The position numbers were made by a program, and so were the translations under genes. The notes beneath the pieces are model-generated. The model was not told the origin of the DNA and ran no database searches. It saw nothing but the letters and a program-made list of their open reading frames with translations. From NCBI GenBank assembly GCA_048013815.1, contig CM106586.1, positions 10,788,001 to 10,852,000 of the forward strand: a stretch of DNA of 64,000 bases, in the 5' to 3' direction. Below, piece after piece: positions 1-64,000 of the stretch. The stretch comes from Setoptus koraiensis (taxonomy: Eukaryota; Animalia; Arthropoda). How positions within the stretch are numbered: the stretch's first letter is position 1; the number at the start of each line of letters is the position of its first letter.

Positions 1-927
1 GTCATTGGGATTGGTGTAGATGTTCAGACGATACAAACTATCCGGCATTCCGTTGGTGATTATGTTTGATTCGCCCGTTGTTGTGAGACGAACAATTTTG
101 CTTTCTTTGGCCAGATCATGAATATAGTAAATATCATTGTTGTCAACGAAAACAATGGAGTTTGTTTCGCCCACCCAGGAAGCATATTGAAGTTTTGGAA
201 CTTTCTGTGGATAATCCAGTTTGACCAGGTCGTCCAAAAATATAACAGTTCTGGAGGAAACAAATGACAACAAGTAAATTGAGTTATCCAGCCGAATGAT
301 GTAGAATGGTTTACAAAATAGAGATTTAGTTGTGCATTACTCACTGTGAAGATATGTTGAAAATGGCAAATCGGCCCGAGACAGGCATGCCTAGCTCTTT
401 CTTGAGATCCGACACGAACAATATCGACCTCCTGTCTGCCGATAGCTTAAAACTGGCCATTGTATGCAGAGTTTTATCTGATGTCTTTACCAGTATGGAT
501 GTGGTCATGTTTATGCGGGCATCAAATATGGCGATACTGCCATTTTGGTCTACGTAGGCTATCTCATTGGCCGATATCCACGAGCCGTTGAATCTTTTCA
601 CTCGATACTGGTCAGCTATGATGGGATCTAGGTCCAGTTTCATTCTGTAATTGTCGACATCGCTGTCTGTTAGAGTGTAAAGATTGTGCAAATTAATTCG
701 AATCTGATTAATGCGAGATCAAACACAAACCATACTTCTGGCTTTGTATGTTGTTCAGCCTAGCTATACTCACTTGTGGTGGATAATATTATAGATAATA
801 TGATGAGGCTTGATATTATGCTAATCATCAGCAACGATATCGAAATTCCCTTCCAATTCTTTTTCTCCTTCTCGCCGACAACAATGTCCTCGTCGTCCAG
901 GGCTCCAACTTTGTGTTCGAAATCCAT
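1..927 (-). CDS. Dipeptidyl peptidase 6/10-like type II membrane protein, 5' part (continues beyond window start)
   Basis: Exon 927-774: MDFEHKVGALDDEDIVVGEKEKKNWKGISISLLMISIISSLIILSIILSTT, resembling the DPP6/10 'NWKGIAIALLVI' signal-anchor, followed by GTGAGT. Exon ~703-345: ...FNGSWISANEIAY...SFKLSADRRSILF. Exon 250-1: LQYASWVGETNSIVFVDNNDIYY...RLTTTGESNIITNGMPDSLY (DPPIV N-terminal propeller). The exon1/exon2 junction phase could not be reconciled by eye. Confidence 0.8.
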
Positions 928-1911
928 GATGGTATGCTATTATTACTATTCAATGATAAGACGGCTATTAGATCTTAGGAACTGCATTCTTGACCACAGC
1001 GTCTCATTCGAAATCTCCAGCCCTACTCACCTTTCAGTTTTCTAATAAAATTTTTTCTACTGATCTCTGGAAAGCTAGACACAAAATTTGTATTCTGTGG
1101 TCAAGCCACTAGCCAGTTTCTAGTTATGCGAGATACCTAAATTGAGGAACCGCGGATTATCCCATTGGGAACTCAGTATTCGCGATGAATGCTCCGTCTT
1201 GCTATCGTCAAACTGTGCCAATTCGCAAGTATATGTTGTATGATCCAATTCAAACCATCGTTACTCTGAGATTGTCCAAGAGAATTTGTAGTGTTGCTCA
1301 AAATCGTGTTTCGCATGCATTCCAACAATCAGTGTTAGTTGACTGTCAAAACAAAACAAATACAACTAACTCGAACATGCTGACAGGGATTCCTTTGCAT
1401 TGTCAACTCGGATGTTTAGTGTAAAGAAGTCTCACAGAGTGGCAAAGGCCTCAATTCTTTGAGGAGCAGTCAGGCTGCATACCTCTGCTAACGGGACTAC
1501 GGTAGACGCGAATCTAATGCGAACGAAGCGCAGATCGGAAGGCGCGCAAACTCACTGCTAGCTGATGAGGATGTGAGAGATCAGTTAGCTTCTGCAAGCC
1601 AACGCTATCATTATTTATCGAGTAAATTTTAAACGAGATCGATGACAAAATAAAATCGCCATTCGTTGATATACAGCTTGTCAACTGCTGTTTAGACAAA
1701 TATTCTCGTACTATTGAAGACGCTTTTGTGGTCGTAGTGTAACGCGATGTAGCATTTCAAACAATTGTTGTATTTTATTTTGATAGACTATGATAAATAA
1801 GAAATGGAATAGAATATATAGCAATTCAGTTTCATAAGAGATAATTTGCAGGGTGTATATCCTGCACGCCGTTTTATGATGTTATGAGCGCATTTCATTG
1901 AATTGTCATTA

Positions 1912-3062
<1,151 letters not shown>

Positions 3063-3903
3063 ATTATAGCAATTTAATTAAATATATAGTCTTATCAATT
3101 ATGAATTCTCTAAATACGAGGAATCTATCTGTTCAGATTGAACTGACAATTGCGTTGTTGTTGATTCAGTTCAATGGTGTTGTAAATTTTCTTCAATGAT
3201 CGAGATATCCTCGGGTATAGGTCATATTTCATTTAAACTATCTATATATCTAATATTAGTCAATGAGATAGCCCACTTAAATATTATCAAAGTGCCTCTG
3301 GTGTCCTAGTTTCTGTTGTAATCCATTAAACTATAATCCTGGGCTATCACTAATCTATCTAATAGATTTCATCAGCTTACAAAATTAACGAGTGGTACGG
3401 TGGGATATTGGGTGCAACAAAATAACAGTTTGGCTTTGTTTTCTATAATTAATAATAATAGTAACTGCATCTATTTGTTCTTAATGAATAATGAATAAAT
3501 AAATATCCTAGCTATAGATTGAGATTGGCAACAAGATCATCCCTATCAGGAGGTTACTGCCATCAACCTGTGAAATGTAATCATACAGTATGATTCACAC
3601 TACCGCAATCATTACAGACAACGCATCAAAGCATATGTTTTTCTCGTTAGTCCTGCAGCTCAATAGTTAACCTGCTTACTAAACCGGTACTCACTGTTAC
3701 TAGCCTCTATGAGTTTTCTCTTATCAATACTATTTGTGCCCGCTGTATTTGACTAACATAACTGCAGGATCGCAAGAATGAATCTGTAGTGACAACTGCA
3801 CGAAATAAAAGCCAATTTTTTGTTGAATCACCATGAAACTGTTTGTATCAAATCATTCTTCTTATTCACTCTATAAATAGATAGCGTTCTCCAACAAATT
3901 ACA

Positions 3904-4923
3904 TTGAGCATGGCTCACATTAGAGACGATCCAGCCACCACCAAACCTAAAGCGGGAGACGATGATGAAGGATGCAATTGGGGATTCGCAAATGATGCCA
4001 TAACCAGTGATTGTTTACTAGCTGGGTCAGATTCAGACAAATTCATTGCAGTCTATGAGGAGTACCTCAGAAACAACAAATCAGCGCCTGATTCTACACC
4101 AAACGAATCCACCTACTGTCAAAATGCACAAAAATCGTTGGAGGAATGGTTTTCTAATGAAGGACACAAATTCGAACCAACAGTTGTACAACAGGACGAC
4201 GAATTTATCTGTCATATTGATCTACCTTTAGAGGATCAAGATTTCGAGATACATTCTGAGGCAAAGGCAAAAAGAAAAGACGCTATTCTAGATGGATGTC
4301 TCAAGGCTTGCAAGCTATTAGATTCAGCCGGTATCTTGTATCCTTGGCAGCAATCTAAAGATCCCGATGGTAAACTTAAGAGAAAGCAGCTGGCAGAAAG
4401 TCAGTTCGAGGATGATTGTGAATATGACGATACCGTGGAGACCCAGGTTAGGCAAGCTAGAAAAATGCAGAAACGAGAAGATGGTCATTCAAATAAAGTA
4501 GACACTTATGATTCCCTCATGACAAAGTGGCGCAATATCATGATGTCCTTGTCAAAAACCAAAGCTCAATTAGTTACGATAGATCTTTCCGTTAAAGCTT
4601 CTGATAAAGAAAAAGCGAGCGAGAGCCAACCAGAGGACGAGGACCCTCTAGATACATACATGAATACACTCAGTCAGAAACCTAAATTAAGTATTAATGA
4701 CAAGATTCAGAAATCGAAATTGAAGAATCAGATCTCACAATTAGAAAAAGAGAAAGCGGCTTTGGAGAGACTGATTGAATTAGCCAAGCCTGTATTCAGT
4801 TTGAAAAAGGCAGCCTCGCAATCATCACAGGTAGAATTGACTAAAAACAATCAACAGTCGTGTGATGTTGAAACAAAAAACAATGTGAGAATTATTGGCC
4901 CGACTATGCCTCCAAACAATTAA
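3904..4923 (+). CDS. Kanadaptin (SLC4A1AP)-like protein, central region only
   Basis: 339-codon ORF (first ATG 3910). CNWGFANDA, KSLEEWFSNEGHKFE...FICHIDLP...KRKDAILDGCLKACKLLDSAGIL (dsRBD-like), DTYDSLMTKW and DPLDTYMNTL plus a coiled coil match the kanadaptin middle region. No FHA domain seen. Confidence 0.7.
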   Translation: MSMAHIRDDPATTKPKAGDDDEGCNWGFANDAITSDCLLAGSDSDKFIAVYEEYLRNNKSAPDSTPNESTYCQNAQKSLEEWFSNEGHKFEPTVVQQDDEFICHIDLPLEDQDFEIHSEAKAKRKDAILDGCLKACKLLDSAGILYPWQQSKDPDGKLKRKQLAESQFEDDCEYDDTVETQVRQARKMQKREDGHSNKVDTYDSLMTKWRNIMMSLSKTKAQLVTIDLSVKASDKEKASESQPEDEDPLDTYMNTLSQKPKLSINDKIQKSKLKNQISQLEKEKAALERLIELAKPVFSLKKAASQSSQVELTKNNQQSCDVETKNNVRIIGPTMPPNN

Positions 4924-6192
4924 ACTGATTGAAAATTTTTTGACAGACTAGTTTGTCCAGACTGACGGTGGACATACTTTCATCATTCAGAACTTCCTTG
5001 TCCATTTTCTCTACGAAGTCGTAGCTCAACTTTAATTAGATGTCGCCTTTTCCGTCGCTGCAACCCACCAGAAATTGTTTCAGATTAATGGGATTTATTG
5101 GGAAGGTTGGGGTGGAGTAGCCGTTCCTAATCGATGACAATCGAACAATCGTTATCACAATTCAATTTTTGGTTTCTGTATTTTATTCTATAAACATTAT
5201 GAACGTACATGTATTATTACATTTAGTTTCGTTGGATTGGTCAGTTGGTGTAGTCAAGTCCAAAAAATCGTTTTGTGGCTGGTGTATTTCCCTTTACATT
5301 AGAATTGATCACTTAGATGGATTGATTTTATTTAATTCAAGAGTGTGGGTATAGCAATCTTAATGTAGGTCTCGATCTATCTTTGACAAAACAAACGTGG
5401 TGTCACTCCAAGCTTTTCAATTTTTAGATAGTGTCGAGGTGTTTAGAACCAGTGATGTGCTTGAATATTAATGATACTTCTGTAGGTAGTGATTATCGAG
5501 TAAGTTTGTGAGATGTCATTGCGTACTGCAGTGAATTGACTAGATTTTGATCACATTGAGTGGCTTGATTTAGCTTTGCACTTTTCTTCCTTTTTCTCTG
5601 TAATTAGGTGCAAGTTAGATATAAGTTAAGATTTAAGGTAGAAGAAATTTTCACTACCTCAGTCGCTTTGTAAGAGTTGTAGAATAGTAACCAACCAACA
5701 AAATATATATTTGTATAGCAATGTTGATTTATATATCTGCTTTGAAGAATTTTCAGTATAACTTAACTCATGATTATGTTGCAACAATAAATATCATCCT
5801 TATACAGAATAGAGCTTTCTTCTGGTAAAGAATTTTCTCAAAAGACATGAGAGTAGAACTAAAATCTCTCAGACTTCCACGGCTTTTCAGCTCTGATATT
5901 ATGTCGTTTTCATAATGATATCAACATAGATCTTTAAGTAACATTAAATAACCGGTCACAATCTTATGACCGAATAGCGCCGATATGATATCTATACAAA
6001 GCTAATAAATAAGTTTTTGTCAGGTTTTTTTTTGCTCCAAAAATGAATGTGTAAATAGTGAACTATGTGGATATCTTACTTGTACTTTCTTCAATAGTGT
6101 AAATAGCTGCTTGCTTGCTCGCAAGCTTTTCTGCCGCTGTTCGTTGTCATATTAATCCTCTAATTCCAACAAGCCTTTAATATTGGGGCCTC

Positions 6193-9100
6193 CTAGAACA
6201 AATGTAACGCTTTTTCAACTAATCTAACCGGCGCATTCAGCCTGCCGGTTATTGTGTTAAGCGACGAAGACTTATCATGATTCTTAACATCATCATGGTA
6301 ACCATTTTGCTGATGCTGCGCTCTAAAATTGGCTATCTTTTGACTCTGTTGTAGTTCGCTATATGGCTGTTGTCGTTTTTGATTTGTTATTGTCAATGAT
6401 TCAATATTGTCTTTGCCAAGTACACCTCTTTGGTTAACGTGATTATTGTTGTTATTAGGATAGAAGTTTTGAACAGTTTTGGCAGGGGATGTGGTGGCCG
6501 ATTGTGATGTTCCAATAGTTGCACTACTTGCAGATAGTTTATGGTGAGGCGACCAGTTGGGTGATGCATTAATGCTATGTGCACTATCTTTACGACGTTG
6601 TTGATCGTTAGTGTGTATATTTAATGTATTCAATCCATTGTTGCTGGTACTAAGCTGTTGTTCACTACTACTGATTCCACTTGTTGTTCCGCTATTGTAG
6701 TTGCTATTTTTGCTACTAGTTTTATGATTATTTGCATTCACAGATGAGGATGATGATGATGACGGCGGACTGTTTGAGATAGTAGTAGTACTAATTGTCG
6801 TAGTGCTGTTGGCAGTTGATATGCAATTATGATTGTTTGTAAAACAATTGTTTTTGCTGTTTTGGTGTTCAGTAGTCCCAATCTGAACTTGCGCTGCCAT
6901 TCGAGGTAAATCTTCACCGTAGGCACCTTTAATGTTAATTTCACTTGAACCATCTATTCGTTCGGGTACTGTTCCATCAAGAAAATTATGGCCTTGACTC
7001 ATAACGAGAGATGGTATAACGTTGTTGACTGTAGTCTTTGGGGGCAATGGTAGCTTTCTTCTGACAAGCCAAGGATGACGTAAGGCTGCTGCAGGTGTTA
7101 ATCTATTAGATGGATCCCATTCTAAACAACGCTCAACAAAGTCAATAAATGTAGGATCATCACAATTACCCAAAGCTGCGTGCCATGATCTAGATTTTGG
7201 AGGACCCCGGGTCTTTCCGCGCTTAGATTTTCCACCTAACAAGATTATTTTTCCATTTGGTAGTGTCTCAGCCATAGTGCAGTATCTCGGGTATCCCCTG
7301 GAACTTATAAATTGCTTGACTCGCGAGAGTTTTGCTCTATTTAATAATATTTTAGGAGGCATACCCAGCAATTCTATGATACACGCTAATTGATCGCCTT
7401 CATCTTCTCCCGGAAATAGAGGGTGTCCTGTGGCTAGCTCTGCTAGTATGCATCCCAGAGACCACATATCAATTGGCATACCATACTTTGCACCCAAAAT
7501 AGTTTCCGGTGATCGGTAAAATCTAAACATTTGACAGATATATCAGTAGCAATAACAAAAAAGAAACAAATAGTAAGATTCATGTTGATTCATGTATTAA
7601 CTGAGACAGGTAAAAATTTACAGCCATTATCACCATAAAATTGTGCTAATATTTGTCAACACACGGTATTGTTTGAGAATTGATTGCCCCAAGATAATGA
7701 ATTCTCCGGATATCACAACAATAGCCAGAACTCATCGATGTAAACAATCTTATCTTCATATTGCAACGTATTTGATATTGATCGAGTCAAGTATCTAAAT
7801 ACGTGATGGTACAATCTTAGCGAGGATCTATTTCGCTCTTTTCAATAGACAGTTAGTGGGATGTCTAGTATACTGGTAAATATGTAGTAAGTGGCAATGG
7901 ACAGAGAATATCGGAAGTAAACGCAAGCCACTCCTCACTGATCTATGGTAAATTGTTTGTGTCTGAACTTGTATAGATGGATAAGGTAGAGTATTTTAGA
8001 GTAATCTTATAAGATGATAGTTATGTGTTATTTCGTGTGCAGTTCACAATTGCTTGCAAGACCTCCGCGAATAAAGCTGTCTACGGTACAACATTTTGAT
8101 ACGGTAGACAGCTTACATACAAACAGAGTAATCTCTGTATTGGTCGGTCTATGACTCTTCTATCTATCTAGCGAACAGCTATAATCTGTCTACATAAAAA
8201 AGCTGAAATAGTGCATTAACTCATTCATCTCAGTTATCAGGCATCACCAGTGATTGGCGGCTTGTCATGACAAAAAATGATGAAATAAAATAAACATGCA
8301 ACTATCATAAAAGTATGTGCTGTTGATTGAATCTTAATCGATAGCCAGCTTCTATGTAGCTACATCTTAGCGATAGTAGCAGCTCAGACAGTAAATAATG
8401 ATTCGGGCTAGCTGGCCCTCGTCTATGATCATACGATATGATACTGTTTGTGAGGGTGTGTGTGTGTGTTGAACTTTGTGAGTTTTTAGTTTGAAGTTAA
8501 GTAATGTTGATAACGTCGAGGACGAGGACAGCGACTACAATCACCACCAGCACTACCACTACCGCCGCCACTACTACTATTACTATTACTTGTACATGGA
8601 TAGAGGAAGAGAGTAGATGGTTAAGATTGTTTGAGCTGAATCGTGGCCCATTGCGTGTGCTTATAGATATCAAACAATAGCTAGACAATGAGATAGCTGC
8701 TGCAAGCAATTTGATGTAGGCTTATGATAATGTTATATATGATAGTTGACGTGAGATGTGTGTATATATGACGGTATAAGATAAAAATAATAATGGTGAT
8801 AATAGCAGCAATATGATGATGATGACTTACCTCGATTGAATATAGGTATGTATGCGTCGATTTTCGAAGCAAGACGAACCAAAGTCAATGACTTTAATTC
8901 CGCTACGACTTTGTTGTTTTAATAGGACATTTTCAGGTTTGAGATCGCAATGGATAATTTTGTTTTCATTTAATGCCTCTAAACATTTTAGAATTGAATA
9001 GGCAAATCTACGGACTAGATGAATACTAAAGCCAGCGAATTTGTTCTTTCTGGTAAGCTCGTACAAATTTAAGCTTAATAGCTCAAAAGTGATGCAAGTG

Positions 9101-9804
9101 TGACTGCGGAAAAAAAAACTTTCAAACATGTGTACAACGTTCATGGTGTTATGTGTGTCTTTGTGTCTAAGATGCGTCAATATTTTGATCTCTTCTAGTG
9201 CTTGCTGATGGAAACGTCTCTCGTTTCTGACCATTTTAAGGGCAACATTTTGCATTGTTTTATGATCGAATGCCTTGACAACACTACCAAAGCTTCCCTT
9301 GCCTATGATCTTGAGCATCTCATAACGGTAGGCAATGTGATCGTGCGCAACATGTATGTAGGAACCCGATTGATCATCAAATCCATAATTTTTACAATTG
9401 GTCCCCTTGAGATGATCACGTTTTTTGTTAGTGGCAGCGCCAATGAAATATATTTGCGGATACTGAAGAATCTCTTGCAATTCGTATTGGGTGAGCCTAA
9501 AATGATACACCTCAATAACCTGCTCGGGCGACACAACAAATTCCTCTTCCTTGCTGCTGTTTGTGCTGATGGTGCTGATGGTGTTTGCGTTGCTGGCGTG
9601 GCCCTGGCTGCTGGTTGAGTTAGAGTTTTGGTTTTGGTTCTGGTTGGGGCCCGTCGACGACACCAGAGCGACGCCCGAATCGTGGTCGTTGTTGTTGGGC
9701 TCCAGTTTGTTGTTGGTCGACATGACGTTGTTGAGGTTGTTGTTGGAGTCTTGCAGTTGTAGCTTGTAGTGGTTGTTGGTGTCGATTTGTTGTTCCTGTT
9801 TCAT
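6193..9804 (-). CDS. DYRK2: Class-2 DYRK dual-specificity kinase (DYRK2-like, ~767 aa, 2 exons)
   Basis: Exon 9804-8831 carries NAPA ([19 protein letters not shown]), DH box ([24 protein letters not shown]), [14 protein letters not shown] and DFG, ending IQSR|GTAAGT. Exon 7522-6193 begins [27 protein letters not shown]. Ser/Asn-rich tail. The start codon may lie further upstream. Confidence 0.93.
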
Positions 9805-12236
9805 GTTGCTCGTCGTATTACTGTTGTTGCTGTTGCTGCTGTGTTTGCTGCTGATATTAGCGCTGGCTGGGACGCGGGCTGGGCAGTTCACCGCCGGCGA
9901 GCATGTTGATACTGAGTGACTGGCTAATTGATGATTTCTGAGAATTCGCGAAGTGGGATAATTCGATGCTGCTAACTGTGGCTCGAAATTCGCAATATTC
10001 GACTGGCGATATTTCCACTGGCGACAGTTCGACCGCGATATTTCCACTGGCAATAATTCGACTGGCAATAATTCGATTCGCTGCTGGTGCGCCGAACGGC
10101 CGTGTGCTGAACTGGTCGTGTCTCCGCGACTCGCTGACAACGACTGACGCGGCTGTGATATTTGCTGCTCGCCCGTCCAGTGGGCGCGATCGCGTCGAAT
10201 TTCTGCTCTTGCTGCCGCTGCTGCTGCTGTAGTGTGTTCACCTTGCAATAATGTTCTATTGTCTGTACGTGTCCACTGCTCGGGCCGACTGGCTAACTGT
10301 GGCGACTGTTGCTGTTGCTGCCAACAATTCGACAATCTCTCTCGACAATGTCTGCCGCCGTGTCTCTTCCTAAAAAGTGCTTCTTGTTGTGCTGCCGCTG
10401 CTGCTGCTGCCAAAGTTCTACTCGAACGCACAGAGCGCTGTGCTGTTGTTCGTCGACACACACACACACAAATCGTCTGTTGTTGTTCGGCCACTCTTGA
10501 TCGAATCTTTTTGTCCGTCGTCGTTCGCTGCTGAGCGTCGTTCGCTGCTTGTGAGTCGCTCAGTTCGTCGCCGCTCTCGCTCAGTTCGTTCGCTCGCCCG
10601 TCCAATCCCCTCCACAGCGATGCCTGCCTGCCCCCGCTCTGCCCCTCTGTTGCTATCGCTGGCACTCCGGCCGCCGCGCTCTCTATACACTGTACGAGTC
10701 GAGTACAGTGTGTGTGCGTGTGCGCTGTGATATCTGTGTGCGCCTGTGTGCAGTTGGCATGGCCGGCCTATACTCTGCGTTGTCTGCGTTGCGGGCACAA
10801 TACTCAACGCTCACCATACTCACAATGGTGCAGTGTGTGGCAGGCTAGCGCTCGCAGCGCCAGCGCTGCACCTTGCCAGCGTCACGGCAATGCCAGCGAC
10901 TGTGGCCAATACTGTGTGTATCTGCCAGCAAAATTGCCGAACACTGTTCAGCGAGCGCTCGGCTGGCGTGCACCATGGAACTGGCTGGGGCTGGCTGGCT
11001 GCGCGCTAGCGCCGCACCACCGTGGCACTGCGGCACCGTGTACTGGCCAGGCCGCGTACAGGCCGTCCCGACGCAAACGGTTCAGGCTAAACCGGCCTGG
11101 CAATGGCTGTGCCACAGACCGCGCGCACATTGCGGGCCATTGAACTAGCGCACACACGACGAAGCTTTTTTGCCCGCCTGATGCTGCCGGCTGCTGCAGC
11201 CGCGCGCGACCCCCGCCACCGCGTCCCACTGCGGCCCGTAGGCTACGGGCCGGCTGTGGCCCGACTGCACCACTAGTGCAGCGCTCTGGTCCAGCGGTGC
11301 CGGTGCGGCGGGCACTGCGCACCCTGTACGCACAGAGTGTGCGGTGCACCCTGTACGTACAGAGTGCGCGGTGCGGAGTGTGGCTCGCCGCATTCACTGC
11401 TGAGCAGTGTGCCAACGAGCGCCAGCAGGCAGCCAGTGGGCAGCCAATAGCTGCCGTCGAGCAGAGTGCCACACACACACACACACACGACCGCTGGCTG
11501 GCAGCGGCTGCCAGAGGCACCCCGAAGCAGCCGCAACGGCAATGCAGGCCAACGCAGGCCATTCGGCAGCGCCAGCGTCGCTATCTGCTCGCACTGTTTC
11601 TGGGCCGACGCTGGCGACGCACACTGCCAGTCGACGGGCGCACTACGCGACTGGCACACTGCGGTCGCCGACGTACACTGTGTGCCACTACTACTGCGCC
11701 GGCCTAGCCGCTGCTGCCCCTGTGCCAGTGCCACCAGTCTAGTGGTGCCAACAGATACACACAGCATAGGCCGTCTGATGCACGGCAGCGCGCGGGGGAA
11801 GGCAGAAGCCATTGCTCTGGCTTGCCAGCGGCCGTAATGGGGTCAGAGCGCAACACTGCAACCGTGGCTGGCAGTGTGCGACTCGCACACTGCCAACTGC
11901 GAGCAAGCAAACTGCCAGCCTGCAAACTGCCGCCACAAAATGGGGCTCAAGTTGACGATAAGCTCATCATCGCGCGACTGGCAACTATTGAGTCAGTTGA
12001 CTATTGAGACTTGGAGCCACATGTGCTGTCCACAGTGCACGGTCCACTTTGTGGCTCGGGGCTCAGTGTGCGGCAGAGGGGGCCCGCTTGCATGTGCGCC
12101 GGCCCGTCGGAGCTGGCCTCGGCCAGAGGCACGGCCAAAGCAAGCAGCATTGAGATGTATTGAGATCATGTAACACTGACAGCGAGCAAAAATCGCGGCT
12201 TGCATGCGGAAAGGTGGCCGCATGCGTGACCCAGGC

Positions 12237-12306
12237 CCCAGCGATGCTACCCAGCGATGCTACCCAGCGATGCTACCCAGCGATGCTACCCAGCGATGCT
12301 ACCCAG
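12237..12306. repeat. 13-bp tandem repeat CCCAGCGATGCTA x5
   Basis: Five exact units plus a partial unit read directly. Confidence 0.95.
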
Positions 12307-13298
12307 GCCAGCATCGCGCCACAGTGACTGTGGCGCGGTGCGCAGAAATGTCGCATGACAATGCAATCAGTTGTTTGCATCGCTGACACACTGCTGCAAT
12401 ACCAAGTGGCGCTGTGGCCAAAATAGTCGACTGGCGTGACATTGATGTCCAGCCCGACACTGATTATGATCTAATTATATCCAGACGCACACACACACAC
12501 AATCGCTGCCATTTTATCTTGTTTGATTAACAGCGACCATGTTGATACTGTTCGGTGCACTGGCAACTTGTGAGTAGTCACAAGTGAGTGTGTCACACCG
12601 CGGTATGTTGTCCGTGTCACACACTGGGCCACAATGGCACCAGTATCATGCTAGCAGGATGATACTGGCAGCATCACTAATGCATTGGCTGCATTGGCTC
12701 GGTCAGCGCTGATCTCGTTTGGACGAAATCAAATCAGCAGTCAGCTGACAGCGGCAACAGATACACACAGCTGACAGCAACAACAAGTGGACAATACCAT
12801 AATTGGGCAGTGCCACACTCCGCGGGCTTCACCGCAGCGCCGATGCTGCCAGTGGCCGGTGCTGCCAGTTGCGGGTGCTGCCAGTTGCCGATGCTGCCAG
12901 TGGCTGCCAAACGGCATGTGGCTTGTTAACCTACTTTTGTCATTAGCCGGTTTGGCCGCTGATGTCCAGCTGACAGTGGGCCGCCCACTGGCCAGGCTGC
13001 GTCCAGCTGGCTGCGTCCAGTCGGCCGACATCGGCGGCGATACGAGTGGTCGGCGCACAAATGCGACAGAGACGGGCAGGCATCTTTGTCACATTCTTTC
13101 ACGTTGCAGCTACCACTGGCACAACCACTGGCACCACCATTGACACTGACACTACCACTGGCACTGGGGCGACTCGTCGGCGCACGTGAAACGGGCCGGT
13201 GTGGCGCCACTTTGGCCCATTGTGCGCCGAGCGGCGCAATTAGCATTATGCATTATGCTGATTGGCACGGCATTAGCACGGCACTGCTGATGCGCCAC

Positions 13299-13354
13299 AC
13301 GAGATACGCCAAACGAGATACGCCAAACGATATACGCCAGACGAGATACGCCAG
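13299..13354. repeat. 14-bp tandem repeat ACGAGATACGCCA(A/G) x4
   Basis: Four near-identical units read directly. Confidence 0.85.
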
Positions 13355-16300
13355 GCAAGACATGGCGGCCCGCACGCCAGCGAGATGAACGCAAATAAAC
13401 AAGGCAACTCTTTTGGCTGTTAATTCACAATTGTCGGACCGTCGGGCACGTTGCTGGCGCGCGCCGACGCGCCACTGCTACGCCTGTTGGCGATTAATGC
13501 CGATTAATGGCGATTTAAGGTGCACCGAAATGACCAAGAGTGCATGCTGGAAGAGCATGCGAACGAGCACGGGCTGCACCTGGCGGCCGGTGTTTCGCTG
13601 GCAGCGGGCCGCACCGGCCGCCGACAGACCGTAGACGGCGCTCGTGGGGCGCATCCGAAATTCGTGCCCGCGACCGCACAGCAAGCTGGCCAAATAATTG
13701 CCTGCAGCGCCAACGCGAGCCCGACTCTTTGGCTCTTTTGGCCCCAAAGAGTGGGCCAAAAGTGCCGCTCGGACAGCGGCCACTTTGAGAGCGGGCCGGA
13801 GCCGGACAGAGCCGCGCGGAGCCGCACGGAGCCGCACGGAGACGGACGGAGCGGTCGCCATGGTTGCGACAATCGGTCGGTGTGAGCCCAATCGGGCAGC
13901 TATCCAATTTCAGCTGGCCAAAGCGCTTATTTATCATGGTTCTCGCAATCTCGTTTGCAGCGCCATTTGCGCCACTTGTGAGCTGTGACTTGTGAGCACG
14001 GGTACGCGCACACTTGCACGTAGCCGCTCGCCAACCGCTTGTAGGTGACCGCTGTGGGCGACTGTTGCAGAGACGGCCAATTACGTTGCCTGTGAGTGCC
14101 GCCTAAACGTTTCCCCTGGCTTGTCCCTCCCAAAAGTGTTGCCGTGTTGCCGATTGTGTCGCTCAAGCGAGCACGCCGAGCGCTGGCACGCAAGCCAGCT
14201 CCACAGCCGGCCGGCCGGCCTGCCACCAAATGAGAGGCAAGAGTGGTCGTAATGGCCGTGAGAGCCGTGCCAAGAGAGAAGAATTGAAATTAAAAAAGCC
14301 ATCACTATGCAATTGGCGTGGCCGCTGTGGCCGTTGTCGTTGTTGCCGTCGTTGTTGTCGTCGTTGCTGTCGTTGTTGGCGTCGTTGTTGCCGTTGTCGT
14401 GGCCGCTGTCGCTGTTGCGACGACGACGCCAATGACGACGACAACGGCAGCGCCAACAATGCCGCCGCTTGAACTTGACGCACACATCCAATTGTTGCCA
14501 GCCTGCAATGCCCAGCAGCTTGCCAAGCCGGCCACCGTAGCGAGTTGCAGTTGTCGCGCTCGCGAAGCCAGCCACACAACCAGCCGCTCGTTGCCCTTGT
14601 TGATACGGCTGCTGCTGGCCAGCGGCCGGCGTTGTTGTCGCTGCCGGTGTCACTGCGACCGGCCCGCCCCACTCACCTGTGCACGCTCGGACGCTCGGAT
14701 CGGGAATTTGAGCCCCGGCGAGCCGCTCGCCTCGTCCGGTCCGCTCTGTCCGCTCTGTCCGGTCCGCCCGGTCGAGAGTGCCGGGCGCCGTCTTGCTGTG
14801 CCGGCCGGCCGTCGCAGCGCACAATCGCGGCCCGGCCGCGACAACCGCAACCCGCCAGACTCAGCAACGCCAGACACGGCAACGCCAGACACGGCAACGC
14901 CAGACACAGCAAGACGGCACGACCTTGTCCGGCCTCCCAAGACAACAGGACAACGGGGCAGCGGGACAACAGGGCAGCGAGACAAGAGCTCGTATGAGAG
15001 CGTCGGCGCTAATTAGTCGCCAGTCGTCAGTTGTTGCTGGCCTTGCTGTTTGTGATCCGTTCCAATTGGCTTTCGCTCTCGCCGAGCCTGGCTCGGTGCC
15101 TCGCCGATCGGCACTGGCCGACTGGCGATGAACGCGCTGGCCAGTCGCAACGCCAGTTCTCAGGCTCTGGCCGCCGCCGCCGTCCACTAGGCCGAGTGGG
15201 CTAACAAAGTAAATGGTTGGCCGATGGTTGACCGTGCACGGCCGACAGACGCAACAAGAGCAGCAACGCCCGAAACGAGCGCAACAACGAAACAAAAGTG
15301 AGTTGGCAGCGGCGACGCATCGCTGGCCCGATTGTCATGCGTTGGGCTGCCTGTTGTTGCGCTGTGTGTTGTGGCCGCTTTTCAGTTTTGTTTCAGCCAA
15401 AATGCGCTTTTCATGGCTTGCTTGTCGGCCAAATGCGCCTTTCGTGGCTTGTTTGTCGGCCAAATGCGCCTTTCGTTGACTGCTCGTCAGCCGAATGCGC
15501 TTTTGGTGGCTTGTTTCAGCCACAGCGAGCCAACATCCGCGTATATCAGCTGTGCACACACACAAACACACACAAATTGTTATTAAAGTCGCGCACACAC
15601 ACACACAGTTATCTCGCATCGATGCCAGAACTTTCGTCCTTATCGCCAAAGTTGCCATTGTTTTGGCCGCGCTGCCAGCAACGTCGAGGCTTCAATGGGC
15701 TCGCTCTGCGGTTTGCGTTGGCACGGCGACTGCATTCGCCGCACACTTTCGCCCATTCGTGTTAGGCCGGCCATCCGAATGGCAAGGCGTGTGCCTAACA
15801 GCGTGCTTGCTACAGCGCGCAACCCGGCAGCGCCCTCTCGCAGTGACACCCGTCATGTCCGTTTGTTCAGCTGGGCCGCGCCAGTGACACCAGTTTGCCC
15901 GCCAGTGTGACACCAGTTTGTTTGCCGGTGTGACATTAGTTTGCCCGGCAGCAAACGGGGCCAAGTCGCACGCCGGCCCCAACGGCTGCCCAACTTGTCG
16001 CAAGCAGCTCGACGCGACGAGGGCCCACGGGACGAGCGCGAGCCGGCTCAAGGTGAAATGACCTCTCTAGTTAATCTACTTGGCCTAGTTTCTCGCCGGG
16101 GCCGCTCCGGTGGCCGCTGTGACTGTTGTCGTTGCTCTTGTGCCACTTTGTTGTATTGTGTTGCATTGTGTCGCGCTGTCGAACGACTATTACGTGTTAC
16201 ATGTACACACACACACACTTACACCGTGTCACCGGCGCCCATTGGCTTGCCAGCGCGCGCCACGGCCGCTATGCCGCCGCGACTCGCTGCGGATATTATA

Positions 16301-16427
16301 ATACATAATGCATGCATGCTGGGCCCGACATCAGCCCGGCAGCGGCCTCGTCGACGGCAAGCGTGTTGTTGTTGCCGCAACTTAAGCTGCGACTGCTTGT
16401 ACGCGGCGCTGCGGCTCGAACAGCAGT

Positions 16428-16525
16428 CCGCGACTCGAACGACAATCCGCGACTCGAACGACAATTCGCACTCGAACGACAATCCGCATTCGAACGACAA
16501 TTCGCACTCGAACGACAATCCGCGA
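16428..16525. repeat. 18-19-bp tandem repeat ACTCGAACGACAAT(C/T)CGC x5
   Basis: Read directly from the sequence. Confidence 0.9.
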
Positions 16526-18740
16526 CCCCAATGGGAACGCGCATTGTAAACACGAATGCATATGCATGTATTTGCATTGTCTTACGATGGGCGTATTGCG
16601 CTGCACAATTGCGACTCTGTTTGCCCTGTCGACTCCGAGGGGTCCGAGGCCGGCCGACACTTTGCGCGTCGGTCTTGCCAGCACCGGCCGACAGAGCAGC
16701 CGGTCTTGCCAGCACCGGCGGCGTCTTGGCCGGCGCGCATATTGTCGGCCGACAGGCGCAACAATGTCGCGCATGACATTATCTCATTACGTCAGTTGAT
16801 ACCGTTCGCATGTTTTGTTTTGAATCGCCACAGATCCACTGACTCATTGACAATGCGCGCTGTGAGAGTACGCGTTTCACTGACAGAAGGTCTCAGCGAT
16901 AATTCATAATTGATAATTCATCGTCTGTTACGCGTTAGTTAGCGACACAATTGGCAGAGTCGCGACTCCGCCAATCAAGCGACGGTGTAACGCGATAACG
17001 AAACGACGGTAGGTGTATAAGAGTGCATAAGAGTTGTATAACACCGATACACAATGACACACTGTGTCGGCTTGGGCGACACCAATTACGTTGGACAAAT
17101 TTTGCCATGGCGGTCCTTGCAAACTTTTGCACTGTCGCGAGCGCACTTACAGTAAAGTATGTATAAAGACGCTCGCATGTAATTATAATCAATTATCATC
17201 ATCACCTCGTCTTATTTGTTTTGTTTATTATGCCAGCCCCCCCCCCGACAAAGCCCCGTTTATACATGTACAAATAGCACACATTTATGCACTTATAAAC
17301 ACACCGGCACACGAACACGGCGCGCTGTTCCATTTAATTTAATTTTTATTCTTATTTTTATTTTTATTCTTATTTTTACTTTTATTTTTATTGCCGAGCT
17401 TGTCTTTGGCTGGCATTGGCTGGCAAGCTGGCTGCTTTGTTGCCGCTTGCACTTGTTACAACATGCACAATGGCGAATGGCGTGTACTTAATACGGCGTG
17501 TGCGAAGGTCTTGCCACTTCTCGCCCTGTCTCGCCATTGTGTGCCCGTCAACATGTACGCGCTCACAATGTTGATATCACTTGATATCAGTTGATGATAT
17601 CAACTCGTCGGCGATAAGTTGTTGCTCACATAACCGTTATAACTTGCGTATCGCCGCTGCCGCTGCCGCAACGACCGACGCTGTCGTAAATTGCGACTCG
17701 TAAGGGCACTCGGATTATTGTTTGCGCGATACCGCGCATTAACCGCAAACAAAACGAATGAAACGGCACCAATGAAACGGCACGAAATGGCAAAGTCGCA
17801 ACTGCAAATAAAATTCAAATCATGCCACTAAATCATGCGATCGCCGAGCGAGCTGGCGTGATAGATCAAGGTGAGCGCGGGCTCGCCGATCCTCTTATCT
17901 GGGCGTGCACGGCCGGCGCGACTTGCGCGACTCCGGCGCGCCTTCCACAACGGAGGCTCCACCATGCGGCCGAGCCGCGCTGACCGAGGCGAGCCGACCG
18001 AGGCGAGCCGAGCGCCGGCCAACGGAACCAGGTGAGACAAGCCAGATAACGAGCGGAGGCGGCAATCTGGTGGCCCGCAGCGGATATATCATATCGTGTC
18101 AGCATATATGCATGCAGCTCGCATTGTGTGTTGGGGCCCCGCTGCATGCCTGCCGCTTGGCATGGCCAATTACGCGGCGCATCATTGTCGCCCCGATCGA
18201 CTCGAGGCGTCGACTCGACGGTGTCGCTGTCGTCGTTGCTGCTGCTGCCTTTACTGTTGGTGTCGCTGTCGTTGGTGCCGTTGTCGCCTCTGTCGCCGCT
18301 GTTGGTGTCGCTGTGAGTTGTCGCTGATCATCAGTGACTGATCATCGGTGACTGATGCTCGCCGACTAGCTCGAAACAGCTCACATTACGCAACAGTGCT
18401 CCGTGTTTGCGTACGCCACACACACATACAACAAGCGCCGACATTCGAGCCGTTCGAGTCGGTGCGAACGGCAGTTAATTGGGCCAGGCCCGAGCGCTGG
18501 CAAGTGCATGCATACTACACATCTCATATCTATAATACACAATGATGCAAATAAAATAACGGTGCGCACTCGGCTGGGTCGTGCACTCGCCATATGAAGC
18601 GAGTCATCGGCTCGAGTGCATGGGCCCGATATAATATGATATTTCGCACAATAATATCGCCTTGTGCATACGCTCGCACACATACCGTGGGCCCGTATGT
18701 GACGCAACGGCAACAGCGACAACAGCAACGACAGCAACGA

Positions 18741-18774
<34 letters not shown>

Positions 18775-20785
18775 GGCGACAAATAGACGCGCTGGCATCA
18801 CATTGACAGCGGACCTTGAAGGAGTGACAATATCGGCCTCGCCGGCGCTCCCATTTCGGCGGCCCATTGTCATGAGCTTGCCATTGTGTGCGCGCCCAAT
18901 TGTGAGCCCACAATGGGGCGCCCGACGCCTCCGACAGCCTGCAAACTCAACAGCGACAGCCGCGGCTCGTCCATATGTGCGGCTCACGCTGGCTCGGCGC
19001 GCACCCGTCGGCTCGGCGGGCCCCAACAAGGAAGTGGCACGCGAAGGCTCGCCCGGCACGGGCCGGCCAAGCCTTTGTTGTTGTTGCCGCGGGTCGTTGT
19101 CGCTGGCGCGGGTTGTTGTCGGTGGCACTGGGCGAGTTGCTGGTGTTGTCGTTGCCCGTGGCTGGCAGTTGTGAGCGCAAGCGCGCCGACACAACCGCTG
19201 GCCCGTTGTAACGTAATAACCGTCATTATGGGTGCTAGTGCGGGCGCCCTCGCCGGCGATTATAACGCGAGCCGAGCCGCGCCGACGAACAAGGAAGTCA
19301 CCGCTGCACAAACGCACCATTGGCTGGCGGGGCGCACACAATAAATACAGCGCGCACAAACAATGCATGGCCGTGCCATCAACCGATAATCGCATAAGCT
19401 GGCCACCTAAGTTGCCCACGCCAGCCACGTACCGTTGTGTTTGGGGCGGCTTGGCGGGCCCACTGAGCTTGGGCTTGCGCGGCGCCAGGGGCCCCCGCGG
19501 AAATGGGGCCAATCGGCGCGCGTGTCGGCGGCAAGCGCGCAGCGCGTGCAACGTGCCGGCAGCGAGTTTGTGCCAGCGAGTTCTTTCTTGTGTGTTTGCG
19601 CTTGTGTGGCGCCCCACTCGAACGCCGGCCAGAGCACAGCCAGAGCGCAGCCCGAACGCTACCCGAACGCGGCCAGATGTACGCACCGACAGACGAAGAG
19701 CAGATAGTGGCGGTTGCGTCGGGGTGAGTGTACTCGCGTGCCCGCAAGAAACGAGGTCAATGAGTCGCGAACAAACCCTGCGCACAGTTGACTGAGCCCC
19801 CCTTATCCGTTCGCGTGTGTGTGTGTCGTATTCCAGCAGTGTGTGGCGTATTCCAGCAGTGTGCGCGCGTGCTGTATGGGCGCCCAACACGCGCTCTTCC
19901 GAGAATCGGTGCACGGGCCCACGGGCCCACAGAGCCCGCGGGCCAAGGGACAAAGACCTCTCACTGGCGCGCCCGCACCCTGGCGGTGCTCCACTTTCTC
20001 TCATCGCTCGCCACTTTGGTCTAGCCAGCTCGCGCTGGCTGGCTGGCTCGCCGACGGCGCGTTGACCGGCCCAGCGCGGCCCGGCGAGGCTCAGCGAGGC
20101 CCCACGCGCCTGTCTATCGATTCGGCTTCGCGCTGGCTGGCACGCGCGAGCCACGTAGTGAGAGCTCACGACTATGTATGCTGGCGCCTCTCGTGACCGA
20201 GTACAACTCGTGACCAGGCACGACTCATGACTATGTATAACGCCGAGCCGGAAGACAGCAGGCGCAATTGTGTGGCGACCAATTTATTGAGGCAGCGCCG
20301 ATAGTGACGGTAATTGCACGACAGCGACGATACGATTCGCGGCACCGCAACACGTAATGAGAGTGGCCCTTTTCAGGCTTCCAGTTACCGGTCCGGTGGC
20401 CGGCTCAAAAGCGAGCCAGCTCAAAGGCGAGCCAGTGTGACGCTTGCCAGCGGGGCCCCACAGGCCGCTGGCTGGCATCGCAGTAGCCGGTGCCTCCGGT
20501 GCTATATGGGCCATGTGTGCTGTGGGTGCTTTATGGGCCACGGGTGCTATATGGGCTATGTGTGCCATGGGTGCTATATGAGCTGCACGAGCTGTGCGAG
20601 CCATATGTGGGCCAGCGGCGACCGGAGCCCGCGTACCGGCCCGAGCGACGCTGGCGGACAGCAACTTTTTACTTTTGCCAGCAGAGCGAGCGTTATTACT
20701 TTGCCACCTTTTCAGCGGCAAACTAATAACGCTCCTCGGCTGCTCGTGTGGACGCGCGCAAGCACGCACACCGACACGCACGCCG

Positions 20786-20790
<5 letters not shown>

Positions 20791-20828
<38 letters not shown>
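20791..20828. repeat. (CA)n microsatellite
   Basis: Uninterrupted CA run. Confidence 0.95.
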
Positions 20829-20830
<2 letters not shown>

Positions 20831-21171
20831 CGCACTGTTGGTGCAGTTTCCAAGACACACGGGCACAAGGAACGACAGATAATAGTGTGCCCGTTCGTCA
20901 CTTGGCCTCATTTCTAGCGCGCGCGCGCGCGCGCAGTCTTGCCAGAGCGGCTCGGCTGTGACAGTAGGTTTGTGGGCGCGCACAAAAGAGTGCACAAAAG
21001 AGTGCACAAACGTCAACAACGTCAGCAGCAACAACAACAACAACAACAACACCGACAGCAACAACAACAACAACAGCGACGGCAACAACAACAACGACAG
21101 CAGCAGCTACGGCGGCAATAACAACAGCGGCGGCGATATCGAGGTCGCGCGCAATCGATGCAAACACTTGT

Positions 21172-23923
21172 GTTACGTAACAGCATTTAGGAAGCGACTG
21201 AGTAAGTAGGTTGCTCCACTTTAGGCCGGCCGGCCCGAGCTAGTGGGGCCTTCCGTGTGGCTGTCGCGCTCGCTTCGGGCTGCCGCAGCGACTGAATGGA
21301 GGGCCCAAGCGCGCTAAAAAGAGCCAAAAAGCGAGCGAGCGAGCGAGAAAAAGAGAGGGGCCCCAGTCAGCTGACGCTGCCAGCGAGCCGCCTGGGCTCT
21401 AATTGGCCCGACACATGATAGCTGCAGCGGGTTTCGGCGGCGGCCTGTGAGGGCCGCGCCGAGCCTCTGAGAGCCGCGCCGAGCTGGCGGGGAGGGCTCT
21501 AATTGATGCAACCGACTGTCGCTGTTGTTGTTGTCGCTGTTGTTGTTGTCGCTGTTGTTGTTGTTGTTACTGTTGTTGTTACTGTTGCAGTTGTTGTTGT
21601 TGTTGTCGCTGTGGACGGCGAGTCGCATAGCGGGCGAGCCTAGCGAGGGCCCGACGCGGCAGGCAGTGAGTGCAGCGACGATTTTGTGTGACATGTCGCA
21701 AATAACTGTTCCTTGCTAGCTACTAAAAGTGTCACTTAGCCATGAGAGTTGCGCAACTACGAGAACGAGTATAACACACGCAGCGCATAACATTGCTCTG
21801 CTTACTTCCTCGTGATCCAAATTCTTTGCGCCGCCGTTGCTAACATCAATGGGCGCCAGCATCAAGGCGACCCAAACGACGCAAACATCACGAGCCGCTG
21901 TTATGACTTGTTATGACTCGAAACTTACAAGGCGAGCTCATGGGGCGATCGTTGGCAAGCTTGTTTGTGCGATTTGATGCTGCGAGTTGTTGTGCGAGTC
22001 GTTGTGCGAGCTGTTGTGCGATTTGACGGTGCGATGACAGCGCACTGATTGCGGCCCGCGACTAGCTGTAACGACCGTTATTTCGGCTACATTGCCGGCT
22101 CCAAATAACCTCTGTTTGCTGGCCCCTCGGTCGCCCTGTTTGCCGACACTCGCGCTCCCAGGCCGAGCTTACGTAACAGTTGAGTGTGGCTGACTGTCGG
22201 CCGGCTATCGCTCGTAGCTGGCCTGCGACTGGCTTTATACATACTTTAGATATTATGAAATTTCAGACATTACATTGCATGTTATTTGCGCGGCCTGAGC
22301 TGTGCGTCGTGCCCATTGAATCGGCGAGCGACGCTGTGCCGGCCAGCGCCGGCCGATAGCGAGCTTGACAGTGGCCGCATATCGCACAACAATCGCACAC
22401 AATTGACACAAACAACCGTGACAAGACACACACACATTCCGTTGTCAGTTGAGAGGTTATTCAACCACCACCTAGCGGCATTTGCGCTGATATCAGCATA
22501 CGTCAACCTTTGCGGCTTGACGGCTTCGGGCCGGATGAAGCGCGATGAAGCGTCAGTGACCTACTTTGGGTCACTGTTTACTGTGCCGTTATGTGTGCCC
22601 GTTGCGCAAGCTCGCGTCTGTGCCCGTTACGTTACGTAACTTACGTAAGCTTGTGTCTGGTGTGCCCGTGCATGTGATTGTGCTTGTGCCCAAGTCTGTG
22701 CGCTTGCGAGCCACACACGTCGGGCCCGCTGTTACGTAACGCGGCGGCATCTGACACAACTCGGCGCTAACACGACTCGACGCTGACACAACCCGACGCT
22801 GTTACGTAACCGTTCACACATATCAGATGATATGGCACAAATTTCATTAGCGAATCATGGGCGAGTTCATATTGTACGAATGATGGGCGCTTTGCAGGGC
22901 CGCGCCAGGCCGACTTTGCAGCGTTCGTTCGCTGTCAACGTTCTGTCGCCGAACGTTCGGCAAAGTTTGGCTGGCTTGCCAACTGGGCGCATCGAGCGCC
23001 GGCGACAAGGCGGCTTTAAAAGCGAGAGAGTGACAGTTATTGATTTTGTTTGCCAACGTCCGACGGCAAACAAAATCATGTTGCGCAACGCAAACATGAA
23101 CATCGGGCCGGTTTTGTAGCGCTGGTATGTTGTTGCGCGGTTATGCTGGGGCACGCTCGCCTGCGAGTATCGTGACAACTTGTGCACCACACTGGCTGCG
23201 AGTATGTCCGCAAATCCGCAAAGCCGAGTGATGTTACGCCACGACCATCAATGGCCGATGGGTGGCGCCCGCGCCGCATCAATATATGCCCCGTTAATAT
23301 ACTGCGTTATATACTGCGTTACATAAGCTTACAGAAGCGACGCTAGCGCCACGATGTGCGCCATATTCGGCTTATTGAGCCTAGTGGGGTGGGCTTTTTG
23401 CGAACTAGCGCCAGGCAACCCGGTAGTGGTGCAATGACTCGCAGTTCATTGCTATCAGCAGCCAGCCGCGGCGCTGTGTGCCATATTAGTTGCGTGCCAT
23501 TGCGTAACTAGCGTTTGTAAGTTACGTAACGTATTAGACGGCACGCCAAAAGCCGTGTCATCAGTGTGTGTGTGTGTGTGTGTCGACAAATGTAGCACAC
23601 GAAGCGAGCGACGAGTTGCGTAATGGGCGCCCTTACGCAACTCACGCCGCGATGACTGGCAAGCGAGCGAGCAACAGCAGCAACTGTGTAGCCTAGTGAG
23701 TCACTAGTTACCGCTAAATACACTGTTGCTCGGCCTCCATGTTCACCGGCACGACCCGTTATGTTTGACGGCGCAACGGCCGTTACGTAACATTCCGCAA
23801 CTAATTTTATGCTCAGCATTGGCAAAGGCATGTTACGTAACAGCAGCGCGTCGTGCGGATGTGCCGGCCCGGCCGTCACACTGCGCGACGCGGACATTGC
23901 TAGAGAGCAAAGAGTTGCGTAAC
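21172..23923. promoter_or_regulatory. Homotypic cluster of TTACGTAA palindromes (PAR-bZIP/Vrille-NFIL3-type sites); candidate enhancer
   Basis: Nine perfect TTACGTAA cores in 10-mers at 21172, 22168, 22631, 22640, 22731, 22801, 23521, 23782 and 23832. Variants at 23318 (TTACATAA), 23499, 23615 and 23914 (TTGCGTAA) and 23632 (TTACGCAA). The motif matches the established RTTAYGTAAY consensus; function is inferred. Confidence 0.6.
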
Positions 23924-24663
23924 ACTTGTTATTTGCTAGTTGAGTCTCTTTATTATGAGACTCATAGTATGAGTCACAGTGAGTTGCACTATAAGCACTC
24001 ATAGTGTGCTTATAGTGTCTCTCTTTCTTGAGCTGCCGTCAAAGGTTTGGCCAGATCAGCGCGCACAGTATGCAGATTGTAAACGGAGATGAACTCTCTG
24101 CCGTTGGCATGGCGACCAAGATCAAGTTGAACCGCTCAACTGACAGGTGAGCGGCTCAGGTGAGCGGCACAGCCAAATGACAGTTGGCGGACTGTGCCGC
24201 CGTGATTTGACTCACCAGTCAAATTCAGCGACTGGCCACTGACTGGTCATGGCACGCACACACAGCGGCCACAACAGGTTAATTAGAGCGCTGCCCACGC
24301 AATCACATGACCAATGTTGCAAATAGCAGATGCTGCTGATAGCGGACTGTTGATGCCACCACTCGATCATCAGCTTGATAGTATCAACTTGATACATAAT
24401 AGCGACCCACAGAGCGCACACAGAGCCCTCTCTCGGACAGCGCCGCTTTGCATGCCGGACATTATGACATTGGCATTCTTTTTCGTGCACCTGTCGCCTT
24501 TGGCCCGGCCGGCGATTGCACTCGGCTGTGCCCAATGTTTGCCAACAATGTTTGCAGCCTACACAGCCGCTGCTGTTGTTGTTGTTACTAGTTGTTGTTG
24601 TTGCTGTTGTCGTTGTTACTAGTTGTTGTTGTTGCTGTTGCCGTTGTTACTAGTTGTTGCTGT

Positions 24664-24698
<35 letters not shown>

Positions 24699-25122
24699 TT
24701 GTTGCTAGTTGTCGTTGTTGCCGCCGTTGTTGCAAGCAAACGACGGGCAAACAGGTGAGTCATGGGCCAATTCCGAGAACATGATGCGAGCTTTGTTGCC
24801 ATCGCCAGGGCCGAGGGCAGTGCGCCGATCACAATATCCGTTTGTCCGACAGCCGGGCACACAAACAAACGCAAACAAGCCAGCGTAATTACATATGCTG
24901 CGTATGCATGTAACAGCCGGCCAGCGATGCAAACAATACTGGGCGCCACCTAGCCAGTGATTGCGTCAGAGTGTGGAGCCGCCAGCGACAGTCAATCAAA
25001 TTCAAGCTCATTATCATTATCGCCTGTTGGCTTATCACGATCGCCGCTTGCAGAGATTGCAATGGTCGCTCGGCGATACGCGATGCCTTTCCCGTCGGCA
25101 TCGCACACTCTAACTGCAGTCT

Positions 25123-25187
25123 GCGGCCGGATAAAGCGGCCGAGTAAAGCTGCCGGATAAAGCGGCCGGATAAAGCGGCCGGATAAA
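25123..25187. repeat. 13-bp tandem repeat GCGGCCGGATAAA x5 (one degenerate unit)
   Basis: Read directly. Confidence 0.85.
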
Positions 25188-25544
25188 CGGACGGTGCGGA
25201 CGGCATTTTGTTGCCATGACTACCGAAATGCCGTGCGCAGCGATGCCTACGCACCGTCGGTGACACTTTTGTGCCGATGCATCCTCGCTTGACCGATGAC
25301 ACTGCTAAGCCGGCCGGGCTAATCCCGAGCGCGACTAGTGGCGCTCATTTGACCGCTATTCGGCGCTACTCGGCGAGCGGCTGGCCGATTAGCGGCCACT
25401 AGCGACGCCGAGCTGGCGGCTGCTCGTCGATGCCCAGTCAGCTGACTGTCAGTCGGCTGTCAGTGGGCTGTCAGTGGCGGGCCGCTTGCGTGAACTGGCC
25501 CGCAGCCGCCGGCGTCCGGACAGCCGGCTGAAATGTGAATTTGC

Positions 25545-25579
25545 CGGCCGGGCTATTTATAAAATAAATAGCCCGGCCG
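25545..25579. repeat. Perfect 16-bp inverted repeat with 3-nt loop
   Basis: CGGCCGGGCTATTTAT-AAA-ATAAATAGCCCGGCCG. Confidence 0.95.
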
Positions 25580-26796
25580 CTTCTCGCAACAAGAGTCTTA
25601 TTTCGGTCGGGCGAGCGCACCGAAACGCGCGCCGAACGCCGCCCGACGCCAGCCGCCCGATGCCCGAAGCTCGGAGCCCGTCGCCCGTCGCCGTGCAAAT
25701 GCTCGTGTCGCCACAGCGAGCGCTGGCAAGACGCAACGGCGCCGCCAACATGCAACGGCGCTGGCATTAAATTAAATTTGGAATGCGGAAGTGGCAACAA
25801 ATGAGCGCCGTGATGTGTATTGATGATGATGGCGCGCCACAGCTATTGCTGTTTGCCTATTTGTTGTTGTTGTTGTTGTTGTTGCTGCTGCTGCTGTTGT
25901 TGTATCGTCAAGATTAAAAGTCAGTTAGTCACACAAAAACACACTTAAACAACCGCAGTTACACACTGCTCTGGGACCGTTACTCCGCGCCATTCAGCAC
26001 TCTATTTCCTCCTCGTCAGCATATGACCTGACTCAACTGGCTATTGATAGAGACAACATTTCATTGCGCAAAATACCGGTTGTACACAGGTACGAGAGGT
26101 GCACAAAGGCTTACCAATCCGATCAGCCTTGCCACCCACTGTGTCGCGGGCTCGAGCGCCATCTCGCGATAATTAAAGCCATCGTTACGTATTATTATTA
26201 CGACATAAAACCATGACAAACTGACAATCGGCTGACAAATGTCTCGTCGATCAGTTTTCATTCGGCCAGACCAACAGCATTGTGGTCGCTCACAGCGCCA
26301 ATGTTGCCACAATAATTAGCTGGCCGATACCTGGCTGCCGCATGTCGCCCAATATCGCCCGATATCGTCGGGCGTCGTCGGGCATCGCCGCGTGTCGCCG
26401 GGCATCGGCTTATCGCTTGGCAGAATAACAGTGGTCAGCTTTGATTGATTGGCTGACAAGCGATTGCGCAAGCCGACCAATCGTTTGACGTTTCACTCGC
26501 GAGCGCCGATGTTCATTCATGAGTTATGAATCACAACATCGGCACGTAACGGTCAACGCCGGCCCTTCTCAATTGTCAATCATCAATCTAGTTGTCACTG
26601 GGACGCTGGTGTCGGCTGTTGGTGTCAGCTGTTGGTGTCAGCTGTTGGTGGCGAGCTGTTGGTGGCGAGCCGGATGCTGCCCACTGTGAGTGAACGGGTG
26701 ACCGGATGTTAAAGTCGTCGGCCATCAACAGCCGACACAGGCTCATTGGGCCCTCGTTGGCATCGACTGAAAGGACGCCCGTCGTTGCAGAGACAA

Positions 26797-26902
26797 AATT
26801 TGACAAATTTGACAAATTCGACGAATTCGACAAATTCGGCAAATTTGGCAAATTCGACAAATTCGACAAATTCGACAAATTCGGCAAATTCGACAAATTC
26901 GA
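26797..26902. repeat. 9-bp tandem repeat AAATT(C/T)G(A/G)C x~11
   Basis: Read directly; lies just 3' of the MFS gene stop. Confidence 0.9.
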
Positions 26903-26990
26903 AGGAAAATCCTCGCTGTTCAGCTTGTGCCCATACGAACAAATGGAAACGATTTAATGGATCTAACAAGTTGTCGCTAGACATGCAAGC

Positions 26991-29900
26991 TCACTCCTTG
27001 AAACATATCGATTTGACGCGCTTCTCCTGACGGTGCCGCGATCTGTGATAATGGTGCTGAGTGGTGCTGATGGCCTCTGGTTCACTGGCTGCCGCCGGGC
27101 CTCGGTAGTAATCGCCGATGTTGGCCGCGGCATCCTCGTCCAGCAGCGACGCCTCGGGCGAGGCTCGTCTCGGCCCGGCAAAGTCCGCTTGTCTCGGCCC
27201 GCCGATCCTATCCGCCGGCGTGTGCTGGCCCAAGGAGCTGGCGTTCGCCTGCCTCGGGCCGCCGCCGACAGTTTGCGGGTTCTGGTTTGTTTGTTGCTGG
27301 CTTGAGTATCTCTTGAGTGTGTTGTCCTTGTTTATGCCCAATATCTGGCCGTTGATAGTGAACAGGTGCCTCGCATTGAGTTGCTGTTGTGCCTTGTGTT
27401 TCAATTCAAAACTCTCCGTGCGCGCGGTCGCCGGCGACGCGATTGGCGTCTTGGCGCCTCTATCGCTCTCACCGGTTTCCGGTTGTCGGTGTTCCGGTTG
27501 TCGGTGCTCCGGCTGTCGGTGTTCCGGTTGGTGTCGGTGTTGCGCGCCAGGCGTCACTGTTATCAGGTCGGTGTCCGCAGTGGCCGGCTTGCTGCCCGCC
27601 AGCCTGGTGCCGATGAGTCTGGCGAGGCCGTTGAGCGACGAGTTGACCTTACTGGATGGCGGTTGCTGCTTTTGGGCGCCCTCTCTCGGTCGGGTGCGCC
27701 CCAGTTTCAGCTGCACCAATTCCGACTTGGACACAAATGAGAGCAGCATTATGAGGACGCTCAGCGATAAACAAATCACGGCGTTGAATTTGATGAACAG
27801 TCTGGCCGCGTGCAGCAGGGTCTGCGATTCCGTGGGCAGCGCCACGAACAGCGGAAGCTTGAATTGCCGGTGCGGTTGCCCGTAGGCGTCGCCGACGGTG
27901 GCCGCGCCCGTCGGACTGGCCCAGTCGAGGAACCAGTCGTCGCCCTCCTTGTACCGGTCGAGCCACAGGCCGAAATAGAGCGAGCCGAGCGCCGGCCCGA
28001 GCCCGAAGTATAGCAAACTGAGCGCGGCGTGCCACACAATATTCTGTTTGCGCACCAGATTTGAGTCGACAAAAATTGTCGCCGGCGGCACCTCGTGCGA
28101 CGACGAACTGACCGACAATTGCGACCATTTCGAGCTGGCGCCCTCAACCTGTTGCTGCGGCGGGCCGGTTGTGCGCTGCAAACCGCTGTAGCGCACAATG
28201 AGATGGTGAAGTTGAGCCGATATGGCGAACCAGCTGAGCGGAAAACAAAGCGGCCCGATGAATTGAAACACGGTCACTATGAGCCACTTGAGGTGCGTCT
28301 GCCGGGTCAAATACGAATATCCCGTGAATATGATGCAATACGCTCCGAAGGCCAGCGACAGAATGATGTCTGGCGCGTTGATGCTGCCCGCCGTGCCATT
28401 TGTGTTGGTGGTCGATATTGAGGTGCCACCAAAACAGGCTATAATGGTGAAACTGAGCGCCACCGTCGAGCTTGCGGCACCCAAATAAAAGCGCGACAAA
28501 AATACCCTGTCCGACGACGAGAAGGCCTGAACAATGATCGAGGGCAGGGCCGTTTGCGCTATCTCGAGCTCGATGCCCAACACCAGGGCCACCAGAAACA
28601 GCATGCCAAAGCGCAACTGGACCTCTCTCGTTCGACAAAACGGCTGCCCGCACACAAACCGGATGTCATCGTCTCGCTCGCTCTCAACGAGACGCTCGTC
28701 GCGTTGCGGCCCGCCGGAAGCTGCGGCGCGGCTGCCCGTGTAGTGTTGGTTGAGTTCGTCGCGGGGCGCCTCGCTCGACAGCGGCAAAAAACAGCTGGCT
28801 GCGGCCAGCACTATCGAGAAGGCCCCACTGAAGATGAAACAGCTGAGATAGTTGAACATTTTGAAGGTGTTGGAGTCGAAGACGTTCGAGTCCGACGATC
28901 GCTCCGTTGCGCTCGACTCGTTCCTCACTGTTGCGCCCGGCGATCCGGCTCCATCCGGCGCATATCCGGCGCGCATTTCCGGTTGCTGCGTTCCGCCAGC
29001 GGTGTCCGACGACCACAGGCCCAGCGACCAGCCAGCCTGGGCCCAGCCGGCCGAGAGCATTTGTTTGAGTGACCAATGTGTGTCGTTGGTGGACACCAGG
29101 TCAATGCTGAAACCAATAGTTATGGGCAACAGTATCATGGGGGTAAAGATGGCCAGCGAGCGCCACCTAGAGTCCAGGTAGGGACACTCTAAATCAATGG
29201 CGACCATTATGAGCAAAGCGTCTAGCGTTATCCAGACAGTCAACAGCATTGCGTCACCCAAAAATCTCCACATCGTATACAATAGTTGCGTTTGCTCTAA
29301 ATCACCTATTGTCTCTATGCAAGGCGACAGGGGCACGTAACGGTTGTTGCGCCATATCATGCTGGCCGAACCGGAAGTGGACTGTTGTTGCTCTTGTGTG
29401 CCCTGGATGTCGCTGGCATCGTCGCCGCTGCTCGCCGGCTGCAACTGATACAATATCTGGGCCTCACACAATATCTTGCAATTGTCACTTCCGGCGGTCA
29501 TAACATTGGTCAACACAGAGGCTGTGGCAGTGGCAGCAATTGCGCCACTGTGCTGACCGCCAATATTGCTGGCCGCCTGCTGTAGTGTGTGCAGTCGACC
29601 AGCGTCCAGCGGTTGTTGTTGCTGATTGATTTTCACTTGCACAACCTTGCTGTTGCTTGCGTAACCGGAAGTGGTGCACCTAATCTCGCTGTAGGGCCTG
29701 TTGTCCACAATGAACGGGGGTATTGGCTTGAATTTGCAGTAAGAGTGACTCTGGGACCACGTCCTATATTTGATTGGGGGGCTGTCCAAGAATGAGGAGG
29801 TTGCGTCGTATGAGTTGCTGATTGTTGATCGGGTTTCCGTTGTCGCCGCCGCCGCCGCCCCCATACCCGTACCCGCTGAGGGCGAGCTGGCGCTCAACAG

Positions 29901-30370
29901 GTGTAAGCGCGACTCGAACTGAATGTGGCCACTGCTGGTCTGGTCATCGTCCTGATACTCCGGGTCTGGCAAGCCGCTTGCGCCTGTGCCGTTGTCGCCG
30001 CTTAGGAGCGTGGCCGACCTGAGATCGGTCGGGCCGCTTGCGGGCGCATTGTCTAGCGCGTTTGCTACGGCGCTCACCAGATGGGGCCCCGGCTGTGCCG
30101 ACTGCCTGGCTCGGTAGCCTGCCACCGCCGGCTCTAGAATATTCTTTTCAAGCAGCCGATTTATGATGGCCGGATTGAGGCCCTTGTCTGGCGAGCTGCG
30201 GGCGTTGGCCTGATTGAAGCACTGCTGCGGCTGCGACTCGCTCACGAAACACACCTGAACCGGCGTGGACAGTTGACCTGGCCGCTGATTTTGTAGAGCC
30301 ACTTCCGGTTGAGATCTTGGCCCGTCGTCTCCGGTTCTGGCCGCCAGAGGAACTTGTTGCTGTTGTTGAT

Positions 30371-30401
<31 letters not shown>

Positions 30402-31073
30402 CTGCTGCTGTTGCTGCTGCTGTTGCTGTTGTTGTTGTTGTTGCTGTTGTTGCTGGAGCTGGTAGGGCGGTTGCAACAGCGGTTGGCTGTGTTTGCTGTT
30501 AGTTGTGGTGGGTATAGTGGAGGAGTAATCGACAGACGGATACACATTGTTGGTGGCGTTCGCTGCTGCCATTATTACAGTGTCGGCCGAGCAAATCTGG
30601 CGACAGTGCGACAACAAAAATCTAGTTAGACTGTCGGCCGTGTTGTGGCGCTCGTATTTGTGGCAAGCGAGCTCGAGATCGTTGGGACACTTTTCAATCA
30701 TAATAGTTTGTGAGACGCAATCAAAAAGCGCGTCGGGATTTCGGGGTGTCTGTATGACGCGCGGAACAAACAACAGCGACGTGTACGCCACCGAGGCCAG
30801 CAACGAGGCCAGCGTTATGATTAATTTGAACCTGTTGAACTTGAACGCCACATACGACAACAGCGAGGCCACTATCACGCTCAATAGGCTTGTTTTGGCT
30901 CTTACGTAACAAATGACATTTAATTGCAGGCCCAAGTCTTGCATGTGCTGCTGCATGAAGGGCACCACACAGCTGAGCGACGCCACAAAACAAAATAGGC
31001 ACACGGTGAGGCTGTTGCGCCTCTGGGCCAGTATCTCCATGAGCAGCCTCGAGTCCTGGGGCCGCACACTCAT
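26991..31073 (-). CDS. MFSD6-like major facilitator superfamily protein with large Cys-containing loop and poly-Gln (1360 aa, intronless)
   Basis: ATG at 31073. N-terminal TM helices (LTVCLFCFVASLSCVVPFMQQHMQDLGL...FKLIITLASLLASVAYTSLLFVP) are typical of MFS_1-like/MFSD6. A ~480-aa loop with Cys pairs and a long Q tract follows, then many TM segments (WRFLGDAMLL...YFGLGPALGSLYFG). Confidence 0.75.
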
Positions 31074-31418
31074 TGCGCTCCGGCGATTGGGGCCCGGCGG
31101 CGCGTCACATGCTTGCTTGGCTGTTTTTCACTGTTTTTCTGCTGTTTTTCGCTGATTTTTGCCAGTTGTTTGCTTCTTATTTGCCGTTTTTTTGCTGTTT
31201 TTTGCCGGTTATTTGCTGCTTATTTGCCGGTCGCTCGCTGGTTATTTGTTGCTTATGAATTGGCCGATTATAGGCTGGTTACTGGCTGGTTATTGGCCGA
31301 TTATTGGCTCGTTTTTGGCTCGTTTTTGCTGGCTGTGCATCGGCTGGTTGTGTGTATAGTAAGGTGTGAGTATGACGGTCTGGCGATATCTCGCAGGCTC
31401 AACTTGGCGTGAAAGCCG

Positions 31419-31495
31419 TGAATCTGCCGAATCTACCGAATGTGCCGAATGTGCCGAATGTGCCGAATGTGCCGAATCGCTCGAATCGCTCGAAT
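31419..31495. repeat. 9-bp tandem repeat (GCCGAATGT-like) x~8
   Basis: Read directly; upstream of the MFS gene. Confidence 0.85.
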
Positions 31496-33214
31496 GAAAG
31501 AATGCCAGTGGACAGCTCGCGAAAGTGCCAGCGCGTTAATAGATCGATAAGCAAACATGATGCCAATAAACAGACGGATAAAAGCGTGTGCACCTGTCGC
31601 GGCGGGGCGGCGTCTCGTTGGGCTGTGTTGTTGCCGTGCCAGTCGCTGGTCGTTTCCGGAAGTGCGTTTGTGTGTCAGTCGCAATTATGCGATCTTTGCA
31701 CTTTTGCTATATCTAGTCGATCTATTCAATCTGTTTAATCTATGCAAAACTGCGTCGCTAAACCGCGCTAAACCAACAACTGCCCGGCCAAATATGATGC
31801 AAACTGCAAACAAAACTACTGGCAGACTACTGGCCAACCCGGCAACTACTCGCCCGACTGCAACTCGCGACGGGCCCACAATGTATCGCTACACATCACT
31901 GCCAGCCACTGACTAACTGGCAATAACTGGCCAGAAATCACCTGTCGCCAGGCCGGGCATTGTTGTGAGCGCCGACGGCCAACAGTGCAGTGTGTATGTA
32001 AAGCTGCGCATATGTCTATATATATTGGAGTTGCTCGCCATTCGCCATTGAGCCATTCCAATGGAATGGCCACGATGCGATGGCTCGAAATAAAACGATA
32101 ATTTCGTTGGCGCGACCGCTGGCGTTGCGCAATGCGTTCGCTGGCGTTGCGTAATGCGTTCGCTGGCGTTGCGTAATGTGCGTTCGCTGTTATCGGCTTG
32201 CGTTGTCGTGATGCTGATCGTGATGCGGCTCTGGGCGCTGCGCCAGTTTGCTCACGCGGCTCGCCGGACTGGCTGTCAGTTGCGAGTTGCCTGTTGGTCA
32301 ATTGGCGGCGTCGTGTCCGCGCTGCCGGCGCTACGTTGGCCGCCATGAGAACGCTAACTATGGCTCAAAACTCTGAGCCGAAATTGCGCCTAACTGACCC
32401 CACCCGACACACCGAACGCCAATTTCGTCCGCCAGCGCTACAGCCGCCCAGCCCACATATTCGACCCGACGTATTCGACCCGACGTATTTGACCCGACGG
32501 AGCCGGCCTACTCGACTCGATCGGGTTTCCAGCGGCTCAATCGGGCCGGCGGACCGGACGGGCGCATGACGGCTCGTCCATGGACATTTCACGGGTCTCA
32601 GGCAGACGTGACCGGTCGATGGTCACACATCATCATGGCCGCTAACGAGCCATTGAATCGATCCGATTCAATCACTGAGTCGCTCACTCACACTCATGAA
32701 TTGGCGCTAATAACGTCGATTGTTCCCGCTCGCAAACAGTTCGGCCCGGCCGCGCCGGCCGCGCCGGCTGACCGCTCCGGTCCGGCAGTGCAACGCGAGT
32801 CTGGCGGCCCAACGAGAGCGTGGACGGTCGGGCGAGAGCGCCGGCGAGCCGAAACAAAACGCCAAGACCTCGTTTCGAGCGGCCGTCTCACCTTGATTTG
32901 TTCGAATGTGTCGGCGGCGGCGGCGGCGGCGACGGAGGCAGATGCAGCCGCGCCAGCTCCACACAACCGAAGCGAATGGATAAATAATGATTGTTTCTCG
33001 GGGCAGCTCATTTCTGCTCATTGCAGCCAACCTCGCTCATTCGCTCATTAGCTAATAACTGATAATAATAACAATAACTGCAAATACGCACTTTCCATCG
33101 CCTGTCCATGGCACGTCTCGGCCGACTGGCATGAATCACCTGCTGACAGTGGCTTCGACGCATTTGAATAAATTTGCTGCCTCTTATTCGCATTGTTCGC
33201 ATGCCCATAACTTG

Positions 33215-33266
33215 TCCGCGATAACTTATCCGCGATAACTTATCCGCGATAACTTATCCGCGATAA
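33215..33266. repeat. 14-bp tandem repeat TCCGCGATAACTTA x3.7
   Basis: Read directly; unit junctions form near-palindromic GATAACTTATC. Confidence 0.95.
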
Positions 33267-35734
33267 GGCAGCCGGATGGTCCCTCTGCATTATAGTTATA
33301 GTTTTACATTGGATATCGGGCCGCACGTTGGAATGGCGCCAGCACAATGACGCTAATTATACAGTAGTAGTAATTGAAACAAGTCAACCGTTTTTCCTGT
33401 ACGCGAGCTCAAATCCACACGTGAATATCACTGGCGGAAACTGCTGTTGTTGTATGCCGAGCAACCGACGGCAACAACAAAGTGGGTTTATCTCGCAATC
33501 AATCTCACTTGTTGGAGCCACCCAAACGGTCGGTATCTAGCCAATGCTGCCACTGCGATCGTCTAATCATCAAGCACAAAATTCATTCCAACTTTAATTA
33601 GTCAGCGGCAGCAGCGATTCTTAGGCGGCGATTCTCGGCGCCAGGCACAAGTGTAATCGCGAGTATAATTGCCCTGGATTAGACCCAATTATGACACACA
33701 GACGCATTTAAATCAACTCCGTTGATGAGCGAGCATTGGATCTGCCAATTGGCATCAGTCGCATGCTGCCAATGGCAGTTTGCTCGTCAATAACGCCACA
33801 ACTCTCGTCTGGGGTCTCACTCACAAATATACGCAAATATATCGCACATATTGTTGGCAAGGAGGCCATTTCCAGCTTAATTCACAGTGCTAATTTGCAG
33901 CGTTAATTTGCAGCCAAAGGCTGCAAATTAACAGTAAATCTGACAGTTGATTGCTGGCGATTGTGGCTCGCTAAAAATCGCTGGCGCCCAAGAGCGACAT
34001 TCAATGTTATTAGAGCAATGACAATTGCCCTAATAATGTGTGGCCGATGCGACACAAAACTACCGTCGCTGGTGTTTATCTGCGTTTATCTTGCCGTGAA
34101 TTTTCAATTGTGTCAATAGTACTCGCCATCTAGAGCCCAACATGAGCTTGCGCGGGCTGTGTGAGTTCTCAATTGAGTCTAATTGAGAATTCAACAATTT
34201 CGCGTTGTCGCCAACAATTATCCCAAGTCGATGCGATAGATTTCGGCTCACAATTTTGTCAGTCAGCAATCCGACAATTGTGAGGTAACTGAGACACACT
34301 CGCCTGCTGGATACAGTCGACTGCTGTCATTGGAGCGGACTCGCAATGCCGTTGCTCGGCTTTTCGAGCCTGTTCGCATGTATTCATATTTGCATATCGT
34401 ATATTCGTGTATTATCTGTACCGTCACTGTGACATTGAGTTTGCGCAAAAACTAAAAGTTATTAGCTTGAGCCCCATCCAACTGACAGTTGATAAGCTGT
34501 CATATATTTTCTTTGCTGTTTCTTTTTATTTTCATTCGATCATCTGCTAAAATTAATGATAGACGTAACAAAAGTTTCACTTTTATGTCTTTCGCAAGCG
34601 TGCTGTCGCTGTTTTATTATTTGCTGTTGTAATAGGCAAATTAACTTGGCAACATCAACTAACGGGTTGTTTATGAAAAATGAGATTTCGTATAATGGGA
34701 GCGCTCGTCGCGGCTGCGGCTGCTGCTGCTACAAAGCCAATGATATGATACAATTAATAGATGAGTCGCGATGACTCGCGAACGAAATGATCTATGGCTG
34801 ATTAAGAAATAAGCATCTTGTATATATCATATAATAGTTTTGTTGTTTTGTTTTATTGTGAGCGCCAACATTATCGCATAATCTTATTTGTCGAATAACA
34901 ACAAAAACAAAAAGTGTAGCATAGCTAGCGAGAAAGGATTGCAATGGCAACTACTGCAAATAGGCATGCTTGTTCGTTTTCAGCAAGCTAGCAGTGGCAA
35001 CTTAACACTGGCGTCATGATGATAAGGGGCTGATTTGAGGCGAATCCCAATCTCGTCTGGATACACGATACAGGCAATAGACGAAGCATATAAAGAGAAT
35101 AAAGAGAAAAGTTTATTTTGAATAATAATAATAGTTGGAATCGTCAGTGCAGCGTCGCAGCACAATCACGCCAAACACAGTGAGAGAGAGAGAGAGACAG
35201 AGAAAATGAATATCAGTTTTCTTTGTTCGCACATGCCTCATTTCCATTCAATGAGCAAGTAGTCTCATCATCGGCGACAGGCAAATTGTTATTTATATTT
35301 GCATAATTAATTGATTGTGATATCAATAACAACAACTTTACAATATCCAATCATACAACATACAGCAGCACGGCGTTTTGACAGAATAATGCAGCGCTCA
35401 AAAGTTCATCACAATGTGTGAAAGAACCAAGACACTCTTCGAACAGGCCACCAAACACAATAGAATTTATCACCCTCAACTAATTAATTATATGTAGACC
35501 TAAAACTAATTAAGGCGAAACACCATCACCATTATTATTATTACTGTTGTTTTGTACCATAGAGACATTGCTATTTTAGCTCTCTATTCGCATCGTATGC
35601 GTGGGCGTAATTAGACACGATAGGCGAGACATAGCGTTGCATTTAATCAATTAATTATAGCGCCTAAGACACAAATATAGCTGAACCAACGACTGCTGCA
35701 TCAATTTATACACATGGTGATAGATTGGACGAGG

Positions 35735-35917
35735 ATGGATAAAGAAGGTCAAAGTTTGGTTGTCAACTATCTCATACTCATACTTTTGTTGGTCATTTTA
35801 TGGATAATGTACACAAACGTAAGTGGCGACACTGAGCCTCTCGTAGCTCTCACCATCTTCTTTTTTTCCCCTCAAATTGTCACCAATATTCCTCGTCACT
35901 AATGAGTCCAGCCATAA
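35735..35917 (+). CDS. Sarcolamban/sarcolipin/phospholamban-family SERCA-regulatory micropeptide (~29 aa)
   Basis: ATG 35735 encodes MDKEGQSLVVNYLILILLLVILWIMYTN, then GTAAGT at 35819. The likely acceptor CCAG ends at 35911 and is followed by CCA TAA. Ungapped from Met1 it shares L8, N11, aromatic 12, I14 and W23 with sarcolipin; QSLVVNYLILI parallels phospholamban QNLFINFCLIL. Confidence 0.75.
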
Positions 35918-38374
35918 ACGATAAATGTTTTACTCAGGGCTCACATGAGCACTATTACATATATGCATACCATTTATACATGTGTATCTTCGAATAGATG
36001 CAACAATTATCGCGCATAGTATCAAGTCCATAATTAGTACTGCATACAGTGGTGTCATAATTGTTTTTCATGGCTATTCATTGATTGAGACGCTCAATGC
36101 CTAGACGCAAACAACGTACTACAGTGTAGACATTTTGCTCATATGCAAAGTGAATATGGAAAAAAAGTTGAGTCACATAGACTTAGACAATTGTAGAAAC
36201 CAGTGCAGCAATTTTTTAATTTGAAAAGGCATATTTTTCACTAGTTGCAACATGTACATTGCTTGCATAGATAAACAGTTTTTCAAGGTTTATGCTTGAG
36301 TGGTATATATCTGAGAGAAAAACTCGAAAACAAGCTTGCCGATTTTAGAGCGTCACATCTTTAGGGGGCTTAGTGGTAGTTGTGGTAGTAACAGTTGAAA
36401 ACATTTAGTGTGGCATCAGTTTATCCATGTAAATCAAGTGCATGCAGATTGAGAAGTTGATGCGGTCCCAACATCAATGTCACACTAACGTATGTCATTA
36501 CTAACGGATTGCCATATATACCATACCTCTAACAGTATCTAATATATGTATATATCGCGGGGCAAGAGAGGCTAGAGAGTTGGCACAATTATTCTTATAA
36601 TTCTAAGCTCACTTTCACCACTGGCACGAAAAACTTACTATGTCTCTCTGTCTGTGTATAATCAAGTTGCCTCGTAGTAGTATTTTCTTTCAAACATGAA
36701 GGAACAATGGATTTAGTTAGAAGATAGCAAATAATCAAATGTTATTTTCCAGTGGCAAAGGTATATATGGGTTAGTTGCTAGAGAGGACATCTCCATACA
36801 TCTCATAATCTCCGCACATTTGCGACACTCAAGTGACGCTAGATCTAGTTAATAGTGAATATTATGTAGTCAGCCCTAATCCGAATGCTGATGATATATT
36901 TTCTCACTTAATCAAGCGATTAAACGTACTAATTGTTGCTACTGTTCATCACTTGACATCATCAATGACCTCTATGGTTGCGATAAAGCCCCTATTTGCA
37001 CGACAATAGTGATAATTCTCAAGTGATTTGATAGAGACTAAAATTGAAAAATTCAGCCTAGTTTCATCGTATCGGAAGAAAATCCTCAATAACAATCGAA
37101 ATTGTAACAATCACAGTAAATAAAAAAGCTTTTAAATACTTCAAAGTATTAGTACAAAACATAATATATAGCAAGCTCAAGCCACGAAGAAGATTGTTGT
37201 GAGAAGTTTCAAAGATGGACAGAGAGGTTTTGTCGCTACTTTATGTGAATTATGCTATTCTAATTGTTCTATTAACAATACTGTGGCTTATATACTTCGG
37301 GGTAATAAGCTAAGAATAAGCGGAAATAACACTCATTTATTAGATTATATAGATTATAAAACTCACAAAATAGATAGATTGCTCAACATTAGTCGGTAGA
37401 TATAGTTATTACATAATTGTAAAAAACCAACAAACTAAACAATTGAATGCTTGTTGCATACAGGCATGCCTAAACTGTCACCCAATGTATACACTAATTC
37501 TGATAATTTTCTGTCTCATCTCTTCAAAATAACTTTCAGATGTAAGTTGCTCATATGTATTGACGTAGTGCCGGGATCAAGCAATCCCAATGTAAATACA
37601 ACGTTATGGATCCAAGACAGACCCTGTCGAGCTATGCTGGCTCTTTGTAAGACGAATATCTGGCTCTGCATGGTGGTCATAAGTGGCATCAAATTATGAG
37701 GCCACTGGTCATCATAATATCAATTTTGATATAAATGTATTTATTGGAATCCATCACCATCAAAACAACTCATCAGGTCTATTGCCGCAGTTGGTTGGCT
37801 GGTGCTGTGAAGGCAATATTATTCTAATTTATTCGGGGACGCTATGATGATACAGTAATAAAACATCTCTGTTCAGTATTGAATATCATGATTAAATTGT
37901 TAGTACATTAGATTATTACTACATGTATGTGTGTCAGTAGATTAGAAATTGCTGTCTATCGATCAATCAGAGACAAGTTTATATCAGCGTAGACATTTCA
38001 AAAGCGAATAGAGAGACTAGACTAAGGACTCCTCGTTAGTAAGGAGGAATATCAATTGAAGATGAAGGGAAAACAAGTTATTTCTCAAAAATAGGAATAT
38101 TCAAGTTCCGAAAGACAACAATTTTCAAATATCTATCAATGAGATTCGAAGATTTGTCTCAGTCTATTTTCTCTTTCACTATATGCTATTTTCGTCGTAG
38201 ATCCTGCCTTTATAATATGGTTGAACATAATAGTTTGTTGATAAAGTTGGCGATATCTTTATATTATATTACACAATATGACATAGATTCTACTATTAGT
38301 GAAATTACGTCACTATCAATTTGATTGTTGTGAAGTTGTTCAATTGGAGAGTACACATTAAACACTACTTCTGG

Positions 38375-39411
<1,037 letters not shown>

Positions 39412-40231
39412 TTACTACAAGCCGAATATGATGATAAATAAGCAATTAATATTCAAAATAAATAATGATGATGAAATTCAATAATAATAATAATAGTAAT
39501 GAAATAAATAATTCGCTAATGAGTTTTGAAAATGATGATGATGATGCAATCTAATAGAATACAGTGGCTGGGTAGCAAAGATGTACACCGATCCAAATTT
39601 ATCCTGAACGGGTGGCGGACGTAATACAATTCATTTAAAAAATTTCGATGATGGTAACAAGAAGGCAATAATAGCAAAGGTCAACTATATATAAATTCAG
39701 CTAACTATACATAGATGATGATAATATTTATGATGATGGTGATAATATAATAATGATAATAATAATTATAACAGTGATTAATATTAGAAATGGTTTTGTC
39801 AGCACAACACAGAGTGTATCATCAATACTGTACAAGTGCGGATTTTAGTTTAGTGGGGGAGGGGGTGTGTCGGTGCATTGAAAAAGCGCACTACATGTGT
39901 TAGAACGTTTGCCTACAAAATCAGCTTCTTGCTCCAGTTATCATGCGGATGTAACAAATATACAAAAATAAATGTGAATATTAAAAATCATTTCAACCTT
40001 TTTATTTAATTTATGAGAAATAAAAGTAGATTGCTACAGATCCACGCAGCCGGCAATTAATTTAATCGATTTGCATTATTACTGCGTTTTTCATCGCCAA
40101 TCAACAATTATAATCATCATCATACACCTAGACTATCTGGTCGGATATAACTCCAATAATATTTCCAGTCACCCAGACGACAATATACCAGACATATGTC
40201 TCATTAGTGCAAGCTAAACAGGAAGCCAAAA

Positions 40232-42514
40232 ATGGATCAGAACCGTGAAAATTTCGCTGATCTGGTCTCACAATACTTGGCCGCGGCCAGGTCTAGCGCT
40301 CAAGCAACTATTGTTGGCCAGCCAGTTCAGTACCCTCAGTTTGATCCAAGAGACCAGAGGAGCTACTATGAGGCTCATCCTCAGCTGTCTACTAATCCCA
40401 ACGGGACAAATCTTGGCCAGCATTACGCCGCTAGCTACAATCAATATGCTCTACAGCAACCTTATAACGCTCATCATTATCATCAGCCAGTAACGCATCA
40501 TTTGACATCAGTAGATGAAAATCCTAATAGAATTCCGTTTGATAGAAAAAGAGAACGGTCCATGGGCTATTATCGGAATTCACGAACGCAGCATAGCAAC
40601 TCTGACTATAAGAGTAGCAGAACGGCACATGACAGAAACAAAACTAGTAAACCCAAACCAACACAAGACTCTAATATTATCATTTGTGAAATTTGTAAAG
40701 TCAGTTGTGCCGGTGAGTTACCTTATAAGGAACACCTGAATGGTAAGCAGCACAAGAAGAAAGAGAGTGCTCAACAGAAAATAGAATCTGCCCGATCGCA
40801 AACAAACACTTCCGAAGGAACCAAAACGGCCGATCAAAGCTCAGACACCAACAAAGTATCAACTGATATTGACAATAGTCTATTTATAAGATGCACTGTC
40901 TGCAGTGTAACTTGTTGTGGAAAAGAATCCTATGAATCTCATCTGCGTGGTGCAAAACACAAGAAAGTTGTCGACCTCAATCTAAAATTAGGGCCAGCAG
41001 CAACTTCTCCGGGCCAGAGTAGTGGAAATTCTACTTCCAAAGACCACAAACCTAATCAACCTCCTTTGAAAGTACTAGGTACACCAGTGATAAACTTTAT
41101 TAAGGGGGGCCGTCTTCAAACCATAGAAAACACAATTGTAGAGATTCCTGAGACACCAGAGTCTAATTTGGACATTGACAAAAATCAAGTACGGTTATCA
41201 CTCATGCTGCCATGCAAAGATCTCATCAGTGATGGAAAGAGAGAGACTGAACGCGAGAGTACTGTAGATCATCACAACGTTCTTCCATCAACATCATCAC
41301 CTGATGTTGTCAAAGAAAACCCAGAGGAGGGGGACTTACTCAAGATTACGATTGATAGAAAAGGAGAACGTTCCATGGGCCATCATCGGGATCCACGAGC
41401 GCAGAATAGCGACTCTGACTATATCAGTATCAGAACGGCACAAGACGGAAACAAAACTAGTAAACCCAAACCAACACAAGACTCTAATATTATCATTTGT
41501 GAAATTTGTAAAGTCAGTTGTGCCGGTGAGTTACCTTATAAGGAACACCTAAATGGTAAGCAGCACAAGAAGAAAGAGAGTGCTCAACAGAAAATAGAAT
41601 CTGCCCGATCGCAAACAAACACTTCCGAAGGAACCAAAACGGCTGATCAAAGCTCAGATACCAACAAAGTATCGAATGATAATGACAATAGTGTATTCAT
41701 AAGATGCACTGTCTGCAGTGTAACTTGTTGTGGAAAAGAATCCTATGAATCTCATCTGCGTGGTGCAAAACACAAGAAAGTTGCCGGTTTCAATTTTACA
41801 CTAGGGCCAGCAGCAACTTCTCCGGGCCAGAGTAGTGGAAATTCTACTTCCAAAGACCACAAACCTAATCAACCTCCTTTGAAAGTACTAGGTGCACCTG
41901 TGATAAACTTTGTTAAGGGAAGACGTTATTTCACTAGTGATGGAAAGAGAGATACTGAAGGCGAGAGTACTGAAGATCATCACGACGTTCTTTCATCAAC
42001 ATCATCACCTGATGTTGTCAAAGAAAACACAGAGGAGAGGAACACATTCAAATCTGCCGTAGAAAATGAATCTCGTAATGAATTCTCTGATGTAGAGCCA
42101 CCAAGTAAATCGTCATCTTCTGGATATATAGGAGAAGAATGTGTTAAAGAGATTGTACTCGATGGAATCAGTATGGGATACAACTGTACACTTTGCTCTT
42201 GTCAATTCTACAATGATGCTGCAAAGCTCGAACATTTGAAAGGAAGAAAGCACAAGTTCAAGTATATCCAAGCAAATTCAACACCTGATAAGGCTAGCCA
42301 GATAAAGAGAAAATCAAGGAAGAGAAGAGATCAGATCAAGAAACAGAAGATTGACGAATCGAGCGACGGTTCTCAATCCACTGCTCCGCTTCAAATTGCC
42401 GAATCGAGCGACGGTTCTCAATCCACTGCTCCGCTTCAAATTGCCGAATCGAGCGACGGTTCTCAATCCAATGCTTCGCTTCAAACTCCAACGTCGACTC
42501 ACACACATAGATAA
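40232..42514 (+). CDS. ZFR/Zn72D-like matrin-type C2H2 zinc-finger protein with 5 fingers and no DZF domain
   Basis: CEICKVSCAGELPYKEHLNGKQHKKKE and CTVCSVTCCGKESYESHLRGAKHKKV (each twice) plus CTLCSCQF...HLKGRKHKFKY correspond to ZFR fingers 1-3. The ORF stops 80 bp from the convergent EVI5-like stop. Confidence 0.8.
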   Translation: MDQNRENFADLVSQYLAAARSSAQATIVGQPVQYPQFDPRDQRSYYEAHPQLSTNPNGTNLGQHYAASYNQYALQQPYNAHHYHQPVTHHLTSVDENPNRIPFDRKRERSMGYYRNSRTQHSNSDYKSSRTAHDRNKTSKPKPTQDSNIIICEICKVSCAGELPYKEHLNGKQHKKKESAQQKIESARSQTNTSEGTKTADQSSDTNKVSTDIDNSLFIRCTVCSVTCCGKESYESHLRGAKHKKVVDLNLKLGPAATSPGQSSGNSTSKDHKPNQPPLKVLGTPVINFIKGGRLQTIENTIVEIPETPESNLDIDKNQVRLSLMLPCKDLISDGKRETERESTVDHHNVLPSTSSPDVVKENPEEGDLLKITIDRKGERSMGHHRDPRAQNSDSDYISIRTAQDGNKTSKPKPTQDSNIIICEICKVSCAGELPYKEHLNGKQHKKKESAQQKIESARSQTNTSEGTKTADQSSDTNKVSNDNDNSVFIRCTVCSVTCCGKESYESHLRGAKHKKVAGFNFTLGPAATSPGQSSGNSTSKDHKPNQPPLKVLGAPVINFVKGRRYFTSDGKRDTEGESTEDHHDVLSSTSSPDVVKENTEERNTFKSAVENESRNEFSDVEPPSKSSSSGYIGEECVKEIVLDGISMGYNCTLCSCQFYNDAAKLEHLKGRKHKFKYIQANSTPDKASQIKRKSRKRRDQIKKQKIDESSDGSQSTAPLQIAESSDGSQSTAPLQIAESSDGSQSNASLQTPTSTHTHR
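40537..42040 (+). repeat. Intragenic direct duplication (~0.8 kb unit, ~815 bp offset) of zinc fingers 1-2
   Basis: 40537-41335 versus 41352-42040 are near-identical in DNA and protein; the second copy lacks ~110 bp. Confidence 0.92.
42352..42485 (+). repeat. 45-bp coding tandem repeat (ESSDGSQSTAPLQIA) x3
   Basis: Read directly at the ZFR-like C-terminus. Confidence 0.92.
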
Positions 42515-42593
42515 TTTAAAATAAAATTCGTATACTATGTTCATTTATTATCATCATTTATAGCTTCTATAATGATAATGCTCTACTTGTTAA

Positions 42594-45528
42594 TTAAGAT
42601 TCTACTATTGCACTATCATTACTAATGTTATGATCGTTTAAGGCACCACTAGATGTTTGAGTAGTTTTGATTTCATGATCATGACTATTGACTATATTGT
42701 TTTGAGGGGGGGCTTCTTCCTTGGATTCTGAGGATTCTTGGGATGATTGTCTTGAAATGTTGTTTTGAGTTTCTATTATTGTAGCTGTTGTTGCAGTTGT
42801 TGATGATGATGTTGATGGTGTTGGTGGGGCTGGGGATAGACTTGTATTTAATTTAAGCTCTCTATTGTTGTTATCACTATATAAGCTTGAATTTTGCTCT
42901 CTGGCAATGGTATCACTATTTTTTTGAACGCTCTCTAATCCGCCATTTTTCGCATTCTTTTTTTTCAACCACTGACCGTCCAAATCAAACATGTCGATTT
43001 GTAGATCTGCCATGCGTTTCTGTAGCTCAACATTATCCCTTGGTTCGTTGCCAAGCTCCATGACTTTTCTCGTAGTTTCCAATTCTTGTAACTGTTCTTG
43101 CGGTTGTTGGTATGATAGATGGGAGGTGTTAAACTGATTAGATACGTTTACAATCACATATTGGCTTTTGACAATCAACATGAGAAACATGCGAGAGTCG
43201 TGTAGTGGATGCAAAAGAACTCACCTTGGCCTCAAGACTTGAAATTTTTTGTTTTAGCTCGGCAGTAGCGTGTGTTTGTTCAATGTCGTTAATGCGACGC
43301 ATCATTTGATCCTCTTTCTCTTGAAGATGCTTATCGGCCAATTTTCGTTGTTCCTCTTTCAATTGAATGATTAATTCGCGCTGTTTCTCAAGCTCAGTTG
43401 TTTTTTCTGTCCTAGTTCTATTCAATTCGTCTGCTTGGCGACGAATCTGATTCAAATGAACCTGATTTTGAGTTTCCAATTCCATTATTCTAAGTCTTGA
43501 ATCTTTAATTTCCGCACTACAATCGGCATCTCGCAATTTGCAAGTCAGCAGCTCCTGTTTCAATCTATTAATCTCTTGATGTTGTTGCTCTATGAGCTCC
43601 TTCTGACTGTTGGCTTGCGATGTGGCCGCCGAACGTTTTATAATATTATTGCTAAACAATTTCAACGGGCTACTAGTAACAGAGGTCAATGACGATGGCT
43701 GCGATTGATTCGACAATTGATTAGCCGTAGTACTGCTATTTGTTAAGCTACTGCTACCCCCGCAGCCACTATTTCCGTTACTACCTGTTGATGATGGCTC
43801 TAAACTGTTTGGTTGCGATGTTGAACAACTGCCACCACCGTTTCCGGTTTGGCTGTGTGCCTGTTGCAAATGTTCTTGCCACATTGTTTGCATGTCGGTT
43901 ATTTTGTTGCGTAACTCTTTCATGGCCAGATTAGCTTCGGCCTCACGCAACTTGACAGATATTAACTCCTCTTCAAGCTGAATTATGGGGTCCTCCGGCA
44001 CGCTCTCCCGCAACGATTTATTACATTCTTCTAATTCTTCTATTTTAGATTTCAATGACTTGATTTCTTCGTGATTTTCGGCTTCGCGCAACTTAACCCC
44101 CACTAACTCCTCTTGTAAGGTTTGTATAATGTTTGAGGCCTCTTCGGAATAATTTATAGTTCGTTGACGCTGTATTTGCTCCAATTCGGAATTCCGCGTC
44201 TCTGCAACAATCATTTTCTTTTTGTGTTCTTCTTCTAATTGTTTCAAGACGGTTATTTGATTTTTCATGTTCTCTGCCTCTTCAGCATGACAAACTTGGT
44301 CCTTGATAAGCTTATTCGCCAATTCAGCGCTTTCATTTTCCAGCGTCTCTAGGCGCTGTCGCAATAGGCGGTTTTCCGTTCTCAATCTTCTTAATTCTAC
44401 CATTTCCTCTTGTTCTTTTGTTTTCAATGTTGTATAGTCTTTGCAAAATTTTTTCATTTTCTTACCATCAAATTTTACATTACAGGCCATCTGAACTAGA
44501 TACTCTGGTTCGCATTCTATTCTTTGTGGCATCTCTTTTTGGAAATATTTTAACAAACCCTCCATGTCGCATTTAAGTAGATCTTGCTTGCAAATTTGCA
44601 ACACAGCTATAGACAAACGAAATATCATGTCTAGGCCCTCGCTCAAGAATAGGTCCATTACGCGATAAGCCAAAGGCAATGGTAGACATGATGTGAATAG
44701 AGTTAGAAACCACGAGGATGAATACATTGAGGTATAATAGTTCTGTGACTGAAAATGTTTGTATAATTCGGGTAATTGCTCTTGAACCATACACTCCAAT
44801 TGGTAGATGCACAAGCCCAATTCGGCCATTGTTGGTTTATAGATTTCTCTCATCCTATAATCCTGCATTATCTTGCATACCATCACATAAGTTTCTTCTT
44901 CGCTTAATTGCAATAATAATATACCTACTATAAAAGCGCTACCTTGACAATAGCCAACCTCTTGGTCAAATAAACTATAAGCCTTAATAACATTGAACAA
45001 CCTCTTCTGGCCGGGGCCTTTCTCATCTTTGAAGAATTCATGTTCTGGGAATGTTCTAGCTATATCACGTTGTATTAATTTTTCACAATTTGACGAGTTC
45101 TTCAATGATTCTTTGTATTGTTCAGGAGTTTGTTGAGTAGTTTGAGCATTGGCCAATTTCTTCCATATGTTCGCACGCATGTTGGCAGGTACGCCACGCC
45201 TGACGAGCTCCTAATCAAAAAAATTAACGAGATTAGATATTATTAATTAGCTATGTAATCCAACTTTACTTTCCAACTTTTTAAATCAGTATGCAAAGCT
45301 GCAACTCACCTTAATATAGTCGCTTTGTTTGGTCCTTTGTGTCGACCAATCGGCAATGACATTTAGCCAGGCGTGCCAGACATCTTCGCTAATGTTGTCA
45401 CCGTCGACAACCCCGCCATGCGCAGTTTGGGGCTCCTGGGTTTGTTTGGTTTGCTGTTGTTGCAGATTATCCCCACTTGAGTTGTCAAGGGGCGCCACAT
45501 CGGTAGCATCATTGGCCATTATTTTCAT
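42594..45528 (-). CDS. EVI5: EVI5-like Rab GTPase-activating protein (TBC domain plus coiled coil), ~914 aa, 3 exons
   Basis: Exons 45528-45310, 45210-43225 and 43133-42594. ELVRRGVPANMRANIW, IQRDIARTFP (R finger), YCQGSAF (Q finger) and ELVGVKLREAE coiled-coil repeats are characteristic of EVI5. Confidence 0.92.
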
Positions 45529-48164
45529 AAGATGATGAGATTACTGTGTATTTATTCTAAGTAAGTAGCAATGGCAGTTGTAGCTGTGATCACTCTGGAA
45601 GTTTTCTAGGATGGAAGGGATGCGGACGGACACAACGGCCACTGGCCCACTTAAGTGAAATATCCTTTTCCTGCGAGTGTGTCAAGCTGTTGCCTGTGAT
45701 TGGAAGCTGTAGTAAACTTCACTTTAGATTCAACCAATAGTATCATGTATTAGTTAAGGGCAACAGTGAAATAAAAAGCACTTTGATGAATTTATGCTGT
45801 ATATTCATTAGATATTATGGGCAATAGCAGTTCAGATCAGATCCAATTTCTTCTATTTGGTATATCTAATGATAGTAGATTATGGTGAATTCTAGTTAGT
45901 GTTAAAAAGTTGTTGCTGTTGTTGTTGTTAGTTGCAATTTCCATTGGATTTACTGAATGATGACGACAACGATCGCTGTTAGACCGTTTTGTTTAAAACT
46001 AACGTGATGAAGGATGATGATGATGATGATAATGAATCCTCCCTTGATTGTAATAATAAATAATAGAATCTGTTACTGAAAAAAACTAATGATTAGTTAT
46101 CTTTCCCCCTCTCTCTTATTGTGCTCGTTGCAATGTTGTGTGTGTGTGTCCGCTTAAAGTTTAATAATTAATAATAATATGAAATTGATCTACTGAAATA
46201 GGGTGCCGTTTATTTGTTGCCAGCACATCCATTGACGGATTGATTTCTCATGATTGACAATTAATGCTTAATATCTATCCTCCATCGATATGTATGTTGA
46301 TATTTGATTCGGTACTAATACTTGTTAGCCGTGAGGTTGCATAGGTAGGTGTTGCGGTTTTTGATGAGGCAGCAGGTGATGAATTATGTTGATTATTATT
46401 ATTATTATAAACATAGTAATACTATAATGGCAAATATAAAAATATAATAATAAATAAGTTGTTTATAAACACCATTGCAAATGTATTATTATCATTATAT
46501 AATAATAATGATGATGACATCAACAAACATAAACATCACCACAACTGACAACTCGAACGACAGGTAAATTGATGATTATTATGAGCGTATATAAACGGCG
46601 TCAATAGGCCAGTGATGAACATGATTATTATATTCATCTGTTGGTAACGGTACATCAAACAGGTGTGTTATTAGTGTAACTGCACTGTTGAATTGGCAAA
46701 AATATATTAGTAGTGATAGTATTGTTGTTGCATAGGTTGTATGTAGGTTTTTATGGTGACCAAATAATAATGATGGATGATAGTTGTTCGTTTGTAACAA
46801 ATGAAGCTTGTTGCTATACTGCTTTTTGATTTTGGCTTCACCATTCAACAATCTACCTTTTTGTTTATGTGTGTGTGTCTGATTTGAGACGGAGCGCTGT
46901 TATGGTCGTATGATTACTATCGTTATTATTCAAATTGTTTTTATTGGCCACTAAACAGCTAATATCCATATCAGCAATCATTATATCTGAAGATCTATAC
47001 TTATATAACTGTTGTACATAACTGTGTGTACAATAACTTACGATAATGACGACGCCAATGACAATGGCTTTGGTGGCAACCAGGGTAACGCCACTAACAA
47101 CGTTGTTGTCTTGTGTGTTCGTCACATTTACCTGTCGACGACAACAACAGCAACAGCGGCGGCAACAGCAACAACAACAGCGGCAGCAGACGCTAGAGAC
47201 CTTGTTATACTTTTTTACTCTATCATAGCATTTGACTCAAGTTTTCCAGTTAGCTAACTAAGGCAAGCTGCTTCCCATAGCTGCATGTGTGCGTGTGTGT
47301 GTGTAATGACTGCAGCCCTTTTGAGACTAGCACACTTATTATTAGCCGCTAGCTAGCTTGCCAGTGCGTTTGTGATAGTGGCCATGGCGGCTGGTGGCTA
47401 AGGTAAGAGTTGTAGCAGAGAGTCATGGCAACAGTAACATAATGATGATGCCAGTGCAGTGTTGCAGCATTAAATGCTCACCTGTAATAGAGCTCGCGCC
47501 ACACCACATTCATGTATACAGTATATATATGTATACTGTATATATACTGTACTGGCGAATAGTCATACTGAAGCTTTCGATAGCTCCAAAAGTGAGGCTA
47601 AAATTAAGTGTGGCAGGGTTAGTCCAGGCCAAACTTGAGCACTCTAACTCACCTGTGTCCACCGAGATAGTGTTGCGTAAGTGGCTGTGTGCGGCCCCCT
47701 TGCGTGCCGCTTTTTGTGGCATGTATAAGCACAATTAAAATGGGGGGAAATGGCAACAAAAAATTTCTAGTAGAGCCAGTAGAGTGACTTAAAACTGGCC
47801 TGCAGCTATCCCGTATTGTGTGAGTATGAGTTACGCAACACACATACCAGTGGTTGTCGTGGCACTCGCCGGACTCAACCACATCAGCGATGGTCTCAGC
47901 GATTGTGTTGTTAGCTGTTGGTGTACTGAAGCATAGTTAGTGGCGGTGGTGGTGTGCTCTCTATTAAACAAATCAGACAAACTCCCACTACATGCATGAG
48001 ATGCTTTGTGTAGTTATTTGACTGAAACAGCAATATGACTGTACTGTCTGCACAATATATTGTTGTTTGACCATCGTCGCCTGTACCTGTCCTGCCTCAG
48101 TTCACCTGTGCGTGATGTACTCCAATCGAATATGTCAAATCTTTGTTGCTCGCCACCATCAATA

Positions 48165-48195
<31 letters not shown>

Positions 48196-48766
48196 AACAT
48201 CAGCAACAACAACGGCGGCAACAACAACGAGAGCACCGGCAACAATAAAAACTTGCGTGTGGTTGCACCTACAATCGGCCAGTTTCAAGACTTAACAGTT
48301 GGTGTTGTTTCCGAAACACGCCAGACCCGTTTTCTCCCGGCGCGCGAGATTATCTCTCTCTCCGGGAGACGACGGGAGCGAGCAACGATGAGTCATCATC
48401 AAGTGATTTCAATTTTGCCGCTGAAGAAGAACACACACACACACAAGTAAAAACATTGGAAACGTGCTCGTTTTTACCATTTGACATGAAGTCAACTCGA
48501 CAATTTCCCCATTCAAGCCGCACACAAGCACACCTGTGCCTAACTTGGGCAAGCTAAGCTCGTGCATCTGTGCAGCGCGCCCCTCTCTATGTGCTGCACA
48601 GCAGAGTGCGAACAGCAGAGGCCATATTCTGCTTGGCCGAAACTCTATTCTCAAGTTACTACATTGTCTGGCAATATTATTACCGTATTGTTGTAATCTT
48701 TATTATTATTATTATCCATATCACTTAGGATCTCACATTGAATCTCATTTTAATAGACATTAAATT

Positions 48767-51700
48767 ATGGACAACAACAACTCAACCAATAGTGATCTTT
48801 TGGACCTGGAAAATATTGATCCAGCGCCGGCCGCTCAGTTAAAAAAACAATCCTCTAACGACCTGGATCTATTGCTATCTGATGAGAAACAGCCACAACT
48901 GTTGGATTTGTCTGTTGGCGAAGTATTACCATCATCGGATAGCTTTGATCAAGATTCACTTGACATTGGCCCACCAAAACAACACCTACTGGATTTTCTG
49001 GAACCCCTCGATGCTGAGCCGGAGCCCGACCTTGTCGAGAACCAACCCGATCCTGTTGAGGCCCAACTAGAGCACATGGGCAACCAATCAGAGCTAATCG
49101 AGCGCCAATCAGAGCTAATCGGGCACCAGTTCAAGCTCGTTGAGGACAGGCCAGAGGCTGACGAGGAGCAGCCTCTCGCCTTAGAAGAACAGCCTGACCT
49201 TGTCGAGCATCAAACTGACCCCTCTGATGACAAGCCTGAGCCCATCAAGGAACAGCCTGATATCATCGAGACCCAGCCTCTGCAAATCGAGCACCAGGCC
49301 GAGCTAGTCGAACATCAACCCGAACTCATCGAGGAACTCCTCGATGCTGAGCCGGAGCCCGACCTTGTCAACAACCAACCCGATCCTGTTGAGGCCCAAC
49401 TAGAGCACCTCACCGAGGCCCAGCCTAAACTCATCGAGGCCCAGCCTGAGCTCATCGAGAAACAGCCTGATTTTATCGAGGAACAGCCCGATTTCACTGA
49501 AGAACAGCCCGAATTTATCGAAAAACAGCCCGAGTTCATCCCACATCGCTTCGAGCGCCGGCTCGATAGCGTCGAACATCAACCCGAACTCATCGAGGAA
49601 CAACTCGATGCTGAGCCGGAGCCCGACCTTGTCAACAACCAACCCGATCCTGTTGAGGCCCAACTAGAGCACCTCACCGAGGCCCAGCCTAAACTCATCG
49701 AGGCCCAGCCTGAGCTCATCGAGAAACAGCCTGATTTTATCGAGGAACAGCCCGATTTCACTGAAGAACAGCCCGAATTTATCGAAAAACAGCCCGAGTT
49801 CATCCCACATCGCTTCGAGCGCCGGCTCGATAGCGTCGAACATCAACCCGAACTCATCGAGGAACAACTCGATGCTGAGCCGGAGCCCGACCTTGTCAAC
49901 AACCAACCCGATCCTGTTGAGGCCCAACTAGAGCACCTCACCGAGGCCCAGCCTAAACTCATCGAGGCCCAGCCTGAACTCATCGAGGCCCAGCCTGAAC
50001 TCATCGAGGCCCAGCCTGAACTCATCAAGGCCCAGCCTGAACTCATCGAGAAACAGCCTGAACTCATCGAGAAACAGCCTGAACTCATCGAGAAACAGCC
50101 TGATTTCATTGAGGAACAGCCTGAACTCATCGAGAAACAGCCTGATTTCATTGAGGAACAGCCTGATTTCATTGAGGAACAGCCCGAATTTATCGAAAAA
50201 CAGCCCGAGTTCATCCCACATCGCTTCGAGCACCGGCTCGATAGCGTCGAGCATCAACCCGAGCTCATTGAGGAACAGCCCGAGATCACCAAGGCACAAC
50301 CTGAGCCCGTTGAGGAGCAGGTCAAGTTTCTCAAGGCCCAACCCTTGAGTAGCGCGGCTCATCACGGGCGTGTCGGAGGAGTAGATTTATCAATTAGTGC
50401 ACGTAAGTAAAAACAAAAAAAAGACCAGAAACTGTTTCACAAAACGAGCAATTGTTGTTGTTGTTACCATGCAAGCATTACGCGTCAGCCGAGGTTCCCC
50501 ATTCGTCCAGCACACATGAGGTTCACTCCCCCCCCCCTCTGCGCCCATTGACTTGGGCGTCACCCATTTTACCCTGTAAACACGAGACCATTGCCCCCTC
50601 TCGCACGTGCTACACACACCTTTGTTTCGTAAACAGTGCTTCGACATAAACTCCCATTCAGGGTATCAGCGAAGTTGAAACATGGGCATTTGTCTGGTCG
50701 AGTGAACGATCTGCAAAACGCACTTCCATTCAAGTCTGAATCAACTGAATGTAAAGCGAAACCCCAGATTCAGGGTATCTTTTGAAATGAGTAATCCGTT
50801 GGGCGTGTGCATGTTGCGAGCATGAGTGAGTACGACTGTCAGGGACGTGCTATTATCTCCCTTTCCTCAACTATCGCTTGCTTATCAACTGAAGGTACAA
50901 ATGAGATAATCAACAATAACAACAACAAACAACAAGAAAAATTCAATCTATCAGGCTTTCGAACTCGCTGCTGAAATATCTCAGACAATTAGTCAGCATT
51001 GTTTACATGCAAATTATTATCATTATCGCTACAACATTCATATTCAAAACCACGTATTATCTGGTGTTTAGATCAGCCAATACAAATAGACTGAATACAT
51101 TTTTAGTGTGTGTGCATGCGTTTTTTTTCCATGACAATGTTGTCACATTAGAAGGAAGTTGAGATACGCAAAAAATCATCATCATTGAACTCACATTGTA
51201 CCATTAAACCAGTCGGATTTACTCACTTGCTAGCTAACTGCAGCACACAATTTCTAGAAAGACTCACACTCATATACAATCGCGTCGATATCCTATTTGT
51301 ATTAATTTTCATCCAAAGGAATAACTGCTCACAGTGTTAATAGAATATCAGCATATTTTGTTTTTGTGTGAACATTATTCAATTCAATTCATTTCATATA
51401 ATATCGTACAAATTATTCATCAACAAAATTTTCAATCGCCACAATGATTGACGTACTCTTCGCAACGCTATGGTTACAAGGTACACTCATTACACAAATC
51501 ATTAATTAATTATCTTTCTGCTACAATAACAACAACAATATCAAAGGCTGTTTATATAACCCCAATAGAAATAGAAATTAGACACTAAAATAATAATGAA
51601 ACTAACTGATTTCTACATATCCCATTATAACATATCCTATTACCAAATTCAGTGTCAGACATTCTGCACTGGAAGGATCCGCTGGTAACAGGAATCGTAT

Positions 51701-52405
51701 TCGCGTTTGGATTGTCTCTTATTCTGTCCACATTGTTTTTCTCAATAATCTCAGTCATAGCCTACCACTCATTAGCTATAATGATGGCGTCACTATCGTT
51801 TAGGCTATATAGATCCGTTATGCAAACAATGAATAAGAAGACCCCAATCGACGACGTTTTTGACAAATATCTCGTCAAAGATATAACATTGTCGGCTGAG
51901 AAAACACACGAAATAGTAGACATTGCTGTCAACCATCTAAACGACGCACTCATCAAGCTTAGGAATGTCCTATTGTTGGAAGACAAGATCGGCTCCTTGA
52001 AGGTAATTGAATCAAATTGCTGCCTTAACTCTATATTACTGCATCACCAGTGAGCCACAAATCAAAAACTCTAACAATATTCTATCTAATTGTTCTCATC
52101 CAATACTCATGCATCACATTCAGTTTGCCGTTTTCTTGTATACTCTTCTCTATGTTGGGTCATGGTTCAACGGTATTACATTGATCTTCATTGTCTATTT
52201 GGCTTTATTTAGTGTACCGAGATTTTACGAATTATACAAGCCTCAAATCGATCAATACTTGAATATATTGGGCGTTCATGCAGCCACAACTATGTCTTCT
52301 GTCATGGGCAAGGTGTCTTCCATAGCATCTTCGGCAGCCCAATCAGCAAACCAATCGGCGACATCTGCGGATGCTACAACGGAGTCAAAACATAAAAGTC
52401 AATGA
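48767..52405 (+). CDS. Reticulon, long isoform with acidic repeat N-terminus (~755 aa)
   Basis: Exon 48767-50402 (GTAAGT donor, phase 1) splices in frame to 51653-52002 (SDILHWKDPLVTGIVF...) and 52124-52405 (FAVFLYTLLYVGSWFNGITL...FSVPRFYELYKPQIDQYL), the reticulon homology domain. Confidence 0.88.
49307..50270 (+). repeat. Coding higher-order repeat: 264-bp units containing 21-bp (QPELIEx) subunits
   Basis: Unit starts at 49307, 49571, 49835 and 50246. The third unit is 411 bp, i.e. 264 + 7x21. Confidence 0.95.
51444..51480 (+). CDS. Putative alternative first exon for a short reticulon isoform (MIDVLFATLWLQ|V-SDILHWKD)
   Basis: ATG plus 12 codons plus 1 nt, AG|GTACAC donor in phase 1, matching the acceptor at 51653. 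Analogous to short RTN-C N-termini. Confidence 0.5.
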
Positions 52406-53117
52406 GGGCTGACGTAATAACACATGCATACATATATATATACATATATATATATAAGTATATATATAAATAATAATAATATTTATCTTCGCAATTTGGG
52501 TACAGGCAACAACATCAGTATTTCTTCTTCGAACCAGCACGCTCTAGTATGAGAAAATATCATTTGAGGGTACACCAATCAGTTATAACACACAAATATA
52601 CATGCACAAACTTGCATACATAAACACACTTGGTACATCGTTGTGGATTGGCAGATGAAAATCCATAATCTATCTATCAACATCATCTAATCTGATGCAT
52701 GGGTGTGCTTCAGGTCCACTAATTATTCCTAGGAAGAAAGAGCCCCATTGACGTATTAAATAAACATTTTAAAATTCTTAGAAGTTGGTGGAGGTTCCAT
52801 GAGAGACAATAGGAATATAAAGAGAATTTAGTGTTGGATTTTCTCATCTGACAATACTACAGCAAGAGCCCAAGTGCCAGCATGTGACGAAGTCATCGAT
52901 AAAGTGGTTATGTATTAACATGGATCAGTATTGATAGTTGTCAATCTTCTATATCAATTAAGCTCCATGATGGGTCGAAACAATATCAGCATCAAGTCAT
53001 TTTTTTATTATTATGCAACCTATGAACAATAAAAAAAAAGAAATCTGCACACTAAATACTGGACATGTGTGTGTACATGTATAAATATACCAAAATATAT
53101 AAATAAAGTATTCACAG

Positions 53118-53617
53118 NNNNNNNNNNNNNNNNNNNNNNNNNNNNNNNNNNNNNNNNNNNNNNNNNNNNNNNNNNNNNNNNNNNNNNNNNNNNNNNNNNN
53201 NNNNNNNNNNNNNNNNNNNNNNNNNNNNNNNNNNNNNNNNNNNNNNNNNNNNNNNNNNNNNNNNNNNNNNNNNNNNNNNNNNNNNNNNNNNNNNNNNNNN
53301 NNNNNNNNNNNNNNNNNNNNNNNNNNNNNNNNNNNNNNNNNNNNNNNNNNNNNNNNNNNNNNNNNNNNNNNNNNNNNNNNNNNNNNNNNNNNNNNNNNNN
53401 NNNNNNNNNNNNNNNNNNNNNNNNNNNNNNNNNNNNNNNNNNNNNNNNNNNNNNNNNNNNNNNNNNNNNNNNNNNNNNNNNNNNNNNNNNNNNNNNNNNN
53501 NNNNNNNNNNNNNNNNNNNNNNNNNNNNNNNNNNNNNNNNNNNNNNNNNNNNNNNNNNNNNNNNNNNNNNNNNNNNNNNNNNNNNNNNNNNNNNNNNNNN
53601 NNNNNNNNNNNNNNNNN
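53118..53617. other. Assembly gap (500 N)
   Basis: Run of N. Confidence 1.
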
Positions 53618-53686
53618 AATGTTGATGATCCCAATCAGCATCGTTCGCCCATCGATTGAACTATTTCATAAACTGCTTGAACCTCG

Positions 53687-55009
53687 TTAGGCATGAGGCC
53701 TAGCCCTCATGAGCACTATGTCTGCCTCAACCATCTCCTTGACGAGCTCATCGAACGTTGTATTTGGTTTCCAGCCGAGCTCTTTCTTGGCCTTGGTCGC
53801 ATCACCGAGTAGATAATCGACCTCAGATGGTCTAAAATAGTCAGATGAAACTTTCACCCTAACAATACAATTCTGGTCTTGTCCTACTTCATCTAGTCCG
53901 ACACCGCGCCAAACTATGTCAATATTAATATGTTTAAATGCAGCCTCGACAAACTCTCTAACGGAATGTGACTGTCCTGTTGCAATCACATAGTCCTCAG
54001 GAATATCCTTTTGCAGCATTAGCCACATGGCTTCAACGTAATCTCTGGCGTGGCCCCAATCGCGACGAGAATCTAAGTTACCTAACTCAAAGCATTCTAG
54101 CTGACCAAGAAAAATCTTTGCAATTGATCTCGTGATTTTCCTTGTCACGAATGTCTCACCTCGGCGAGGACTCTCATGGTTAAATAGAATACCATTGACC
54201 GCGAACATCCCATAAGCTTCCCTGTAGTTGATGACAATCCAATGAGCGTACAACTTTGCCACACCATAAGGCGATCTCGGATGGAATGGAGTAAGCTCAT
54301 TTTGGGGTGATTGTTTAACAAGTCCAAACAATTCACTGGTCGAGGCTTGGTAAAACTTGACTTCTTTTTCCATATTACATGTTCGGATAGCATCCAAGAT
54401 TCTTAATGTACCTAATCCCGTCGTGCTACCAGTATACTCACTCAAATCAAAGGACACTTTAACGTGACTTTGAGCAGCTAGGTTATAGATCTCATGGGGT
54501 CTGATTTCGTTTATTAGTTTTATAAGAGATGAACTATCAGTCATGTCACCATAGTGTAACTTCATTCTAGAAGATCGAAATCTTGCAGGGTCGTCATACA
54601 AAGAGCTTAGTCTACTTGTAGTGAATGTTGAAGTTTTGCGGATCATTCCATGAACATAGTATCCTTTGCTGATCAAGAACTCGGCTAGGTAGGATCCATC
54701 TCGTCCAGTGATACCTGTTATCAAAGCACGCTTGACTGGACAAGAGTTACTCGGCGTGAATAATTCCGTTGGAGTCTTGGGTGTTTCAACATTTCTATCA
54801 TTAGCAGTATCAGTGAGCATATTTTTGTCACTCAGAGAGATAACTGTTTCGCGAAATGGCAACGCGGGAGAGGACACATTCGAACTAATTTTGGCATATC
54901 TTTGTTCCAAATCTTCGACACATCTTTGCGAGTGCACTTCCTTAGTAGTTACAATCACTCGCTCTACCGTTTGCGGCAACCGAGGATCTGACTCAATATC
55001 CTTGCCCAT
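53687..55009 (-). CDS. GMDS: GDP-mannose 4,6-dehydratase with in-frame EFL1-like N-terminal extension (intronless)
   Basis: [51 protein letters not shown] (YxxxK), [33 protein letters not shown] and [12 protein letters not shown] are all present. Confidence 0.95.
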
Positions 55010-56649
55010 GTAAATTTTGATTTTGATATACTGATTTCATTCTGATGCGATTAAAGTTATCCAATGCATGATGTTCAGTAATTGTCATAACAGTGGAAGA
55101 ACTAGAGAGGATATAATAATCTCTGGTATAAATCGAACATATGTGTGGTCATGTAAACACATGTGGTTGTTCTAACAAGTGATTCGCTTTCTCAACAGGT
55201 GGTCGGACTAAATCATCAGGTGAGCGTAGGAAAGTTAAGGCTAACATGTTCTCCAAAAGCATTGTTAAAATATTGAATCTGATAATTTTACTCTCTGGTT
55301 GTATCTACTGCTGAGACACAACTGAGATTCATATTGATATATTGGTTGAACAAATATCGACAGCAAATGGGTACATATCGAGGGGGTGTTGCGAATTGGG
55401 CTACCTCAGTTTATACGTAAAAGTGTCTGCATACATCAGGAATATAATCGGTAGCGACAATCAACCAATGAATAGTCTCACTGAGTTTCGCTGACATCGG
55501 ATCGCAAATCATCTTGGAATTTAACCAGTGAGTCAGTCCATCAAGGCAACGACTAGAATTTTTTTGTAGATGCAAATGGTTTGAACTAATTGCCCGGCTG
55601 TCAAAATCATTAAGATATGTGGGCAACAATTGAAGATAAAGAGTGCACGTGCATCGAGCAAAAGGGTTGGTATTGATAAGTCGAACATTGAAACGTCGAT
55701 TATTAGGGTGTCGCATGGAAGCACTTCAAGTGTCGGACATCAAATAGTCGGATTTTTGTATTTTTGTTTTCTCCTTCGACCCTTCAGGAGCCCAACATCA
55801 ATAGATTTGTTGTTCACGTCTAAATCAAGTATGAAAACTAACACAAGACTTTCTGTGTAATCCAAATTGGTCGCGGGAAATGAGAACTTTGGCGATATTG
55901 AAATGATGTACATGTAGATGCGACCATTCGACATTCGACTTCTTGTGTTCGATAAAATTATTTTCGAGATTTGGGTTACATCCCGACAAAACTGCTACTA
56001 GAACAGAGAAAATGCGTTTGTCAAACCGGAAGCAGTCCTTCAATAAAGCTGCTCGTGACAGCATGGAAAGATATCTCATTGCCATAGACATAAAGATAAT
56101 TCCATTTCGGTGCTATATTGAAATCTCATTATATACTTGTAAGTGACAAACACATGAATGCTTGCGAAGATAGTTATGACGGTGCTCATCGAATATTGCA
56201 GCCGCAGAAAAGGCCAAATGAGGGATAGGTTTTTTGTGGCACTGTCTGAGACTGCATTATTATTAGCACTAACGACGGGAAACTGATTGGTGGTAACGAA
56301 TAAGCAAAGCAAAGTCACTTTTTCGGAAACAGTTTTGTTCTATTTTATATTCCGAAATGATTTGTTTTGCGCTATGTTTATACTGCGATTTACTTATTGA
56401 TTGCTCGGACGATTGGCTCATTTGATATCGAGCTCGATATACAAGGAGAGGCAAGAAATTGTATGAGGTACCATGATTTGAATGAACCGAATGCTTAAAA
56501 GGATTCATCGGAGATAAAGAGAGGTGGTCAAAATGTTGGGAGTGCGAAAATCGTGTATCGTGTGGAAATCTGCTGATACCTCCAGCCGCAGTTCAGGGAA
56601 AAACCGCTCGAGGTCACTTTTTGTACACGCATTTTTCGTGCGTGAGATC

Positions 56650-58050
56650 GAATTAGTTGATGATGAAAAAAATAAAGCAAAGATAACTCTCGATGTCCTA
56701 TTGTCTAGTATGCGGACTGGCAATTTTCGTACAATGTATGGTATTTGCTCGATTATGCGACTCTGGCTCTGTGAAAAACGGCATAATATTGCCAGTATTT
56801 ACACTGGCCGATTCATACGATCGCGATTCGCAAACATGTTTCAAGGTACAGGGGTACGCGTATCGCACTTTAGCCTGGGCACAACAGAGCATAAGTTTGA
56901 AACCAGTAACTGGTAGAACATCTACTTCTAGGTCTTCTGTGACATGTCAGCGAGATTACTGCAATGTTGTTATCTTGTCTAGGCACATCATCGCATCGGC
57001 CAAGATAGATATCTCAGAGCTGTCTTTAATTAGCACTGCCGTGTTCTCTCTTTGCTATAAGTAAACAAACGAATTATGGCATAGGAAGAATCCCTAATTG
57101 ATTGCCATAGCTGACGTGATGAGCGCTGCATCAAGAATAGAAGCACCACCAGAAAAGACAGATATGAACACAAACAAGCTGGCGCAAGCACAACAAATTC
57201 TGGCCCATTATAGTTGACATTTTTTTTAATTCTCATTCTGATGACAACTGATTTCGAAAGCGACTTGTCGAGTCGCAGCATCAAACTCAACTTGTCAAAG
57301 CTTACCTGGCGTCAAGGCTGCTATACGTTCCCTCTTTCGATTGCACCTAATCCATGATGAATTAATACGCAGAATATCAAAGCAACACCAATCAAGTGAA
57401 CACAGCTAACAAGATGCAGCCCAAGTGCAAGTGCGAGATGGTGCTTCTTGCCTATTCCTTCTTGCGCTCATCACTTGAACTATGGCGATCAATTAGGTAT
57501 TTTTCCTAGGCCACAACTTATTTGTTTACATCTCTCGTACGCGTCGAAGAGAGAATACGGCAGTGCGGATTGAAGACAGGTCGCTCTGAGATATTCTGGC
57601 CGATACAAGATAAGATTGAAGTGCCTCGATAAGATAACAACACAGTAATGCTGCCGACTCACAGAATGGCAAGACTGTTGCGGCAAGAGTCAACAGGTAC
57701 GACATCGCAAACATGTTTCATGGTGCAGGGGTGGCTGTGTAGAGCGTTTTCCCTCGTCTTTGCGCAAGATCGTTATTCCTGAGAACGAGCAGTAGATTAC
57801 CACTGGTTACTAGTTTCAAACTTACGCCCTGTTGTGCGCCAGGGAAAGTGCGATACTCGTAGCCCTGCACCATGAAACATGTTTGCGAATCGCGATCGTA
57901 TAAATCGGCCCATATAAATACCGGCAATATTATGTCGTTTTTCACAGAGCTATAGTCGCATAATCGAGTAACTATCATAGATTGTATGAATACTGTCAGT
58001 CCCAACACTAGACAATAAGACATCAAGTATTATCCCTGCTTTTATTCTCA
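56650..58050. pseudogene. Diverged inverted duplication of a decayed coding sequence of unknown family
   Basis: Arm A ~56650-57200 (+) aligns by eye with arm B ~58050-57400 (-). Differences in the frame LDVLLSS...IYxGRFIRSRFANMFxGxGxRVSHF are often synonymous, but both copies contain stops or frameshifts. Confidence 0.6.
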
Positions 58051-58067
58051 TCATCAACTAAATAACC

Positions 58068-58671
58068 ATGCTCACATCAAAAATTGTCTCGATAATCCTA
58101 ATCCAGGCCATGTTCCTGTATAGCGCGACACTCTCAAAAGAATGGAAAAGCTACAAAACACTTCCCCAAATAAAAACGCCTGTAAGTATAGGCTCGAAAT
58201 ACGCCTCGTTGCTGATCATTGAATCCAATAATTAACTAGAAGCCAATTGTTCATCTTATGACCACACCGTTTTTCACCTAAACAGAAACAACTCTCCGAG
58301 CAATTCACTAAAGCCGGAGACACACCGGTCCTTGTGTACTCCTACAACGGACGTCCTAACGATGTCATTGATGATGTAGAGGAACTCCTGAACCAGGAGA
58401 AGCCTCCTAAGTTAGTCATACTTAGAGTTGACCTCTCTGAAACCGATGTATGTTAATCTCGATATTCCCACTCACGATTGAATAACCACTATTGATCCAC
58501 CACAATTGATTCATCAATTAAAATGTCTTTGTTTTTCTCCTACCACAGGGGTCTTTGAAAGTGGCTGCGCCAGTGGTTCTATTCAGTAAAGGCAAGGACA
58601 TCGACCGGGCGGAAGACAAAAACAGTATGTCAGAGATGCTCGGCAGGCATCATTCTAGCATCTTTGGATGA
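58068..58671 (+). CDS. Secreted, cysteine-free thioredoxin-fold protein (132 aa, 3 exons)
   Basis: Exons 58068-58181, 58286-58447 and 58549-58671; both introns are GT-AG in phase 0. Signal peptide MLTSKIVSIILIQAMFLYSATLS; QIKTPKQLSEQFTKAGDTPVLV, LVILRVDLSE and APVVLFSKGKDIDR follow the thioredoxin pattern, with no WCGPC. AATAAA downstream. Confidence 0.75.
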
Positions 58672-59529
58672 GGTCAGCAAATTCTATTCTAACAGCGAGA
58701 AGGATTTGAAGCGTAAACTTGAGCAATATGTCCACTAGCGCAATGATATCTGACTCATTTCTCCTGAAGTCAATTCAAAACACACTCACAAGCTAGAGAA
58801 ACAAATGTATGAAACATTATTCTAACAGAAATAAATTCCATCAATTGGGATGGAGTAATTCACTCAATATGATAAGAATCAATACAATAGTCTACCATTA
58901 TCCGCTCACTATCGCTATCCATCTCACAGCCACTCATATGCCGATGCAGATTTGTCCAAGACTTGCTTCTTCGTCGTTCTGCATTGTGCGCGACGGAAGC
59001 TCGACAAATAAATCTCTGCGCGAGCTTAGAAGCTTGTATTCACCTGGAAACTTAAATCTTGCAACTTCTTTACTGATCTTTGGCGCTCGACATGCTCAGA
59101 ATCTCGCTTACGCAAAATCCAAACAAGCGCAGTGTAGGCAAGGTTTTTCTGTCTGTCTTTACATTGGCTTGCAAAGAGCACCGAATTCTCTGTTGAAACC
59201 AAATTGTGAGCAGGGCCTCTGGTGCGTCTTTTCTAAAACATCGGTGCACATTGGGAAAATCCCAAGCAGCTAGCTGTGATGTAATCAATTTAACGAACCA
59301 AATAGTGAGTGATTTTGATCGTACGCGAACATCCTGCGAGAACCACATGTGCTTTACACAGATGTTTGCAATTTGTTTTCCGCATTCGCGCAAGAAGCGC
59401 ATTATTTTTTCATTCAATGTGTCTCCGATGTTGACTTGGCATACTAGTCAACGCACTACCTGATATATTTGACTATGGAACAAATGCAATCGATTTTCAT
59501 CATTCTTCAAGAAATATTTTCAATTAAAA

Positions 59530-59979
59530 ATGGCTACAGCTCGACCGCAGATGAGCCCTCAAGGCGCCGCAGCTTTTAAAGAGGCTGTCAAATCAGTGCT
59601 AACAGATTGGCCCGCATTAACTTTAGCGATCGAAAATGGAATGGGTGGCAACGAGGCCCTGACAAAAAGAGACTGGATGTGTAAAGTTGTAGCAGAATCA
59701 ATGCTCAAGGACCGACACATGGACCTTCTGGATTTCATACATCAGATAGTCGACACAGAATTTGATACTGTTGTAGAGGACGGAAGCTTGGAGTATAACG
59801 TTAGGTGGATTACAAAATTTTACAGAGATTGTTTGGAAGGCAGGGATCAGGAAGTGTTGGATTCCATCACTCAAGCGGCGTTCAAGAAGATGTCTGTGTC
59901 TAACACAAGGCCTCAGGCGGCTCCTCTCAATATGAGTGAAGATAAAGATTCGGATAGTGACGAAACCGAGGGAGAGTGA
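59530..59979 (+). CDS. TSR2: Pre-rRNA-processing protein TSR2
   Basis: FKEAVKSVLTDWPALTLAIENGMGG...FDTVVEDGS (WGG domain) with an acidic tail. Confidence 0.92.
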   Translation: MATARPQMSPQGAAAFKEAVKSVLTDWPALTLAIENGMGGNEALTKRDWMCKVVAESMLKDRHMDLLDFIHQIVDTEFDTVVEDGSLEYNVRWITKFYRDCLEGRDQEVLDSITQAAFKKMSVSNTRPQAAPLNMSEDKDSDSDETEGE

Positions 59980-60156
59980 CAAGTTTTCATTCATACTGTT
60001 TTCAAACGAGGATCTCAATAAAAATCATTCATAAAACAAAATACACTGTCGCGATGTTAATTTAGTACTAAGTGATATCAAACTTTTATTAATGTCCGAC
60101 ACTGAGAACGGTTTAATAGCCTTATTTTCATCGCATCTATGGGCTTTGATTTTGGC

Positions 60157-60837
60157 TTATATAATACCAATCTTGTTGGCGACATCAAGAGCGTCGTAAT
60201 CAGGTGCAAGCCTGACATAGGCCTTCTTCTGACCATCTGGCCTAATCAATGTGTTCACAGATTGGACTCCAATTTGATATAATTTCTTAACCGCCATCTC
60301 TATCTGAGGTTTGTTAGCTTTGATATGGACAATAAACACTAATGTGTTGTTGTCTTCGATTTTCTTCATTGCAGACTCAGTTGTTAATGGATGCTTGATG
60401 ATGGAGAATTTGTCCAATCTCGGACGATCAGGCACAGATTTTCTTGGGTATTTAGGAGCCCTAGGTAGGATCTTGGTGTGTGGGCGACGGAAAGAAGCCG
60501 ACGTTCTGACCTTACGTGTTCTCTTTTGCCATGCGCCTTTTTCCACTTTCTTCTTAGCGGCCAATGCTTTGGCTTTAGCTGCCTGCGATGCTTGAGTAGA
60601 GGACAGTTTGGTGACAACATTTTTCGTTGGTGCCTTTTTGCCTGTTACAGACTTCACGGGTGCCTTGGTCTTGATGATCTTCTTTGACAATTCCTTGGCA
60701 TCCTGCTTCTTTGAGGCCACAGACTTGGGCTTGTCCACTTTGGGGGCAGGCTTTGAGGCTGCTGATTTGTCACCAGAAGAGGCAGGCTTGTCTTTTTTAG
60801 TTGTCTTGGCTGTCTTTTTTTGTTCCTTTGCTGGCAT
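60157..60837 (-). CDS. RPL23A: 60S ribosomal protein L23a with Lys/Ala-rich N-terminal extension
   Basis: [14 protein letters not shown]...[25 protein letters not shown]...[23 protein letters not shown]. Confidence 0.98.
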
Positions 60838-61575
60838 CTTGATACCTCAGTGGAATTTTTTTATTATATAAAAAGAAACAAAAGTAGCTAATCAATTGGC
60901 TAGGGTGAGTTCTTAATTTAATTGGGTTCTCAAACCAGGTAGTAACTGATGTGATGGTAATAGATATTCCAGAACACAAATTTATCAATAATTTTGTTTG
61001 ATAGAAAACGCGACCGAAGGTTCATCCATTCAAATGGATACAGTGAAGAAAACGTGTGCTTCGATTATTTGTAAGGTACACCGGAACATAGCGGCCGCCC
61101 TGGTGGAGAACACGCATACCGATTTGTTATGGCGCTGAATTCAAATTCGATTTTGATGGGGGGAGATCTATCTCCCACCGCAGGAGACGGGAGAATTCTC
61201 CCCGGGAGATTTGGGAGAAGCGGTGCATCTTATAAATAATCGACGCACACGTTTTCTCCGATGCATCCACATGGGTGATCCTTTAGTCGCGTTTTCCAAT
61301 AAACAAAATTTTCGACTCGGATGTTCTCGGTTACTTATATTATCATCACATCAGCTCCTACCTGGTTTGTGAACCCAAATAATTTAAAAACTCATCCTAG
61401 CCAGTTTATAAGCTATTTTTGTTTCTTATTATATAATAAGACAATTCCACTGAACCATGAAGATGCCAGCAAAGAAACAGAAAAAGATGGCCAAGACAAC
61501 CAAAAAAGGCAAGACGGCCAAGATAACTAAAAAAGACAAGACGGCCACGACAACCAAAAAAGACAAGCCTGCCTC
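60779..61575. repeat. Inverted duplication of the RPL23A upstream region and first ~20 codons
   Basis: Arm 1 60779-61084 reverse-complements to arm 2 61221-61575 with scattered substitutions and a triplicated 27-bp unit. The spacer of ~136 bp contains the palindrome GGGAGAATTCTCCC. Confidence 0.93.
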
Positions 61576-62755
61576 CAAACATGAATTGAAAGAACTCATC
61601 GAGACCTTAAAGAAGGAACCCACTTTAATTCAAGTGAGAACGGCGCTCAAGTATATCAGATATTATCTTAAATCAACAGGCTTAACCAAGAAGCTATTGA
61701 AACAAGTTATAAGACTTTGGGCGGACTCGCATGAAAAAATTCGCATCATTTGTCTTCTTTGTATCATACGAATTTTCAGAAGGAAGGCCGACCTTAAAGA
61801 GATCATCACTAAAAATATGTATTCCAGCTATATTAAAAACAACGCATCTCAAGTTTTCATGCGTCAATCATTGATCGAAGTCTTTATGTTGGATCATGCT
61901 CTAGCCTACAAGCAAGGTTTCGTATACTGCAAACAATTGGCCTCGACATTGCGAAATGCTTATGAGAGCAAGGCAGAAACTGTCTGCAATTGGACTTACA
62001 TCAACTGTTTAACGCTGTGGTCAAATTTGATTTCAAGCGCATCGAACAAGCACGTTCGACAATTATTGAATCCAGTCGTTGAGCTTCACATCGGAACTAT
62101 AAATTTGGTGTCATCTCCTAGATACTATCCGCTGCAACTGCATCTCATAGCCAATCTCGTCGATATTAGTGCTAAGTTAGACGTCTTCATACCAGTTCTA
62201 CCACTACTGACTTCTATACTGGCTAGGTTAAAATTAGGAAGCAAAACTAGTAAGGAATCTTTCGATTTCGATTCCTTGTTGCACGTTTCTGAATCGGACG
62301 TTCAATCTGGCCTCTATTTTGACACGACTGTCGATCGCATCTATCATCATATGGTCAAGTTTCTCGCAAGTCAGTGCCACAGAATATCGTTTCCCGAACT
62401 GTGCCTAATCGCCAAAATTCAGATAAAAAAATTTATCAAAAATTATAAAAAAGAAAGCGAAAAGTTCAGAAATCTTCTCGTGAAATTGGAGGAAAATATA
62501 AAATTTATTGAAGTCAGGAGGCAGACGGTAGATTTTGCATTCACAAACTTTTCAGCCATAGTAAGTAAATATGTTCATGATTCCCTATATATATATAGTT
62601 ATATATAAAGATATATCATACTAGCTAACTGTTTATTTTCGCAGGATGCCTGGGAAAAGGAGACCAAGGATACTGGCAAATTAGCCCTTGTCAAGCTGGC
62701 TCATGAATTGGAGGATAAGCTTTCATCCACTGAGGCAATAAGCTGTGGCCAATAA
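61457..62755 (+). CDS. NOC2L: NOC2L (nucleolar complex protein 2)-like, N-terminally replaced by an RPL23A-derived peptide (~404 aa, 2 exons)
   Basis: Exons 61457-62560 and 62645-62755 (phase 0). LLKQVIRLWADSHEKIR, AYKQGFVYCKQLASTLRNA, VCNWTYINCLTLW, PRYYPLQLH, ISFPEL and DAWEK match the Noc2 domain. Confidence 0.85.
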
Positions 62756-62817
62756 AAGTGAAAATGATGTATTTTGGTGTCTGCAATATTATATTACCTC
62801 ATTTCCTGAATCACCAC

Positions 62818-63838
62818 TCAGTTGTGGTGTTGTTGTTGTCGGATTATGTTGAACTGTGGTCTTCTTTGCATCAGATATCCAAAAGGTCTGACCTGGTTTT
62901 GAACTAGAGGTACAGCTGTGGATTGTGTTTGTTGTGGACCAAGAGAGTGCAAATTATTGTTTGCGCTGGATACATTAATAGCGCCTTGGTGCTGTTGTGC
63001 TTGTCCCTGATTGACCAGGTACACTTGATCGTTGCTAGATACTAACTGTCCATTTGACATCGCATTGACATTTATGTCCTCAGAGTCGTCTTCCACTAAA
63101 GCTGCTGGTCTGGGGGCAAAATTATTAACAAGATTTTGGTTGGGGTTCATATTCATATTGTTGGGATTCATATTCATGTTGTTGGGATTCATATTGGTGG
63201 ATGGTGTAGTGAATTGCCCATTGAATGATATGTTCTGACCCATTGGGTTGTTCCCTGAGGTTGCCGGAGACGAGGCCGGTCTAGGTGCGTTCCCGCCTGA
63301 GGGAGCTAAGCAACGGTATCGCGAAGTAAAAAAAAATCAACATGAAATATTAATTTGGTAGCAAATGATTTCGCATCGATAAGGGAATCACTTCTAGGGG
63401 TCGAATTGAAAAGATTTTCCACTTAACAGCAAGCTAGACTTAAAACAAGTTGTCTGGATGCGGTAACTTACGCAATACACCCGAAGTTGACAAAGTGGTG
63501 CATATCGGGATGGCATTGACGAAACGACAAACTGTTCCATTCACGAGATATAATGGTTGACGTTTTTGAAATAGATTGCCCAATAAATTGATCTTCCTCG
63601 CCGCTCTTCCGGTGTCTTCATTGACCGAACCAAGATCATTTATGTGGTGTATTTTGTGACCATCACCAGTGTTGTAGCTGTGGTATTTGTTTCGCGCGAG
63701 AAATTTTGTGACATTTTGTGAGGACACAGGCTGCAGGGATTTTCTCAAGCGATTCGGTTGATCCATTGTGATATCAGAGCATCGTAATGAATCGAACCAA
63801 GCAAGAAGAATTATAAATATTATGAATTGATTCGGCAT
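62818..63838 (-). CDS. Uncharacterised secreted protein with Asn/Gln-rich C-terminus (~284 aa, 2 exons predicted)
   Basis: Exon 63838-63472 has a signal peptide (MPNQFIIFIILLAWFDSLRCS) and the motif LYLVNGTVCRFVNAIPICTTLSTSG, with a GTAAGT donor in phase 1. The acceptor at 63305 restores the frame of ORF 63243-62818. Confidence 0.65.
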
Positions 63839-64000
63839 GGTTTCTTGATATGGGAAAACTACCAGGATAATCGATTTTCTGACCCTTTACTTCGGAATTA
63901 TTTAGTTGGTGAAAATTTTTATTTATCTTTTGAGAAGTGTTGACAAAAGTTGACGATGTATTCAAGTGAGAGCTTCTGACCGACTACGATAAGCATTTAA

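Follow-up and report, generated by a model that had tools for sequence, protein, structure and literature searches.

Members of the sarcolamban family are known from insects and vertebrates to restrain SERCA, the calcium pump of muscle. An apparently empty AT-rich region (GC 0.37) of the DNA analysed here (a stretch of 64,000 nt, referred to as the window) raised the question of whether it encodes a member of this family, as had been proposed from a short open reading frame (smORF) beginning at the ATG at 35735. The smORF of 28 codons and the GTAAGT donor that closes it (35819-35824) were both present in the sequence, as was a further in-frame ATG at 35714, and a mechanical list of open reading frames indeed reads through the donor and conceals the smORF within a 62-aa ORF (35714-35902). 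This "empty" stretch was found to hold a transcribed and spliced gene for two membrane micropeptides, A and B. The reading favoured here, at a probability of roughly 85%, takes the locus for an acariform mite's sarcolamban gene, with A and B on alternative first exons and each peptide acting through its helix on SERCA.

Exons and splice joints of the locus

Transcripts were mapped using RNA-derived contigs (X4 and X5) from two public runs that carry no description of library or tissue. The features of the locus, with coordinates in the window, are as follows.

35292..35818, + strand: exon 1a, a first exon (X4 35292-35818, X5 35624-35818, both joined to 37540)
35714..35734, + strand: possible N-terminal extension of 7 codons, MVIDWTR (in-frame upstream ATG with C at -3)
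35735..35818, + strand: smORF A, codons 1-28, MDKEGQSLVVNYLILILLLVILWIMYTN (from the sequence; ends in phase 0)
35819..37539, + strand: intron between exon 1a and the last exon, 1721 nt, GT..AG (joint 35818 to 37540; exon 1b lies inside)
36844..37301, + strand: exon 1b, the alternative first exon, minimum 5' end (X5 36844-37300, X4 36848-37300)
37215..37301, + strand: smORF B, codons 1-29, MDREVLSLLYVNYAILIVLLTILWLIYFG (from the sequence; ends in phase 0)
37302..37539, + strand: intron between exon 1b and the last exon, 238 nt, GT..AG (joint 37301 to 37540)
37540..37857, + strand: last exon, common to both isoforms (X4 37540-37855, X5 37540-37857)

The joint from 35818 to 37540 was covered at a depth of 11.8 in X4 and 8.5 in X5 and that of the 238-nt intron at 15.1 and 7.2, respectively, with a read depth of zero within both introns in the RNA-derived runs. 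The exon-1b contigs placed their joint at 37300 to 37539/37540, a cut that can be shifted one base rightward to give GT..AG. The 5' end of exon 1a is likewise a minimum and X4 was possibly broken at a repeat (35171-35217). If the contig 5' ends are the true ones, the 5' UTRs would contain four (exon 1a) and five (exon 1b) upstream ATGs. Neither spliced transcript (lengths of at least 845 and at least 776 nt) contained another ORF of more than 30 codons.

The last exon opens with an ATG (37540-37542), the source of the final Met in A and B alike, followed by the TAA stop codon (37543-37545) and a 3' UTR with an AATAAA at 37857-37862. Translation of the spliced forms therefore gave the residues of smORF A plus M (29 aa) and those of smORF B plus M (30 aa). 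Of the junction originally proposed for A (35818/35912), the donor after 35818 was used in the RNA-derived contigs while the acceptor was not, and a 3' exon at 35912 or at about 35937 was ruled out by the RNA joints to 37540, the exact 3' exon having been marked as uncertain in the original prediction. The length of A agreed with the predicted 29 aa, and the predicted final Pro before the stop was replaced by Met because the splice joint runs from 35818 to 37540. The second smORF and the alternative first exons had been overlooked in the original prediction.

Peptides A and B were identical at 17 of 28 residues (61%), with different codons at 13 of these 17 positions and a pN of 0.28, and no alignment was found between the DNA flanking the two smORFs. 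The paralog match had a tblastn E-value of 9e-7 as compared to 0.013 for the next best match in the window, within which no third copy was found by tblastn. A was the more variable peptide and B nearly invariant, with a one-residue insertion in B ahead of the Asn. An Rfam scan of the window gave no match, and none of the three strict MEF2 sites (CTAWWWWTAG) in the window was near the locus.

In both peptides the first seven residues were polar and were followed by approximately 19-20 hydrophobic residues (mean Kyte-Doolittle values of 2.7 for A and 2.3 for B). The Leu-x-x-Asn-aromatic..Ile motif of phospholamban (PLN L31/N34/F35/I38) and sarcolipin (SLN L8/N11/F12/I14) occurred as L8/N11/Y12/I14 in A and L9/N12/Y13/I15 in B. 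A tryptophan near the luminal end (W23 in A, W24 in B) was invariant in the family alignment described below, and the C-terminal tails were YTNM and YFGM. Neither mite peptide contained the RSYQY luminal tail, and a phospholamban-type cytoplasmic phosphorylation domain was absent, with only about seven residues preceding the helix.

Conservation and family membership

The proposed mite origin was borne out by a neighbouring protein, whose nearest named relative was from Fragariocoptes setiger (65%). Between ORF A and its counterpart in a close relative (L002), 14 of 84 bases differed with no amino-acid change, a pattern of synonymous-biased conservation that the original prediction had suggested as a check and that shows strong purifying selection on peptide A. 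The DNA of the locus had no match at E <= 1e-3 in a more distant mite-like contig (L001, from run SRR10674646), and the comparison was therefore made at the peptide level. B and its L001 counterpart were identical at 27 of 29 residues (93%) despite 24 nucleotide differences, while the flanks were only 23-28% identical, approximately the level of unrelated DNA. Upstream of the L001 locus lies an ortholog of the window's MFS_1_like gene (33% identity). The order of A followed by B was kept in L001 and in a second mite-like contig, L004, and the acceptor with its one codon and stop (CAG|ATG-stop) was also located at L001:3832 and L004:3597. Judged from these sequences, the layout with two first exons is conserved in two other mite-like contigs, and that with a one-codon terminal exon in at least three mite-like genomes.

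These comparisons also bear on the start codon of exon 1a, the main product of which could begin at 35714 and be a peptide of 36 aa (MVIDWTR followed by MDKEG...). No in-frame ATG precedes it; over the 21 nt concerned L002 shows just two changes, neither altering an amino acid, in contrast to the divergence seen further upstream; and other lineages carry 2-4 similar extra N-terminal residues (MAID.., MAVD.., MLVD..). Two substitutions are too few as proof of selection, however, and the context at 35714 is weak (C at -3) as compared to 35735, which has an A at -3 and a G at +4 like every mite ortholog examined. In L001 the 48 in-frame nt preceding A lacked an ATG and were unrelated in sequence, the 24 nt read upstream in L004 also lacked one, and most family matches start with MD[KR]E. 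The longer form is thus an unlikely main product, and the 29-aa peptide is taken as A in what follows.

A profile built from A and B recovered 32 homologs at E <= 1e-3, four of them at E <= 1e-10, among 1.84 billion proteins, including proteins of the spider Stegodyphus (KFM62563.1) and the tardigrade Hypsibius (OQV23198.1). All 20 of the matches that extended past the conserved peptide continued with V, and 16 of them with VS, which was taken to mean that the reading frame runs on through a GT donor located at that codon in each case, and hence that the intron is conserved; the spider ortholog has an annotated intron at the corresponding position. In an alignment of 29 family sequences, E4, L18, L19 and W23 were invariant, S7, N11, Y12, L22 and Y26 were conserved in at least 90%, and the consensus outside flies was MDRExQSLxVNYxILIxLLxILWxLYxG.

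Sarcolamban (PF21898) was the only match to peptide A among 24,736 Pfam models (19.4-19.5 bits, E 8.6-8.9e-4) and the only Pfam match to peptide B (6.5-6.7 bits), with both scores below the curated gathering cut-off of 27 bits. Homolog P0032, which the A/B profile recovered from the 1.84 billion proteins at E 4.8e-4, scored 27.7 bits, above the cut-off, and membership of A and B in PF21898 is therefore transitive rather than direct. The model matched 18 of the 29 family members, one of them above the gathering score, and four of the 29 each matched Sarcolipin (PF05366, best E 5.8e-4) and, weakly, Phospholamban (PF04272, best E 0.006), neither of which was matched by A or B themselves. None of 41 hydrophobic control peptides matched the Sarcolamban, Sarcolipin or Phospholamban models.

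Searches of PDB sequences with two HMMER profiles (A1 and A5) gave no match at E <= 10, to either sarcolipin or phospholamban, so that the link to the vertebrate peptides rests on the Pfam cross-hits and on hhalign. For the latter, the sarcolipin and Drosophila SclA sequences used are only partly corroborated, among others by the original prediction; with these, the family profile aligned to SclA with 90% probability and 32% identity and to human SLN with 62% probability, without gaps and with L8, N11 and W23 in register. The residues to which attention had first been drawn (L8, N11, Y12, I14 and W23) occupy the positions given for them, in the gapless register with human sarcolipin that had been claimed. 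An ESM Atlas look-up of B returned generic small bacterial membrane peptides with scores of at most 0.8 and phospholamban at rank 74. Taken together, transcription with use of the predicted donor, Pfam PF21898, the homologs and the purifying selection back the initial assignment to the sarcolipin/sarcolamban-type single-helix micropeptides.

Proposed action on SERCA

The two mutually exclusive first exons, each presumably with its own promoter, encode nearly the whole of their micropeptides, and either one is spliced in phase 0 to the single last exon supplying Met, stop and 3' UTR. Once translated, as A and B presumably are, each peptide is predicted to have a short acidic/basic head (MD[KR]E), presumably facing the cytosol as in sarcolipin and phospholamban, together with a single transmembrane helix bearing L-x-x-N-Y in its first half, W-x-x-Y near its far end and a very short tail. 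By homology to Drosophila sarcolamban, SLN and PLN, this helix would occupy SERCA's M2/M6/M9 groove and would lower the apparent Ca2+ affinity of this ER/SR calcium pump, so tuning calcium re-uptake in muscle, where A and B would be expressed. Binding to and regulation of SERCA by A and B are thus expected from their relatives.

It is also conceivable that A and B are real conserved peptides acting elsewhere than on SERCA, for instance on a different P-type ATPase or membrane protein, and that their likeness to sarcolamban reflects shared ancestry or helix chemistry without a shared function. The scores of A and B below the Pfam cut-off, the lack of a PDB sequence match to SLN or PLN and the low information content of single-pass helices are compatible with such a target. 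The residues conserved in the family (Leu, Asn, the aromatic, Ile and Trp) are nevertheless those key to inhibition by PLN and SLN, the consistent Pfam matches of the members are restricted to three SERCA-regulator families, and arthropod sarcolambans that closely match family members in length and in Trp and Tyr positions inhibit SERCA in vitro. A different target is on this evidence improbable. That smORF A is a fortuitous reading frame, lying in an untranslated leader exon or in non-coding RNA, its hydrophobic frame arising from AT-rich sequence, might be suggested by the base composition of the region and by the 46 comparable hydrophobic 28-residue stretches in the window, A and B among them, but this has already been refuted by the conservation pattern, given that 14 of 14 substitutions in A were silent, B was kept where flanks and neighbouring gene had diverged beyond DNA alignment, homologs reached spider and tardigrade, and 0 of 41 control ORFs matched Sarcolamban.

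Within the favoured sarcolamban reading, A and B may be regulated independently. A tentative extension, for which the odds are somewhat below even, is that the alternative first exons form a one-locus switch in which the two promoters would supply different SERCA regulators according to tissue or stage. This arrangement was likened to the separate PLN and SLN genes of vertebrates. With two paralogous peptides on mutually exclusive first exons and a shared one-codon last exon, the locus is a compact natural setting in which to ask if SERCA regulators are put to differential use. We know of no description of such a layout for sarcolamban-type peptides.

Significance and comparison with known SERCA regulators

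The family itself is known and the mite locus is nothing unexpected in kind; what is new is the mite member and its unusual alternative first exons, which bring a well-supported chelicerate sarcolamban into a family described chiefly from Drosophila. Sarcolamban genes escape, or are distorted by, ORF-based and gene-model annotation, as is seen in the spider ortholog (entered as "hypothetical protein, partial"), in the tardigrade peptide, which forms the last part of a 143-aa model, and in one metagenome read-through ORF labelled as an acetyltransferase. Eriophyoids include crop pests, and as the nearest named relative is an eriophyoid, muscle calcium handling in this group is of some applied interest. 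Because the family is strongly conserved in sequence outside flies, its non-fly consensus makes a far more effective search profile than the Pfam model, which is based on flies. This conservation sits uneasily with reviews (PMC11475943 among them) that describe sarcolamban and phospholamban as conserved in function with little sequence conservation.

Like sarcolamban A and B of Drosophila (pncr003:2L), which are single-helix peptides of 28-29 aa from an RNA without other coding capacity, the mite peptides are encoded as two paralogs at one locus, and the luminal end of SclA (Y-L-I-Y) has its equivalents in W-I-M-Y of A and W-L-I-Y of B. At the positions of Thr and Tyr in the fly, the mite peptides retain the Asn and Trp found in SLN. 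Both Drosophila smORFs are carried on one bicistronic transcript (PMC11475943), unlike the mite smORFs, which lie on mutually exclusive first exons with a common last exon that gives Met and stop.

The arthropod sarcolambans that inhibit SERCA in proteoliposomes retain the SLN tryptophan with two hydrophobic residues after it, next to which two of the three have a Tyr, with the bumble bee peptide having 33 aa and W26-L27-L28-Y29 (Bak et al., bioRxiv 10.1101/2020.07.19.211243). The mite peptides resemble the sarcolambans of bumble bee, Daphnia and Triops in this respect (W23-I-M-Y26 in A, W24-L-I-Y27 in B) and share with non-dipteran arthropod members a basic or polar residue preceding the helix, while family members of 33 aa such as P0008 match the bee peptide with W26 and Y29. 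At 29-30 aa the mite peptides are shorter than the non-dipteran sarcolambans (33-45 aa), a comparison made by description, and the latter were assayed on SERCA1a where the mite peptides are known by sequence.

Vertebrate sarcolipin (31 aa) is similar to A and B in length, in its gapless register and in the aromatic residue at position 12, but differs in possessing the RSYQY tail. The coding sequence of sarcolipin is not known to be interrupted by an intron. Phospholamban shares with the mite peptides the transmembrane L-x-x-N-F..I motif, which is essential for its inhibition of SERCA (bioRxiv 10.1101/2020.07.19.211243), and is distinguished from them by a cytoplasmic domain of about 25 residues with the Ser16/Thr17 phosphorylation sites.

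Two transcripts with separate first exons

The AT-rich region at ~33000-38400 (GC 0.30-0.47, mostly 0.33-0.38) contains no long ORF and the sarcolamban locus within it is flanked by two minus-strand genes, MFS_1_like (26991-31073) and GOLPH3/GPP34 (38375-39399). An Rfam search of the window gave no match. The original prediction described here a smORF starting at ATG 35735 and ending at a GTAAGT donor, with an upstream ATG at 35714 and a masking 62-aa ORF, all of which are present in the sequence. This smORF (A) consists of 28 codons encoding MDKEGQSLVVNYLILILLLVILWIMYTN, ends at 35818 and is followed directly by GTAAGT (35819-35824), and at this position a mechanical ORF list holds only the 62-aa ORF of 35714-35902, which begins at the in-frame ATG 35714 and runs through the donor.

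Five public sequencing runs matched the stretch and four were compared over 33400-39399. Run X1 covered this interval evenly in one 5.4-kb contig at a depth of 106 and behaves as genomic DNA. Runs X4 and X5 covered it in discrete blocks only, with GT..AG joints, one of which marks the known-type intron of GOLPH3 on the minus strand and appears as CT..AC, and both behave as RNA. Two plus-strand joints were found in both X4 and X5, namely 35818 to 37540 (GT..AG, 1721 nt skipped) and 37301 to 37540 (238 nt skipped, GT..AG after assigning the ambiguous base), which connect the following blocks.

Exon blocks of the sarcolamban gene in the RNA-like contigs X4/X5
35292/35624-35818, plus strand, exon block 1a, carrying smORF A
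36844/36848-37301, plus strand, exon block 1b, carrying smORF B
37540-37855/37857, plus strand, last exon block, common to both

The predicted donor at 35819 is therefore real and used, and both acceptors proposed for it (35912 and ~35937) are wrong. Each junction contig extends just 30-31 nt into the shared last exon, as results from de Bruijn assembly where two upstream exons meet one downstream exon. The last exon opens with ATG TAA so that spliced smORF A reads MDKEGQSLVVNYLILILLLVILWIMYTNM-stop, in keeping with the predicted length of 29 aa but with this Met-stop in place of the predicted P-stop ending. The paralogous smORF B on the alternative first exon starts at ATG 37215, ends in phase 0 at 37301 after 29 codons, and once spliced encodes MDREVLSLLYVNYAILIVLLTILWLIYFGM-stop (30 aa). 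No other ORF of more than 30 codons was found on either spliced transcript.

The start context is A at -3 and G at +4 for ATG 35735 as well as ATG 37215, while that of ATG 35714 has C at -3. Initiation at ATG 35714 may yield a 36-aa isoform in the window species and in its close relative L002, but such a form lacks support in other lineages. If the 5' ends of the contigs are genuine, the smORFs are preceded by four (1a) and five (1b) upstream ATGs. In X5 the contig begins at 35624, 3' of all four out-of-frame ATGs of exon 1a. Just upstream of this exon, assemblies break at a (GA)n-rich simple repeat (35171-35217), so the X4 contig start at 35292 may be an artefact of this repeat and not necessarily a transcription start.

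Two points at which contigs of X1 and X2 leave the window for other sequence, an (ATT)n run at 35548-35550 (in the region 35530-35550) and position 38153, may reflect structural variation or another haplotype, and X1 carries a 6-nt GCTGCT insertion after 34718. The GOLPH3/GPP34 gene has one intron (38799-38968), confirmed in the RNA-like contigs by a CT..AC joint that skips 170 nt, and its 3' end faces that of the sarcolamban gene ~400-500 nt away. The MFS-like gene is a single 1360-aa ORF with a partial MFS_1_like match (residues 21-622 only).

Peptide-level selection and layout in relatives

A and B are identical at 17 of 28 aligned residues with one single-residue indel, and 13 of these 17 use different codons (e.g. 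Ser AGT/TCG, Leu TTG/CTA), giving a pN of 0.28 with synonymous sites saturated. The flanking DNA did not align between them on either side, and in a tblastn of the window with A the only real match was B (E 9e-7; next best 0.013). Between A and the 520-nt ENA contig of L002, 14 of 84 nt differed without a single amino-acid change, the chance of which is ~1e-9 assuming ~23% of random changes to be synonymous.

At the locus, DNA similarity to the more distant L001 (4.8-kb contig, SRR10674646) was undetectable, and the 60-nt flanks were 23-28% identical, about the level of unrelated DNA. L001 nevertheless carries an A-like smORF (2899-2982, 19/28 residues identical to A) and a B-like smORF (3602-3688, 27/29 residues identical to B despite 24 nt differences) in the same order and strand as the window. 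Its upstream gene is orthologous to the MFS_1_like gene, making the locus syntenic, and at just 33% identity is much less conserved than B. The same 33%, measured over the N-terminal part, indicates that the unusually long MFS-like protein of the window is fast-evolving. The JGI metagenome contig L004 also holds an A-then-B pair (1325-1408 and 3007-3093). Exactly one predicted acceptor of the form CAG followed by ATG-TGA lies downstream of B in each relative (L001:3832, L004:3597) and would reproduce the Met-stop ending. The layout of paralogs on separate first exons is conserved in three mite-like genomes. Protein sequence places the window organism among the acariform mites, with Evi5/TBC identities of 65% to the eriophyoid Fragariocoptes setiger and 52-56% to other named species of this group.

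Membership of the sarcolamban family

A search of 1.84 billion representative proteins with a profile built from the two sequences A and B recovered 32 homologs at E <= 1e-3, four of them at <= 1e-10. Their consensus is MDRExQSLxVNYxILIxLLxILWxLYxG, with E4, L18, L19 and W23 invariant and conservation of 90% or more at S7, N11, Y12, L22 and Y26. Where matches extended beyond the peptide the next residue was V in 20/20, and the next two were 'VS' in 16/20, a translated GTAAGT-type donor which implies that family members share a phase-0 intron at one codon. An intron is annotated at that codon in the spider Stegodyphus mimosarum (exon 1 ends ..LYFG, ~36 kb intron, exon 2 YLI-stop). The few named members include this spider's KFM62563.1 ('hypothetical protein, partial') and the tardigrade Hypsibius exemplaris OQV23198.1, a 143-aa 'hypothetical protein' whose C-terminal end is formed by the peptide. 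In the latter, and in a read-through ORF on L004 (1196-1615) named 'fucose 4-O-acetylase-like acetyltransferase', sarcolamban peptides lie inside wrong gene models. A second sarcolamban-like smORF in S. mimosarum KK114493.1 (L003:53085-53168, ..DKEASSLVMNYVILILLLLILWVLYLG then GTAAGT) appears unannotated, lying past the end of the annotated 33-aa gene (10001-46245) and ~43 kb downstream of the smORF annotated there.

Among 24,736 Pfam models A matched PF21898 Sarcolamban alone (E 8.9e-4, 19.4 bits against a cut-off of 27), and B too matched no other model, with an insignificant score (E 8.4). The Sarcolamban model was matched by 18 of 29 aligned family members, the best at 27.7 bits being above the cut-off, Sarcolipin by 4/29 (best E 5.8e-4) and Phospholamban by 4/29 (best E 0.006), with other families matched by single members each. 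None of 41 control stretches from the window with a polar head and hydrophobic core matched any of the three models, which supports the predicted sarcolipin/sarcolamban-type micropeptide. In hhalign the family profile aligned to Drosophila sarcolamban A with 90% probability (32% identity) and to human sarcolipin with 62% probability, gapless and with L8, N11, aromatic 12 and W23 superposed, bearing out the predicted register. The two reference sequences are corroborated in part, at the C-terminus of each by PMC9338278 and at the N-terminal part of sarcolipin by the text of the original prediction. HMMER searches of PDB sequences with the family profiles gave no match. As judged by sequence, the direct match of A and B to the Sarcolamban model stays below the cut-off, and membership above the cut-off is transitive, through their homologs.

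Proposed function and comparison with known sarcolambans

We consider this to be a real, selected sarcolamban-family micropeptide gene with a probability of about 0.85-0.9, and SERCA regulation is its likely function, held somewhat less firmly. By homology each peptide would span the ER/SR membrane as one helix, its short MD[KR]E head facing the cytosol, would grip the SERCA inhibitory groove through a Leu/Asn/Tyr/Ile face and the luminal Trp..Tyr, and would thereby lower the apparent Ca2+ affinity of SERCA. The family and its function are already known. Points of note are the correction of the gene model, the presence of a second paralog, the alternative first exons with a one-codon shared terminal exon, and a conserved profile for panarthropod sarcolambans outside Diptera, which are missed or wrongly named in current annotation.

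The mite peptides have neither the RSYQY tail seen in sarcolipin nor the cytoplasmic domain seen in phospholamban, and are sarcolambans rather than sarcolipin or phospholamban proper. The arthropod sarcolambans described by Bak et al. are 33-45 aa long, keep the sarcolipin tryptophan within a W-L-L motif, followed by Tyr in bee and tadpole shrimp, and inhibit SERCA1a in proteoliposomes (bioRxiv 10.1101/2020.07.19.211243). The corresponding residues are W-I-M-Y in mite peptide A and W-L-I-Y in B, and the 33-aa homolog P0008 has exactly the W26 and Y29 of bee sarcolamban (Bak et al.). In Drosophila both sarcolamban peptides come from one bicistronic transcript and are reported to be redundant (PMC11475943), whereas each mite paralog has its own first exon and presumably its own promoter, which permits separate regulation of A and B.

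Follow-up and report, generated by a model that had tools for sequence, protein, structure and literature searches.

The only Noc2 gene of an eriophyoid mite begins with an inverted RpL23A 5' end

Introduction

Chimeric genes that arise by partial duplication, recruiting the promoter and first codons of a neighbouring gene, are reportedly known in Drosophila and C. elegans. A second kind of related arrangement is the bidirectional promoter of housekeeping genes, which is ordinarily one shared region. Noc2 acts in the Noc1-Noc2 and Noc2-Noc3 pre-60S assembly factors.

Here we describe a locus in the eriophyoid mite Setoptus koraiensis, whose genome assembly comprises 48.76 Mb in two contigs. 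The analysed stretch, referred to here as the window, is 64,000 nucleotides long (GCA_048013815.1, contig CM106586.1, positions 10,788,001 to 10,852,000). It carries RpL23A and Noc2 as divergent neighbours. As in the Drosophila and C. elegans chimeras, the 5' flank of a donor and its N-terminal codons have been joined in frame to the body of another gene, with microhomology at the join and an intact donor; the donor 5' segment is still recognisable in the DNA, but no unaltered parental Noc2 exists elsewhere in the genome. Unlike those chimeras, the recipient is the sole copy of a normally essential gene that appears to have been re-headed where it stands, the donor lies next to it in divergent orientation, which gives a quasi-palindromic intergenic region, and the same gene pair seems to have been struck twice independently. 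Like housekeeping bidirectional pairs, RpL23A and Noc2 start less than 1 kb apart, keep a conserved order, and encode a protein of the 60S subunit and a factor for its assembly; whereas an ordinary pair has one shared region, here mirror-image homologous halves flank a conserved central block. The locus is a clean and recurrent example of a known way of rebuilding gene front ends. A non-exhaustive literature search found no account of this locus or of a mirror-image promoter shared by a ribosomal protein and an assembly factor.

Results

The genes of the locus

Coordinates of all features are collected in Table 1. The RpL23A protein has both expected domains (Pfam Ribosomal_L23eN, 1.4e-19; Ribosomal_L23, 7.2e-14) and ends in ...ANKIGII, consistent with uL23/RpL23A. 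The whole genome holds two Ribosomal_L23 loci, this one and one on C1, which is presumably the mitochondrial one, leaving the window gene as the only cytosolic-type copy. Compared with its counterpart in L006, the closest relative, RpL23A shows dN 0.021 and dS 0.45, and the neighbouring TSR2 protein is 90% identical in amino acids to the L006 TSR2 at the same position. The RpL23A and Noc2 start codons are 619 bp apart and divergent.

Table 1. Features of the RpL23A-Noc2 locus, numbered from the first nucleotide of the window
Feature	Position	Strand	Evidence or remark
TSR2 homologue	59530..59979	+	Pfam WGG 3.9e-21; conserved upstream neighbour
RpL23A (uL23), 226 aa in one exon; source gene of the copied 5' end	60157..60837	-	Pfam
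Source arm: RpL23A codons 1-20 and 246 bp upstream	60781..61083	-	Repeat search, pairwise alignment
31-nt block TACACCGGAACATAGCGGCCGCCCTGGTGGA, identical in the window and L006	61077..61107		Inner edge of source arm
Unique spacer, with GGGAGA/TCTCCC palindrome cluster at 61160-61220	61084..61220		Alignment with L006
Copied arm: inverted RpL23A upstream DNA (to 61462) and codons 1-20, expanded by triplication	61221..61575	+	Repeat search, alignment
27-bp (9-codon) unit AKTTKKDKP, three copies, in frame	61475..61573	+	Family D1
Noc2 exon 1, 368 codons	61457..62560	+	Pfam Noc2 1.7e-66
Intron, 84 nt, phase 0, GTAAGT...CTAAC...CAG	62561..62644	+	Read-through meets a stop
Noc2 exon 2, 36 codons and stop	62645..62755	+	78% identity to P0001 356-378

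The Noc2 assignment is well supported: exon 1 scores 224.9 bits against PF03715 (cut-off 29.9), covering profile positions 3-276 of 298, and its residues 70-364 align to residues 284-597 of 749 in human NOC2L and 297-640 of 710 in yeast Noc2. It also matches the Noc2 chains of solved pre-60S particles from human (8fkv_NA, 9.9e-46), yeast (7nac_8, 1.9e-32) and Chaetomium (8i9v_CY, 8e-30). After the intron the conserved DAWEK motif continues at 62645, and the exon 2 match to P0001 follows directly on the end of exon 1. Together the exons encode 368+36 = 404 aa, the two having been searched separately. The sequence-only reading had described an open frame of about 404 aa with an intact intron, and this gene model and the exon 2 homology agree with it. 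The intron was found in 0/26 relatives; its sequence is unique in the genome, which rules out an introner or repeat origin.

Canonical Noc2 proteins run to about 700-790 aa and include an extended N-terminal region and a C-terminal tail. The mite protein shares the aligned core and single-copy status of NOC2L and yeast Noc2 and is missing ~280 residues at its N-terminus and also the long tail at its C-terminus, so that the core begins at residue ~40, corresponding to ~250-300 in the human and yeast proteins. A search for a second NOC2L, as the sequence-only reading had proposed, returned one PF03715 locus in the genome; CBF-family loci number three, as expected. Because the Noc2 locus is single, we read the gene as the single-copy NOC2L/Noc2 orthologue of this mite, not a truncated spare. 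Every column invariant across 27 sequences is kept, and the core has a dN of 0.20 against saturated synonymous sites (pS 0.75), a pattern that shows continued purifying selection on the gene.

An inverted copy of the RpL23A 5' end

An inverted repeat spans the intergenic region, with outer arms at 60781-61029/61271-61519 (249 nt, 80% identity) and inner arms at 61035-61083/61221-61269 (49 nt, 84%), the inner ends lying 137 nt apart. In local inverted alignment it scores 296, where shuffled sequence gives 21 +/- 2.3 (maximum 29), and pairwise alignment of the arms gives a mean identity of 81% with one 4-bp indel. The initial description, in which ~300 bp of RpL23A upstream DNA and the first ~20 codons recur inverted, is thus confirmed at ~80% identity and a separation of 137 bp. 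The copied arm holds ATGCCAGCAAAG..., equivalent to RpL23A codons 1-20, the peptide being compared with MPAKKQKKMAKTTKKGKT...KKDKPAS, and meets Noc2 at 61575/61576 (GCC TC/C AAA). The triplicated 27-bp unit, also noted from the start, is real; its copies are spaced 27 and 27 and are 80% identical.

The three candidate Noc2 start codons (61457, 61463 and 61487) all lie within the copied arm. An in-frame TGA stands just 5' of them, at 61451-61453, and no ATG occurs from codon 11 to the conserved core, so the start codon must be in the copy, as first proposed. The start codon, the DNA directly before it (presumed 5' leader) and the first 40 residues of the sole Noc2 protein therefore derive from RpL23A, and the ORF is headed, as described before this analysis, by an inverted RpL23A duplication that supplies a Lys-rich chimeric N-terminus and makes the intergenic region a mirror image.

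A short-spaced inverted repeat is a well-known product of misassembly, and the protein is short beside human and yeast NOC2L, so we considered whether the structure is a fold-back artefact or a decaying, unexpressed NOC2L duplicate. The arms of an artefact would be near-identical, but these differ by ~20% and an indel, join Noc2 in frame and contain an internal triplication, and another species, assembled independently, carries a similar structure. A dead duplicate is likewise hard to reconcile with the single Noc2 locus, the retention of all family-invariant residues and a dN far below dS. Both accounts are rejected as very improbable.

In the same genome, a 65-nt inverted repeat (91% identity) is present at the place of URM1.

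Direction and age of the copy

Comparison with related species, which the sequence-only reading had suggested, was informative for L006. There the genes stand in the same order as in the window (TSR2+/RpL23A-/Noc2+), no inverted repeat was detected (score 30, null maximum 33), and Noc2 has a native start, MAAKRPSKISKHELKE. The source arm aligns end to end with the L006 RpL23A upstream region at 64% identity, and since its whole length does so, we take it to be the original. The copied arm is 79% identical to the window source arm (JC 0.25), whereas the L006 sequence is 64% identical to that source arm (JC 0.50), and the copied arm matches L006 RpL23A upstream DNA at 58%. Because the copied arm stands closer to the source arm beside it than the L006 sequence does, copying probably followed the split from L006. 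The native Noc2-proximal DNA of L006 (~150 bp and an ATT-rich tract) is gone from the window, with the ancestral state here read from one close relative, L006.

Most 25-bp windows along the arms are 84-88% identical, and one 50-bp stretch is just 60% identical; no tracts of perfect identity were found along the window arms. The copied arm changes at ~3 times the rate of the source arm. This faster change and the 60%-identity stretch suggest that part of the copied upstream DNA may be drifting instead of serving as promoter.

The central region

The spacer between the arms is a remnant of ancestral intergenic DNA. Its left part aligns with L006 5739-5800; its GGGAGA cluster is not in L006. The spacer's predicted fold is unremarkable (z = -1.4), and the intergenic region gave no Rfam match (E<=1) and no tRNA. 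The 31-nt block includes, on the - strand, CCACCAGGGCGGC, which at up to one mismatch has 129 genome-wide matches compared with 33 for the reversed control. A second motif, GCACACGTTTTCT, is kept in both arms and in L006 and has no genome-wide enrichment (52 matches, control 63), so that an RP-regulon motif in the arms was rejected.

A possible but unlikely reading is that the copy contributed only the 5' leader, start codon and leader peptide, and that a shared central region containing the 31-nt block drives both genes with no new regulation. It draws on the short divergent intergenic region already shared in 8 other lineages, on the block's perfect conservation with L006 between the arms, on the lower conservation of the distal part of the copy, and on the evolution of the copy at ~3 times the rate of its source. 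Against this, the copy reaches ~242 bp upstream of the ATG, as far as the full RpL23A half of the intergenic DNA extends; most of its 25-bp windows remain 84-88% identical to the source; and with the L006-type Noc2-proximal DNA gone, any core promoter there was lost.

Short Noc2 and head-to-head order in relatives

The sequence-only reading had taken the event to have moved a truncated NOC2L under a ribosomal-protein promoter. Relatives argue otherwise: Noc2 was short (402-540 aa) in 26/26 of those in which it was found, and in all 26 the conserved part opens at KKKPSK.ELK after variable leaders. Since all 26 are equally short, the duplication is not the cause of shortness; short Noc2 predates it and is a lineage trait, no defect of the window locus. 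In mite Noc2 proteins the core is preceded by a variable, Lys-rich leader. Nor does the missing acidic tail belong to the event as supposed, as among relatives only P0001 has a long one.

The event did not unite the two genes either, as had been thought, because RpL23A(-) and Noc2(+) already stand head to head in 8 other lineages (L006, L009, L010, L012, L017, L018, L019 and L022), with ATG distances of 372-667 bp in 8 relatives (~515 bp in L022); across many mite lineages the two genes are ~370-690 bp apart. The head-to-head order is ancestral. A metagenome scan yielded five loci, just one of them (L012) new and informative, and no inverted repeat was found at the L012 RpL23A-Noc2 pair.

A second case in L009

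L009 has its own inverted repeat (arms 4302-4413/4888-4999, 93% identity), in which Noc2 leader codons 4-35 correspond in frame to RpL23A codons 133-164. This leader scores 82 against RpL23A (null 16.6 +/- 2.1) and gives BLASTP values of about 3e-10 to 7e-10 to most RpL23A proteins. Its sister L022 lacks the repeat. Tree support is 100/98 for (P0002,P0016) and 100/100 for (window,P0001). The junction lies at about RpL23A codon 166, with an internal deletion, compared with codon 20 in the window. L009 thus seems to have undergone a like event independently of the window lineage, and this second event suggests that the RpL23A-Noc2 pair is prone to, and tolerant of, re-heading. A possible third case, the P0017 leader, has weak similarity to RpL23A residues ~146-171 (E 0.02-0.07); comparison with other species' RpL23A DNA gave no DNA-level support, and its contig stops 215 bp upstream. 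The contigs of P0012, P0017 and P0020 all end within 95-280 bp upstream of Noc2.

Repeats of one kind, found at this gene pair in two distant lineages, could instead reflect one old event, an ancient mite inverted repeat kept by gene conversion in both the window and L009. We judge this improbable: the junctions are not alike (at RpL23A codon 20 in the window; at ~codon 166, and with an internal deletion, in L009), the sisters L006 and L022 have no repeat and carry ancestral-type starts (KRPSK / KKKPSK before the core), and the window arms hold no perfect-identity tracts. Standard leaders also have no profile similarity to RpL23A. When 20 standard leaders were compared by hhalign with 9 RpL23A proteins, E was 0.8, equal to the reversed control, and an ancient fusion from which all mite Noc2 leaders descend was rejected.

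Discussion

We favour in-situ replacement of the Noc2 5' end by an inverted RpL23A copy as the overall explanation, with a probability of roughly 0.8. After the split from L006, an inverted copy of ~300 bp would have been placed on the Noc2 side, comprising 242-246 bp of RpL23A upstream DNA and codons 1-20. The copy would have overwritten the proximal upstream region of Noc2 and its first ~10 codons, joining in frame at a 2-3-nt microhomology (RpL23A ...GCC TC/T, Noc2 ...ATC TC/A AAA CAC), probably by template switching in replication or repair. The 9-codon unit would have been triplicated later.

If so, Noc2 may be transcribed from a copied RpL23A-type core promoter, which would tie its expression more closely to that of a 60S protein. 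The Lys-rich leader taken from RpL23A would replace an ancestral Lys-rich, NLS-like leader, with a putative role in nuclear or nucleolar targeting.

The locus offers a datable before-and-after example, the L006 lineage retaining the ancestral state. It corrects the idea that the event truncated the gene, short Noc2 being the rule in every relative recovered. It shows that a sole-copy, normally essential gene can exchange its promoter-proximal DNA, start codon and N-terminus for those of a neighbour and still function, and it provides a natural experiment on whether a ribosomal protein and the factor for its assembly can exchange an RP-type promoter and a Lys-rich leader. Independent recurrence suggests that such swaps come easily to head-to-head pairs in streamlined genomes. 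More tentatively, and with the odds against it, compact mite genomes may recurrently, and possibly under selection, renew the front ends of essential genes by overwriting their starts with inverted copies of the first codons, 5' leader and promoter of a divergent neighbour, RpL23A-Noc2 being a hotspot (at least two events, perhaps a third in P0017) and URM1 another case. If this is true, mirror-image promoters could offer ribosome-assembly genes in general a way of locking their expression to that of ribosomal proteins.

RpL23A-derived DNA at the head of Noc2

The sole Noc2 gene of Setoptus koraiensis opens with DNA derived from its neighbor RpL23A: ~242 bp from upstream of that gene, followed by the start codon and a Lys-rich leader 40 residues long. 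The left arm of an inverted repeat (the source arm) is the 5' end of RpL23A, and the right arm (the copied arm) terminates within a plus-strand ORF whose opening residues (MKMPAKKQKKMAKTTKK...) mirror the first 20 residues of RpL23A. The inner arm ends are separated by 137 nt, and ~300 bp can be aligned between the arms by MAFFT, with 81% identity and a single 4-bp indel. The local inverted alignment of the arms scores 296, compared with 21 +/- 2.3 (maximum 29) for shuffles. The repeat search, MAFFT alignment, and shuffled null thus confirm the inverted RpL23A 5' duplication that an earlier reading, made from the sequence alone, had proposed to head the Noc2 ORF, and the triplication of a 27-bp unit was also recovered, in frame. 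The assembly artifact which the same reading had allowed for, a fold-back, is ruled out by the 20% divergence of the arms and the in-frame junction. Identity per 25 bp is fairly uniform along the arms (84-88%, except for one 50-bp stretch at 60%), and since this profile contains no perfect-identity tracts, recent gene conversion is not suggested.

Features of the RpL23A-Noc2 region in the window and of the inverted repeat in L009, a locus of a relative
Feature	Position	Strand	Size or identity	Basis
RpL23A, single exon	60157-60837	-	226 aa	Pfam Ribosomal_L23eN + Ribosomal_L23
Inverted arms, long pair	60781-61029/61271-61519		249 nt, 80%	repeat search
Inverted arms, short pair	61035-61083/61221-61269		49 nt, 84%	repeat search
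Block TACACCGGAACATAGCGGCCGCCCTGGTGGA, mid divergent intergenic region	61077-61107 = 5732-5762 of L006 (closest relative)		31 nt, identical in both species	
Noc2 exon 1	61457-62560	+	368 codons	Pfam Noc2, 1.7e-66
27-bp unit (AKTTKKDKP)	61475-61573		three in-frame copies	
Noc2 intron (GTAAGT...CAG)	62561-62644	+	84 nt, phase 0	
Noc2 exon 2	62645-62755	+	36 codons	78% identity to residues 356-378 of P0001 (Noc2 of L006)
L009 inverted arms, RpL23A 5' end/Noc2 5' end	4302-4413/4888-4999		93%	
L009 inverted arms, second pair	4481-4526/4793-4838		83%	

The two Noc2 exons, totaling 404 codons, were searched separately rather than as a joined protein, and homology in exon 2 resumes exactly at the end point of exon 1 in P0001, bearing out the open frame and intact intron of the sequence-only reading. 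The frame is closed upstream by an in-frame TGA (61451-61453), and the only ATGs ahead of the conserved core (61457, 61463, and 61487) all lie in the copied arm, so the start codon necessarily comes from the copy. Directly downstream of Noc2 (62818-63243, minus strand) is an ORF rich in Gln/Asn that contains MNPNN repeats and has no Pfam match. It and the next ORF (63440-63838, minus strand), which shares 85% identity with the gene lying downstream of L006 Noc2, may be exons of a single gene.

The intron interrupts a conserved motif (...FSAI/DAWEK...), is missing in every one of the 26 relatives, the closest among them, and has a sequence that occurs nowhere else in the genome. It looks like a lineage-specific gain, in a clade where massive loss of introns is known, and is notable because eriophyoid genomes are extremely compact and poor in introns (PMC7738191). 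This compactness may also favor local rearrangements such as the inverted duplication.

A genome-wide search for a second NOC2L (48,755,295 bases on two contigs; the published chromosome-level assembly has two chromosomes, ~47 Mb, and an N50 of 24.53 Mb; PMC11920263) found exactly one PF03715 locus, that of the window. CBF-family loci number three, as expected for Noc1, Noc3, and Noc4, and Ribosomal_L23 loci two, the cytosolic gene of the window and one on contig C1 taken for the putative mitochondrial one. From these counts, the window Noc2 is the ortholog and not a spare duplicate. Nor does it resemble the dead duplicate that had been considered: this single locus keeps all columns invariant across the 27 aligned Noc2 proteins, and its core has a dN of 0.20 against L006 with synonymous sites saturated (pS 0.75). 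The corresponding values for RpL23A are dN 0.021 and dS 0.45. Judged by its codons and conserved columns, the window Noc2 is under constraint.

The short Noc2 form and the gene neighborhood

In solved structures, residues 284-597 of 749 in human NOC2L and 297-640 of 710 in yeast Noc2 align with residues 70-364 of the window protein, confirming that it lacks ~280 N-terminal residues and the tail relative to these species. The sequence-only reading took the protein for a truncated NOC2L captured by a ribosomal-protein promoter, but 26 close relatives with a Noc2 domain are equally short (402-540 aa, from a word-based search that sees only proteins of 202-644 aa). All have a variable Lys-rich leader (0-110 residues) followed by a conserved core that opens KKKPSK.ELK.VIE.LKKD, and finish soon after DAWEK...LPKL. 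In nine lineages RpL23A lies 370-690 bp upstream of Noc2 on the opposite strand, which is too close for further exons to be hidden there. Comparison across relatives indicates that the short form is ancestral, and the shortness was therefore not caused by the inverted duplication. Among the aligned proteins, a long acidic C-terminal tail (~90 residues, Asp-rich) occurs in P0001 alone and is absent from the window protein. An internal acidic/Lys-rich insertion is present in most mite Noc2 proteins and absent from the window protein and P0001 (alignment columns ~385-510 and ~640-735 for the insertion and the tail together).

The inverted duplication likewise did not unite the two genes, which, judging from synteny, were already adjacent: RpL23A (minus) and Noc2 (plus) have a head-to-head arrangement in the window and eight other lineages (L006, L009, L010, L012, L017, L018, L019, and L022). 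A PABP-like gene takes the place of RpL23A upstream of Noc2 in L016 and L021. TSR2 is a conserved neighbor in the window, L006, and L009, and is nearby in L018. TSR2 is a chaperone of a 40S protein, RpL23A a 60S protein, and Noc2 a 60S assembly factor, and together they form a conserved ribosome-biogenesis micro-cluster in several mite lineages (59530-62755 in the window).

Age and origin of the copy

The closest relative, L006, is sister to the window with 100/100 support (Noc2 65% identical by BLASTP, 69% in the alignment) and has the same gene order, with no inverted repeat detected in the locus (score 30, null maximum 33). The N-terminal start of L006 RpL23A (22 residues) identifies the RpL23A arm as the original. 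In a three-way non-coding alignment, the two window arms are 79% identical (JC 0.25), whereas the DNA upstream of L006 RpL23A is 64% identical to the RpL23A arm (JC 0.50) and 58% to the Noc2 arm (JC 0.62), placing the copy after the window/L006 split. Branch lengths of ~0.07 for the source arm and ~0.19 for the copy indicate a rate of evolution about threefold higher for the copy.

The spacer retains ancestral intergenic DNA, and to its right the native Noc2-proximal DNA of L006 type and the first ten codons were replaced. L006 Noc2 begins MAAKRPSKISKHELKE, for which the window counterpart is ...KKDKPAS/KHELKE. The borrowed leader would replace a functionally similar ancestral leader, also Lys-rich and NLS-like. 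At the outer junction (61575/61576), RpL23A (GCC TC/T) and L006 Noc2 (ATC TC/A AAA CAC) share 2-3 nt, and the copy was probably made through template switching at microhomology.

An independent second case

L009, a JGI metagenome locus that probably derives from a distant mite, carries a Noc2 protein (P0002) 51% identical to that of the window and an inverted repeat scoring 222-231 against a null of about 20-21. Its copy contains ATGCAGGCCTC, the start of its own species' RpL23A (MQAS). Noc2 leader codons 4-35 correspond in frame to RpL23A codons 133-164 (96 nt, ~77%; codon alignment score 82 vs 16.6 +/- 2.1; BLASTP about 3e-10 to 7e-10 for most RpL23A proteins), and therefore the copy extended from the promoter as far as codon ~166, with codons 4-132 lost later. 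Its sister L022 (P0016; 100/98 support) has an RpL23A start as in L009, a Noc2 leader of the standard type common to many lineages, and no detectable inverted repeat (score 24, null maximum 26).

Two independent events account for these data far better than a single old repeat maintained by gene conversion in both lineages, since the junctions are unlike, the sister lineages are without the repeat, and each copy matches the RpL23A of its own species.

In both copies a further in-frame ATG has arisen, 2-3 codons ahead of the ATG taken from RpL23A (ATCAAGATG to ATGAAGATG at 61457-61459 in the window, ATAATAACGATG to ATGATAACGATG at 4980-4982 in L009). Descent of the standard leaders from RpL23A was rejected (hhalign E 0.8; a reversed control did as well). 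The leader of another relative, P0017, shows a weak resemblance to RpL23A residues ~146-171 (E 0.02-0.07); a match at the DNA level was not confirmed. In independent assemblies of three other lineages, L007, L008, and L011 (P0012), L020 (P0020), and L023 (P0017), the contigs all end 95-280 bp ahead of Noc2, as would be expected from unresolved inverted repeats.

A predicted mirror-image promoter

Transcription of Noc2 would start in the copied arm, at the site homologous to that of RpL23A, and the two genes would fire from mirror-image core promoters around the conserved central block. The core of this 31-nt block, CC(A/G)CCAGGGCGGC, occurs 129 times genome-wide, compared with 33 for a reversed control; its commonest form, CCGCCAGGGCGGC, is a CCGCC-AG-GGCGG palindrome. 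It resembles the CTCF core consensus, and the block could act as an insulator or bind a transcription factor. A GGGAGA/TCTCCC cluster with small palindromes (GGGAGATCTATCTCCC, GGGAGAATTCTCCC) at 61160-61220, not found in L006, adjoins the inner breakpoint of the copy and may be a rearrangement scar or a GAGA-like element. A serious rival reading keeps regulation in the shared central region, with the copy contributing just a 5' leader and start codon. No RP-regulon motif was found in the arms (motif tested genome-wide). Of the promoter-capture reading, the chimera and the mirror-image layout of the predicted promoter stand, and the capture of a truncated NOC2L does not.

The Noc2 core and uL23 are themselves ordinary family members. 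Chimeric genes formed by partial duplication that recruits a neighbor's 5' end are a known class in Drosophila and C. elegans. The window Noc2 likewise recruits its neighbor's 5' end, but unlike those genes, the event re-heads the sole gene copy in place, yields a predicted quasi-palindromic bidirectional promoter, and recurs at the same gene pair. Elsewhere in the genome, at URM1, another inverted repeat (65 nt, 91%) is present. The re-heading of Noc2 by RpL23A is a clean, datable case, which by sequence comparison has arisen twice independently.
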